Shown piece after piece: positions 1 to 64,000 of a stretch of DNA of 64,000 nt. Every line of letters starts with the position of its first letter. The first letter of the stretch is position 1. Location: NCBI GenBank assembly GCA_020536535.1, contig JAHLWZ010000605.1:1-64000 (forward strand). Direction: 5' to 3'. The notes beneath the pieces are model-generated. The model worked only from the letters and a program-made list of their open reading frames with translations. It was not told the DNA's origin and searched no databases. The DNA is from Pelomyxa schiedti (lineage: Eukaryota > Protista > Evosea). A program made the translations under genes and the position numbers.

Positions 1-320
1 GCTTCAGCTTGCAGGAAAGACATCAGCAACTGCACGAAAGAAAGCCATAACTGACTGGGCTACACGAACTGGAAACATTGAAACTACAAAAAAGGCTGTG
101 GCTCTTATCAAAAAAAGGCAATCCCAAGCTGTACCTCAGCCCCAACCACGTAAACACAAACCTTCATCCTCACAGGCAGCACCAATTCCAAAGGAGTCTG
201 CCACTGAACCTCTGCCAAAACGACCCCGACAGCAAAAGCCATGAGAAGTCAGTCCGACTTAACAGATTTCGCAGAACGGTACAATCTGTTGAGTGGTGTC
301 AAAAAACGCGGAAATTGGAT

Positions 321-1567
321 TTATTTGAGCCCCAATAATGTGCAGAATGTTGTCTTAGTTGCGGGGTTGTCGAACTTCTTTACATTCCAACTATTTACAA
401 AAGCCGTACCAAAGAGACCATTGAAGAACACTCTGAGCCACCATCTGTTGAATCTCAGTTGTAGATCCACCTTTTCCCGGCTAGCATTGAGCACATCACA
501 GCAGCTATGATATCGGTTGTATTCCTCTACACAGTTAGGTATCTTGGCCTTTATGGGGTCTCCACGTCGGTGTGTGGTATGAGGTTGCACAGTCTCATTG
601 TGCACACCGGAGAGCACATAAACCGGCTTGTGGTCTTTCCAGGTTGTGGCAGCAAAACCAACCCCCTTTGTGGTACATAGTGAGGGATGTTCCCCTTGGA
701 GCTGTGGCAGGTATATGTTCACGCATGTGGCAAAATATATTCAGTAACAATGCTACACCATGTTTTTTTTGCTTGCTTTGTCTTGGGAATTTTTTGGCTT
801 CTCCCCAGTGTTGGTGGCACTGACTTTGGCAAATACACAGACACCATACTGATCAACAGCCATCTTGATCTAAGTGCCACATCGGATGGGTTTCTTTGGA
901 GACCGTTTTTTTGCATGGATGCCTGCACTGTTCCCCTTTAACCATCCCTTCGTCAATGTTTACATGAACTCCAGACACCCACACCTTGTTCACTCGACTT
1001 GTGAAACGCTGGAATTCTCTCTGGAGCTTGAATGCCTTGTCTGTCTTCTCTGCAGCAGAAAATTCTGTGTAGTCATCAAGATGCAAGTACTTTTTCATCT
1101 GATAGAATCGAAATCTGGTCATCCCAGAGGTCTTGACAGCTTGTTGTGCATAAAGCTTGTGATCCCAATATCCAGTGTATACACATGGTAGCCTCACTTG
1201 AGACATGAATAGAAGCACACCAAAGAACTTCTTTACTTCTGCTGAGCTAGTGGGATGCCATGCGTGAGTTAAATGCTGTTTTGCATAGTGATTAGTCTGT
1301 ATGACAATCTGGTCCCACCAAGCCTCTGGCCAAAATAAGCATAGGAGTGCATATGAAGATGATGGAGAGTCGTGCTCATGCAGCCACTTGTGCCACACTT
1401 GTTGCGGTTGTATCAGGGAAAGTGGGCTCCTGTTGGTACATCGTCATGTGTTCCCATGGTGCCACAAGTATTAATTTTTGATCACTGCCAACATCCTCCA
1501 CATCTTCATCCATGACAGATGCCAGACCCTCTTCCGCGTCAGTATACCCACACTCCTCGTCCCCCAT
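321..1567 (-). pseudogene. Decayed piggyBac-family (DDE_Tnp_1_7/PGBD-like) transposase
   Basis: Fragments lie in several frames: 'FWPEAWWDQIVIQTNHYA', 'EVKKFFGVLLFM', 'GMTRFRFYQMKKYLHL', 'VNIDEGMV', 'TWKDHKPVYVLS', 'IPNCVEEYNRYHSCCDVLN...RWWLRVFF'. These are typical piggyBac motifs, broken by frameshifts and stops. Confidence 0.85.
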
Positions 1568-1820
1568 GTCCTTTTAGTGTTTGTTTACTTGATGGCTAGT
1601 AACTTTCCTTTTATCTCCCCACACCACGTAGCTTTTAGCTGTGCAGTGCACAGCCTGCCTAAAAGAGACAAGGATACATCTAACCAACACCGATCCATCG
1701 CGATTCCTCGCGGTTCACTGCGGTTAATACGGAGTTCATCGCGATGCACCGCGATTAAATCAGCTTCCGCGATGGAACTCGATTGTCCCCGGTGATTTAG
1801 GATTTGAGCTAAAGGGTTAA
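321..1820 (-). mobile_element. piggyBac-like element; 5' terminus at 1816 with TTAA target site at 1817-1820; other end not identified
   Basis: The minus strand reads TTAA-CCCTTTAGC (plus strand 'gctaaagggttaa', 1808-1820), the canonical TTAA/CCC piggyBac end, upstream of the transposase. CGCGAT-type subterminal repeats lie at about 1696-1778. Confidence 0.7.
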
Positions 1821-2066
1821 TGGTAACGTTACCATCAGAACAAAGTGTTGTGTGCTCTCTGCCAGAAAGGAAAGAAGCCCGTGTGGCCAAATCGGATCAT
1901 TCGATGAAGCATTCGGGGAGTACTTTCCAGAGCTGAAGGTCATCTGAGAAAGAATTGATGGGTTCTGAGTTGACTTGACTCCCTAAAACAGTTGCCTGCC
2001 TTTTTTTTCCTCTTCTTTCTTCATTTTTGTTTCGTTATTCGATTTTTTTTGGGGGTGGACCGACAC

Positions 2067-4519
2067 ATGGAGATCTGTCGATGTGGTAGACGTGTGGGTG
2101 TTCTGGTGTCGTTCGTAGTCGGAATCTTGTTGTTGGCAATGAGTGCCAATGGCGAAATTGTCAACCTCCGAGTTCATCGCGAAATTGACATCGGTGCCCA
2201 TTTGGCTGTTCATGCGATGCAACTCGAATTTAAGAACCAGGTTTGTCCGCTTCCTTTGTGGTTTTGTTGTTTTGTGTTTTTTTTTTTTTGGATGCTGAAC
2301 TGAGGCTTTGGAAAGGGTGAAGCTGAGGTGTCTACCTACGATTGTGTCATTCCAGCATCCATCAAGGACAACCTTATCTTTCTGGAGGCCAAGTCCGTGC
2401 CTGAACAAAAACAAGAAGAAAATGCACCCCCTGCGACAAATTTACCCGTTCAGGAGCCTATTGAAGACGAAATGTGTGCTCAAGATTGGTGATGTTAACC
2501 TCATATTTTCAAAAGGAAGAACGCTGTTTACACCATCACACTGGAGCACCCTGTTGCCGCAAATGCTACATGCACTTTGAACATTGTACTGGCCTATTCC
2601 CATTTGTTAACCCCTGTCCCAAAGGAAACCAAGCAAGTACTGTTCCATAACTTCAATGGTAAAATGACAATCAGTTGTAGAATGAGAATCAATTCATCGA
2701 GTACAAGGATAATCACTATTTCTATTCACCTTATTTCACCAACTTGGTGGTTACAAATGTGAAACTGCCTGAAAACTCCAAGTACTCAGTTCCCACAGTA
2801 GTAATGAGATAGTTAAAAATAAATTAGGGCAATTAGACGCACAGACCCCAAACCCTCCCAAGCTGAGGTGACGTTTTCCCGTACCTTAATGTATATGAAT
2901 CAAATTACCAACTAAAAAACAACAGAACAACACAATTATGTACGGCCCATTTGAGGCGATAGCACCCTTCTCATTTGAGGAACTACTAGTTCACTTCCCA
3001 AGCAATGCACTTCTTATCACAGTCACACGGTACCTCATAAAATACTTTTTTCCCTGCTAATCATGGAAGTCTTGAGCGTGATATTGAAGTGTCGCATTGG
3101 GGCAATGTTGCCATTGAAGAACGTTATTGGGTACGCCATGATGGTGCTGAGCTCAAAGGTGCCTTCAGTAGATACGAGTTACAACGAAATTCCAAGGGGT
3201 CTCCTCTAGCCTTCCCCTACTTCCTACTGGTGAACTCAACGTTCATTTTTGGTTTGTGTTCACGGCACCCAAACAGGAACTTCCAAGGGAAGCCTTTGGT
3301 ATCTACTATCGTGACGAAGTTGGTAACATCTCTACGTCAGAGGTGTTGCCCTCTGATACGGGCATTTCACTTCAGCTGGTCCCCAGGTTCCCCCTGTTTG
3401 GCGGGTGGCAAGTCTCTTTCACCGTTGGCTACAACTTGCCACTCTCTTCAGTTGTCCGAAAGAGCAGTTCTTCAATGGGTTCATACAGACTCGAATCTCA
3501 TATGCTTTCAAACATCCAACTCGTGGTGGTGGACCATGTTGTGACAAATGTTATTTTGCCTGAGGGTTCATCGTAAGTATCTTCTTTCTGAGGCGGAACA
3601 TTCTGAAACCAATACAGACAACCTGTTGCTAAAACGTCTGTGAAGTCACTTCTACACAATGTGTCATATCATAAATCATATCTTGACACTGTCGGAAGAC
3701 CAGTACTGACTGCTGAAGCTCATAATATTTATCCTCAGTATGGAGCAAGTGTCATCCAGGTCAGTTTTTTTGGTCTATGACATCCACAAATGTTTATTCT
3801 GTTAGGTTGATTACCGGTTCTCAAAAATAGCAATGCTCCAAGAGCCACTGTTACTCATGGCTGGATTCTTTACTCTGTTTGTATTTATCATGGCACTTTC
3901 TCGTTTGGATTTCCGAGTTTCTAAGTGGGCAATTACCCAAACACCGTTATGAGAACTTTCTTATGTGGTTTTCCGCAGTGTTTCCATTGTCGACAAAGAT
4001 ACACTGACTGAAAAGTGTTTGCAAGAGTTTTATGTATTGTGTGACGCCTTCGACTCTCTCTCTGCAAGTGTTGTTGCCAGTTCACAACAGTATTCTCCAC
4101 CTATATGTTCATAGGATTTTAACTTGTTGAAAGACCCGACTCCAAGGACACCAAACAAAAGTTCAGTTCCGAACTCTCTGATACTCTCTCTAGAATGGAA
4201 AAGGTTCTTTTTTTTTTTTCTTTGTTCTGTTACCCACCGGCAAGTAGATTTTGAGCAAGGTTGCCCTTCATGACAGACATCTTGCCAACCACATTAGGGA
4301 AGTTGTAGCCAAGGTTTAGTCACTTTATTGGTTGTTCCTGCTAACCTTTCCACAGCAAAAAGAGAGGAAAACTGCACTTGAGTTTGTGGCCTCTTCCAAG
4401 GTTGCCGGCCCGTAGCTTTAAATGTTCTAAAACAACTATAGGGTCGTGCAACAACGAAGAAGCAATTGCAAAAGATTGAAGCGGAAGTCAGCCAGCGACT
4501 GTCGACTATTTTCTCATGA
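2067..4519 (+). CDS. RPN1: Ribophorin I / oligosaccharyltransferase subunit 1 (multi-exon)
   Basis: Signal peptide '[29 protein letters not shown]', then '[15 protein letters not shown]', 'GAFSRYE', '[13 protein letters not shown]', '[10 protein letters not shown]' and 'VILPEGS'. A TM segment near 3840-3900 and the end '...RLSTIFS*'. Confidence 0.93.
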
Positions 4520-4594
4520 AAAAAACAAATAAAATAAAAATAAAAACAAACAGAGTTATTATCCATTTTGTTCTTTTGAAGAGTGTACAAGTTT

Positions 4595-5062
4595 CTAATG
4601 TCGTGACTCAATCTCTTCACTTGATAGGAAGTAAAGAGGGTGTCTTCTGAAAATCGGCCACGAAGGTACACAAACCTAGGGAAAAAAAGTGAGACTGTGC
4701 AAAAAAAGGGGAATACGAGAGTGAAGAACGCACGAGGAGTGATACTGCAAGGCCCACAAGCACAACAAAAATGGTGAGTCTGAAATCTTGCTGGAAGAAT
4801 CCTGCCAGCCAGCCAACCACCTTGCCAACGTAAGTAACAATGCCAAATCCACGTGCTTCAATGGCACACAACAACAGAAAAATTGCAGGGAAAAATGCGG
4901 AGGGTCAACTGAAAAAAAAAAAGTCTGGCTTGGTTGGGGTTGTGTTACCCCAAATGATATCAAAATGATCTTGAATATGAATTCGGCTTGCTCCTGGCCC
5001 TTGAAGTCCATTTCTGTCTTCATCAGCCCCGTCCACCACTCGTTTAGCCGACTCACCATCAT
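4595..5062 (-). CDS. SPCS1: Signal peptidase complex subunit 1 (SPC12)
   Basis: 'MDFKGQEQAEFIFKIILISFG', 'VVGWLAGFFQQDFRLTIFVVLVGLAVSLL', and last exon 'VCVPSWPIFRRHPLYFL...*'. Confidence 0.88.
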
Positions 5063-5318
5063 TTTTTTGATGATTATGGAAACACCCTACCTTCTTCTGG
5101 CTGTGAGATTCATTGCCCGATGCGTATCATCCAGGTGATTAGTGGCAAAATCTTAGACAACTGGACCTTCTGGGGTCTCCTTTTCGTTCGCCTTTCCTCC
5201 TCTGGTCCAAGAATAGCTGCAATTGCGGTTACATGCCAAACGAAAATCTTCCACTTAATTCTGAGAGAAAAACTGATCTTGGGCATTTTTGATAAAAAAA
5301 AAAGGGAAAGTCAGTTAG

Positions 5319-6307
5319 ATGGCGGACGACGACTACCCCATCGAAGCGTGATCTGGGCGGAACTGCGACAGCTCGCGGCCTCTTCTGGAGGACACCAAGA
5401 AGCCTACATCTGTCGCCGTTGTTGTTGCCGAGGCCCCGCCAGCAGTAGAAGAAGAGGCTGCGGCTGTTGAGGAGAAAGTGAAACAAGCGTCTGTCGGACA
5501 GCCCATGTCTTCCAGTGACAAGAAGGGCATCATTGTTTCTATTCTCACTTTGTGCCTGTCCATCCCTGCTCTGGTAAATTCCCTCTAGTTCGAGATCCGT
5601 CGTTTCTAAGATCTGTGTTTCAGGTGGGCAGCTGATGTTGGCCTCTACTCGTACGCCTTATTCCTTCCGTTTTGTTTGCGGTGTAACCGTAACTCAAAAC
5701 AGGTCTGCACGGCACTGGGGATTGCTTCCTCAGCTGCAGCGGACGAGTTTGCCCATGCTCTCACTTTCGGATTTACGCTGGGTAACTCAAACAAAGCTCT
5801 GCGCTGTAATCTAACAAGTGTCTAGCCCTCCTCACAGGAATCGCACAGTTCGTTTTTTGGAAGGCGTCGGCAAGAAAGTTGGGATCCCACCTCACTCGCT
5901 ATGGCCCTTTTTACTTGTGCTGCATCTCCGTACCCCTCGTGATGGCGGATCTCACCAGACACGTTCTACAGGACTCTGGAATTTGGCCGGCTCCTTATTC
6001 TAACCAATACCGGTATGTTAGAGTGTATTCCTCATTAATGCTAACATCCGTACAGCCCAGGCTGCGACTCCGAAAATGTGACATGCCTGTCAGCAATTGG
6101 GTGGTTCTTCACGATTTTCTGTACTTGGAGTGGCTATGTACACACCCACTCTTAAATGCTTTCCCTTCACAGTTCCTTATGTATTAACCTTTCGTCTTTC
6201 TCTTCTCAACATAGACTTGCCTCATTTGGGGTGTTTTGTGGCTCGCTCAAATACACCTCAAAGTCGCTCTGATCTACAGGAAAATCAAGAACAAACCAAT
6301 GAACTAG
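5319..6307 (+). CDS. Membrane selenoprotein (MSP-like), with in-frame UGA read as Sec at 5633-5635 and possibly at 5349-5351
   Basis: The spliced reading is ...DKKGIIVSILTLCLSIPAL|VGS(UGA)CWPLL|VCTALGIASSAAADEFAHALTFGFTL|ALLTGIAQFVFWK...RYGPFYLCCISVPLVMADLTRHVLQDSGIW...QYR|PGCDSENVTCLSAIGWFFTIFCTWSGY|TCLIWGVLWLAQIHLK...KPMN*. All introns are GT-AG, and a SECIS-like hairpin follows the stop. The MSP family match is from my recollection, not a search. Confidence 0.85.
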
Positions 6308-6399
6308 AGCCCGCTCTATTTCATTTGGTGACAAGGTGGCGTTACCGGGTAGGGAGTGGAACACCTGGGCGTGTGGTGCCGGTTATCTCTGGGGAGTTT

Positions 6400-6476
6400 G
6401 GAAGCTGTGGAAAGTGATGCGGGGAGGTGGTAAATCCACCTATGGACACCCTCCTTGCTGATGATGAGCTGCTTTC
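6400..6476 (+). promoter_or_regulatory. Eukaryotic SECIS element (type II, GUGA variant)
   Basis: G-UGAU (6414-6418), then a stem GCGGGGAGGUG pairing with CACCCUCCUUGC, unpaired AAA (6432-6434), a mini-stem UCCA/UGGA closing CCUA, and 3' UGAU (6459-6462) forming the tandem G.A quartet. It sits about 105 nt downstream of the stop. Confidence 0.85.
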
Positions 6477-6674
6477 TTCTCTCCTCTGTGGCTGTTGTGC
6501 CACTTCACCCACGATGTACCCTCTTTGCCCTTTTAACAACCACCCGTTTCTGTGTTGTTTGCTTTTTTTAAAAAAAAAAAATCTGGCTGGAACGCTCCCT
6601 TTTCTTCACCAAATTGGAAAAACCCCACGGAACGACCGAAACGGTACCACCAGTAAACAAAAGAAGAACCAAAA

Positions 6675-9600
6675 ATGAGCACAGCCGCCGCACCCCCTGC
6701 GGCCACAACGACCACAACGGCTACTACTAGTACGACGAGTACGAGTAGCAGCAGCGGGGGCACGGGCACGGGGAGGGCCAGGGAGCCGGCGTGGGGGGGA
6801 GCGTGGGACGAGGACGACGACCCGGCGGTGGCGACGGAGAAGCTAAGAGCGTTTAGGGAGGAGCTCCTGGCAAAGGACCCTCGCACTACTAAAACTCTGC
6901 AGAGTAATTTTGTTTGTTTGTTTTTATTATCTTGTATTTTTTTTTTTTTTCTTTTATGTCGGCCGTTTTTTTATTTGAAGTTGCACTAATAATGGAAAGA
7001 GGATGAGCAAAAACTCCCTGAGATTCCACCTGAGATATCCAGACTAACAAATTTGGAGGACTTGAGCAGTAATAGCCCCTTTCTCCAAGCTGTTTGATCC
7101 TGAAACTTATTAAATATCTTTTCAGTAAGTTCCAATAATCTTGTGGCACTACCCAAAGAGCTATCCTGTCTCACTCGCCTAAGGGACTTTTGGGGTATGA
7201 TTTACATTTGAAGTGCATTTATTATTTACTGTATTGTAGCCTGCGCCAACTACATCGAGGATATCCCGGAACAAATAAGCGTTCTTACTAGACTGCAAGA
7301 GATAAATTGTGTGAAGCTGTTCCAGGTTTCACGCTTTAACTTTTTACAGTGGGAGGAAACAAGTTAACTGCAATCCCGAGTTGCATTTCCTGCCTCACTC
7401 GATTGGAGAAACTATGGTGTATGTTCTACCTCCTGTTGCCAAAAAAAAAAACTGAAATTCGACCTTACAGTATGGAATAATTCTATTACTGAAATACCGA
7501 ATCATCTTAGTTGTCTCGTCAGACTGGAGACTTTAGAAAGTAGTTGACATTGGGAAAAAACCTCGCCTCACTAATAAAAAGTATATGGGAATTCTCTGAC
7601 ACGAATTTCTTCTGGAATATCGTCATTAACAGCCCTTGAGGAGTTAATATGTATATCTTCCCATTTTATGAGGTCACTCACAAGGTCAAGTGAATGACAA
7701 CAAGTTGACAAAATTACCAGAGGAGATCTCCGGTCTGACAAAACTCAAACATCTGTCATGTATGGGGAAAAAAAAAAAAAACCAAGTCCAATAAACTCTT
7801 CCAACTTCACAGTATATGGAAATGCCCTCCAATCCCTGCCTAATAGCATTAGTCGCCTTACATCTCTGAGGCAGCTACAGTGTATGGAAGTATTCCACCT
7901 CGAGGGTGGATGTGACTATGAATAATCTCCAAACATGATTACAGTGTTTAAGAATCGCCTTCGTGTGTTGCCAATGATGTCTACACTGACTCGTCTGAGA
8001 GAACTTAACCCTGAGAGTACTGGGGATGGCCTCTCAAGTATGCATTACCTTCATTTCTCTGTTTTGATGTAGTCAGTTTGGGAGAATCCATTGCCAAAGG
8101 AAATTCTTCAGTGCAATATACTCTCAGACTTGTGGCGCCTCATTGCTGCCTTACCGGCTACCGAAGAGGTAGGGGTAACACCTGTCATAGCCCCATCTGA
8201 TGCAGAATGCACGTATACAATGTAAGGAACTTGCGCTAATTCTTTCCCTCAGGGCAATTGCGAGATCTGACACAAATTTTGGAAAACTCGAAGCGAGAGC
8301 TGGAAAGCACGAAACGGGAACTAGAACAAGGACGTAGGATCTGCTCTGATCAAGCACGAGAAATCAACAGATTGGACACAAGCAACAACAGACTTAGTAG
8401 CGAAAATAAATCACTTCAAACAGCTCTTGAAACATCAGTCTCTGTCTGTACCAAGTGCGTCAGTATTATGAAAGACATTCATGATAGTGCTCTGCAAACA
8501 GGCATTTACAGACGCTATCAATTACTTCCTTGATAAGTTAAAAAAAAAAAAAAAACCAGGAATCTTTATATCTAAACCTGTACCCGCACCTCCTAGTTTA
8601 CTGAATTTTGTGTGGGCAGGCAAACACAATTCCCCGGAATATGTTCCTGTGGCTGAAAAGCCAGGGGGAGTATCTCCGGGGGCAATATATGAAAAGAAGC
8701 CTACTTGCTTGAAGCCACATCAAGGTTTCAGAATAGATTGTAGAACAACCATTTAAAAATGAATAAATGAAATATAGGAAAGCGTTGGCTGGGGAAAGTT
8801 AGCAATCGCCCTCGCTATACAGTGTATGAGAAAATATCGTCTGATATGCTGCAATTCTTTGGTGTATGTGGCCCTAAGGCACGACTTGCCACTCTTCCAG
8901 TACTGAACCCTTTCACTATGAACCATGAATGGGCAAAGGAGATTGCCAAAACCGAGCCCAAAGCCACTTTCTTTATGTCCAAGTGGATTGACGGTTATAC
9001 TGACATTGGACAACCATTTATTGATGCTATAATAACAACCGGGTCAACTCCAACTGATATCGCAATCAGTTCCGATGGTAGCACCAAATCATTGCCATTA
9101 CGCGGCTTTATGAGGGCCGCAGCCGTCACTAAATTTGTTGCTGACACTGACTTCCTTGGAGGATCCGGCAAAAATGCAGGCTACGTTATACGCAATGAAA
9201 ACGGCAAGCAGTATGCCCAGTTTGTGAAAATTGACACTGGGGAAGCGTTCTCTTTCAGAGATACAACAAATATCGAGAGCGCAAAGAACCTAAGGCATTC
9301 TCAAGACATTTGCATCGCGAACGGAGCTACGAGGAACATTCTTTTCACACAGCTTAACGCAGAGCAGAAAACGGAGTTCCTTCAGACCATGGCCCAGATT
9401 ATAACAGCCCCAGCCTCGGTTTTCGAACTCTTGGTACACCGGGAGGAGAAATTCAAACCGGCATTCCTGGATTCTGAAGTAATTACCCTGACAGACATGC
9501 TGAAAGAGCGGCAGCGCCTTATGATTACCCTGTATGGGCAAGACATTGCAAAGTACCTGGAGGCCCTACAGCTAGCGGCCACTTTACACACGCAAGATAC

Positions 9601-9814
9601 AATCCAAAAGACTGAGGCCAGTCAAAACCTACAGGAAACCATCGACAGCGTCAGAGCCGTACTTGAGAAGGCCATAGCATCAGCAACCACGAGTACGGAT
9701 TCACAACCACCCGTGGCCCCCTCTCCCACAATTCCTCCCAAGGTAGCCACACCACCAACCACTTCTTCGGCTTCGTCTTCGTCTTCCGCAGCTGCCCCTC
9801 CGAAACGGAATTGA
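6675..9814 (+). CDS. Leucine-rich repeat + coiled-coil + atypical PI3/PI4-kinase-like (effector/HipA-like fold) protein
   Basis: LRR exons such as 'NNLVALPKELSCLTRLRDF' and 'NKLTKLPEEISGLTKLKHL', then a coiled coil (8258-8500). Kinase motifs: 'KPGGVSPGAIY', 'KRWLGK', 'YEKISSDMLQFFGVCGPKARL', 'FMSKWI', 'ADTDFLGGSGKNAG', 'FVKIDTGEAF'. Confidence 0.72.
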
Positions 9815-9978
9815 TTGACACCCACTTGAACGACACACTTTTTCCAGCAGCTTCTTTGGCATCCACAAATCAAAAAACCACATTCTAATAATCAAACAAA
9901 AAAAAAAAAAACGGAGCAAAGAACTCCCTCGACTACTCCTTCTTCTTCTTCGAATCATTCCCAAAAAACAAAACAAAG

Positions 9979-12086
9979 ATGACGGATGATGCTGCCTATG
10001 TGCTGTTTAGTTCCATGACCAACACAGTGTCGGTGTCGCCGCCGACAGTCGCGGCTGCGCCTACGACGATGGCCACTACGCGTGATGTCGTTTCGGCGCC
10101 GTTTCATCAGCACCGTTACGCACAGCAACAGCAACAGCAAAACCAAATGTGGATCGTTGTGCCGAGGAACGGCGCTGAAAATGCAGCCGTTCCCGATGCT
10201 GCGAACACTGTGGGATTCCAGCAGCACACTGCCTCTTCTGTCGCAGCTCAAAGCGACGCACAGGAACAAACACCATATGAGCAACAACATCCCGGACAAG
10301 AACCTCGCATTTTGCCAGTGCAGCAATTAATGCCAACTCAAACTACCCAAATACGACAGGCACCACCTCAGGTTGCACCTCCACCGTCATTTTCTCACAC
10401 AACCTCCACTTCCAAGCCCCCTTTGTCCCTTCAACAGCAGAAAGGGCAACGTTTTGGCTCGTGGTTTAACTCCGCAAAGCATAAGACAATGGCCATGTTT
10501 TACAATATTGCCCACAGTGGTGAGCCTGCTTATTTTATCATTTATAGATGGGACCTCTGATTTTATCTGACTGTTCTTACTCCTCTCAGTTCCTACACAA
10601 TATCCTTTCTTTGCAGAGGGCCCTATCTGGCTTTTTGGCCACTGCTACCACTCAGAGATGATCGTATCCAACTCGGACTTCTTTAGGCCAGAGGATTCTT
10701 ATTATCACCCTCACTTTCTGCGGGATTTCCGTTGCGTTCTCTGGTTTACTTACCGCAAGAATTTTTCGCCTATTGCCCAGTCGGATTTAACAACGGACAC
10801 TGGGTGGGGGTGCATGCTCCGTTCCGCTCAAATGATGCTCGCTAGAGTTTTTGTGTGCAAGCATTTCGGAGGAGGTACGTATGTTTCCACGTATAGCTGT
10901 GGGGTTAACAATTTCTTAGGAACAGAGCATAAAACTTTACCCGGGTCCCCCTACCCTCTTGTTGTGCCACTTGATATAGACTGTAATGTATGTAGGACTG
11001 CGCTTCTTAGACACTGACTGACTCACTTATTTTAGATAATAAAATTATTCCTTGACGTTCCACCAGCACCTTTCAGCATTCATAACATCATCGCAAAGCA
11101 CAGAAAAATCAAGCTGGATTCTGGGGAATCCATGAGTGAACCACTCAGCGAGTGGTTTGCACCAGCAACTGTAGCAAATATTTTCATGTAAGGTTCTACT
11201 CTGTGCCACTAAATGCTGAATATTACAAGGCAAATACTACACGAATACAACTCAAAGTATCATATTTGTGTAAGAATGTATGTACCACATGACATGGTAC
11301 TTCATCGACAAACTGCTTCCGGCTTGATGACAGCCCCATGTCCTCAGTTTGTTGACAGTTGCCCTGGAATTCCACAACCATCTACAGCAGCACGCCCAGA
11401 CTCCAATAAAGGGGCTCCTCCACACAGTTGCTCATTATTCATTCTGATTCCTATACGGCTTGGCCTTGAACAAATCTCCGATGTATGTCGCTTCATTGTT
11501 CCCCACTTACATTTAATATCCCTTGTAGTGTTACATCGAGGGCCTGAAACTATGTCTCAGACTACCTCAAAGTGTAGGGATTATTGGTGGCAGACCACGG
11601 CAGTCACTTTATTTCCTTGGATACCAGGGTAAGGAAATGTGCAGTGGAGGGCGTCGTCCAATTTAAGTTAATGAAGATGACCAATTAATATTTTTGGATC
11701 CCCATATTGTACAATCTTTTACCCCCGAGCCTTTCACTACCGAGGTTAGTGGAGCAGCAACTTTAAATCCAGCCCTTCCAATACTCATTATTCTAACAAG
11801 TATAAAGACATACCACTGCCCGTTTCCACAACTCATTGACATCAGAGACATTGACCCCACACTCGCACTTGGGTTCTACTGCCACACCCTGGAGGACATG
11901 AACAACCTCCTGGATATGCTCTACGAAATACAGAAAGCCACAGCAAACCCCATTGTCTGGGTGTGTATCTCAAAAACCAGCCACAAGGAAAATTCACAAA
12001 CCATCAAAACAAACCAGGTGCAGGACGACACCGTGCCCCAACCACCAACTCAAGCCTCTGACGAGGACGAATGGAGCATTTTTTGA
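9979..12086 (+). CDS. ATG4: Autophagy cysteine protease ATG4 (peptidase C54)
   Basis: 'LWFTYRKNF', 'TTDTGWGCMLRSAQMMLAR', 'LIPIRLGL', 'GIIGGRPRQSLYF', 'FLDPHIVQ', 'IDPTLALGFYC', and a C-terminal LIR-like 'DEDEWSIF'. Confidence 0.95.
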
Positions 12087-12204
12087 CCACCGATCACTTG
12101 ATTGTACATTTTTACTGTAAAACGACCAACGAAAGAAAGCAAAACTTCTTCACCCTTTTCTTGTTGTTGGTTGTCGAAAAAACCGACGGCGTACTGTAAA
12201 AACA

Positions 12205-14662
12205 ATGTCAAAGGAGGGGGTTCTCATCGACTTTGACACCAAGCCCACAGCCACAGCCAGTGCAGCACCACTGACAGCAGCAGAAACCACCACCGCACCG
12301 ACGCCAAAGCCACCGGCGTCCGCTGCTACCTCAGAGGGCCTACTTATAGACACCACCACATCACCAGGTGCAAATGCGACGGGCCACCGCGAGGCGGAGC
12401 CAACAACAACCCCCCCGCTGGCGCTAAGCGGGGCCCTCGGCGAGAGTGGGAGCGGGCTATGGGGGGTGCTGGACCCAGACGCCGAAGGAAGCAGCAGGGG
12501 CGAGAGCTCCCCGCTGCTTGGGGCCCACCCCGATTGGGTGGAGGCTGCCGTGGCCGCCACAGAAACGGCCACCACAGCGGCAACAACATCGACGACAGTT
12601 TCAACGACCACGGCCAGCAGCTCGGCGTCGTCGACTGCGGAGGCGCCGGCGACGACAGGGACCGACGGGGCCACGCCGCCGTCGTCGACGGCAACTGCTA
12701 CGACGTCGACTACGACCGTGAGCGCGAGTGGGGGAGGTGGTGAGCCCGTGGCGTTGGATAAAAGTTGCTTTGCTGTGACAAAGTCAACTCCGGCGTCACC
12801 GCCTTCTGCCTCAATTTCTCCATTTGGATTGCCTAGCTTCACACTTAAACCTGCTGGTTTGCTCTATTTTCCCGGCGTTTTTTTTTTTTTTTTCCCCCAC
12901 ACAACATAGACTTCTTTGCAAAATACCTTTTGGATAAGCCTGAGTACTTTCCTTCTTCATAATCATACTCCTGACGGGGAAAAAGTTATTATGCCATTGT
13001 GGATATCCTTCAGTTGGAGTCCAAGTTTTTTGCTGATATATCCAGATTTGACGTGGGAATAAGCTTGCTTGTACTTTCATGTGAGAGTGATATCTATCTC
13101 TTAAACAAACTAACTTGGTGCCAAGTGTGTTACCAAAAGTACCAGCCTCAAATAGGCTCTCCAATTGAAGACGTTGTATGCCAATTGCCCCTTTCTTTCC
13201 CCATCTCAGACATGATAGAGCTTCCTTAAAGATGCTCTCATGGGTATGAAATATGCAAATGGTACATATGGGTGGCAGCTCCTCACTGGAATAATGGGTG
13301 ATAACAAAGTTTCTGGAATTCTCTCTGCTATTCCTAAGTGAGATAGAAACCACATTATGTAAATCTAACGCCTTGAAGAGAAGGTGATGCCCTCAGTTTG
13401 AAAGCCCTCAGCGAACACACAGGGATTCCTCCAGAGGTCTTGCAACCTTGTTTACAAATGCCCTTTAACCCTCACAGGCTGTTCTTCACACACAATGGAC
13501 CAGCACGCTTTTCAATCCTGGCCACTATTTGGCCGTAGATGTCGCGAGGAGGACAATTGTGGTTGCATTTAGGGGCACGTTCCACGTAAAGGATGCTATA
13601 ACCGATCTTAATGCCACCCCAATGGAATTCACGGTAAATACTCAATCTTGCTGACAGCCCCTCAAATCACGCAGTTTGACGAAGTCGTTGATGGCGTAAA
13701 GCAAAGTTCAGTGACTGGTACAGTCCATAGGGGCATGTTGATGTGTGCCCAACAAAAGTTTCCAATTCTCGAACCATTTATCCTTGACGCTCATGCCGTG
13801 TGTTAGCATTGATCCCATTTTTTCTTCTCAGTTACTTTAGAAATATCCCGACTTCAGAATTCTTGTGGTTGGCCACAGCCTCGGAGCTGGAGTGGCACAG
13901 TTTTTCACTCTTTTGCTTCTAAAAGGTGTACAGTCCCTTTTTGCTACCTCACCTAATGTTGGCGTACCAGTTTATCCTCAGTTGCCAGTTCTATGCTATG
14001 CTTATGGTCCCGCAGCTGTATTCAGTCGAGAACTCGCTGAATCTCCGCAATTACAAGCTCGCATTTGTTGCTTTTGCCATAAGGACGATATAATTCCGCG
14101 GCTAAGTCTGGGTGGGTATTGCAGCAATTGCTAGAACTACTACAATATTAATTAATTGTAGGATCCCTCGAAGCTCTCAAAACTACATTGCGGGAGTTGA
14201 TAACGAAAGGTGGTTCCACCACACACTTACTTACCATGCTCACTTCACAGGCTTTACCTTTTGCCAGCATGAGGTGACTGCTCCCCTTCATTATTTCCAA
14301 ATCAACACTGAAAGCAACACAGAGCCAAACTGCCACAAATCACCTATCACAAGGGCACTGAAGAATTTGGCAAAGACACCATGGTTCCAGCCGGAAAAGT
14401 TTACCTCATGCTCGACAGAGAGAGGAACGGGAAGCCCTCAGTCCGCAAAGCCGGGGGTCTCACCTATACAATGTGGAAGATTACACAAAGTGAGATGAGC
14501 CTACTGGTCATCTCACAGTCCATGTTCATGAACCACATGCCAGACAAGTACGAGAGTGTAATGGCTGCCTGCCTTGCTGCTTGTGCACCACCCCCTCCCA
14601 CTTTGTCACATACCTCTGCTGCAAAACCCCCCACGGATAGCAGTCATGCTTCTGGTCACTAA
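12205..14662 (+). CDS. Class 3 lipase, diacylglycerol-lipase-like, with T/A/S-rich N-terminus
   Basis: 'IVVAFRGTFHVKDAITDL', 'VHRGML', nucleophile elbow 'VGHSLGAGVA', 'CYAYGPAAV', 'DDIIPRLS' and 'NHMPDKY'. Confidence 0.88.
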
Positions 14663-14868
14663 CCCCGATTGAGAATGCTTTTTGCATGTATTACCTCAAG
14701 TCTGCACTCATCCTACCACAACTGGAGTACTACCACCTCTATCTATCATTGTTAGCAGTTTTATTATGCTTTTGTATGATCACGAAGGGAAAAAAAAAAG
14801 TCTTGTGTGGGACAAAAACTTTTCTCTAATTGAAAAAAAACACATGTTATGGGTGTGATATGGGATCC

Positions 14869-15562
14869 TCAGAGAGGGCAGGCATATTTGCTCTTCATCC
14901 ACCTTTAATGAAGATTAGGGGAGTTTAGAAAAGGGTACATTAACACACAGTTCGTATGCGCAGCTAATCTCTGTAGCAGCATAAATGTAAGCTGGGTCAG
15001 CACTTAGGCTGCAGTCAATGTGTATTGTAGTCTGGCGAGCAACACTTGAACACTGGGTTCCATTTCCGTACCACACCGTCACTCCCTCGTATGGTGAGTG
15101 TTCTTTGGGTTGGTAAGGATTATGCAGAGGGGAAAAATGCCAGACGAACCTCCATCACTGAACTTCTGATTATCAAGGGCACCACAGCCATAGAGGGCCT
15201 TGTTTGTTCCCTGCTGACAGACAGCCTGTGAATTTTTGCATGCAGCAGTAGTTGGACCGCAGATATTCACAAAGAAAGTGTTGTACACAGAATCGGTGAA
15301 GATATAGTCCTCCTCTCTGTTGGTGTTTGGGTAAGTAAGTGGGGGGATAAAGGAAAAAAAAAATTAGTTAATACCCAGAGGCGTGTGTGATAGGTGACAG
15401 ATCGAACTTGAGTTCTTCTCCATCAGAGCCCTTGGTTGTGTATGTGCAGTCCTAAAAGACGAGAAGATAAGTTGTCCGCCACCCAAACGCCACGGATGAG
15501 GAGAGTCTCACCATCGCACAGGCCACAGCAGCCAACAGCGCAAGTCCAACGATAACCTTCAT
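14869..15562 (-). CDS. Secreted/luminal stand-alone mannose-6-phosphate receptor homology (MRH/ATG27-like) domain protein
   Basis: Signal peptide 'MKVIVGLALLAAVACA', then 'KFDLSPI', 'FFVNICG', 'AVCQ', 'VTVWYGNGTQC', 'RQTTIHIDC' and 'TEISCAYELWMKSKYACPL*'. There is no TM segment. Confidence 0.78.
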
Positions 15563-15940
15563 CGTCCAAGTTATTTTGGTAGTTACTTGGTTCTTTGTGT
15601 TTTTCCTTTTTGTGATCGGTTGATCGGGGATCGATCTTAAAAATACCGGAGATTTGGGGAAAAAGCACCCCAAGATTTATCACCGAGGTGCTCGGAGCAT
15701 AAGACACCAGCAGAAGTCCTCTGCTTGAACCCTCACGCTGAGAAGTGTGATGAATAGTATTTCTCCTACCATACACCCACTGTTAAAAAGGGACTAAGAC
15801 TCTTACCCCTCTGAGCACGTAAAAGGACACGAAGACGCAATCAAGGGAAATCAATTGGCCGGCTCATTTAAATGCCGCACCAACACGAACGGGAAATTTA
15901 AAAAAACTCAGAACAACAAAACAAGCGTGTTAACTAGTCG

Positions 15941-17970
15941 ATGTTGGGGCATTGTGCGAGTTTATCTAGCCCTCTTTTTGGGGCCCTCTCTTCTGCCAGA
16001 GTGCTCTCCAGAACTCCGTTTGTTCGCAAATACACCCCCTGGAGTGTAGAGAAAGAGCGTGAGTGCCATTGACCCCTTTTTTTTTTCTCCCTGCAACTCA
16101 CCTCGTTGTTCAGCACATGTTCTACCCAAAGTCTCCGATATCATCAAAGAAGATGAAATACACAAAATATTACGAGACACAAAACCCCTGGCATCTGACA
16201 AGGGAAGAATACGAAGCATATTGGATAAGGCCAAAGATAGGGCCACTTTAAAGCTTGTGAAGACTGAATGTAAATCAGAATATGTTCAAGTGTGTCTCCA
16301 CTTTTCCATGACTTGTATATCCTCATTGTAACAATAGGGGCTGGACCTTGATGAAGTTGCCACCCTTCTCAACATCGACCCAGAAAAAAACCCAGATTTA
16401 ATGCAAGAGCTCTACAATACGGCATTGCAGATTAAGCGTCAGGTCTATGGGAACCGAATTGTGCTCTTTGCACCTTTGTATTTGAGCAACTATTGTATAA
16501 ATTCTTGTACGTACTGCGCGTTCCGAGGCCCAAACATTGATTTGCATCGTGCCAAACTCTCACGTGAGGAGATCATTGCAGAGGCTCAGGCAATACAGGT
16601 TTGGATATAACTCTTACCAAAACAGCTCACAAGAAAAACCTAGAGGGTTGGCCACAAACGAGTACTTGTTCTATGTGGGGAAAGCCCAAAATACACTTTT
16701 GACGATTTCCTGGATTCCCTGAATCTTGTGAAATCTGTTCGAACTCCACCTCATGGCGAATTCCGCCGGATAAATGTTGAAATTCCTTCTCTTTCTGTGT
16801 CCGATTTCCGCCGACTGAAGGCAACTAACTGTGTTGGAACATATACACTCTTCCAAGTTGATCATCTCTAAAAACGTTTCATTCCTCTAAGATTGTATTA
16901 GGAGACATATCACAGGCCCTCTTATCACAAGTTCCATCCATACGGCCCAAAGGCGGATTATGACAACAGAGTTCTGACTTTCGATCGAGCTCAGATTGCG
17001 AAGGTTGATGATGTGGGGATAGGAGCTTTATTTGGGCTGTATGACCACAGATTTGAAGTATTTTTCCAACATTTTAGTCTTAAATTCAACTCGTACAGGT
17101 TCTTGCTATGTTCCAACAAGCGGCACACCTTGAAAAAACTTACGGTGCAGGCCCACACACCATCTCTATCCCTAGGATGCAGCCCGCCCTCAATGCTCCC
17201 ACTTCTGCAGCACCTCCTTACCCTGTCGATGATGCCCATTTCAAACAGCTAGTGGCAACAATTAGATGTGCCGTTCCATATACAGGTAATCTTCAAGTTT
17301 AGTGTGTTTTACTGAGCAAAATAGGTATGATATTATCTACAAGGGAGTCTCCCTCAATGAGAAAGCAACTCCTCCAAATGGGTGTGAGCCAAATGAGTGC
17401 TGGGTCTCGTACCGAAGTTGGGTCTTACCACAAGGGTAAGTCATAGGTTTTTTTTTCTGTCGACGCCTGTTCTCACCAAAACTTAGGTGACGATGTCTCC
17501 GGAGATGAAAATCTTGTTAATAGGGCAACACAGCAGAACAAACAAAAAGAGAAACGAGAGAAGGACTCTGATGGGCAATTCACTCTTATGGATGAAAGAC
17601 CAGCTCGTGAAGTCATTGCCGATTTGCTTCAAGATGGGTATGCCGACCTTTCTCCCACACTGTTATTCCTGACCTTTCCGTTCCTAGTTACATCCCCTCG
17701 TGGTGCACAGCTTGCTATCGCATGGGGAGAACCGGCGAGGCTTTCATGGCAATTGCAAAGAGAGGCGACATTTCCAACTTCTGCCATCCCAATTCACTGC
17801 TCACGTTGCGTGAATACCTTGAAGACTATGCCTCTCCTGAAGTGAAGAAAATTGGAGAAAAAGTTATCGAGCGCGAGCTTGCCAACATCCCAGACGCAGA
17901 AAGGAGGGAGTCCACAGAAAATAAGCTCACTCAGATTGAAACCACACCCACACGCGACCTATACTTCTAA
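15941..17970 (+). CDS. hydG: [FeFe]-hydrogenase maturase HydG (radical SAM) with N-terminal organellar presequence
   Basis: 'YGNRIVLFAPLYLSNYCINSCTYCAF' (CX3CX2C), 'GIGALFGL', 'GPHTISIPRM', C-terminal 'PSWCTACYR...NFCHPNS...EYLEDYA' and 'RDLYF*'. Confidence 0.96.
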
Positions 17971-18215
17971 AACAATTGTCATTTCGTTTCATCCTTTTCC
18001 TTTCTACAAACGCCAAAGGGAGCTCCTACAAAAAGAAAAAAAAAATGGGCGGAGTTGCAACCAAGTGACGCTTCCTTTTTTTTTTTCTTTCCTTTCTTTT
18101 CATTGCACTTCGGTGCAGGCGATCATTTTGATTTCTCTTTTTTTCGCGGTTTCGAGCGAGGGTTAGCAACGCGCGAGGGAGAGATCGGGTGGTGTGAGGT
18201 CAACAATTTTCGAAA

Positions 18216-19865
18216 ATGAAGGTGTCACCATTGTTGTCTTTTGGTGGTGCACAAGAACTTGCGTTTTTTTTTTTTTTTCTGCGTGAATGCTGTGCAAAAC
18301 AAGTGTTCAAACGCAATTTTACTCACCTGGAGTATGCTTTTCCCTCCAGTTGAACATTGCCTGCCCCTCTACGGGGAAGCAGAGTACCTTTGATATTGAA
18401 GACGAAAAAAAACTGTACATTCTACTTCCTCAAAAAAAGCAAAGTTTCATGACCCAACACAATCCCAAAAAAAAGTATCATTCGTCGTATTAATTAACAC
18501 GCGCTTCGCAGTGCTGTATTCTGGGACAAGAGAATTGCCCAAGAAGTTGATCTTACCACAGTCGCTCCAAATTTCAAGGGGTACATTGTAAAGATAACTG
18601 GTGGATATGACAAGCAAGGTTTCCCAATGAAGCAAGGAATCTTGTTGAACTCTCGTGTTAGGGTTCTTCTTGATGGATGTATGCTTCTTCTTTTTTTCCT
18701 CTCTTGTAAACGTCCTCCTAATAGCATCCGGCTGTTTCCATCCCGCCTTCAAATCCGAGCGCAAACGCAGAACAGTAAGGGGTTGTGTTTGTGGCCCTGA
18801 TCTTTCAATGGTCAATTGCATTGTTGTGAAAAAGGGTGTTGAGGAACTTGATGGCCTCACAAACCAAACTGTTCCTCGCAGACTTGGTCCTAAACGCGCT
18901 TCCAAGATCAGAAAACTTTTTGTGAGCCTCACCATGAAATGCGATTATATTCCCCTTACACAAAAGTAGGGTTTAAGCAAGAGTGATGATGTGAGAAAGT
19001 ATGTTATCAAAAGAACTGTCGTACCAAAGAAAGAGGGCAAGAAAACCCACGTCAAGGCAAGCCAAATTATCTTCTAATTTATTGTAACTTGCAACAGTCC
19101 CCCAAAATTCAACGCCTTGTTACTCCAAAAGTTATACATATGTGGAGGGCAAAGAAATGGGAGTCCGTAGAGAGAAAGCAGAAGTCTCAACTTGCTGCTG
19201 TCAAGTATCAGGAGCTCCTTACTAAGCTCAGGGAGGAGAAAACCGCCGCCAAGAGGAAGGCTGCACTCAAGAAAAAAGTCACTGGACAGAAGTCCAAGGC
19301 CAAAAAGGCTCCAGCCAAGAAGGCTCCCGCCGCCAAGAGGGCCAAAACAGTGAAGACAGCCGCCAAGGCCAAGAAGCCCGCTGAGAAGGCAGCAAAGAAA
19401 CCAGTTGCTGCGAAGAAACCCGCCACCAAGAAGCCAACAGAAAAGAAACCAGTGACAGGCAAGAAACCAACAGAGAAGAAACCCGCAGCCAAGAAACCAG
19501 CCGAGAAGCCCGCCACTAAGAAACCAGCCGAGAAGAAACCAGCAACCAAGAAACCAGCCGAGAAGAAGCCAGCTGAGAAAAAACCAGCAGCTAAGAAGCC
19601 CGTTGAGAAGAAGCCAGCAACGAAGCCAGCAGAGAAGGCAGCCAAGAAGCCCGTGACTGAGAAAAAACCCGCAGCCAAGAAGCCAGCCGAGAAGCCCGCC
19701 ACCAAGAAACCAGCTGAGAAGAAAACAGCCGAGAAGAAACCAGCCACCTCCAAGCCCAAACCCGCTGAAAAGAAGCCTGCTGAGAAAAAACCGGCTGAGA
19801 AAAAGCCAGCAACACCCAAACCCAAACCAGCTGAGAAGAAACCAGCTGCAGCCAAGAAGTCCTAA
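18216..19865 (+). CDS. RPS6: 40S ribosomal protein S6 with long Lys/Ala/Pro-rich C-terminal extension
   Basis: 'MK|[11 protein letters not shown]', '[15 protein letters not shown]', '[10 protein letters not shown]', '[16 protein letters not shown]' and 'PKIQRLVTP', followed by about 200 aa of KKPAEK-type repeats. Confidence 0.97.
19290..19860 (+). repeat. Coding tandem repeat, (K)KPA(E/A/T)K pentapeptide units
   Basis: Many units such as 'aagaaaccagccgag' and 'aagaagccagctgag'. Confidence 0.9.
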
Positions 19866-19977
19866 GCCAGAACCCAGCCTTTTTTCCTAACAAAACCCCT
19901 GACAAGACTCCCTCACTGCCCCTGGTTCTTCCCTTGTTTGTTCATTATGATGAAAAAAATTGATAAATTTGCTTATC

Positions 19978-22900
19978 TTATGGCTTTTGTAGCCCTATTT
20001 TTTGGAGTTGTTGCTTTAGACTTTGGAGTTGCTGGAGAAGTTGATACCGCGATTGCCTGCCAGCCTCTATTTGGCCTACAAGTTGTGGTGACTGAGACCC
20101 ACGAGGGCTTTGTTGGAGTTGCTGCTCCGCTATTCTTTGCTGTTCAAGTTGCGCTATTAGCTCCCGTATGCGGCCTTGAATGGAGTGCAATTCAGAGACA
20201 GGCACAACTGTGCTTGGTGGTGTGGGTGTCTGGGGTGGGGATGTGAGTTTGGGAGTGGCAACTGGTAAAAACTGTGAAAGGGAGGTGCAGGTGGTGACTG
20301 GATCTAATGGGTGCGAGAGAGGCTGGAAATCAAGGAAAGCTGGCCGGCGGGGTTGCGGCCGGGCTGTGGAGCCACAAGTAAAGCTAGAAAGAACGGAGGA
20401 GGGTTGTTGGGGGGATGCTGCAGAGAGTAAATTTGAATTTGTAGGTGGCATACCCAAAAGTGAAAGTGTGGATGTAGTGTGTATTGTCTCAGGTAGGGAG
20501 GAACTTGGTGGTATTGTCATAGTTTGTGCAGAATACGTGGTGCACGCAGAAGATAACTGACTTGCGGAGAGATTGGCGAATGGAGGTAATACTGGTTGCC
20601 GAAATGTGGGGTTCTTAGCTAACCTCAGTCTTGTGCGAGCAAGCCATTTCATGGCACAGCGGTGTACAACAGCATAAATTCTCTTGGTGTGTTCACTTTC
20701 TCTGTCAACCACTTCTTGAACTTTGACTTTCTCAATATCCAAGGCTGCCTGTTTCCAAACGTCTTTAGCACCTCAAGTATAGTAACCTTTTATTACATGC
20801 AACCACTGCCGAGCAATATCTTGAAGAAGATGATAATGAAAATATTGGAAAGCATCCTTCTCCCTTCTTTTCTTGTGCATTTTCAGTGAAACGACATTCC
20901 CCCAGGCCTTATTCATATCAGGAGATTAGAACAATTGGTTGTAAACTAGACCTCCAAAATGGAACCTTTCAGACGGAGAGACCACTGGACAAATGACAGA
21001 TGCATTTGACTTCTCTTCTCTTTCTCGTAGATTGTTGTTGAATTCCAGGAATCGAAAGTTTTCTTGGCAAGAAACCATGCATTTAAGTTATCAGCTCTCA
21101 GCTTTTTCTCCTTTGAAGTAGTTGGCTTTGATTTCTTTTCAAAGGTAACTTCACCTCTTTTTGTTTGTATTGGGCAGCAACAACACTAAAACAGATCAGT
21201 GAATTTCTCTTGAGTGTCATGGCATGGAAATCTTCAGCCTGCGACATTTTCATCTTTTCTGTCATCTTGGAGTTGTGCCACTTTATCCAGGCAAGTAGTA
21301 ATCGCTGTTTTTTCCCTGTGGAAGTTAGATACCATTTTCTTACATTATTGCACTCACTTTTTTTCAACGTTTCAACAACTGCATGTAGTAGCAAAATTCT
21401 TAGCTTATGTTTGTGAGAAATCGCATCTCTACATTCAACCCACCGTTCCCAGTACTGATTTGTGGTAAACGTAGAGAGCAACAAGTAAGAATGTACCTTT
21501 TTCAACAACTGTTGTTGGTGGAAATTGTGGGCACGCAGAGACTTTTTATGCCTTCCCACAGCTAAAGAGGCACACTGACTCCAGTGTGTTACAAAGTTAC
21601 TTAATACAGTTAATGGGCGTGATACACAAGAAACTGTTGCAAACCGTTTTATTGTTTCTATCCAAAATACTGCTGCTTTTATCTTTAAATCTCGTCTCTT
21701 CTCAAACAGTTCCACATGATCCTATTGCCAACTAAATGTACAAAGGCAAATTGAGGACACTCACTCTCCAATATTTCAGGCACTTTACAAGAACTCTTTG
21801 TCTGTGGAATAGAATGGCTTTTTCTGCTTGCTCGTGCTTGTGAATTTTTTCTTGGTAATATACAATCCAATTTGACAATAATGTACACTGAAATTATTAG
21901 CCGAATAATTGCTGCATAATATTACCTTCAGTTTATTTTGGTAGTGATTTACAGCAAGGTACTGCGGGGAGTTAGCCACGTTTTATTATAAGGCTCTACC
22001 CTATTGCTATTAGAAACGGCCTCACTGTGAGCTGTGGCTCGCCATACTTGGAGGTACACACCAAGAAGGGTTTGATCATAGTGCTGACTTGCCTTAAAGT
22101 GATGTAAGCAGACCACATTTTCACACAAAAAAAAACTTGGAATTGAGCTATTCGCAGCTGGTAAGTCCGCTGCCAAACAGAAACCCACTGCTGAAACATG
22201 TAGTGGAGAATGTGTTTGTGGTGTATTTCTGAAACTTGATTGAAAATGTAACGAATCAAAACAGAACGTTCTGAGTAGGCACTCCATGATCGCATGAAGG
22301 AAGATAAGACTTTGTCACGTGCTCTTATTTGGGCAACAATAATCCTCCCCTTGCTATTGTTACAGGATTTTGAAATAGAGGTACCTTTTGTATTTTATTT
22401 GATTCAGTGAAAGTTGACCAAGCATAAAAACACATTTTGAGTTGCTGCAAGTTGTGTTTCCTGACTGCTTTTCCAATTTTGGAAAGCTCACCATCAGGAA
22501 GAGTTTCTGCTGTACATTTTACCCATGCATTCCAATAAGCCTGTAAATTCTTGTATAATAACGTTACTTATCTCATACAGAAATGAACTTAGACAACATG
22601 TTTCTTCTGCCTTCCAATAAACCATGCTACTTGTTCTTCTGTATCACTCGAAACTTGCACCATCCATCTCAGTGCAAAAAACGCTTTAGCCTAGCTATGT
22701 AAGAGAGAGGAAAAAGAATACAACAACCATAAGGCTTTGTTCATAATGATTTTCTGCAATCAAGGACTGGGAATGTTGAGCCGTTTTTTGAATTGTATCT
22801 AACAATGTAAAGTTTAAGTGCCTTTATCCAAGGAGAGTACAATTTTTCCATTCCAGAAAAGTAGAGTTCAATAAATGTACTTTGTGCAAGAGGTGTGCTT

Positions 22901-23584
22901 TGCTCACTTGACTCAAGGTTTCTTTGGATTTGGACGTATATCTCATCCAAAGAACAAAATGTCCGCGCAATAACACTCTGCTTCTTTGCATAGCTTCTAT
23001 CTATACAACTTAAGAAAGTGAGGTGGGCAGTGGGCTTACCTTGGACTCGGCATTAATGACAAGGCTCCACCCGCGCAAGGCAGATTGTACTGTGTGGAGA
23101 TACCAAAACTGGAGAGCCATTTCCGAAAGTTGATTTGAATTCTGCTTGCTTTCGGTATACTGCCTCCAAACAGAAAAACACGTTCTCTGTATGCGAAAGG
23201 CAGCTGAAGTATGTAAGCAACAGTAACAGTAAGAACGGTAGACCAAAGCACATTCCCAGCATGTCATCCTGAGACGCCTTCTTTTTCTCTCGACACACTT
23301 TTAAAAATGCCTGCCAGCAAGAGCGAAGCAACACCATTCTTGTGTGTTGTCGGTCCGAAGTAGCCCTTGGGGAAAAAAAAAAATTACCGGTAATGCGAGA
23401 CTGCCAGTCGCGAGGCTCCAGGCTCCGCTCCCATTTGGCTGGGATCTCGGCACACAGGAGGACCACACAACAGCGCGGCGGATCCAACAACCACCGGGCG
23501 CAGATCTCGCGCAACTTGAGCCTCCCCCACCGGCGATGTGGTTGCAGCGACTTGTCGGTTACGAATGCCCCGTGACGCATTCAT
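19978..23584 (-). CDS. SFI1-like centrin-binding repeat protein (multi-exon)
   Basis: Basic helical repeats with periodic Trp: 'RSCWQAF', 'RTCFSVWRQY', 'SALRGWSL', 'MFQQWVSVWQR', 'LLLAWIKWH'. The tail is Pro/Ser-rich and then coiled-coil. Confidence 0.65.
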
Positions 23585-23956
23585 CGTCGCGAGATTGTTG
23601 TTTCTTCTTATTGTCAGATTCACCGAACTCGGTTTGTGGCCGGGCCCATAATCCTGCTTGAAGTAGTCAAGAACGAGGTATAGCCCGCCGGAGACGGCCT
23701 TATCCTGTAGGCCCTTAAAGGGAATCACTGACTCGTTTGGTGGTTCTTCTCGTTAGGTCTGAGAGGCTTACCTTCAGTTAACAAAAAAAATGTGTACTCT
23801 CATTTATGGGGGTCCGCAAACCAGAAGGATTAAAACTTGTATTTTTTTTTTTTTTTTTTTTTTGTTGTTGTTATTTTGGGTAATGGGGTGCAAGGGGACT
23901 TTCTCCTCAGCACAGGTGCTACAGATAAAGTGGGAACGAGTGACCTACTTCAGGGT

Positions 23957-25807
23957 TCACAGAGACAAACCAAAGGGTTTTACAACTCTGGACAAGGCAG
24001 CACGGGAGCGAAGTAGGGATAGTACAAGCCCATAGTTGGTTATGGGAACTTTGCTCTGCTCAAGGTCATTTAATCTGGAACCCATGCCCTGCTGGTCTAG
24101 CATGCAGCCTCCACAGTGTACAACTAGTGAATATTGCCTCAAGTCACGCTGCTGATACTCACGCCCAAAGGCGTGCTCTACCTTCACAACACCTTGCCCA
24201 AATCGCCGTGCTATTCCAGCAGGAATTTGCTTTGTGCCAATGTCATCAAGGATGCGGTCGTGGTTGCAGGCTTCGCAAATCAGGACACGGTCCCCCTTTC
24301 CGAGTTTTTCAAAGCGTCGCAAGCCTTCCACAAATTGGGGAAGCCTGTTGAGTTTGAGTATTTGACTGCTGAGAGAAGAGACAACCTGCCCTGGCTGAGA
24401 TAATTTATCATACAGATGGAAAACGTGGTGATTGGTACTAATTCCGCACCTGTCTTTTTGTCCATGGTCCAAGGATCTACAACATCCACGGCTTGAGAAT
24501 CGGTAATTAATAGCCTTGAGGTAGATGAAAATTACTAATCAACTCTTGTATAAAATACCTACTTCAATCTATCTCCTGTCTTGAGTACATTGATGTTGTC
24601 TCTGAATCTTTTTTCTTCTGTTTCCCGAATTCTTACGTCAGTGCTTCTCGCTTTCCGCAGATCCATTCTATAAGCAAAAGTATTCACTTTTGGTGGTGTA
24701 AGTAAAATTGTTAAAGAAATACAGACAAACCATAGTTACGAACGAGTGCCTCTTGGGTGATAGCTTGGGGGCGCAAGAAACGAGCATTGGGAGTTTCTTC
24801 ATCCATAGGAATGTCTGTCCAAAAGTTATCGGCTTTAGTGGGAAACAGGCTTCACATACTTAAAAAAACAACCGAGTCATGGGGTAAGCCTACATGGGTT
24901 GGAATCAGTGGAACTGCGCTTGTGTGTTGTTTGCTTGCTGATTCCACCCACGCAATGACACGTGACCCCGCATTTGGATCTGCGAGATTAACAGCTAAGG
25001 TAGGACAGAGTAATTCTCCTGCCTCAATTCCAAACATTATTCTTAAAGAATAAGACAATGGGTGAGTATTACCTTGTTCCGAATCCCGAGTTTATCTTCT
25101 GTTGCTTCTAACAGAGTATTGAAATCTTGCTGGCTAGTTTGGTGCCCAGAAGAGAACAAATTAAAGAGAACAAGAAGCTTGTTAGCCTTTCTATCGCCAG
25201 GTTTCCGCTGTGCTAGCATCTTACTTATAATTGTTTGCGCAGGCAGTACGGAAGATAATTCGTATGGGTTCACAACCACGACCACAATGTCAGATTCATT
25301 GAGGTTTCCCATAGCTTTAACACGTTTCTTGTCACCAAGAAGACCTTGGGGGAGGGTGAAATTCAAATGAAGGGCCAGGTAACGGATAAGCTCAAGTCAC
25401 CTTCTTCATCAATTCCTGGGGTGTCGAAAAGTTTCACAGGACCCAAGCCGTGCACCTCCATCAGTGCTACCTTGGTGTCAGCAGTAGTTCCGGGTTTAGA
25501 GTCCACAATTGAAGTCTGTGTGCCAGTAATGACATTCATAAGAGTAGACTTTCCAACGTTCATTGCACCTGTGGTTTTAAAATGGTGTTCAATACAACAG
25601 TCCCTCTGTGCACAGAGGTATAGGCTACTAACCAAAAATGCCTATGTTTGTCCTCAACAACGGAGTATCGACTATCCTGTTTGCAGCAGGGGTAGACGAC
25701 TTACGAGAGGCCGAGTGGCCACGGTTGCCAACACGTGAACCCAGCAACGACCAGCCGTAACTACGACACGACACCAGTGGAAAAGACACACCAACACTCT
25801 GCAGCAT
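23957..25807 (-). CDS. hydF: [FeFe]-hydrogenase maturase GTPase HydF with N-terminal organellar presequence
   Basis: 'RTNIGIFG|AMNVGKSTLMN...GTTAD', 'LFDTPGIDE', Fe-S ligands 'EACNHD...DDIG...HCGGCM', and 'VPITNYG'. Confidence 0.95.
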
Positions 25808-26172
25808 TTGTTTTTATTTTGTGGTTTTGAGCTACAGCGAACTGCACCAGGAAGTACCCTGATTTTTAGCAGGGGATTCCTGTCAAGGCCTTCGAGCCTG
25901 CCAATTCGATAAGGTTGAGGATCCAAAAAAAGTAGAGAAATTCCGTGGCGCCTCGCAGCTCGGCTTTGAGCACTTTTTCGTCGGCCGAACTTTTTTTGCC
26001 CTTAGGGTAACGCACGCGTGTGTGCGCCACACCACACTCGTTGGTCCCAATCCAACCCAACCATACTCCACACGACCACTCCCTCCTCACTCTCTGCCAA
26101 CCGCTTTATTATTATTTTTTCCACTGCCCCACATACATACTCACAGACCCACAATAACAACAACAACCCAAG

Positions 26173-29100
26173 ATGGCCGATGGAGGCAGTGCCCCCATAC
26201 CACAGCGCCGCGGCCTGTTCATGACCCGGGACAGGCAACAAACCAACGCGCCACTGCCTTCTTCTACCACCACTCCCGGCAGCAGCACCAGCCCCGGTCC
26301 CAGCCCCGGCACCAACGGCGGCTCAGTAAATAGCTCAAGTGGGGCCACCAAGTTAGAGCCGCCGCCGCTTTCTGTCATTGCGGCGATGTTGCCTCCTCCC
26401 ACAACTGTGGCGCCGCTGCCCCCTGGCATGCAAATTAATACCGGCACGCCCACCTCTGCTGCGTCCTCTTCCTCTTCGTCTTCCTCTGCCACCTCTTCGT
26501 CGGCACTTTCGTCTTCTCCGCCACAAATGGGGGTAATGACGTCACAGCCGAATGGCAACAGCACCGGGAGCGCAGCTGCCGTTCAGGGTGACTCTTCGGC
26601 GAAGGAGTCTGCTGATGGGGGTTCTGAACAACAGGGAGGCTCTTCCAGGCACCCACAATTTGTGAGAACACAGTCATTACTTCCAAAGGGACTCTCCCAG
26701 ACGTTGATGGATGCTGCCTCTTCTTCCTCGCACCTGAGTGGCAGGATATTATCTACATCGGCAAAATCGGCTCTGCAAGGGGCAACACTCAGGGGAGTAT
26801 CTGCACAATCAAGCCGTGATGCTACACCCCTGTATGCTCCTTCCTTGTTTACTTTTTTTTTGAGAAATTAATTTTCCTCTTTTTCCACTATTACAGTGAA
26901 ATTATAGAAATGGTATATCCTTCTCTTACGGTGATGGCCCATATTACTTTTTGACTTTCAATAGGCTCTCTTGGAGTTACTTGCACTTCACAAATTTTCT
27001 TTTGAAAATATTTGGGAGGTAATTGAGTTTTCAACTCCTTTTTTTAATTTAACATTGCTCTTGGAAAAAAAAATAGGGGGAGCCTGGCTTATTCCCGATA
27101 TTGTACTCTCTTTAAAAAACCAATCTATCTTATTTCTTTGAAGATATCAGTTCAAAGAGCAGTTTTTCTCCATATCGTCTTCTGATAAATCCGCAAAGCC
27201 CCTTCTTGTGCTTAATTTTCCTGAGAGTGCTACACTTCCCCAAAAAAGATTCCGTGTTCAGAGCTCTTGGACTGTCCAAAAGGTGCTAAATCTTGTTTGC
27301 CAAAAATTTCCCGCTCTTTCAGGATCAGAGTATGTTCTTTCAACTCTGCAGCTGACTCAACATTGCCCACAGGTTAGGTCTATTTTGTATCAAAGGTTTT
27401 CGCTTGATCAATAACGAGCCATTGGCTTCTTTTGGCTTTGGCACTCTTTTTCAAAGTTGGGAGTTGCATGTTCAAGTTCTGCCACAACATGACAAACTTC
27501 CGGCCTCGTTCTCTCCACCAGTGAGATCCCTTCTAAGTCCGACCCCTTCTCTAATGGGGTCTAGCCGAATGGCTTCTCCTGGTGAAGCTACAACAACAGT
27601 AGCAACAACGACCCCAACTGCAACAGTTTCTTCACCTACCTCCACCCAAACTCCTTCACCCCAAGAGCATGACACGCATGCCCGTCCACAAGCAGTTCAA
27701 ACTATAACGTTCGATCTTCCTCCCTTATTGTTACTTGGTGGTCTGCAAAAAAAGACTGTCAGGATAACTCCAGTAAGTGTTTTCTCCCTCATTTCTAGCT
27801 TATTAAAGTATGACAGGAACAATTACACGAACCCATACGCAACATCATAAAATCTGTTTGCTCCAAATTTGAAATACCTAATAGTGAGGATTTTTCCCTG
27901 GTTACCACAGATCCTAGTGAGGCCATACTGTTATCATCAGACGCCACACTGGAGTCCTATGGGTCATACTTCTTCTCATCTTTTCTTTTGTTCACAATTC
28001 CTAAGACTTGGGTGGAAATTCAACACATGGAACTTGGTAATTGCATTTACTTCATTATGTGAAATTGGAAGTACCGTTCAAGGTGGGGCCCAAATTCAGC
28101 CTTCACTAAAGGGTGAATGGCGTTGGGTTGATGTGTCAAGAGCTAATCTTGGTATTTGTCCAGTTTTCCCTTACCCTTCTCACTTGAAATAGTAATACCT
28201 GAGGCCAAAATCTTAATTCGCTACCTTGACACAACTGTATCCCAGCAAAGTGAAATCATCACACAACAATTAAATGACTATGCAACCCTGGAAGAAAATC
28301 TCTCCAACAGCATGGCTTCCTGTGATTTGTTGGAGGTAGAAAAGGCACAACTCATAGATGAGCGGGACCAGCTTACTGCCGAAAAATCTCAATTTGCAGC
28401 AATGTTGGTGGAAAAGGAAGCCACCATTGATGTTATGCAAAGCAATGTCACCTCTCTGCATGAACAACTTCAAGCTCAGCAGCGTGCTGTATGACCCTTT
28501 CTTTGTTTCATCTTGATTGAGTGAACAAAGGCAGATGAGAAGGCAGAACAAGCTCTTGACGCCTACAATCACTTAGCTGCGGAGAAATCGGCAGAAATAT
28601 CTGAAGTCAGGGCATCCCGAGATGCGTTGGAGAGTGAATTGGCCAGGGCACGAGCACAAATTGCAGAAACTAATAACAAGGTCTTTTTCACGCCTTCCTT
28701 TGCAATCGAGTGAAACCAACCCTCACACAGTTGGCACAAATGACTACCGAGAGGGACGATTTAGAAAAAGTGTGGATCACCACAAAGCAAGAAGCAGCAG
28801 GCCTCAGAGATGAGCTCTCGAAAACAAAGAACGAGTTTGCTGAATTCCAAATACAACACACTGAAGCAATGGAGAGCTCCAAAAAGAGAATAGAAAAGCT
28901 GAAAGTAAACTCACAGTGAAAACAGCTCAATGCTTATACAAAATGCAGGCCAAACTTGCGGAATCCCAGAAACTTGAGGAAGAAGCACAAATAGAAAAAA
29001 AGAACCTCTCTGCCCAGCTTACCCAAAACTCCAATGCACACACACACACAGTAAAACAATTTGAGGAACGTGTTGCAAGTCTCCAAAAGGAAATATCTGA

Positions 29101-31131
29101 ACTCAATCAAAACCTTGTTGCTGCAAATTCCTCAGAGGCAGCTGCCAAAGAACAGGTTTCTTTGAACCTTTGTATTAATGTTTCTTACTCCCTCTGAACT
29201 CCAGATTCAAGAATTGACTGATAATATGCAAAGACTCAGTGCACAACAGCAGCAGGAGCAGCAGGAACACAGACACCAAATCGATGTTTTGGAGCACTCT
29301 ATTTCCTCTCTACAAGAGAATGCGGAGGTAATGCGCCAGAGACATGCTGAGGAGATTGACTTGCTCCGTAAAACACAAGAGGATGAAGCTGCCCAGCATC
29401 AGGCTTCCACACAAAAGCTTGTTGCGCAACTTGCACTTCTCAGTGAGCAAAGTGGTGAAATGCGACAGCAGGCGGAACAAAAACTTGTTCAACTTTCACA
29501 GATGAATGAAGAAATCGAAGTCAAAAGGAAACAAGACGAACTTGCTCTTAAACGCAATGTTACAAGTACTGTAAAAAAGAAAAAACGCAAGCTAATAGAA
29601 AATAGAACTGGAGCATGATTTGTCGGATAGCAATTCACAATATTCCAAGCTACAATTGCAGTTTTCTCAGTCGCAAGCCGAGATAAAAGCTCTGAAGGTT
29701 GTAGAATTTAGAGTCCATTCTATGTAATCATAATTAGGAAAGAATTGAAGAACAAGAGAATATGCATACAGCTACTGCAAAAAAACTACAGACAAAGATT
29801 GCTTCACTAACAACAGTATTGAATTACACTAAAGAGTGAGTGTAGTTTAAAACGCCTTCCATAGGAAGTGGCAACTGCAAAGGAGAAATGGCGTACAACC
29901 ATTTCCTTGGGCAATCAAAAAGCCAAACAGCTTCTCTCTCTTAATGCCCGACTTCTTCAACAAGTATCTTTTCCAAACTTCCATCTCGATTGAAATTAAT
30001 CTCTATTTCTTAAGGCCGAACAAGAAAAAAAGCGGTTTCAAGAAGAATCTAAAGTAAGCAGTAAGCGCGCGCAACGAGTCAGGGAATTGGAAAGCCAAGT
30101 CGAGACTCTCAATAGTCAACTGGAATCACATAAGTTGCAAGTTGAAACACTGACACAATGTGGATTACAAACGGGAAAAATGCAAGAGGCAAGATATGCA
30201 CTTTTTACACAAACCTTGACCATATTTAGACCCTTTCTGCAGAACTGGCACAAACAAAAGAAACCTTCACAAGGTAATGTTTCACGCTGCAATTCACCCT
30301 AATTTCCTTGTAGGGAGGTTGCACTACTTCAAAAGAGCGTGCAAAGTTTAGAAGAGCAACTGAAGGTTCCTTTATAGTGACTGGTTGCAAGATTAACTTC
30401 ATTTCCTTTCAGGAATCACAAAGCCACAGTAGCGAAACTCAGTCCCTATTGACTTCCAAAGATGAGCTACTCCGGTCAACACAAGCCGCCGTCGAAGAGG
30501 AACAGCGCAAGGGTGTCAAGTGTGTCCGCTCCCCCCTCCCATATTCCGCGAATCCAAAAAAAACCCCCTCTTAACCCATAACCCAAAAAAAAAAAAAAAA
30601 AAAAAAAAANNNNNNNNNNNNNNNNNNNNNNNNNNNNNNNNNNNNNNNNNNNNNNNNNNNNNNNNNNNNNNNNNNNNNNNNNNNNNNNNNNNNNNNNNNN
30701 NNNNNNNNNCAAAAAAAAAAAAAAAAAAAAAAAAGGGCACAGAACACCATATCCAAGCTCACCAACCAAATCAAGGCGCTGGAAGATCAACTGGCGGACA
30801 CGACGCGTGGCCGGGCGCACACCCACCTCGACATACTCACGCCGGCGGCCGCGGCCCTCGTTGCCAACACGTCGACGTCGCCGGAGCTCCCGCCCGCGCT
30901 CCCGACGCAGGTGTCGTCGGCGCCGCCAGCGCCGCCGCCGCCAAAGCCGGCCGCCGCGCCGCCGGTCCCGCCGCCGCCTCCCAACGCCGGCGGATTCAAG
31001 GCGGCCAAGCCGACAGCGAGCACATCCACCAACCTGATTGCGCAGATAAACGCACAGAAGCAACAACTGATGAAAAGGCAGCCGGAGGAGAAGAAGTCAA
31101 AGGTAACACTACCTTGTCCACTGTAGTATAG
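26173..31131 (+). CDS. Protein with ubiquitin-like domains, long coiled coil, proline-rich region and WH2-like C-terminus (spans assembly gap)
   Basis: S/T-rich N-terminus. Two related beta-grasp-like segments end in 'PLASFGFGTLFQSWELHV' and 'TLESYG..LGWKFNTWNLV'. Coiled coil at about 28190-30510. After the gap: 'PPAPPPPKPAAAPPVPPPPP...NLIAQINAQKQQLMKR'. Confidence 0.55.
30610..30709. other. Assembly gap (100 N) flanked by poly-A runs
   Basis: Run of N in the sequence. Confidence 1.
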
Positions 31132-31548
31132 GTTTATGCTAAATTATAAATACTATGGCACCTAAAACACCCGCGCACACCGTCCCACAATCTCCTTATA
31201 CGTTTGGCAGACGGATCCATCACAAATTCACTCTGTTGCCGAGCTTCTGTATGTGTCCCTGCACAAAAAATTCCAGTCTGTGCACGAGAACGGTGAAGCT
31301 GAAGATCTGGACGATGTGACTGACGATTTTGTGTAATTTATCATAAAGAACACATTCACCCAGCAACAACAGGTTCTGTTGTTTAAACAACGCCGTGCAG
31401 CAAATTTCCCTCCCTACTTGTCTCATTTTTCCGTATTCGGCTTCAGCAGATCGCCGAAATCACTCCCGTGATTAGGAAAAACGCAACAACCCAAGCAGGA
31501 ATACCACCGTTCCCCTCGTTTCTGAGGTCAGCAACCCACCAACACAAC

Positions 31549-34500
31549 ATGTCCACACCAATTGGAACACCAGACAATACCCCACAGGCCTTACAGCCGC
31601 CATGCACAACCACCACCACGACTACCACAACCACAACCACAACCACCACCACAACAACAACCAGGTCTACGTCCCCAAGCGGCGAGGGCAGCGGGTCCAG
31701 GGGGGGACCAAGGAGGCTTCTGTCGTGCACGCCCCCGCCGCGGCGCGCCATGTCAGCCATGCTGCCGCCTCCCTCGCACTCGCCAACCAACAGCGGCGCG
31801 GCTGCCCCTCCTCGAGGCGGCGGCACTAGCAACAGGGCGTGGTGGGAGGACGAAGACGACGAGGACGAGGAGGCGGGGAGGGGGGGAGCCGCGCCCCAGC
31901 GCCCGTCCCCCTCCCCGTCCTCCTGCTACTCCCCCTCCCCCTCCTCCTCCTCCTCCTCCTCCTCGTCGTCGGGCAGTGAGGGTGGGACTGGGGTCGCAGA
32001 GACTGGCGGCGGCAGCAGGGGCCAGCAGCGCGGGCACGAGTGCTGCCCAAGCGACGGAGGAAGCGGCAAGGATGGCGACAGCAACGGCGGTAGCCGCGAC
32101 GACGACGACGACGACGCGGCCAGCTGCTCGCCCAGGAAGAAGCACCGGGGCTGCTGCGCGGCGAGGAACCAGGACCACGTTCAGAACGCGCAAGGGGCGA
32201 ATGTGTGCACGCCGTTGAAGGGCGGCGGCGGCGGCAGCCGTGGGGCCAGCGACTTCGGCGGCGTGAGCTGCTCGCAGGCGGATTCGGCTTCCAAGGGTGC
32301 TGGCGCTGTGTTCATGAGCCAGCCGGTGTTGAGCACGGGAGTGGGCACCCCAAAAAGGAATTCCTATGTGGAGAAATTCCAATCCCCGCCAAAGACACCG
32401 AAACCTCCACCGGCTTCCGCTCGCAAGGTACTTCAAAAATTCTTGCTTGTATGGTCTGACCAACATCCTATAGGCTGTGAGCTACTTTTCTTCCCCGGAT
32501 GTTAATTCACCTTGGTACACTTTCACAGTACCACTTCTAATAGAGAGCTAATTTCATACACGTCAGTAATTTTCTTTTTCCCACCAACAAAGTTCAGGAT
32601 TTCATCTGGGAGGCATTTGTTGCGGTCTATGTCTACTCCTGTAGTGTGTACCAAGCAACTTTTTGGAGGAGACTTACATATATAGATAACTTCACAAGAC
32701 TTGGCACACCTGGGAGGTGCTGCCAGTTCAGCTTCAGACATTTCTGAAGTATGGGGGGAAGTTGAAGAGATTGTTGTAGACAGGAAAATGCGGTTCTGTA
32801 CACCAAGGAGAGTGCACATCACTGCAGAGAAAATTTCTTTTTCTCCTGTGCGTAGTCCTTTCCCCCATGAAATTGATTGAACATGGTGCATTTCATTTAC
32901 ATCTAACCTAGATTGCTCTTGTTCCACTTGACGCCCTTGACTTTACCAACATTGTTGACATAGCAATGACTGACAGTCCTCCTGCCATTGTTGCACTCCA
33001 GAGGTATCTATAGGAACTAAAGTTACCATCTCACTCTCTTTTCCTCTTCAGTTTAGTAGAAACCCCCCAGCACATCCATAAAACAATATCTATCGTTTTT
33101 GAGCTCAAGAATAAAAACACTCAAGCTAAAATGGCTTCCTTCCGGCGTGCACTTGAAGCAATTCTTTTGAAAGTGACCACCACAAACAAAGATGCACAAG
33201 AACCCTCCGAGCCTGTGTTTCAGATCGGTGAGCCCTGCACGAGTATCACAGAAGACGACCCGCCTACGTTATCTCAAACAATAGACCAACCTCCACTTCT
33301 CCTTCGTCACCTGCAAATTGTTGAAGCGTCTGAACTAAAATCAAGCCACCTCAAGTACTGGAGAATGAAAACGTTTACAACCAGCAAACTCCCAGCTGTG
33401 TTATTTCAGTATATATTGTCGCCTCTGCCGTCTTCACCTAAATCAGCCAAGGTTGTCCACCAGCAGTCACCTGCCTTGACGCCATCCTCCACCTCCTCTC
33501 CTGCTCTCAACCCTTCTGGAATCGATTCCATCATCATTCAAGAAAATACACCAACTCCCGCCACCCCTGACATCACTGGTGCCTCAGAAACTCAAAATAC
33601 ATCTATAGAAATCACTGGCAGTGATTTCACACGCTTAGATCCCGGCAACCTCCTGAATGATACTGTCATCGAATTTTTCTTGCACTATATACAACACCAC
33701 ATCATGCACAGTAGACAACGCAATCGCTTCTACTTTTTCAATACATTTGCATTTGTTCATATTCACAATGGAGCCTGGGAAAGACTTTTGCATTGGATAA
33801 AAGATCAAGACCTCTTTTCCTATGACTACCTAGTAATTCCTGTGCATCACCGGCATGAACGACAGCAACAAACAGAAGTGGAGACTGAACTACCATTGAC
33901 AAATCACTGGAGTATTGTCATAGCATGCCTTTCCCAAGATGGGTTTCGGGATTATGGTAGATGCTTCATTCATTTGGATTCTTTGGGTTCATCCCTTGAG
34001 GAACACAGTGTGGAAAACCTCAAACTGGTTTGCCAATTATATCTTCCTCAAGACTTTCTGACATTCCACAGTTCCTCTCAAAACATTGGCAAAGCAAGTA
34101 CCCATACTCCACTGATTCTTTTTCTGATATGCAAGTTGTAACGCCTTCTCTTCCTATGCAACACAATGGGAGTGACTGCGGTGTTTACTTACTGGGATAC
34201 ATTCTGGCCTTTGCTACAACTTTTCCTTCAAGTCTATGTGATTTCACCTTATGGAAGGGACTACTTGACGCCGTACCATACAACTTGCAGTCCTCCTGGC
34301 CCGTTCACCAGCCTTTGTCACAACAATCCCAGTCACCGTCGCAGCTACAGCGGCGGAGCTCCGGCATAGACTTCTTGAGATATGACATCCAGGAGGTAAT
34401 CGTGTCACTCATGTGCAGCTCCGATTCCCTCGGATTCCACTCACCCGCAACGCAACAGCAGCAGTCAGCTACCCACAGACGCACACCGACACCTCAGCGG

Positions 34501-34905
34501 CGCTACTCCACAACAACACCATCGCCTCCACAGTCACCGCACACATCGCCCCAGGTCACAACCCCAACACCCTCACCACCTTCACTGCTATCTCCATTCA
34601 CAGGCATTGCTTCACCATCACCCCCACTGCTGCTAAAGGAACTGGATTCCTTGAGTCTGGTGGCAAAACCCTTCAAGAAAACTGTACAAGACCAACGGGA
34701 ACAGGAGGAAACAACATCAACAACTGAAGAACAGACACAACCACAACAGCAGGCCAACAAAATAAGAAAAGAGGCTGCTTCCAACAACACCAACACTCCA
34801 TCACATCACCCTGTTATGGATTCACACAAATTGTCTCTTGTGGTTTGTGTGAGTGTGGGTGGTTTCAGTGTACCAGAACGCATAGAAAATGCCAACAATA
34901 TGTAG
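31549..34905 (+). CDS. SUMO/Ulp1-family protease (peptidase C48, Ulp2/SENP6-7-like)
   Basis: 'ITGSDFTRLDPGNLLNDTVIEFFL', 'FYFFNTF', 'DYLVIPVH', 'HWSIVI', 'HLDSL' and 'PMQHNGSDCGVYLL' (His-Asp-Cys triad). The N-terminus is long and low-complexity. Confidence 0.92.
31605..31665 (+). repeat. (ACC/ACA)n coding microsatellite (poly-Thr)
   Basis: About 19 consecutive Thr codons. Confidence 0.9.
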
Positions 34906-34959
34906 GGAACTGAATTGTAAAAAAGAATTCCACAAGAAAACAAAATTTCCCTTTGTTCT

Positions 34960-35942
34960 TCAGGGTGACCTTTTTTTTCCGGTTGTCAGTAAAAGAAACA
35001 TATATGTTTGAATAAGAAACATACCCAGGGATCACAGTAGTGATTGGTGGAAGAGTGTTATCATCAATGTTGGATGCATTTGCAGCAGAGGGTGGCATTC
35101 TTGCTGCTGCTGCTATAGCTTGTTGCAACAATTGTTGAGCCACCATTATCTGTTCTTGATGCTTTTGCATTATCTCTTCTGTTGGTGAAAGTGAGAAAAA
35201 AAAAGCACAACAAAAGAATAATAAAAATATATTCATATGACAACATAACGGGCCTTGAAACACACAAAACAAAACACCACTACACACACACACAAAAAAA
35301 GCAATAACCTGATTGAGGAGAAGGCATGAGGTTGTGTGCCATCATCCAAGTGAAAAAAGGTGTAGTGTTCATTGGGCCCCCAGGTTGTGGCTGTGATTGG
35401 TTTGCACCATGAGTGTGATACTGCTGTGATTGTTGAGACTGTGATTGCGTCTGCTGTTGCAGAGGTGGTGTGTGTTGTGTTGGAATGTGGACAGAATGTT
35501 GGTGTTGCTGTTGCTGCTGTTGCTCTTGTTTTTGTTGTTGCTGTTGCATTTGTAGCTGTATGTGCTGCTGCAGTTGCTGCAGCTGCTGCAGTTGCTGTTG
35601 CTGTTGTGCGTAGTCGCCGGAGTTGTTTGTGGGGCTGGCGTTGGGGCCGCCGACGCCGAGGACGCTGGCGAGGATTGAATTATGGGTTACATTAAGGGCG
35701 TTGTTGCCCCCGCCCCGGGGTTGCTGTTGCGGTTGCTGTTGCTGTTGTTGTGCGGAGATAATGGATGTGGTGGAAGGCGAATTGGACAGGAGGGAGGTGG
35801 ATGAGGATGACCTGGGGGCCCGCTGCCGCGATTGTGGGACGGTGTTGATGGCGTCTTCCTCGCACTCGTAGTCACTTTTAATCGGGATCCCCGACGACGC
35901 CGTTGTGGAGCTTATGGGAGGGGGCGGTGTGGCGGCCGACAT
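34960..35942 (-). CDS. Glutamine-rich low-complexity protein, function unknown
   Basis: ORF 'MSAATPPPPISS...QQQQ...TPFFTWMMAHNLMPSPQS', plus a downstream exon 'EEIMQKHQEQIMVAQQLLQQAIAAAA'. The 3' end is approximate. Confidence 0.55.
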
Positions 35943-36074
35943 CGCAGTCTCTGCGCTGATTCTCAAGCCCCTTCACCCCGAAAATGCGGTTGTTTGGTAA
36001 TTTGCAATTTTGCCCGGAGACCTCGGCCATCTGTCCACGTTTGGAACCCGAAAACAATCACCACGCCAAATCTT

Positions 36075-38568
36075 ATGGCGATGAGCCTTTGGTGCCAGAG
36101 TCTGGCAGAGCACGGGAGCTGTGCATCGAGTGCCTGTGCCAGTGGGACCGTGGGGAGCGGCCGCCATTCACACTGCGGGGTGGTGCACCGCGACACTGTG
36201 TATGTGTACGGCGGCCGCTGTGATGACGTCACTTTGGGTATGCCATTTCGAAAGGCGCGCACGCATTGCCTGTGGTTGCTTTTGCCACACTGTATATTTA
36301 GTGGGGGGCTTATGGGAATGAATAGGGGACGTGGTCTCGGCTGACCTGGCGCGGGCTTGCAGTAAAAACACTGTAGAATGGAAAGTGGTTGTCTGTCATG
36401 ACAGAGTTCTACCAAATCCAAGGCACAGTGCTTCGGCTGTTTTGCACAAGAATAAAATGTAAGGGGGCGTGGCACCTTAGGTGCAATACCAACAGGTTTT
36501 GTACAGGTATGTCTTTGGAGGTGCAACCAATGAGGGCTCTTCAAATGAACTTTTGGTATTCAACATACCCAAGAAGTTATGGTCAGTGATGTCTCCAAGT
36601 ACGGATTCACCTTGGCCGTCTGCACGGTTTGGACACTGTTCTGTTGCATATGGTGATTTTATGATTGTATATGGTGGAAATACTGATAATGCTTCTGTGC
36701 CCACTGGCTCCGAATTGTGGAAATTCAGCTTCAGAACTAAACAATGGTGCTGTCAAGCAATAGCCATGGAAGGCAGCAAATTATGTGAACTTCCACCTTC
36801 CCCAAACTTTCACTCTGGTGTGGTATTCAAAAATATCTTGTACGTACTGTCTCCTCTAAGGGGTTCCTCCACCTCCAACAGGTTTTTCCCCCCCTTCAAT
36901 TGTTTCACTCTTAGTTATTCCCTTTCTCAGCTGCAGCTACTGCATCAATCTCGACACGAACCAGCTTGAATTCACCAAGCACCCACCAAACTCACAGCTG
37001 GATATATTTGGCCACACTGCTCTCACTATAACAGAGGCGGGCCTCCTTCTTGTTCTTGGTGGATTCTCCTGGAGCACCAATCACGCCATCTCTACAGCTG
37101 CGGTCTTCAACGTCAATACAAACCAATGGAATTGTATGTATAAAACCTCATTCCACCTGTAACAGTCTTCTAAAGCTGTTAATTGTACTGGAGATTTCGA
37201 ACATATTTACTTTCACTTGAGTGTGTCTTGGAGAAGCAAGTCAGTATTAACCCTTCAGTCACTAGGACCAAATTCTAAGATTAAATTGAAGTATATTTGT
37301 TATTGGTGGAATTATTGACTCGCGGGAGAATTGTACCACGGGCCGATTTTGGAAGTGTTCTCTGAGTGGCCCTTCAGATCAATTGTCACTACTTCCAGGT
37401 ATACAGTTACCATTGTATTGAGTTAAATCAAGCCTGAGAATATCATCAGATGATATTCTTATGAATACGATTCGATGGCTTGCATTCAAGGACCTCATTT
37501 CTATTTCAAGAGTATTCCTCTTTTCAATGGTTCTGTTGTGACAACACTCAGGTGAACAAGAGATTTTACCAATTTTGTCAAAACGAAACCACACTAGCCT
37601 GTATTGCCAGATCTCACCACTTGGAGTTACCAGAATCCCTACCTGCTGATGTTGTAGAGCGTAGTAGGCATATCCGACAACTACTTCTTGCATTGACTAC
37701 GCCTGACTATTGCAAGTATGTGGTGTTGTATTAAACCAGTCCAACACTTGTAAGATGGTTACCTGTTTCAAACTTTTTCCTTCGAGAGCACCCCAAGTAC
37801 AAAATGCATGATGTGAGGGTTATGGTTTTTGGCTCCAAAGAAGTCGGCAAGTCCACTCTATGTGTGAGATTCTTTCATGGGGTTGGCACTTAATATTGAA
37901 GGCACGTTCTAATATAATTCAGATTTTTGTTGAAGTATTCCTCTTTGTTCAAAACCATACTTATACAGAATAAAAAAGAAAAAAGACCTCGATCTGTATG
38001 ATGGGCTCTACAAAATGTTTCCAGTAAGCACCAAAGGGTGGGTCACCACTTAACATCACAGATTGACGAACTTTTCATTCGCTTGAATGTTATAGATATG
38101 GAAGACACGGAGCAGTATGCTGCTCTATATTCTTTGTATATGAAGGTACTCCCAGTTCCATCGATTCTATCATTTTGTTTTTTAAGTCTCGTAGTCAAGT
38201 CAGGCTTTCATATTGTGCTACAATGCAGAAGTACCCGAGACTCTGAATTACCTCCATGACACTATCAAGAAAATTGAAGAAAATCAAGGACGCAAGTCGG
38301 TTCCAATGGTACTATGTGCATGCAGGTGTGACTCAGTGGAATCCAGAGAAGTCTCTACAGCTGCTGGTCTGCACTTTGCCTATGACCACTCAATTCCTGT
38401 GAGTTCCTGTTTTTTTCTGCCCTTTCGTGATACGAGTACTAGTTCTTGGAAACAAGCAGCAAGAACAATATAAATGTAGAGGCTGTCTTCTTGCAGGCAA
38501 TAAGGTGCTACCTCAACACCCAAGTGACAGGGGAAACCCCAAACCCAAGCAAATGTTCGTTGATGTAA
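36075..38568 (+). CDS. Kelch-repeat + F-box + divergent Ras-like GTPase fusion with CaaX
   Basis: Kelch motifs 'GRHSHCGVVHRDTVYVYGGR', 'YVFGG' and 'SARFGHCSVAYGDFMIVYGG'. F-box 'LSLLP|DDILMNTIRWLAFKDLISISR|VNKRFYQFCQ'. G-domain 'VMVFGSKEVGKSTLCVRF', 'VIDMEDTEQY', 'MVLCACRCD' and 'FLETSSK'. Ends in 'KCSLM*'. Confidence 0.8.
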
Positions 38569-38588
38569 AAACCCATTTCTCAGAAAAG

Positions 38589-40094
38589 ATGGCTCAAAGA
38601 TTCATCCCACGAGAGGAGTGGTTCCGGTTTGTTACCGGTCTCAGTGAAGTTGAGTTCCGTTCGAGCCTACAACAGGCGAACCAGCCACCAGACCCTCCAA
38701 TATTTTCAGTGTGTGGTGCTGCGGAACAAGCATCAGTACTTCTGCACCCTCGTAATGGCACCGAGTTGGGTGCCACACACGGAGATGGTGCCTGGAATTG
38801 TGGTCATCTCAAGGTGTTACAATTGTCTGAGTTGGAGCACACTGTAGGAACGGCCGTAAGGCCTGTGGCAGATTCTCCTACCAAGACTAGCGATCCACCG
38901 CTATTCGTAGTTGTCACTACGGCGGACAAGGTGCTTTATCTGTTTCAGTCAACTTTGTCAGTTCACTTCTTCCAAGTGCCAAGAGTCTCTAGCATATGTA
39001 GACGTTGCTGCTCTTCAAGCAAATCCCGCCAATAGGGGAGCCCTCTTCCAGGTGGCTTCAAACTTCAATGCTGTTGAAGGTTACCTTTTTTTCCCCCCTG
39101 TCACATTTCTTATACTGTCAGGTACTTCCGAGGATGTGAGCCCAACGTCACCCAACTTCGTGGGTATTCAGGCATCTTTCTCAATGCACTTCCTTTTGAC
39201 TCGTTGGCAGAGGAGTATATCTATGATAGAACTCAGGGTCCCGCGGCATCTATAAGTGCAGCACCAGCGGGTATTGCAAGAGTTTACGCCGCATTTGCAT
39301 CGAACTCTACTCCCATAAGTGAATGGGCCCAAACAGAGTCAAGGCAAATAAACCTGCTTGACAATCCCGACATCGCGCAGCATCTTCCAACCCAAAATGG
39401 CTATGTAGTAATTCCTCCACCTCAGCCAGATTCTCCCGCATTTCCCCAGCCACAGTCCCCAGAATTCTTGTCCCTACTATCAAAATGCAAAGTGGCCCTC
39501 CACCAGAACGTCAGGGTAGTTTTTGGGTCCTCCACCAATCCAAATGGACTTCCGGTCATCTCTGATTCAACACAGTGCGTTGACCAAGTATTCTGCGCTG
39601 CTGTCAATATTTCACAAGGTTACTCTGGAAGGATGAACGGAAGGAGCACCAATATTGAGGAAAAATGCAAGCTGGCTCTGCGCTGTGCATTTGATGGCGC
39701 GTATCTGTGCGCGATTGCCGAAGGCAAGACCCAACTCTTTCTGTGTCTAATTGGAGCTGGAGCCTTTGGAAATCCTTTAGATTGGTAAGCTGTTCTGTGC
39801 GTTACTGAAAGATACTTATTTTACCGAATTCGTAGGGTATGGGAAGCCATGATATCTGCGCACCTGAGGTGGTCTTCACATCCTAACTCCAAGCTAAAAA
39901 CCGTGTGGTTGCCTCTTTTCAGCTCTGGATCTTTTGTTCGTGGACTGATCGTCCAAGATCTGCTTGATAAACAGGTTAATGTTCTTCCCCCCATGTCAAA
40001 CACCCACCATAAAACCAATCATCATTTGAAGGTACCGTTTGAATGGAGAGTGGTAACAAACGGAACTACCGCACTGCAGGCACATTACCCATAG
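38589..40094 (+). CDS. Uncharacterised macrodomain/PARG-like protein
   Basis: 'WFRFVTGLSE', 'ALFQVASNFNAVE', 'YIYDRTQGPAASISAAPAGIARVY', 'VDQVFCAAV' and 'LFLCLIGAGAFGNP'. The last resembles the macrodomain diphosphate-binding loop. Confidence 0.6.
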
Positions 40095-40522
40095 AAGAAA
40101 CGAGATCTGTCCAGATGTGTCGCTGTGTTGCGCGAGATCCAGATCTGAATAATCGTAATTAATATGCCAAATCCGAAGTACGGGCAACGCCAAAAAGAAA
40201 CAAAATCCTTCATTCTGGCAAAAAATTAGCAAATGATGAAGAAGGCGTTCAACAAGCACATGAAGACCAAGTCGTCCTCTGGCATCACACGCAAAGGCAT
40301 GCATGCAATCTATACACGTTCATTGAACTTTGTAGTCGTCGTTGTCGAGTCGTTCCTCTCTCTTTTTTTTTTTTTTTTTCTTTCTTTTAATTTTGTTTTG
40401 TGTGGCTATTGGTTTTTGGTAACTGTGTGTATCTAGCAGAGGACGATTTGGTCCCCACTGGGAGTCCTTTAAATAACAGTGCCCCTGTCGGTGCCGCACT
40501 AGGGGTTTCCACTTCGTTTGTT

Positions 40523-43388
40523 ATGAGTGCACCCACCCACAACAAACGAGGAACGCCGCGTTCACAATCTCTTACTGACACCGTCACAGTTCCGGCACCT
40601 ACAGGTTTCTTCCTTTAATCTATGCTTTAGTATTTTTGCTCCCTGCCCTGAGACATGTTTTTCTTTTTCATTCTTACGATTACACTGTAGTGGATGTAAC
40701 GTGTCCAATTTGCTACGAACAGTACTCCAAACAAGCGCCAAAGATCCCTCGCGTGTTGTCATGCGGACATTATTTTTGTGAAGGTCTGAACAAAAACCCA
40801 CCCTGTATTTTCACAAGGCAACACCTAGTTGCACCTCCACCATAAATCTGAAAGTTAAAAGAGTGTCTGGATCTTGTGTGCACTGCAAGTAATCACGCCA
40901 TATTTTGTATTACATGCAAACAGCAAACACTTATACCAACTGCTGGGCTTTCAGGTTTACCAGTATGCAATTCCATACTAGAAGCAGGTTGCATTTTTTT
41001 TTTTTTACCTTGGTACACACTAAGCCCACACCCATAGCAGCACTCCAAAAATCAAATGCCGCAAACATCCCCACCTCAGTCACGCCACCTTGCACTCCCG
41101 TGGTTTCTTCTGGGCTCAATTCTGCTTCACCTCCTCCCTCCCCGGCCATGGCCACAACCCAACCGCTTCTATCCATCGATTCCACGGATACCGTAAGCGT
41201 AGTTGGCACTGGACACAATGTTTCCGCCATTTGTGAGGAATGCAAAGTCAGGAACGCTACGGTCTATTGTTATAACTGCCCAGGCTCGCTATGCACTGAT
41301 TGTTGCAACGCTTCGCATGTGTCTACTCTACAACAGAGACACCAAAGAGTAAGCATCACCGCTACTCATACAATATGGTAACGGAATCCCATTTTAGGTT
41401 CCTGTTCAGCACGTTCCGAAAAGGAGGTTCTATTGTAAAGAACATCCCAGCCACTCTCTCGATCTATACTGCCAAAATGAGCAAACACTTGTTTGTCCAA
41501 TGTGCTCGGTGGTTGGGTAGTTACTCAATTTCAAAACTGAGGTCTCATCGAATTTAGATCACATCGTGGACATAATGTCTGTGGTATCGAGGAAGCAGCC
41601 TCAGAAATGCGGGAAAAACTTGGTGAGACATTAAAGGAATCTCAGGAAACACTGTCGTCTCTCAAAGATTCATATTCCTCACTTTGTGACCTGTGTGCTA
41701 CCAGTGAGTCTGCAATTGAAAAAGCCTCACTTAAAATACAGGTAATCTCTTTTCATTGTAGTGCCAAAATCCAATAGCACCAAGGATTTCTTTGCCCAAA
41801 TATGTAAAGCGGCGGCAGAGAGAGAAGCAGAACTATTAGCAGAGGTTGTGAAGCAATCAGAGATAAATACTCTTCGTGGTCAAGTCGATGCTGTTGCCTC
41901 AGATATAAGTTCTTTAAAAAGAGTTGTGGCGGAGAGTCGGACATTGCTCACAGGCACAAGTGATTTGGAGCTCTTGTGGGAGAAAGAGTCCCTTATTGAA
42001 AAACTGAAAATGGCAACCACAACACAGTCTACTAAGCCTTGTTTAAATAGTACGCTTAATACCTTTAATCATCTTGTGAATGTAATCTAACTTGCATCAG
42101 AGGTTCCACTTGTACAGTTGACCGACATTACACAAAGCATAAAGGGAGTTGGGGAGATTTTCATGAGACTATGTTCTCTGAACTTGGGAAGTGGGAAAGA
42201 CGGCGCACTGGTGAGCGTCAAGCACGACTCCCCCTTTTCACTCCTTTGCATCGAATGCACGTTCACGCTTCTGCAGATTGTGTCTAGCCATATCGTGCTT
42301 GACTCCGATCGGTGGTATGAGTTTTCGTCAGTGACGGTCACTAAGACCGGCATTCTCACAGCCCAGGCCTGGGATGGGACAACCAAAGGAAATTTCCAAA
42401 TCAGAGTATGCTCACAGCAGAAATCTTTTATGCAAACTCTGTCTTAGGTGTTAAACACCCTTAAAATTGAACAGGGTGGCGTTATTCATATGACTGGAAA
42501 AGGTATCTCCATTTTTCTTGAAACGTACTCAAATAAAATGACAGGCTATCTTGGTGGTGGTTTCGTCACCGAATCAACTCAGGGAGTTGCTTTCCAGGTT
42601 TGCTTTCTCAAAAACAACCCTTGTTTATTTTATTTGTAGGGCGAGTCGACTTGGGGAGTGGGACAACAAGCTACAGAAGCAAACGGTGGCGGCGGAGGTG
42701 GAGGAACTGCCCACCCTGACCATGGAACCACCGGTGGGGGTGGTGGCGGCCATGGAGTATCTGGCTGCAATTCTGAGTTGACTTCTACCGCTGAAGATGT
42801 TATAGGAGGGTCTGGGGGACTACCTTATGGGACACCTGATCTCTCCCCGCCACACATGGGGGCTGGAGGTGGTTCAGGTCATCCATTTTGTGCAGGTTCC
42901 GAACATGCAACCTTTATCCTCCATTCTCATTTTGCTTTCTAGACACAACATCACAGCAACAAGCAGAAAATCCTCAGGAATCTGAGAACACCCTCCGAGG
43001 AAGAGGTGGGTGTGGCGGAGGTATTCTATGCATATGTTCTACAAGGATAGACAATTCCGGAATCATTGTCTGTGATGGTGCTCCCGGTGAGCCTGCAACA
43101 CCACAGACTTTTGGTTCTGGTGGAGGTGGTGGGGCTGGTGGAAGTATATGGATTCAAACAGAGGTTGGTCTTATCCACACTCCGTGCATATATGACATCA
43201 ACTAGGTTTTGCACAACGACGGGCTGATATCTTGCAGTGGAGGGGAAGGTGGTGCCTGTGGCAATCCCAACACCGGACTATGTGGAAATGGCGGAATGGG
43301 TGCTTGTGGCAGGATAAGACTGGATACCCTTACTACGGAAGGGCAAGGCGCAGTCCTACCAGAGCCCCACACAAAAAAACTAGCCTAA
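40523..43388 (+). CDS. TRIM/RBCC-type E3 ligase (RING, two B-boxes, coiled coil) with C-terminal glycine-rich domain
   Basis: RING 'CPICYEQY...PRVLSCGHYFCE..CL...CITC'. B-box 'CEECKVRNATVYCYNCPGSLCTDCC..SH...RH'. B-box 2 'CKEHPSH..DLYCQ...VCPMC..H.GH'. Gly-rich motifs 'GGGGGGG', 'MGAGGGSG', 'GGCGGGIL', 'GGGGGAGGSIWI' and 'GRIRLD'. Confidence 0.85.
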
Positions 43389-43952
43389 GTGTTAAATAGT
43401 TTTAGTTTTGCGGTGTACTTGATTCTTGAAGTATGGGCCAAGTTACTTTGGGTCGGTAGACTCATAAATGTCTCTGGAACTTCGCTCAGTGGCTAGGTTA
43501 TCGGCGCGGCGAGCACTTCCATGTGTTGTTGGGTGCAGCAGCATAGCCATCCTCGCGCTCCTCCAAGTTGTCGTGGTCGTCGGTGGTCCTCAACAGCCAT
43601 ACGATGTTCATGGAAATAGAACAATCTGTCCCATAACGCCCGAGTGGAAAGTGGGTAGCCAATAAATAAGCACAGTTAATGGCTCCAATTTTTGGGTGGT
43701 TTGCTCTCATGTGTCAGGGTGCGGGGCACAACATGACTCCTCTTTCTTTGTGCCCTATAATCGCTCAATAAAAACCTGGCTCTGGATCTGACCCTTGTTC
43801 TGCTGGCTGTTCTCTTGAACCAACTTCTCAAAACTTCCCCTGATACACAACCAAATTCCCCTTTTTTTGGTTGGTTGGAGTACGTGGCATTTACCATGGT
43901 ACTGGTGGTTTTGAGTGTTTACAATCTTTTTTTGTTGTGTTAATAGACTCAA

Positions 43953-46900
43953 CTAGTTCCTGCTTTTGGGGGGCACCATCATCATCTGCAAGGGAATGCT
44001 ACCAGGAGGGGGAGTGAAGGCGGCCATTCTCAGTGTTCTGTGCTTGGCCCTCTGGTTTGTCCTAAGTCTGAATGTGTTACCACTGCTGAGTTGTTCCATC
44101 ATTTCTTGCATGGCATCACGTGTGTTGGTCGGACCGGCTGCTGGGGGCGGGGATGGGGTTCTAGCCGGCGGGGGTGTCTTGGCGTCAGGGGTTGTGGTAC
44201 GCACCGGCGTGAGTCGGTTGCTTGCGCCGGAAGAAATCCCAGGCCGGCGCTGCTCTAGCTGGTGGTGGGTGAGTTTATGCGTGGCTATAAAGGTGAGGGG
44301 AACATACAGCCCTCTTTTCGGCAGCTTCTTTTTGCCTTTCGGCCATTTCTAGTTGCTTCTTTGTGGTCTAGTGGAATGGCCAGTTAGTCTAAGGTAAGGC
44401 GAAGTTGTTCCATACCTCCACAAGTGAAATAATGTCATGGACCGTCTTGAAGAATTCCTCTGGTGTTGTTGTATCAGGTTCACCAAACGAAAGGGAAAGG
44501 TCCTTGAATTCCTTCTGTGCTGCGTCAAATGTAGATTGTAGCTGGACACACTGAGCAACAGCACCAGAAATGAGAGGCTAGAACAGAACTTAGAAGATAA
44601 GGAAATGAGAAAAGAAATGAACCGGTATAGTGCTGTTGAACACATCCTCAGGGCCAAGGGTTCGTGATTTTAAACAAACATCAACATCCAGTGATGCCTG
44701 TGCTGAATCTCGCCGGAGGGTCTTAATTGACTCTTGTATTGATGTAAAACTAACTGTAAAACTAGTAGTTACAAAAGGTTTTTGGCTGAAAGTATTGCCA
44801 AACCCGACAGTGCCTGATGAACGGAACCCAGATCCGCAGTAAACTGCAGTACATCAGCTTCTGTACGACTTACATACGAAATTAAATATTGGAATAGATT
44901 TCCACTATTATCTTGGTTTTTTGTATCTGCCATCTTGTTTGCAATTAGATTCGAATAAATTGTATGTAGAAGGCAACTTTTGATATACTCTCTAACTTGA
45001 AACCACCAGCATTGCCTTTGGGGGTGCCTTCATTCAGGAAGTTGCCCAACTGCAAGACATACTCCAAAAAGCGTAAAAACTTGGGACTTTTCATGTCTGC
45101 TATTGCAGAGTTGATTGTCTTCAGATTCTATGAAGACAGTCACCAAAAAAGAATAACGGTGACTTCTATACATTGGAGATCTCCTTGACGATGGGGGGCA
45201 CTTTTGTAGTGAATGATATGCATGATAGACGCTCCTGGAAACAAGGAATGCTGCTGATCTACAAAGGGTTATTGGTAATCCATGAAGATAGTTTAACCTC
45301 GAGTAAGTAAAGCTCTGGTTCACCAAGAAGAGATTGGTCTCCGCCACCTGATAGGTACGCCTGAATACTTTCGACCTAGGGAATTAAGCCCAAACGAAAG
45401 AGAGACTGTAACAGTGCACTTCTTGAACTGTAGGAGCATTCTCAATAAGCCTTGCTGTACTTTCTGGTGTTAGGACATCTTTGTTGCAAGCCAGGATGGC
45501 ATTCTTTATGCCTTTTCTATCTCGCACAGCAAAAGTCCTCAAGAAAACTCCTAAATAAAAGTGCCATGTTATGAGGTTCAATCCAAACAACTAGTCGCAC
45601 TCACCAAGGTTCTGACTCCTCTTGGAATCTATTATACTTACAGCTTTTGGCGCTTTGGCTGCAAAGGTGGTGAATTGGGAAAAGAAAAAAAGGGGGGAAG
45701 TTTGTTACAAGCAGGCGAGCTAGGAGTGGTCGGCTTTGTTGACTTTGCCGGAGCTTTGCAGAAGAGCTTTTCTATTTCCGCAAAATTGAAAGTAGCCTCC
45801 TGTATTTGTGTTAGCACTTCGAAGGATTGGTAGGAACAAACTGGTTTCCCACTTGGAGTGGAAAAAATTGTTTTGGCTACTTGAGCATTTGGAATTTTCG
45901 TCCAATGGAAGTTCTTTACTAAAACTGATGAGCCAAAGAATTATCTTGGAGTTAATGGTACCAGGCACAGACGGTTTCTGTTTGCGAGATCTTTTGACAC
46001 CTCCTAGTAAGCCAGGAGGAGGTGGTGGCGGTGGAGCCCCTGGACCTGGAGGTGGCGGTGGAGGAGGTGGGGGAGCAGAAGAGTCTGTCGAGGAAGCATC
46101 ACCCTTGGGTGTGGGTGGTGGAGTGGGACTCCGCCTTGGAGTAGTCTTATGCCCTTCAACTGCTTCCGAATCTGGAGATGATTCTGCCGAAACGCGAAGC
46201 TTAATTGCGGATGCACCCTTTCCGGGTGGAGGTGGTGGGGGAGGGGGAGCAGGAGCATTTTCCGAAGCTGGTGATCCTGCAGAATAATTTAAGGAAACAG
46301 GAAACCGTTCAGAAGAAGTACGAGAGGAGTCATTGCTTGATACTTTAGTGCCAAGTTCAGCTTGTGCCGAAGTGAGTTGAAGTTTGGTCTGTGCTAGCTC
46401 CTCCTTAGTACTGGCAAGTTGGTGTTTCAGAGATTCGAGATCACGAGTGAGGGAGCCAAGGGCCCTAGAGGGTTCTATTAGAGCGCGTAGTAACAGTAGC
46501 AAGGTACTGTTCAAGGTTCGAACATTTCTGTCTTTCTGCAACCAGAAGAGAAGAACTCGCATCAGAGGAATTTGCCGCATCGGCTATAACTTGCTCCAAT
46601 CTTTTCGAAACTTCCTCATATTTACGTTTCATAGCATCGTAGTTCAGTTTATCATCCACTCCAGTTAGCAAATCTTCTAGATGTACAGTACTGCCTGTGG
46701 GGAAGTTTCAGTTTTCATCCGAAGTCGTGACTGAGTTCATACCATCATCTAAGGAGATGGCAGACTTCTGCATGGCTATTTGGGAAAGCATCCTAGATAC
46801 AAGAACCCAGAGTCGCATCCTTTTTCAACCCGTTATATTGGAATAGAAATAGCAAGAACATACCCTGTATCAGGGTGTAGAGGAAGGGAACAAAGGCTTT

Positions 46901-48557
46901 GAAGAATGCTCATTAGCAACGGATGCAAGTGATTTCCCAAAAGAGTGTCATTAAGGAAATGTACCATAGCCACACAATCACTGAAAAATATTATGGGTGA
47001 ATAAAACAAGAAAAAGAATACTTGAGATTCACATCCGCAGCTTTATTAAGTTCAGCAAGTTCAGCTTGGTCTTCTTCGTGGTCAGCAATAAATGCTTCAA
47101 CCTGAGCTTTTAATTCAGGGCTCGTTTCCCGATTCTCTCTAACAGCCTGTTGAATAATTAACTTATGAAAGCAAAAGTGTTTTAAGAATACCTCAAAAAT
47201 ACTAAGCACACCAAGACGCAGGAAGTCATTTCTGATCTCAACTCTCTCATCCACATCTTGAGTTGAACTAATCAACGAATTCACCAATGTAAGAGCAGTG
47301 ACCTCTCAAAAGATGAGTTAAGAGAAATAGTAAAGTGCAGCAGTACTTTGACAGACAAGTCGGGATCATGTCTGATACAATCCACAAGAAGGGTGAATCG
47401 TATGCGCTCTCTCATAGTATACTTGTAATTAGAAAATGATTCTAGAACAAGTTTTGGCCCCTGAAAGTAACCATTACAAAAAAGTTCACAAACACCCTCC
47501 CATACTAGATCGTGGAACATGGTCATTAATGAAAGAATTTCAAAAAGTAGTTTTTTCGTGGCAGAGTCTGAGTCGACAAGGCAAAGTGCGAGATGGTTAA
47601 CAGAATCTTTTGTACTTGCCATTTCATCTCTCCCTGAAAATGAAGGTAGACTGACGAAAAGAAATAAATGAAATTACCTTCTGGGGTTGCTAAAAGCATT
47701 TTTAAGCACTGCACACACTCAAGCCTGAACTCAAGAAATTCTCCTCTTGGTCTCTCTCTGTGCTTTTCATGCTCGTGGAATAAGAGATTGAGCAAAACTG
47801 GCATGCCTTTCAGTTCTCGAAACGACAGAGCCCACTCGGCAGGTTGGGTGTGAAGACAGGCTCCTATTGTTGTGAGAAAAAAAAAATGTAAGCTCTTAGG
47901 TCCACACTTAGGTCCGTGACGACGAGAACGGTTGGCTCTGCCTGTAATTTGATAATGAAATATCTTGGTGTAAGACGCTCAGATATGCCCGTGAACATGG
48001 TGTCAACATTTTCTCTATGCATTTGAATGAAGTGCCATTTAGATTCCCGGGCCATGGACTTGCTCATGTCATCAATTTGAGCTTTATCAAAGCCCAATTC
48101 TTCAAGTAAATTCGTGAACAAGAATTGCAATTCCTTGTCATCAGGAATTCCGTTCTCCTCATTCATATCAGAGGTTGTGGAGGCAGCTCGAGATCTCATC
48201 TTTTTCCTCTCTTCCTCTCTTTCTTTCTGCAGCTGTTTAGCCAATTTCTTTTCTCTCTCGACAGCCTTCTCCAGCTAAAAGAAATGTCAAGGGGGAGTTG
48301 GAAGGTTTTTTTGTTGTTGTTGTTTTAATTTAACGAGTAAACCCTACCTCCTGCCTTTCCCTCAGCCTCACTTTTTCCCTCCGTTTTTCGTCTTCTTTGG
48401 CCATTTGTTCTTGCTTCTTTCTGGCCTTGTCAGTTAAAGGTGACCCCAATGCTGACGAAGTCAATGATGACGAGGAAGAAGACGAAGACGAAGAAAGTGG
48501 TGCGCCACTGGCAGCGGGTGACGTCACTGAAGTACTCGAAGTCGTCAGTTTGGACAT
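43953..48557 (-). CDS. Diaphanous-related formin (GBD/FH3-FH1-FH2-DAD)
   Basis: 'LFTNLLEELG...ESKWHFI', 'ERVEIRNDFLRLG', poly-Pro FH1 at about 46010-46260, FH2 'FLNEGTPKGNAGGFKL', and DAD-like 'AMQEMMEQLSSGNTFRLR'. Confidence 0.9.
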
Positions 48558-48843
48558 TTTGTTGTCTTTTGTCGCTAATACGGCAGCGCTACGTCGTTAC
48601 GTCGGTTCGCGTACGGGTAGTTATTTTTTTTTATTTTCTAAAGAGTCAAAAATTTGTCGTTTGATGTTGGGTTGTCACTAATTTGCGCTTTAGTATCGGA
48701 TACCCAAAGCAGGCAACAACAATTTGTTGTTGTAGATTGATGGGCTCTCAGTAAGGAACAACAAGCCTCAACAATAAAAAACCCCACAGTTTTCACAGTA
48801 AAAATTACAACTTTGGTTCTCAGCAGCTCACCACACCCCTCAT

Positions 48844-51800
48844 TCAGAAGTGTTTTTGCTCTTGTGCTTGTGATGGCTTTCTTCTTTGGGATTGTGTCTC
48901 TCCTTGGTAATAAGTGTTAGTGTATCTAGAGTAGTTAAGTTGGCTTACAAGGGCTTCATGGAGTGCTTGGACAGCGGACTTGTAGTAAGAGTCAGGGATG
49001 GGTATCGTGTCAATTTCGCCTTCACTACTGGCTGAAAGATCCTCATACAATCTGGGAGAGCTCTTAGAACTAGGGGAAAAAGCGTGGTGACCAACTTGTG
49101 CATCTTCGGAGTGTTGTCTTGTAGCCAGTCATTGAACTTCGTCATGAAAGCCTCTTTATTAGAAAAATCTACACCATTGGCCAGATTCTGCAGCATCTTC
49201 GTTATAATTACGAGTTCTCGTCGAATCGAGTCAGGTGGTGGTGTGGGAAGTAGTCCATAACTGGCATTGCTTAGTTGGTTCAGATGTTTTATAATTCGTT
49301 AGTACCTTTCCGGTACTGCAATGGCAGTATTGATAAACCGCAGAACAAAGAATGCCCCAAGTGAAGGTCTCACATATTTTGGAGCCTTATGCTCCACCTG
49401 TAGAATGAGCTAAGCACGACCACATTTGAGAGGGTTGACATACTTCGATTTTAATGTGGTGACATATCTTCCGTAGAGATACAGGTAATTTGCCAATAGA
49501 CCGCGTTATTTGAAGGAAGAATTTGGTGGCTATAAGTCGCACGCCTATGGCGTTCAGATCCTCGTCCACCATGTCATTCATTTGACTTGGATTTACCTTA
49601 ACACAGTTCAGCGTAAAAGACGGTGGTGTATGAAAACCTCATAGTTTGTAGTGACCAGAGACACAGAGCCTTCGTGGCTTTCCTAATTGTTCATTAACGA
49701 AACCCAGTAAGGAGAGACAAAAAACTGTTTGATCAGCTGCTTCTTGTAGAATATTTTCAAATAAAACGGATAGGGTCTGGAATAAATATTGCAGTCCCAC
49801 AATTTTGGAGTAGAACTAACTACATTAAAATATGATAAGTTCAATACCAGTCTCTACCTTGAAACATTTTGTTGAGGCACTATTTGAACGGAACATTACT
49901 TCAGGATCTCTGGCATCTCCCACTTCTTTGGATATCAAGTGCATAATCTGTCCTTGTGAGCACCAGGTACTAAAATACAAAATGTCTCTACCAGTGCAGC
50001 TCCTTGTTTGTGTTGCTCAAAGAAGTACACAAGAGCTTTGCAGAGATTCTCCGATTCAGTTATGTCCATTGACTTCACGAGGTGATCAACAGTAGTCCAG
50101 TCGCTATTTCGGAAGTCTTGCACCTGATCACTAAATTAGAAGTACAAAGGTCAAATAAAATTCACCAATAAGTCTTCTATCTGGGTTTTATCAACCTCGG
50201 AAAGAGGTAACCCAATGGTACTTACATCAGAAAATCTGTGGAACAACGATGAAGATTGGTTAAGTGGGTTTTCAGGCTTACTGGTGTTTGACCAGTTCAG
50301 AAAAATGTAACTGGAGTCTCTTTGTTCTGCGGTGCCGAACAATTGCAAGTACAATAAAAGCAAAGAAGATAGCTCCAACGAAAGGGATCACAAGTAATGC
50401 GAGAAGAGTGTAGCTCTTTTTTGAGTCTCCTACGGCGGTATCAGAAACTACTCTGATGCTTCAAGCGTGGTGGTACCTGTATCATCTGGTGTCTCACAAA
50501 AAGCTCCATGCCACTTCGCCCAACAGTTACAGTAAGTTCCAGTGGTATTTGAAGTGCAACTGCCGTGTCCGCATTTCACAAGGTAGCAGGGACTAAAGGA
50601 AGGGATGAGTTTGGTAACATTTATGAAAGCAAACTCATGTGCTGTCTTGAAGAAGGATACTGTACTATAGACGGTTTCCCAGCCATTTGTAATTCCCAAA
50701 AACCAGGAGTAATTGGTGTCAGACTGGAGACGTATTTTCTGTGATGTGGACTGGCTGGTGATAGTAATATTTTCAGCAACACTCCATGAACTATTGGTCG
50801 TTGTATTGACGTTCTGGCTTTCTTTTTTCCCGCTTATTTTTTACTTGAAAAAGAGGAAGAATGTACCAGCAAGTAAAATCAGTTGGAATTGATTGTCATA
50901 TGTCTTACTTGGGCACACATGACCCCAAGTAGTAACATTTCCCCATTGAAACAATACATCTTCACTGTATGTTACATTTGCAAGATCAACAGGAAATAGC
51001 AGCAAGGGTGCTTCTGGAGACCAGTCATAACAGCATAAAAATCGCAAATAATCTGTTGTGGATTGCACTTGATCCTATATTGAATGAGTGCAAGGAGCCA
51101 ATAAAAGAAAGAAACCTTGTTTGTTACTCGAACACGCCAATAGTACCTAATAATAAGAAAATGCAGTGAATAAAATAAATATCGAAGCTGGGATATCGGG
51201 TACACACGTTTGATCTAACACCCAATTGGTGGTGTTGAAAGTCAGAGTGGACGGTTCTGCAGAAGATTGCTCAATCACATCAGCTGGACTGGAGGGCCAG
51301 TCGTTGGTTTTCGTGCTCAAAAATAATGAATACTTTCTGGCGCTTGAACTCTTGCATTCTGTTCCCCAGTCATCGAGGGAAGAAATTTGAATCTGGTCCT
51401 CTGGGCGGACTATCATTCCTTCAATGGGATTTTTCTGGGCTGGATATCCAGGTTTGGATGGTATGCAAACTTGAAGGTGTATTAAGTAAGACTTAAGAAT
51501 AAATCGTGCAAAACATACTGGTAAAGTTGAAATGCTGGGGTTCATCCGACTGAAGGTCCCCGTTGGATGAAATTACCCACCACTCATAGAATCCCTCTTC
51601 AAGAGAAAGGACAAGCTGGATAGACGCCGTAGTGGCTGAAATAGAGAAGGTGGTACCCTTCTTAAGAAGCCGTAATGTGGAATCGTTCTTCTGTGTAGAG
51701 AAGCAACTATGGCCATAATCTGATATGGTCCAATTAAACACCACAGACAGTTGATCCAGTGTCGAAGCTGGCTTCGGGAATTCAAGTACAGGTATAGATG

Positions 51801-54800
51801 GGGATCTCATTTGGCATAAATAAAAGCTGCGTGCTTCAGAAAACACCTATTCAATATTGGATGTGGAAAAACCAATCACAGTTTTACGATAGATTCAGTG
51901 TTGTTCACAGAAACCTGCCAGGTCCAATTCCCAGGATAAAGTGGAAATTCAACAAGGTAACTTTGTTCATTGATTAGAGTGTTCACGAATTGAAAAGTAG
52001 TGCAACCTTGTAGTTGTAGTTGCAGTTGCAACAGAGAAGTGTGTGGTACTGTTGAAGATATACAGTATGGAAATGCAGGGCTTTACATAAGGACAACTTG
52101 TTCCACAATCTGGAGCACTCCACTTTAGGGAAAGAGCTTTATCGAAGTCACGGAGTTCATTTGCCTGCGGTTCCTGAAGAACGGGGGCTACAGGCCCCTT
52201 TCTGACACACACACTAAAAGAGCTCAGCGCGAGTGGTGTGAAGGATGCACCATTGAAATAACGTAGATGCCACTGGTAAGTAGCAACAATGGCGGGGAAA
52301 GAAGACGCTGGAACGTATGAAGAAATAGTGGTATTATAAATCACGTCATCTATGTAGGCAAGCCCAGTGCTGTCAAACACAGTAAAGTCAATGTACGAAG
52401 GGTACACTGAATTACAGTTATCCCCTAAAGGAGGGGCAACCCATGCGAAGGATACTTCGTCATTGGTTACAACAGCTCCAATAGAAGGGACTGTGAGTGT
52501 CGGTGCAACAATCAAAGTGTCTGGAACACAATAGGTGAATGTGCTCGAGGTAACTCCAGAACATTTACTTAGAGTGCACGCTGAAACGGATACAGAGTTC
52601 GCCACCCCATCCACTACAAAGGCATCAAAATATGACTGAGTTACTGGGAAACTATAAGGTTGACTATTGAAAACCACTGAGTATGTCTGAGTTTGATCAC
52701 AGGTTGTTCTCCAAGATGAAGGTTGCTGCCATCTAACAGTTACAGTGGATGACCCTGTGACTTGTCCACTGGGAGTAACATTTTGTGGTGGATAAGGTGT
52801 CTCTACTAAGCAAATGAAGAACGATCTTTCTGATGATGTAGAGAGTAAGGCTCCATTCCATGCCGAGACACGCCACCACCACCATCCTGGAGAGAAGTCA
52901 TCTGTCAAAGATTTAGATGACGTAACAGTTTGATTCCAGGGAGCAGTTGTGCTGTTCCGTACTTCGACGATGAATAGTCTCAAGGTAGTGCCATTACAAA
53001 CTTTACCAAAGGACTTGTATGTTTTCCCCCACTCCAATGTGACAGTTGTAGAAAGGAATGTACTATTCGTGACAGGTGAAGAGAGGAGTGGTGTGTCTGG
53101 GTACGTATTGTTGCATGTTACTGGAACGGAGACAGTCGAATTCGTCGAAACGGTTTTATTTACAGTCACTGTCTGATTCACTATCACAGTGGTATTCATA
53201 GCTACTGTGGTGTTGACAGCAACTGTAGTGTTTACCAATTTGGTGGTATTTACTAACTTCGTGCTATTCACAGTGATAGTGACATTTACTGTACAATTTG
53301 CAAACATAGTTTCACCTGCTGTACATGAAACATAAGTAAAAGTTCCCCCAGAGCAAGCTACCGCTGTTGTGCCATTTGTTGTACAATTCACAGTTTTCGT
53401 CTCATTTACAACAGATACGGTTTTTTCTTCAGATATTGTTACATTTTCTGCAACAGTTGTGTTGATTGCCACAGTTGAATTAATAGTAATCGTGGTGTTC
53501 ATAATGACAGTAGTATTGACGGGAATAGTAGTGTTGACTGAGACTGTACTGTTCACAGGCACCACAGTTGAACTCTGTGGATGGTATTCTATACTGCCAA
53601 TCCCAACACTGCCATGGTGGCCATTACTGGCGACCACATACCACCAGGCTACACCTTCATGTAAGTAAACTGTAAGATTTCCTGATGTATTGGCTTCTCG
53701 TATAAGGATCGTTTCATTGAATACAACAGTAATATTGCATTTCGGTGAGTCAAGGCATGATTGGCCACATGATGGAATATCCCAGGATATTGTAATGTTG
53801 CTTTGCTCTGTGACATACGGAGACCCATTCGGAGTAAGTACTGGCTCATCTGGTGGAACCAATATGCACATTTGAACACTTTGGACGGGAGAAACAGGAT
53901 TTAGCATTCCATTGTGAACCCCCAAGGCCCAATATAAAAACGAAGCTGTTTTATCCACTTCCGTAGGCATGAATTCTGTTGAATTCAGATCCAAAATGGA
54001 GTGCCAATATCGAGAGTCATTGTACGAGGAAATATCATGTGAATACCAAAGCAATAAAGCGGGCTGATCGTATTCACAGTTAAACCCATATGATACACTA
54101 TCCCAGGCAAGAGAAGTCACATCAACAATAAACTTCTCAGATGTAAGCGGGGATAGCAGGACTGGATCAATCTCAGGGTATGACGTGCATAGTCGAAAAG
54201 TATTTAGACTCGTGTTCGTCTGCTTCGCTGTATTGTCTGCTGTCACATACCACATGTGTAACCCAACAGCCACAACAGTATTTATGGATTGACCATGGGT
54301 CGTCCCGATTTGTGAACCATCAAGATAGACAGTATAAATGCCCTCTATTTTTAGAAGGTGAATTGACCGTATTTAAATATAATCGTGTAACCTGTGCCTG
54401 GGCAACTGGTACCCATATTGCTAGTGGGGTACCATGATAAAGATATATTCAGAAAAGAAGTGTTCAGTAAAGGGAACAAGGCTCCATTCAAAGGATATTC
54501 CAATGAAAATGGCCAAGGTGAAGTTGGTGTGCAATAGGTGAAGGTCCAAGTGTCAGATTGCGACGTGTAAATAGTATTACTGGCTACTACATACCAGTTG
54601 TATCCACCGTCCCCCAATGCAGTATTGTGGAGATACGTGGGCACGGTAAGATTGGAAGCAATTCTACTTGGAGAATTGTTCGTCTGACCAAGAAATACAT
54701 CGAACCAGTTGTCAGCAGGATAAAAGAGATTGAATCCTTGTGGTAGTTAATGCGCGAATAGTTGCCTAATACATAAAAGTCTACCTGTTTGCTTGCAGAT

Positions 54801-56781
54801 GAACCAATGTGTAGATGTGCAAACGTCAGCCAACCAGCCAGAGGCTGAAGCATATACACAATCCTTGGTTGGCGCATTTGAAGTCACTCCACCAGAGGGA
54901 ACATAGCTCAGCTTTGAGCCATCTAGCCATTCAAAGGTTTCTTCTACTCTATTTTCTGAGTGAGACGATGGAATATAAATGCGGAGTTACCTAGAGTCCG
55001 AAAGGCCTATCCAAAAAGAATTTCCGTTCAGCAGGCTTGATAAGTATGTGTATTCCTCATTGGATAGAACGGATGCAAGGGAGACGTCCACTCCGGAGGA
55101 CTGACAAGTCTTTAGAGCGGAGTCGAAGTCTTTTCCAGTCTGCACAAATTTATAGCAAGCAACAGGATTGGAGCTATCTGTTGGCCAAAAGATATCAAAT
55201 CCAGCTGAGCAGCTGTGGCCTTGAAATTTGATGGTTATTTGATCAATGTATGAAAGTCTTGCTTACCCTTATAGAATCCCCATTGCAGGAGAGGAGGGTT
55301 CAGTGGCCTGTAGGCCCCATTACTTGGGGAGTAAGGAATGGGAGTCAATGGATATTTGGCGGATGTAACACGAAAGGAACTCTTAGTGGAGGTATTTGTG
55401 GCCTGCAACGAACCAACTTTGAGCACTGCGGTAACGTTCTTTTTTTTTTCCCCCGTTGTTAACTGAGTAAATAAGATTTTAAGAAGAAACCCATGTGCAA
55501 GAACTATCGGAAGACAGGGAAATTTGTAGGCTGGTCGAGTTCAGATCACGTTCTATTCGGGAGAGTGTACTGTCTCCAACACAATTATACCAAACATCAT
55601 ATGTTATCTTGGCGCCAGTGCAGACAGTCCCAGTAATCACAGTAGACCAAGTCAACGTAACGGATCGAGACTGTGAGAGTTAGAAAATTCGCTAACTAAC
55701 TAAAGGCACTCACATAGCCTATCGAATCTGATTTGGGAGAAGTAAGAAGAGGTGTGGCTGGAGGTCTGAGGACACAAAAACTCTGTAATGGTTCTACAGC
55801 AGATATTTTTTTTTCTGAGCAGCGATAGTTCACATAAATTGAGGCCCAGTCCAAGCGCCAACAGATTCCACTAGCAGTAAGAGGAAGCTCATATGAGCAA
55901 CTAGTTAGATTCTTATTGCTTCCGCAGGCACTTTCCAGTCTTGATGTGAGATCACCGCAGTACTCTTAGGAAGTGTTAGTGTCGGATGTAGTTGTCAAAG
56001 GTATTCGTACTCGAATCCCCGGATGGATTGGAGTAGCATGATCTCGATGAGTCCTTCCAACCAAATGCCTTTTCTACATGTACAATGTGGAGAGGAGTAG
56101 GACAAGAGATAGTTATCCAGCGCCTCCAGTCGTACCAGTATATTCCCGGATTGCTGCAGATAAACCTTAATCATGTGAGATCAAATGCATAGCTGCAAAA
56201 CAAAGATACCCCAACTGCGGCAAAGGCGCTGCTCTCCAGTAGTACTGTCCAGGTTGGAAGGCCACACCTAGAATTAAAAGAATGTGAGGAAGACTGATCC
56301 AAAGATTATTTCGTGGGTAAAACATTTCAAACACCACAATGAAAGAAACAGTAAGAGACACAAACATCGTAACAGTACTTATAACTCTGTCGTTGGTATT
56401 TATTGATGATGTTCTCCTGGTTCCCAGCACGGTAGTGAGCGGCGAGGCAGTTCCCCATTCAATAGCGAACTGCGCCAAGTCACCCAACGTGGAAGTACTC
56501 GGCTGGCAGTAAGTCGTAAAACCCGCATATGACACCTTAAATTGCACAGTAGCGCTGGCCTCCGCCGGTCCCAAAATCCATCCACTGGCAGAGGTAACCG
56601 AAGCGCTCTGTGTATAACCAGGGCACGTACTGCAGTCAGTGCTACAAGACGAACTCTGAGATCTGCATGGCAAGGCAGCATACAAAACAACCAAAATTGC
56701 GGCCACAAACAGAGATCTCGCAACCACGACAGGTTTCATCTCCTTCATACACCGGTGTGGTGCACCATGCACGCGTTGCAT
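48844..56781 (-). CDS. Single-pass receptor-like protein: signal peptide, FN3/Ig-like repeats, EGF, TM, cytoplasmic RasGAP domain
   Basis: Signal peptide 'LFVAAILVVLYAALPCRS'. Repeated 'P..P.L.SP...V.L.W...Y.W.V.A.NG' modules. EGF 'CYLVKCGHGSCTSNTTGTYCNCWAKWHGAFCE'. TM 'LLALLVIPFVGAIFFAFIVLAIV-RHRRTKR' (about 50320-50406). RasGAP 'VMFRSNSASTK', 'LPVSLRKIC', 'FFVLRFINTAI' and 'KMLQNLAN'. Confidence 0.82.
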
Positions 56782-57179
56782 GATAGTAGTGGTGGCGGTG
56801 GGTGTGGTGCGAGGGTTTTCGCTTTCTTTATGGTGTTTTTTCTTTTGTTTCGTTTCCGGCCACTTTGTTGACATCCCCAAGACAAGACCGGAAAAGTCAT
56901 AATCTTGTGTTTTACCGGTCGACAAATACGACGAATCCACTGCAACGTCGTGTACTTGCGGTTTTTAAATGGGTCCCGACTGTCTTTCGCGTTAATGATG
57001 AAACATTGAGATCTGACACACTTTCTGTTTAAAGGTTGTCACGAACCCCGGGGTTTTCGTTGGCTGTTTATGGAGAGAATTCCCCGTAGAGCTCTGAAGT
57101 TACATTGGAAAAAAGAGATGCCTTTTTTTCAACTGAGGGTGAAGTTGTCATTTTGCGAAATGATTATCACTTGATACAT

Positions 57180-58517
57180 TTAATTGGACGATGGTACCAG
57201 CGAAGGTTGGGCTGTTGGATACACTCCAGACAAATTGTACATTGCACAAACTCTAGAGTGGATTAAAAGGTGAGTTGGGCTCACAGGTTGTAGGAAATAT
57301 ACGGTGCAAGTTGGGATGCAAAAGAGACCAGGAACTCAGAAGCAAGTTGTCTTGTGTCAACGGTGGCAAGCAAACTGAGTTCAACAAAATAGCCATCAAA
57401 AATAGGCTCACCGTTCTGTGGGATTGTAGTTGGTGTCAGGGCCAGGGCAGAAGGAATCATACAATTCTCTTTATTTCAGAGACAGTGACGGTCATTCCAG
57501 TTGGGTGATAAAACTTTGTCCCTGCACGGATGAATTGCCAAGTTAATTGCATCCCCATCAGCTTCAGAAATTCGTCTACATTGGGACTTGCCTCAGTCTA
57601 GTTCATAATTAATGTGAACTACTATAAAAATGACGTTTCTCGGTAATATCATAAAATTTAAAGAGCACCACAATCTAACCATGACGACGTTTCTTATGAC
57701 AACTTTGGGGTCTCTATCAGTTAATATGGTTCCAACGTACTTCAGGTGCCTTAAACATTGTAAAATTCCCGTAACGGAGAAAAATATCTCACCAGCAATC
57801 AGGAGTCGGAGTTATAGTGTGCACAGTGTGAAGCTCTGTTTGGACTGAACAAAGTGAGCCGTCAAGAAACCACGGCGGGGGGAAATCACACCTATCTTGT
57901 TCTTTAACTGCTCCAGGTAATAATTCAAGTTGTTAATCACCGGATTTGAGAGTCCCTTGTTGACAAAGTCCTCCCGCTTCAACTTATCCAGCTGGGCGCC
58001 AGTCACATTTTTCAGTACAGCAGCCTCAGGGCTCACAGATATAGCCCACTTTTCAACCTGCTCTGCCGTCCAGCTCCTGTAATCTAGCATCCCATAATCG
58101 CACCACTTTCTCCAACAAATAAACTACACACTAGCGTCCCCAGCCACCAAAGCCGAAGCGCCAGTCAACAAACAAGCAAGAAAGCAAGCACGCACAACAA
58201 CAACAACAACTGGTTGGACGGGCCGACCAACCTTTTGGCTCGTACACAGACTCCGTCAGCTCGAACCTCTCTTCCTCCGAGTCGCACAGGCACCTGAGCC
58301 TCGCAACCAGCGCCGCCACGTTGGGCCTCTCCACCGCCCCGTGGTAGCTGCACGACATGGCCCCCGCGCTGCCCCCCGCCCCCGCGCCGCCGCCGCCTCC
58401 GCCAGCTCCCCCGCCGCCCCCGCCGGGCCCCCCCAGCTCCCCGCTGCTCCGCGTGCCCGTGACTCCTCCCCCGCCACCCGTCCCGCCCCGCGGCGGTATC
58501 CCCGTCACGCTGCGCAT
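57180..58517 (-). CDS. MED18: Mediator subunit 18 with an inserted SAM-like domain
   Basis: 'CSYHGAV...LVARLRCLCD...FELTESVYEPK', 'CWHLKYVGT...VVIRNVV', 'SPNVDEFLKLMGMQLTWQFIRAGTKF' and 'YFVELSLLA...LVSFASQLAP'. These parallel MED18 motifs (WxLRYLG, FLxxMGF, YLVELS, FAxQLxP). Confidence 0.8.
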
Positions 58518-58676
58518 TGGCGGTAATTGTCGACCTTGAGATGACAAAGGAAATAAATGAACTCCGAGTTGGTGCCGGAAAAGTGTTGCAAGACAAGCAA
58601 GGGGGACAAAGGAGTTTTCTCTTGTGCGTTGGTTTGTGAATGCCGGAGTGATTTCTGGCTGCCAGGTAATGTCATG

Positions 58677-60379
58677 TCATGCAGGTGACAAATCCTGGGC
58701 GAACCAGAAGATACTGAGGCGGGTGACTGAAAAGAACACACCAACTAGTAGTATGACAGTGGCCAGCGTGGCGAGCAGCTTGCCTTGTGTGGTTACCTTT
58801 ACTTGGAGTGCAAGGAACAGGGAGGCTGGTATGATCAATGATATCAGAATCACTGCAGTGCTGCCAGTCAAATCTGTGCGCGGCGTCAGTGGGCGGAAGG
58901 AATTTGCAAACTCATCCGCGTGTACCTAGTAAATAGTGTATGCTTGGGAAAAGGATCCCGATACCAACGCATAGGCTGACCAACACAACCGTTTCAATGT
59001 TCTTCCTTGCTTCCGACAGCTCTGCCTTTCGAAGGGAATTGATGCAGGACCTGAGGGCAAACATCTTGGTAGGAAATGTCAGGCACACAGTGCCACACAT
59101 CGCCACTCTCGCTGCAGTAATGACAACATTGTTTCCAGTGAAATTCTCGAATATATCATCACTCCTTCATCTCCTTTACTATAGCTCAATTAGGGTCTTG
59201 AAATGGACCTACGTTGCTGCTCCGAACATAAGATAGCCAGATAGCGCAAAAAGCATATATAGTATGAGCATAATGAGCACACTGGACGCACACACAGCAG
59301 AAAATCTCTTTACAGATCTTGGCTCTAGCTCCTTATGTTGGGTGAATAATCCAAATGGAGTGCGGAATAGCATACTTGATAAACGCTTAAGACATTATAA
59401 TGCGCCACAAAAGCAACAAAAATTATGGGAACTGACTGAAATGAATTCCACCCTGCTCCTCCAAGTTTCGTTCCTGAAGCTACAGTTCCTTTTGTTTCGA
59501 CTAAAAATACAAACACCACTCCAACAGCAGCACACACAGCAGCTATCATTGCAATAAAACTGTTGATTTTTTTTAGTGCCTTCAAAATCATGCATTTTCA
59601 TACCTGAAAACCTTTAAAGAGGAAAGTCGAGACTTCATAGAAAGAGGTATGAAAATACAAACAGAAATGATGATTGAAAGCAGCTGTTTGTTTCTTATAA
59701 ATGTCCAGTGTTGTGGGAGGGCCACCTGGCCAAGCAGTTCTGACAACCAATCCCCTGTTATGACTTAATGATTTCTCCTGAGGGAAGTGGGGAATACCTA
59801 TGAATATTGAAAGAACTGTGCATATGAGCAGAGTTTGCATAATAATTACCAAACTAGATGCAATAGCCTAGAAAATATGAGCAACCAGTGTGGATGAAAT
59901 ACAACTTAACTATAATGGCTCTGAAACACCTTCTTCCGCCACAAGAGTGGATCAAGCCTTCCACAGAAAAAGTGTGCACTTGTTCACTTGTTTGTAAAAT
60001 AAATAAATAAGAAGCTGAGAGAAAAAGGCAGTGCATAATACCTACAAGACACAAGCATGACGAGTGTAATCCAATTGAGTAGGCCACAGAAGAGCATCAT
60101 AACCGTAAATGGGAGAATGCCAGCAATCTTGACAGCAAAAGGCAGTGCTACCATACCAGCACCAAGCATGGTATTCACCTTAATATTTGGACAACAAACC
60201 ACTCAGTCAGTAATACATTCACATTTATTGCATTTGTTTTTTTTCCCAAAATAAACCATTGAAACGGTGGCTGTGAACGGAGTCCCGCTGTGCACCAACT
60301 TGGGGTCGACCATAATGGCACCGTGTGGGCTGTCCTCAACAACAATTGTGGGAACTACATCCTGTACTCCAGCTCCCAT
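58677..60379 (-). CDS. Amino acid transporter, Aa_trans (SLC38/AVT-like) family
   Basis: 'VNTMLGAGMVALPFAVKIAG', 'FQSVPIIFVAFVAHYNV', 'LTFPTKMFALR' and 'LTGSTAVILISLIIP'. There are many TM segments. Confidence 0.88.
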
Positions 60380-60539
60380 AATCCCGCGACAACCATCCCT
60401 GCCACCGTAAACTCCACACGACACAAATTGCATGACTCTTTGTACTGACTCACACACGACCAGCACGGTCACGGCATTGCTAATACAAAATAAAGAGTAA
60501 TTTTGGATCTGCAGAAACACTTCGCTTTTTAAATTTCAT

Positions 60540-63370
60540 TCAGGTTCTGGTGCAGGAGACGTTGAAGTACTCTTCAAACCATAACAGTATGTTGTGATTC
60601 TGAGGCCTGAGGCTCTTTTTGACGAAGAAGTTCTTGGCGTTTACAATGTCATCGGTTGTGATGCTAAATTTCTCCACCAACCACATTGCAACGTGCAAGT
60701 GTGAGTTGAAGCACGTTTTCCTGAACACGCACCAGTCTTCTTCCGCGGCCCATATTCGGGATATGGAATACTTCTCACAAATAAACTGGGCAAGCCTAAT
60801 GGTCATGGTTAGTGGTGCAGCTTGTGAATGTTATGTTAAATATTTTTGAACAGTATGATAATAGCACCAGAGCGGTTATAATAATAATTACGCGAGAGAT
60901 ACCTCAGGTGGCCATGCTCACAACAAGTTCTGAAAGCACTATTCTGAGCCGGTTTTTTTGGCAGAATACCGGCACCAAATTTCTCAAAGAGCCAATGACA
61001 AGCATCAGCGCTCCCACATTGGCAACAGGCGAGAAATGCTTTTGTTAAAGTAGCCGGCAAGGCAGCGGCCTGTTTGGAGTTCTTCTTGAGTGAATTCCAG
61101 TGCTCAATCAGCCAGGTAGCCAGCTTCAAGTTCTCCGATTTGCAGGCACAAATGAAAACAGTGGGGAAAAACTCTGGTGTTGGTGGGTATGTTGTTGCCT
61201 TCCAGTGTGTGATGTGGGGTGGCTCCTCCTCTCCTCGAGAAAGGTAAATTTCTTCTTGGGTAAACTCCACCTGTGATATCAGCCACTGCACACAGTCAAG
61301 AGCTCCTGTCTGGAGGAGTGTCCAAAGCCCCCGGCACAGAATATTGTGACTCAGTGGCATCGTTTTGACAGCATACTGCAATATGGGCAGATGTGGTAGA
61401 AGACCTATTTCCGAGTCTGGTGCCACAGAAAAATGGTCCAGGAACCACTTGAATAACTCCACGTTGGTAATGGAGCGGCAGTATCCATAAACATAGAAAT
61501 TCTGGTCCAGCTCAGTGTGTGAGCCAAGGGAAAACTTAGATGCAAGCCATTTGAGAATCGGAAGATTGCCGTGACTGTATGCCTCGTAAATACATTCCAG
61601 AACCCAATTGGAATCCGGAGGCACAGTGAATGTTTCGCCAAGCCACACCATAACCTACGGTTTCATAGAGTTAAGGTCACTGTAATAGAAGTTGTGTATA
61701 CCTCGGAGTGGTTTAATGAGCATGCATTGAACATGATTTCACTCACGTCGTCAGTGGGGGCTACAGGAACCTTTTGGCACAACCACTTTGCCATTTCCAG
61801 GTGTCCCTTTGAGCAGGCATTTTTAAAGCAGGAAGTAGTCACAGATTCATTTGAGAATGTAGCCATTAACCACTTGGCAATTTTTATATGTCCCCCAAGA
61901 GAGCATCCCAACAAAGCGGCAGTATAACATTCAGGAGATGTGGAAAGGTGAAAAGTCTCCACTAGCCACTGAACTACATGAAAATGTCCCTCACTACAGC
62001 TATGGTACAGAGCGTAGTTTGGGGTATCCCGAGCAGTGGTAGTGGCATCATCCACAGTGAGGCTGAACTTACTCTGCAGCCATTGTGCCAATTCGAGATA
62101 GCCGCCTCGGCAGCTTTTCCGGAAGGCACTATTATCCGCACTCCTGATTTCATTTGGTGTTAGGGAAAGCTGGGTGGCCAGCCATTGAGCCGTGTGAAGG
62201 TGCCCACGGCCGCAGCATATGCGAAACGCCTTGTTATTAAGAGCACGCGCATCAGCAGAATTGAGGCCACAGGAATCAACTAACCATTCGCATACAGAAG
62301 TATCCCCACGGAAGCAGGAATGGAGAAAGAAATCTCTCCGCTCAGCAAGAACTAAAGGATGAATACCAATATGTGCCATGAGGTACTGCATCACATGAGT
62401 TTTTCCGTTTCTGTCACAACTGAGTTTTAGACGACTAACCAATCAGCGGAAACCTGATAGCTTCAGCAAGTGCCACAGCTTCAATAAAGGATTTATCCCA
62501 AGAGTCACATGGGGTGATGAGGTTAGTCGATGTCCACGACACCATCTTGAGATATCCAAGGGCTGAAAACACTGTAATAGCCATTTCTTCCCCACTTCCA
62601 AGCTGAGACATATCTCTACCTTTAAACGTGTACAGTTAGGACAGTAAAAATCGGCAATAGTTTTACCACTACTCCCCCTGCACTTCTACTCTACCACATT
62701 CATTCACTCACCTTCTCACAGCCCTATTTACTGGGGATTTTTTTTTTTGGACTTGCTCATTTAAAAAAATAGAGTGGTGAGTGTGGCGTCAAACGAGAAC
62801 ACATAACCTCACACCCCCTCCCATAAAAAAGGAGATATGTATAAGTATATGCCTTACAATGCACCATCAATAAATCATACCAGAATACTTGCCGGCAGCA
62901 TCACCGCTGCTCTGCTTGCCGACAGCATCGCCGCTGCTCTGGCACTGATGCTGCAAGACGTGCAGGAACACGGGCCTCCACGTGGCCAGGCACCGCGCCA
63001 CGAGGCGAGAGCACAGCCCCGCCAGGGGGAACACCGCCTCGCCCGCCCGCCCCAGCACCACCACCTCCTCCCCCACGTCCTCCGCCCTGGGGGCGCCCGG
63101 GGGCGGGGGCGGCGGCCGCGGCCGCGGCAGCCCTGCCCCTCCCGCTCCCGCTCCCGCCCCGCTTCCGCCGCCCCTCGCCCCATTCGCGGGGACCCCTGTC
63201 GGCAGCGATGGAGCAGCATTGTCGTAGGCGTGGAGGAGGCGGCGGTACTCGAGGACGGTGAAACACTTGGGGCATGCGTGGGGCAGTACGATGCGCCACA
63301 GTATGTCACTGATCCATAATGCTCGTGCTGTCGTAGCTGCGCCCTTGGGGCTTGATGCTGTAGCCGACAT
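60540..63370 (-). CDS. Ankyrin-repeat-like protein
   Basis: Repeats 'NNKAFRICCGRGHLHTAQWL', 'NSAFRKSCRGGYLELAQWL', 'YALYHSCSEGHFHVVQWL' and 'VFRKTCFNSHLHVAMWL'. Confidence 0.8.
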
Positions 63371-63465
63371 TTTCCACTGCTACTAACACAAAAACAAAAA
63401 AAAAAAGAGACAAAAAACGGTTTTTTGATCGTGGAACGGAAAGACAGAACTTTTTCGCCCACCCG

Positions 63466-64000
63466 CTATGGTGTTATTGGAAGTCGGGCAGTGCATTGTG
63501 GAGAGAAGTGCTCTGAGGAGGATAATGATTGTGATGAGCTGGACTCTGGGGCACTTGACCCAAAGCACAGGCAATCGGCATCATACACTCCGGCAATGGT
63601 GTCGAATGGTGTGTAGAAGCCAAGCCAGGCATCAAATGAAGCAAAATCCACCTTGTCGGCAGGAAAGTCCTCACTGGTGATATAGCTACTCACAAAAGTG
63701 ACTGCAGAAAGGGGGTCGTAGCTCAGTCCCTGCCCTGGCCTGGTACTGTGTGTGAATCCAGTCCATCCACCATTTAGAACCTCCAGTGTGGATATCCTGA
63801 TAAACCACATGGTTCCAATCCCATCATAGGCATACAGGTTCCCATCAGGCTGGGCAGCAATATCACACATTTCAGCGGCATGTGTCAGCACTGTGGATGT
63901 GATTCCTGTGCCTAAGTCGATAGTTGCTAATGTGGACTGGCCAGCTGACACATACAGAATGTACATCTTATCTATTACTGTTGACCATGACATCCCTGTT
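63466..64000 (-). CDS. 3' part of an unknown protein, possibly beta-propeller-like (runs off window)
   Basis: Open frame 'LATIDLGTG...DIAAQPDGNLYAYD...GLSYDP' ends at a stop at 63466. Confidence 0.45.
   Translation of the reverse strand, partial: TGMSWSTVIDKMYILYVSAGQSTLATIDLGTGITSTVLTHAAEMCDIAAQPDGNLYAYDGIGTMWFIRISTLEVLNGGWTGFTHSTRPGQGLSYDPLSAVTFVSSYITSEDFPADKVDFASFDAWLGFYTPFDTIAGVYDADCLCFGSSAPESSSSQSLSSSEHFSPQCTARLPITP

What the first reader, a model, noticed from the sequence alone, without database searches (positions are those of the whole stretch)
5319..6476. Hidden selenoprotein gene: in-frame UGA (G-S-U-C-W-P) plus a SECIS hairpin in an anaerobic protist
Seen in sequence: a 27-nt exon (5624-5650, AG/GT flanked) continues the frame of exon 1 and contains TGA (5633-5635) followed by TGT-TGG-CCT. 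Four more in-frame exons encode a multi-TM protein. A SECIS-shaped hairpin lies about 105 nt after the real stop (TAG 6305-6307). Established: eukaryotic Sec insertion requires a 3' UTR SECIS, and a membrane selenoprotein (MSP) family is known in algae and Dictyostelium. Inference: this is an MSP-like selenoprotein that standard gene callers would truncate or mis-splice. It implies a complete Sec machinery in a hydrogenosome-bearing anaerobe, whereas Entamoeba is generally regarded as lacking one.
Basis: partly seen in the sequence, partly recalled or inferred. Interest (0 to 1): 0.92.

Follow-up and report, generated by a model that had tools for sequence, protein, structure and literature searches.

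The report
Membrane selenoprotein (MSP) gene in Pelomyxa
This is a real, expressed six-exon gene of the anaerobic amoeba Pelomyxa schiedti. It belongs to the already described "membrane selenoprotein" (MSP) family, so its in-frame UGA almost certainly encodes selenocysteine: a good annotation catch, not a new kind of system.

Summary
RNA contigs from four runs (one sample, one study) show all five GT..AG introns exactly as proposed. They include the 27-nt exon 5624-5650 with TGA 5633-5635, and they run through the 3'UTR hairpin to about 6554.

The motif PAL-VGS-U-CWPLL is the signature of the MSP family (Lobanov et al. 2007). Every exon matches a family profile in order. In homologs this column holds Cys (5), TGA (5, checked in their DNA) or Ser (1).

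The hairpin at 6400-6476 is a type II SECIS: GUGA core, U.U mismatch, 11-bp helix, AAA bulge, mini-stem, 3' UGAU. It closely matches the SECIS of this genome's own thioredoxin reductase gene (which ends GC-UGA-G) and the SECIS of the closest MSP relative.

The genome (52.37 Mb, 5337 contigs, matching the published P. schiedti assembly) has:
- tRNA-Sec, SepSecS, SelD and eEFSec
- a probable PSTK
- no SBP2 that I could find

Dictyostelium MSP, five environmental homologs and the closest relative all carry an N-terminal Sec there. A two-Sec protein is likely (about 0.65), but RNA does not cover that stretch.

Verdict: new member of a known family. The scan had already noted other selenoprotein genes elsewhere in this genome.

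The parts
5319..5573 (+). Exon 1. The CDS starts either at ATG 5319 (two-Sec form) or at ATG 5505 (one-Sec form). It encodes an acidic tail, a PLL motif and TM1 up to ...SIPAL.
   Evidence: RNA contigs cover 5383-5573 only. 5352-5504 is open only in this frame.
5349..5351 (+). In-frame TGA number 1, a candidate N-terminal selenocysteine (M-A-D-D-D-Y-P-I-E-A-U).
   Evidence: Homologs have TGA at the equivalent N-terminal place. Not covered by RNA contigs.
5574..5623 (+). Intron 1 (GT..AG, 50 nt).
   Evidence: Joint seen in 4 runs.
5624..5650 (+). Exon 2 (27 nt): V-G-S-U-C-W-P-L-L.
5633..5635 (+). In-frame TGA number 2: the selenocysteine codon of the MSP signature G-S-U-C-W-P.
   Evidence: (unchanged in RNA).
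5651..5702 (+). Intron 2 (52 nt).
5703..5781 (+). Exon 3 (linker and start of TM2).
   Evidence: Profile positions 47-71, E 1.9e-8.
5782..5825 (+). Intron 3 (44 nt).
5826..6012 (+). Exon 4 (TM2, cytosolic loop, TM3 with RYGP...ADLTRHVLQD).
   Evidence: Profile positions 73-132, E 4.8e-36.
6013..6055 (+). Intron 4 (43 nt).
6056..6137 (+). Exon 5 (loop with C-x7-C, start of TM4).
   Evidence: Profile positions 134-160, E 3.9e-14.
6138..6214 (+). Intron 5 (77 nt).
6215..6307 (+). Exon 6 coding part (end of TM4, basic tail) with stop TAG 6305-6307.
6308..6554 (+). 3'UTR as far as the RNA contigs reach.
   Evidence: Contigs end at 6545-6554, next to a T/A run.
6400..6476 (+). SECIS element, type II. 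Helix 1 is 6400-6405/6471-6476. The core is GUGA 6414-6417 with UGAU 6459-6462. A U.U mismatch sits at 6418/6459. Helix 2 is 6419-6429/6447-6458. The bulge is G-U-AAA 6430-6434. The mini-stem is 6435-6438/6443-6446.
   Evidence: Aligns with the TR SECIS of the same genome and has the same build as the SECIS of relative L026. There was no Rfam SECIS_1 hit, but that model finds nothing anywhere in this genome.

Best explanation
The locus encodes the Pelomyxa schiedti ortholog of MSP, the 'membrane selenoprotein' first described in Ostreococcus, Chlamydomonas, Volvox and Dictyostelium.

How the UGA is decoded: the mRNA is spliced from six exons. UGA 5633-5635 is decoded as selenocysteine by Sec-tRNA(Sec) and eEFSec, recruited through the type II, GUGA-type SECIS hairpin at 6400-6476 in the 3'UTR. 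Translation then runs on to TAG 6305-6307.

The product: a small membrane protein with four helices and both ends in the cytosol. A Sec-Cys pair sits at the non-cytosolic end of TM1. It is on the same side as the conserved C-x7-C loop between TM3 and TM4 and the invariant D-x2-R-H-x3-D end of TM3.

The likely chemistry, which is inference only: a membrane thiol/selenol oxidoreductase in which the vicinal Sec-Cys pair cycles through a selenenylsulfide, as in the GCUG end of thioredoxin reductase, and exchanges with the loop cysteines.

A second Sec: most probably (about 0.65) translation starts at ATG 5319, and a second selenocysteine is inserted at UGA 5349-5351 in the acidic cytosolic tail, as in Dictyostelium MSP.

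Shown here: gene structure, expression, family membership, Sec/Cys alternation, hairpin anatomy, and most of the machinery. Inferred: actual Sec insertion, the second Sec, topology and chemistry.
For: - Splicing and expression are shown, and the TGA is unchanged in RNA.
- The signature motif is identical to published MSPs.
- Exon 4 finds 124 homolog clusters, best E 4e-14.
- All exons match the family profile in order.
- Five homologs carry TGA at this column and at an N-terminal C-x(2-4)-U, with TAA/TAG as real stops. Five others have Cys.
- The closest relative, L026, is an intron-containing gene with DEDCNT-TGA, GS-TGA-CWPLL and a SECIS 82 nt after its stop.
- SECIS: the fold has the canonical shape. 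In a near-gapless alignment with the TR SECIS of the same genome it shares GUGA, AAA 14 nt after the core, and CUGAUGAU.
- Against the L026 SECIS, 5 of the 11 helix-2 pairs differ on both sides yet still pair (read).
- Machinery: tRNA-Sec 67.9 bits, also called tRNA-SeC(tca) by ARAGORN; SepSecS; SelD; eEFSec domain IV, 34 bits against a cut-off of 27; PSTK-like exons.
- Topology: AF2 model of the Cys homolog P0031, pLDDT 83, read with the positive-inside rule.
Against: - Rfam SECIS_1 gives no hit on the UTR, and the hairpin's MFE z-score is only -1.06.
- SBP2 was not found.
- RNA contigs begin at 5383-5390, so ATG 5319 and TGA 5349 are not shown to be transcribed.
- Pelomyxa has Tyr where homologs have the Cys of the N-terminal C-x-x-U motif.
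- Green-algal MSPs have short N-termini like the one ATG 5505 would give.
- All RNA comes from one sample.
- There is no protein-level evidence.
- No solved or predicted structure of known function resembles the fold, so the chemistry is conjecture.
Confidence: 0.9

Rival explanations
1. One-Sec form only. Transcription or translation starts downstream of 5351, the protein begins at ATG 5505 (M-S-S-S-D-K-K...), and TGA 5349 lies in the promoter or 5'UTR. Everything else is as in the best explanation.
For: RNA contigs of three runs start at 5383-5390. No ATG lies between 5383 and 5505. Ostreococcus MSPs have equally short N-termini and a single Sec. The Cys partner of the N-terminal motif is missing here.
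Against: The frame stays open from 5352 to 5504 only in phase with the CDS. That stretch carries the acidic PLL motif seen in homolog tails. ATG 5319 followed by TGA at codon 11 mirrors Dictyostelium, five environmental homologs and the closest relative, whose protein also begins M-A-D. One contig's 5' end is a Nextera adapter, so the contig ends do not mark transcript starts.
Confidence: 0.3
2. UGA 5633 is read through without selenium, by near-cognate decoding (Trp, Cys or Arg) or by a reassigned code. The protein would be full length but not a selenoprotein.
For: No protein data exist. The Rfam SECIS model is silent. SBP2 was not found.
Against: A dedicated tRNA-Sec and most of the Sec pathway are present. 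This genome's TR gene ends with the classical GC-UGA-G. The UGA falls exactly on the Sec/Cys column of a known selenoprotein family. A SECIS of the genome's own type lies in the UTR.
Confidence: 0.04
3. UGA 5633 terminates translation. The locus would be a decaying pseudogene, or would yield only a 26-residue peptide.
For: UGA is the default stop. Standard callers would stop there.
Against: Four downstream exons keep the frame across four further introns and match the family profile at E 1.9e-8 to 4.8e-36, ordered along the profile. All invariant residues are intact. The mRNA is assembled in full in three of the four runs. The gene is single copy.
Confidence: 0.03

Closest known systems
MSP, 'membrane selenoprotein', of Dictyostelium discoideum (Lobanov et al. 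2007, Genome Biol 8:R198, PMC2375036)
   Same: It shares the IPALVGS-U-CWP signature, the four hydrophobic helices, the GP...D-x2-RH-x3-D block and the C-x7-C-LS loop. It also has an N-terminal acidic tail with a second UGA soon after the start, followed by a P-L-[LI] motif. Its SECIS is type II with a U.U mismatch right after the core and an unpaired AAA, the features the paper describes for Dictyostelium SECIS elements.
   Different: Pelomyxa has Tyr, not Cys, four residues before the N-terminal UGA, and a Cys five residues after it. Its SECIS core is GUGA, not AUGA, and lacks the Dictyostelium UGUA. The gene has five short introns, including a 27-nt Sec exon. The host is a strict anaerobe. 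75Se labelling exists for Dictyostelium only.
MSP of green algae (Ostreococcus tauri and O. lucimarinus, Chlamydomonas, Volvox)
   Same: The same G-[SA]-U-C-W-P-L-L motif and the same membrane core.
   Different: The algal proteins have one Sec and no N-terminal C-x-x-U tail.
Unnamed MSP homolog on Logan contig L026 (run SRR10663363, 63% GC, organism not identified)
   Same: It is the closest relative found, with near-identical TM2 (TLALLTGIAQFVF). It starts M-A-D, has an N-terminal TGA and GS-TGA-CWPLL, contains introns, and has a SECIS with U.U, an 11-bp helix, AAA and a mini-stem 82 nt after the stop.
   Different: It keeps the Cys of C-N-T-U, has an AUGA core, has introns at other positions, and ends with a TGA stop.
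C-terminal GCUG redox centre of large thioredoxin reductases (also present in this genome, G000:C693)
   Same: Vicinal Cys and Sec that can form a selenenylsulfide. The SECIS has the same Pelomyxa build.
   Different: The order is U-C, not C-U. The pair is embedded at a membrane helix end, not on a flexible soluble tail. There is no sequence or fold relationship, so this is an analogy only.

Membership tests
MSP (membrane selenoprotein) family | Signature P-[AS]-L-[VIL]-G-x-U-C-W-P at the end of the first membrane helix, with the U encoded by UGA | tested here: met
   The window reads IPAL|VGS-TGA-CWPLL. It is identical to the published alignment.
MSP (membrane selenoprotein) family | Homology over the rest of the protein (TM2-TM4, RYGP...ADLTRHVLQD, C-x7-C-LS) | tested here: met
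   Exon 4 finds 124 clusters. Exons 1-6 match the family profile in order, with E down to 4.8e-36. The invariant G, P, D, R, H and D are all present.
MSP (membrane selenoprotein) family | Cys or Sec at the UGA column in other members | tested here: met
   Among full-length homologs: 5 Cys, 5 TGA (verified in DNA) and 1 Ser.
MSP (membrane selenoprotein) family | SECIS element in the 3'UTR | tested here: met
   A transcribed hairpin at 6400-6476 has the [A/G]UGA...GA core, an 11-bp helix 2, an AAA bulge and a mini-stem. It matches the TR SECIS of the same genome and the SECIS of homologs. Caveat: Rfam SECIS_1 is negative here and across the whole genome, and SECISearch3 was not available.
MSP (membrane selenoprotein) family | Second, N-terminal Sec (Dictyostelium-type members) | tested here: inconclusive
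   TGA 5349-5351 is in frame 10 codons after ATG 5319, and the frame is open to 5505. Homologs support it. The RNA contigs start at 5383 or later.
MSP (membrane selenoprotein) family | Selenium actually incorporated (75Se band, as shown for Dictyostelium) | not testable with these tools
   Needs labelling or mass spectrometry.
Eukaryotic selenocysteine-decoding trait | tRNA-Sec gene | tested here: met
   G000:C1146:9231-9316 scores 67.9 bits against a cut-off of 47. ARAGORN calls it tRNA-SeC, anticodon tca.
Eukaryotic selenocysteine-decoding trait | SepSecS and selenophosphate synthetase | tested here: met
   SepSecS exons lie on C80, up to 98 bits. SelD lies on C853, 125 bits, Cys type, apparently fused to a NifS-like part. 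A second SPS-like gene lies on C4.
Eukaryotic selenocysteine-decoding trait | PSTK | tested here: inconclusive
   Two exons on C857 are adjacent along the profile and both best-hit TIGR03575 (24.5 and 35.7 bits). There is a P-loop, but the scores are far below the full-length cut-off.
Eukaryotic selenocysteine-decoding trait | eEFSec | tested here: met
   PF21131 (eEFSec domain IV) hits C87 at 34.1 and 31.6 bits against a cut-off of 27. None of the 14 control genomes gives a hit.
Eukaryotic selenocysteine-decoding trait | SBP2 (SECIS-binding protein) | tested here: inconclusive
   The L7Ae search found only eL8, eS12, NHP2 and SNU13. It also missed eL30, so it is not exhaustive.

The most novel reading that the evidence does not exclude
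MSP may be a transmembrane redox relay with selenium on both faces of the membrane: a cytosolic N-terminal Sec, and an exoplasmic Sec-Cys pair next to a C-x7-C loop. It would be functionally analogous to DsbB, VKOR or DsbD but with an unrelated fold. Its retention in a strict, hydrogenosome-bearing anaerobe would mean its job is not oxygen-radical defence.
Probability: 0.15. Interest if true: 0.65.

Novelty: new member of a known kind. Interest (0 to 1): 0.42.

Why it matters
It adds a correctly modelled selenoprotein to the P. schiedti gene set, which has none described. The genome paper never mentions selenium, and four full-text searches found no paper on selenocysteine in Pelomyxa or Mastigamoeba, or one that names Archamoebae alongside selenoproteins.

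Together with the TR gene and the machinery genes, it shows that at least one free-living archamoeba still uses selenocysteine. That dates any loss in the Entamoeba line to after their split.

It also widens the known range of MSP, which was described as confined to Dictyostelium and green algae. There are 124 homolog clusters, many of them environmental. It gives a same-genome pair of SECIS elements (GUGA type) that can seed a search for the full Pelomyxa selenoproteome.

The function of MSP remains unknown, and a strict anaerobe is a useful contrast case.

Tried and rejected
- Rfam scan of 5000-7000 at E up to 10: no SECIS hit. The same model finds nothing in the whole 52-Mb genome. It is therefore uninformative here, not evidence against a SECIS.
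- Strict pattern GTGA-N14-AAAT-N18-26-CTGATGA over the genome: 6 hits against 1 for the reversed control. Only the MSP and TR hits are hairpins. Three of the other four look like paralogous coding sequence and the fourth was not examined. No wider SECIS set was gained.
- Covariance model from the MSP and TR SECIS: abandoned. MAFFT put the single gap inside helix 2, so no consistent column structure could be written.
- SECIS search behind the SelD genes on C853 and C4: nothing convincing.
- Pfam on the exons and on full-length homologs: no family.
- ESM Atlas by features: no usable hit.
- Foldseek against PDB, VIA-align wide and atlas fold search on the P0031 model: only generic helical bundles (best Z 8.6, TM 0.44 or less). 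The DsbB/VKOR idea therefore has no structural support.
- Organism check through the 768-aa ORF: no homologs. Identity came from the assembly statistics instead.
- Paralogs of the gene in the genome: none.
All work on the window's protein was done exon by exon and on either side of each TGA.
Full report
**Observation**

- An ORF ends at 5573 with ...SIPAL, followed by GT.
- A 27-nt exon, 5624-5650, is flanked by AG and GT. It reads V-G-S-TGA-C-W-P-L-L, with the TGA at 5633-5635.
- Four further exons (5703-5781, 5826-6012, 6056-6137, 6215-6307) keep the frame to TAG 6305-6307.

I laid the contigs of four RNA runs on 5000-7000. All four come from one sample and one study, and all are single-cell transcriptomes.
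- Every run that covers a junction shows the same five GT..AG joints: 5573/5624, 5650/5703, 5781/5826, 6012/6056 and 6137/6215.
- There is no exon-skipping joint and no differing letter, so the TGA is present in the RNA.
- Single contigs link all exons to the 3'UTR as far as 6545-6554. The mRNA therefore contains the proposed hairpin, and polyadenylation upstream of 6414 is excluded for these molecules.
- The contigs begin at 5383-5390. One of these ends is a Nextera adapter, so they are not mapped transcription starts.

**Organism**

The window's genome has 52,367,397 bases in 5337 contigs. The Pelomyxa schiedti single-cell assembly is described as 52.4 Mb in 5337 scaffolds (PMC8887013). Earlier notes of this scan gave the same name. 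That paper does not contain the string 'seleno'. Four full-text searches found no paper on selenocysteine in Pelomyxa or Mastigamoeba, or one that names Archamoebae alongside selenoproteins.

**Family**

Every search used single exons or the pieces on either side of a TGA.
- Exon 4 (61 aa) was scored against 1.84 billion representatives. It gave 124 proteins at E <= 1e-3, the best at 4e-14.
- Pfam has no model for them.
- Full-length members carry P-A-L-[LIV]-G-x-?-C-W-P after the first hydrophobic helix.
- The variable position is Cys in five (P0009, P0031, P0036, P0075, P0099), Ser in one, and 'W' in five.
- I fetched the DNA of the five 'W' proteins. In every one that codon is TGA. A second TGA sits in an N-terminal C-x(2-4)-U motif. 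Ordinary Trp codons are TGG, and the true stops are TAA or TAG.
- The supplement of Lobanov et al. 2007 (PMC2375036) prints the MSP alignment: O. tauri PSLVGSUCWPLL, C. reinhardtii PALVGSUCWPLL, D. discoideum IPALVGSUCWPVL. Dictyostelium alone has a second Sec near the N-terminus (EDCEGGV-U-ARPEDESTPLI). [quoted passage not shown]
- P0062, a Polysphondylium 'hypothetical protein', is plainly the ortholog of that Dictyostelium protein. It is among the hits, and its gene model skips the UCWP segment.
- A profile built from 85 homologs matches the window's exons strictly in order: exon 1 at positions 16-36, CWPLL at 41-44, exon 3 at 47-71, exon 4 at 73-132 (E 4.8e-36), exon 5 at 134-160 (E 3.9e-14), exon 6 at 161-187. 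The gap at 37-40 is V-G-S-U.
- The nearly invariant G, P, D, R, H and D of RYGP...ADLTRHVLQD and the two loop cysteines are all present.
- The gene is single copy.

Membership in MSP is therefore established on every sequence criterion.

**SECIS**

The minimum-energy fold of 6395-6485 has the textbook type II shape:
- helix 1: 6400-6405/6471-6476
- an internal loop
- core: GUGA 6414-6417 opposite UGAU 6459-6462
- a U.U mismatch directly above the core
- helix 2: 11 pairs, 6419-6429/6447-6458, with one bulged C
- unpaired G-U-A-A-A: 6430-6434
- a 4-bp mini-stem with a 4-nt loop

The folding energy alone is not remarkable (z = -1.06), and Rfam's SECIS_1 model is silent. However, that model finds nothing anywhere in this genome, although the genome has a classical selenoprotein. 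The thioredoxin reductase gene on C693 ends ...G-G-C-TGA-G-TAA.

The TR 3'UTR carries a hairpin that aligns almost without gaps to the MSP one. It shares the GUGA core, a mismatch above it, AAA exactly 14 nt after the core, a 3-4-bp mini-stem and the 3' string CUGAUGAU. This gives a same-genome standard for what a SECIS looks like here.

Homologs have SECIS-like hairpins 48-73 nt after their stops. One is GUGA type, and two have the U.U mismatch that Lobanov et al. describe for Dictyostelium.

The closest relative, L026, has AUGA, U.U, an 11-bp helix 2, AAA and a mini-stem 82 nt after its stop. Compared position by position with the Pelomyxa helix 2, five of eleven pairs differ on both sides and still pair (read).

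My ad hoc descriptor finds 4 matches in the 128 kb of both strands of the window. That gives an expectation of roughly 0.006-0.008 for a 250-nt UTR. The descriptor was written after I had seen the candidate, so the figure is only indicative.

**Machinery in the same genome**

- tRNA-Sec: 67.9 bits against a cut-off of 47, and ARAGORN calls it tRNA-SeC with anticodon tca.
- SepSecS: exons on C80, up to 98 bits.
- SelD: on C853, 125 bits, Cys type (G-M-G-C-A-C-K). It continues an ORF whose upstream part looks like the end of a NifS-type desulfurase; I read that by eye and did not test it.
- A second SPS-like gene: on C4.
- eEFSec domain IV: on C87, above the Pfam cut-off, with no hit in 14 control genomes.
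- PSTK: two exons on C857, adjacent along the profile, whose best family is eukaryotic PSTK. Probable, not proven.
- SBP2: not found. The L7Ae hits are eL8, eS12, NHP2 and SNU13. That search also missed eL30, so it is not exhaustive.

**The overlooked first TGA**

Evidence for a second Sec:
- From 5352 to 5504 only this frame is open.
- The layout is an acidic start, a UGA within the first 20 codons, then a P-L-L or P-L-I motif after about 9-22 residues, a charged linker and TM1. Dictyostelium MSP and several of the TGA homologs share it.
- The intron-containing relative L026 reads M-A-D-H-K-...-D-E-D-C-N-T-TGA-E-A-P-A-G-A-S, then a GT..AG intron, then E-G-A-A-L-L-P-D... in frame.

Evidence against:
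- The RNA contigs do not reach 5319.
- Pelomyxa has Tyr where the others have the motif's Cys.
- ATG 5505 would give a short N-terminus like that of the Ostreococcus proteins.

I put the two-Sec form at about 0.65.

**How it probably works**

Shown: the mRNA, the UGA at the family's Sec column, a SECIS of this genome's type, and the decoding genes.

Inferred: Sec is inserted at 5633 (and probably at 5349), directed by the single SECIS.

For the protein, I predicted the structure of the Cys homolog P0031 with the 85-sequence alignment (pLDDT 83).
- It has four long helices.
- The S-C-C triplet (S-U-C in Pelomyxa) sits in a helix break at the far end of TM1.
- Basic residues lie before TM1, in the TM2-TM3 loop and in the C-terminal tail. 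By the positive-inside rule both termini are cytosolic.
- The Sec-Cys pair, the end of TM3 (D-x2-R-H-x3-D) and the C-x7-C loop are then on the other face.
- The acidic P-L-L tail resembles an acidic dileucine sorting signal. This reading is from my own knowledge and was not tested.

A vicinal Sec-Cys pair next to a conserved cysteine pair suggests a membrane thiol/selenol oxidoreductase that cycles through a selenenylsulfide. No solved or predicted structure of known function supports or contradicts this: the best VIA-align Z was 8.6, on generic bundles, and atlas TM was 0.44 or less.

**Rivals**

- Termination at UGA is contradicted by four conserved, in-frame, profile-matching downstream exons.
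- Non-Sec read-through or a changed code is contradicted by the tRNA-Sec, the pathway genes, the TR C-terminus and the exact coincidence with a Sec/Cys column.
- The only live alternative is the one-Sec variant.

**Verdict**

The finding is a new member of a known family, in a lineage where no selenoprotein has been published to my knowledge. This scan has already flagged several other selenoprotein genes elsewhere in the same genome. It is useful for annotation and for dating Sec loss in Archamoebae, but it is not a new mechanism.

Noticed in passing
G000:C693:83745-85404 (+), SECIS at L018:2044-2092: An animal-type thioredoxin reductase gene ends G-G-C-TGA-G-TAA. A GUGA-type SECIS lies about 165 nt downstream. 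I used it as the same-genome SECIS standard.
   Followed up: partly
L005:1860-2240 (-), = G000:C853 about 68575-68955: The SelD here is Cys type (G-M-G-C-A-C-K). Its ORF continues upstream into what looks like the C-terminal end of a NifS-like cysteine desulfurase, which suggests a NifS-SelD fusion. The upstream part was read by eye and not scanned against any family.
   Followed up: partly
L016:3999-4260 (-), = G000:C4 about 374500-374760: A second SPS-like gene reads W-D-G-TGA-M-T-V-G-T-G-C-K-I-P-Q. It has Thr at the usual Sec position (SPS1-like) and an in-frame TGA seven codons upstream. I found no convincing SECIS downstream.
   Followed up: partly
G000:C87:24077-24305 and 32079-32316 (-): eEFSec domain IV matches at two places about 8 kb apart on one contig. 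This could be a duplicated gene or a duplicated assembly segment.
   Followed up: no
L026:2115-3239 (+) (Logan contig of run SRR10663363, 63% GC): The closest MSP relative is an intron-containing gene with two in-frame TGAs and a SECIS, from an unidentified GC-rich eukaryote. A second run (L027) holds the same gene.
   Followed up: partly
L032:760-1680 (+), = G000:C340 about 4329-5249: The ribosomal protein eL8 (L7A) gene has a long lysine-rich N-terminal extension that contains about 12 tandem P-A-E-K repeats.
   Followed up: no
window 14776-14812 (+), 47243-47284 (-), 42354-42415 (-): Three other matches to my loose SECIS descriptor. They are probably chance. I did not check for upstream TGA-containing genes.
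   Followed up: no
window 51967-54273 (-): A 768-aa open frame has no Pfam family. The word-indexed protein search found no homolog.
   Followed up: partly
window 6676-6800 (+): The next gene downstream seems to start at ATG 6676 with a Thr/Ser/Gly-rich low-complexity stretch. One RNA contig of low depth lies at 6830-6902.
   Followed up: no
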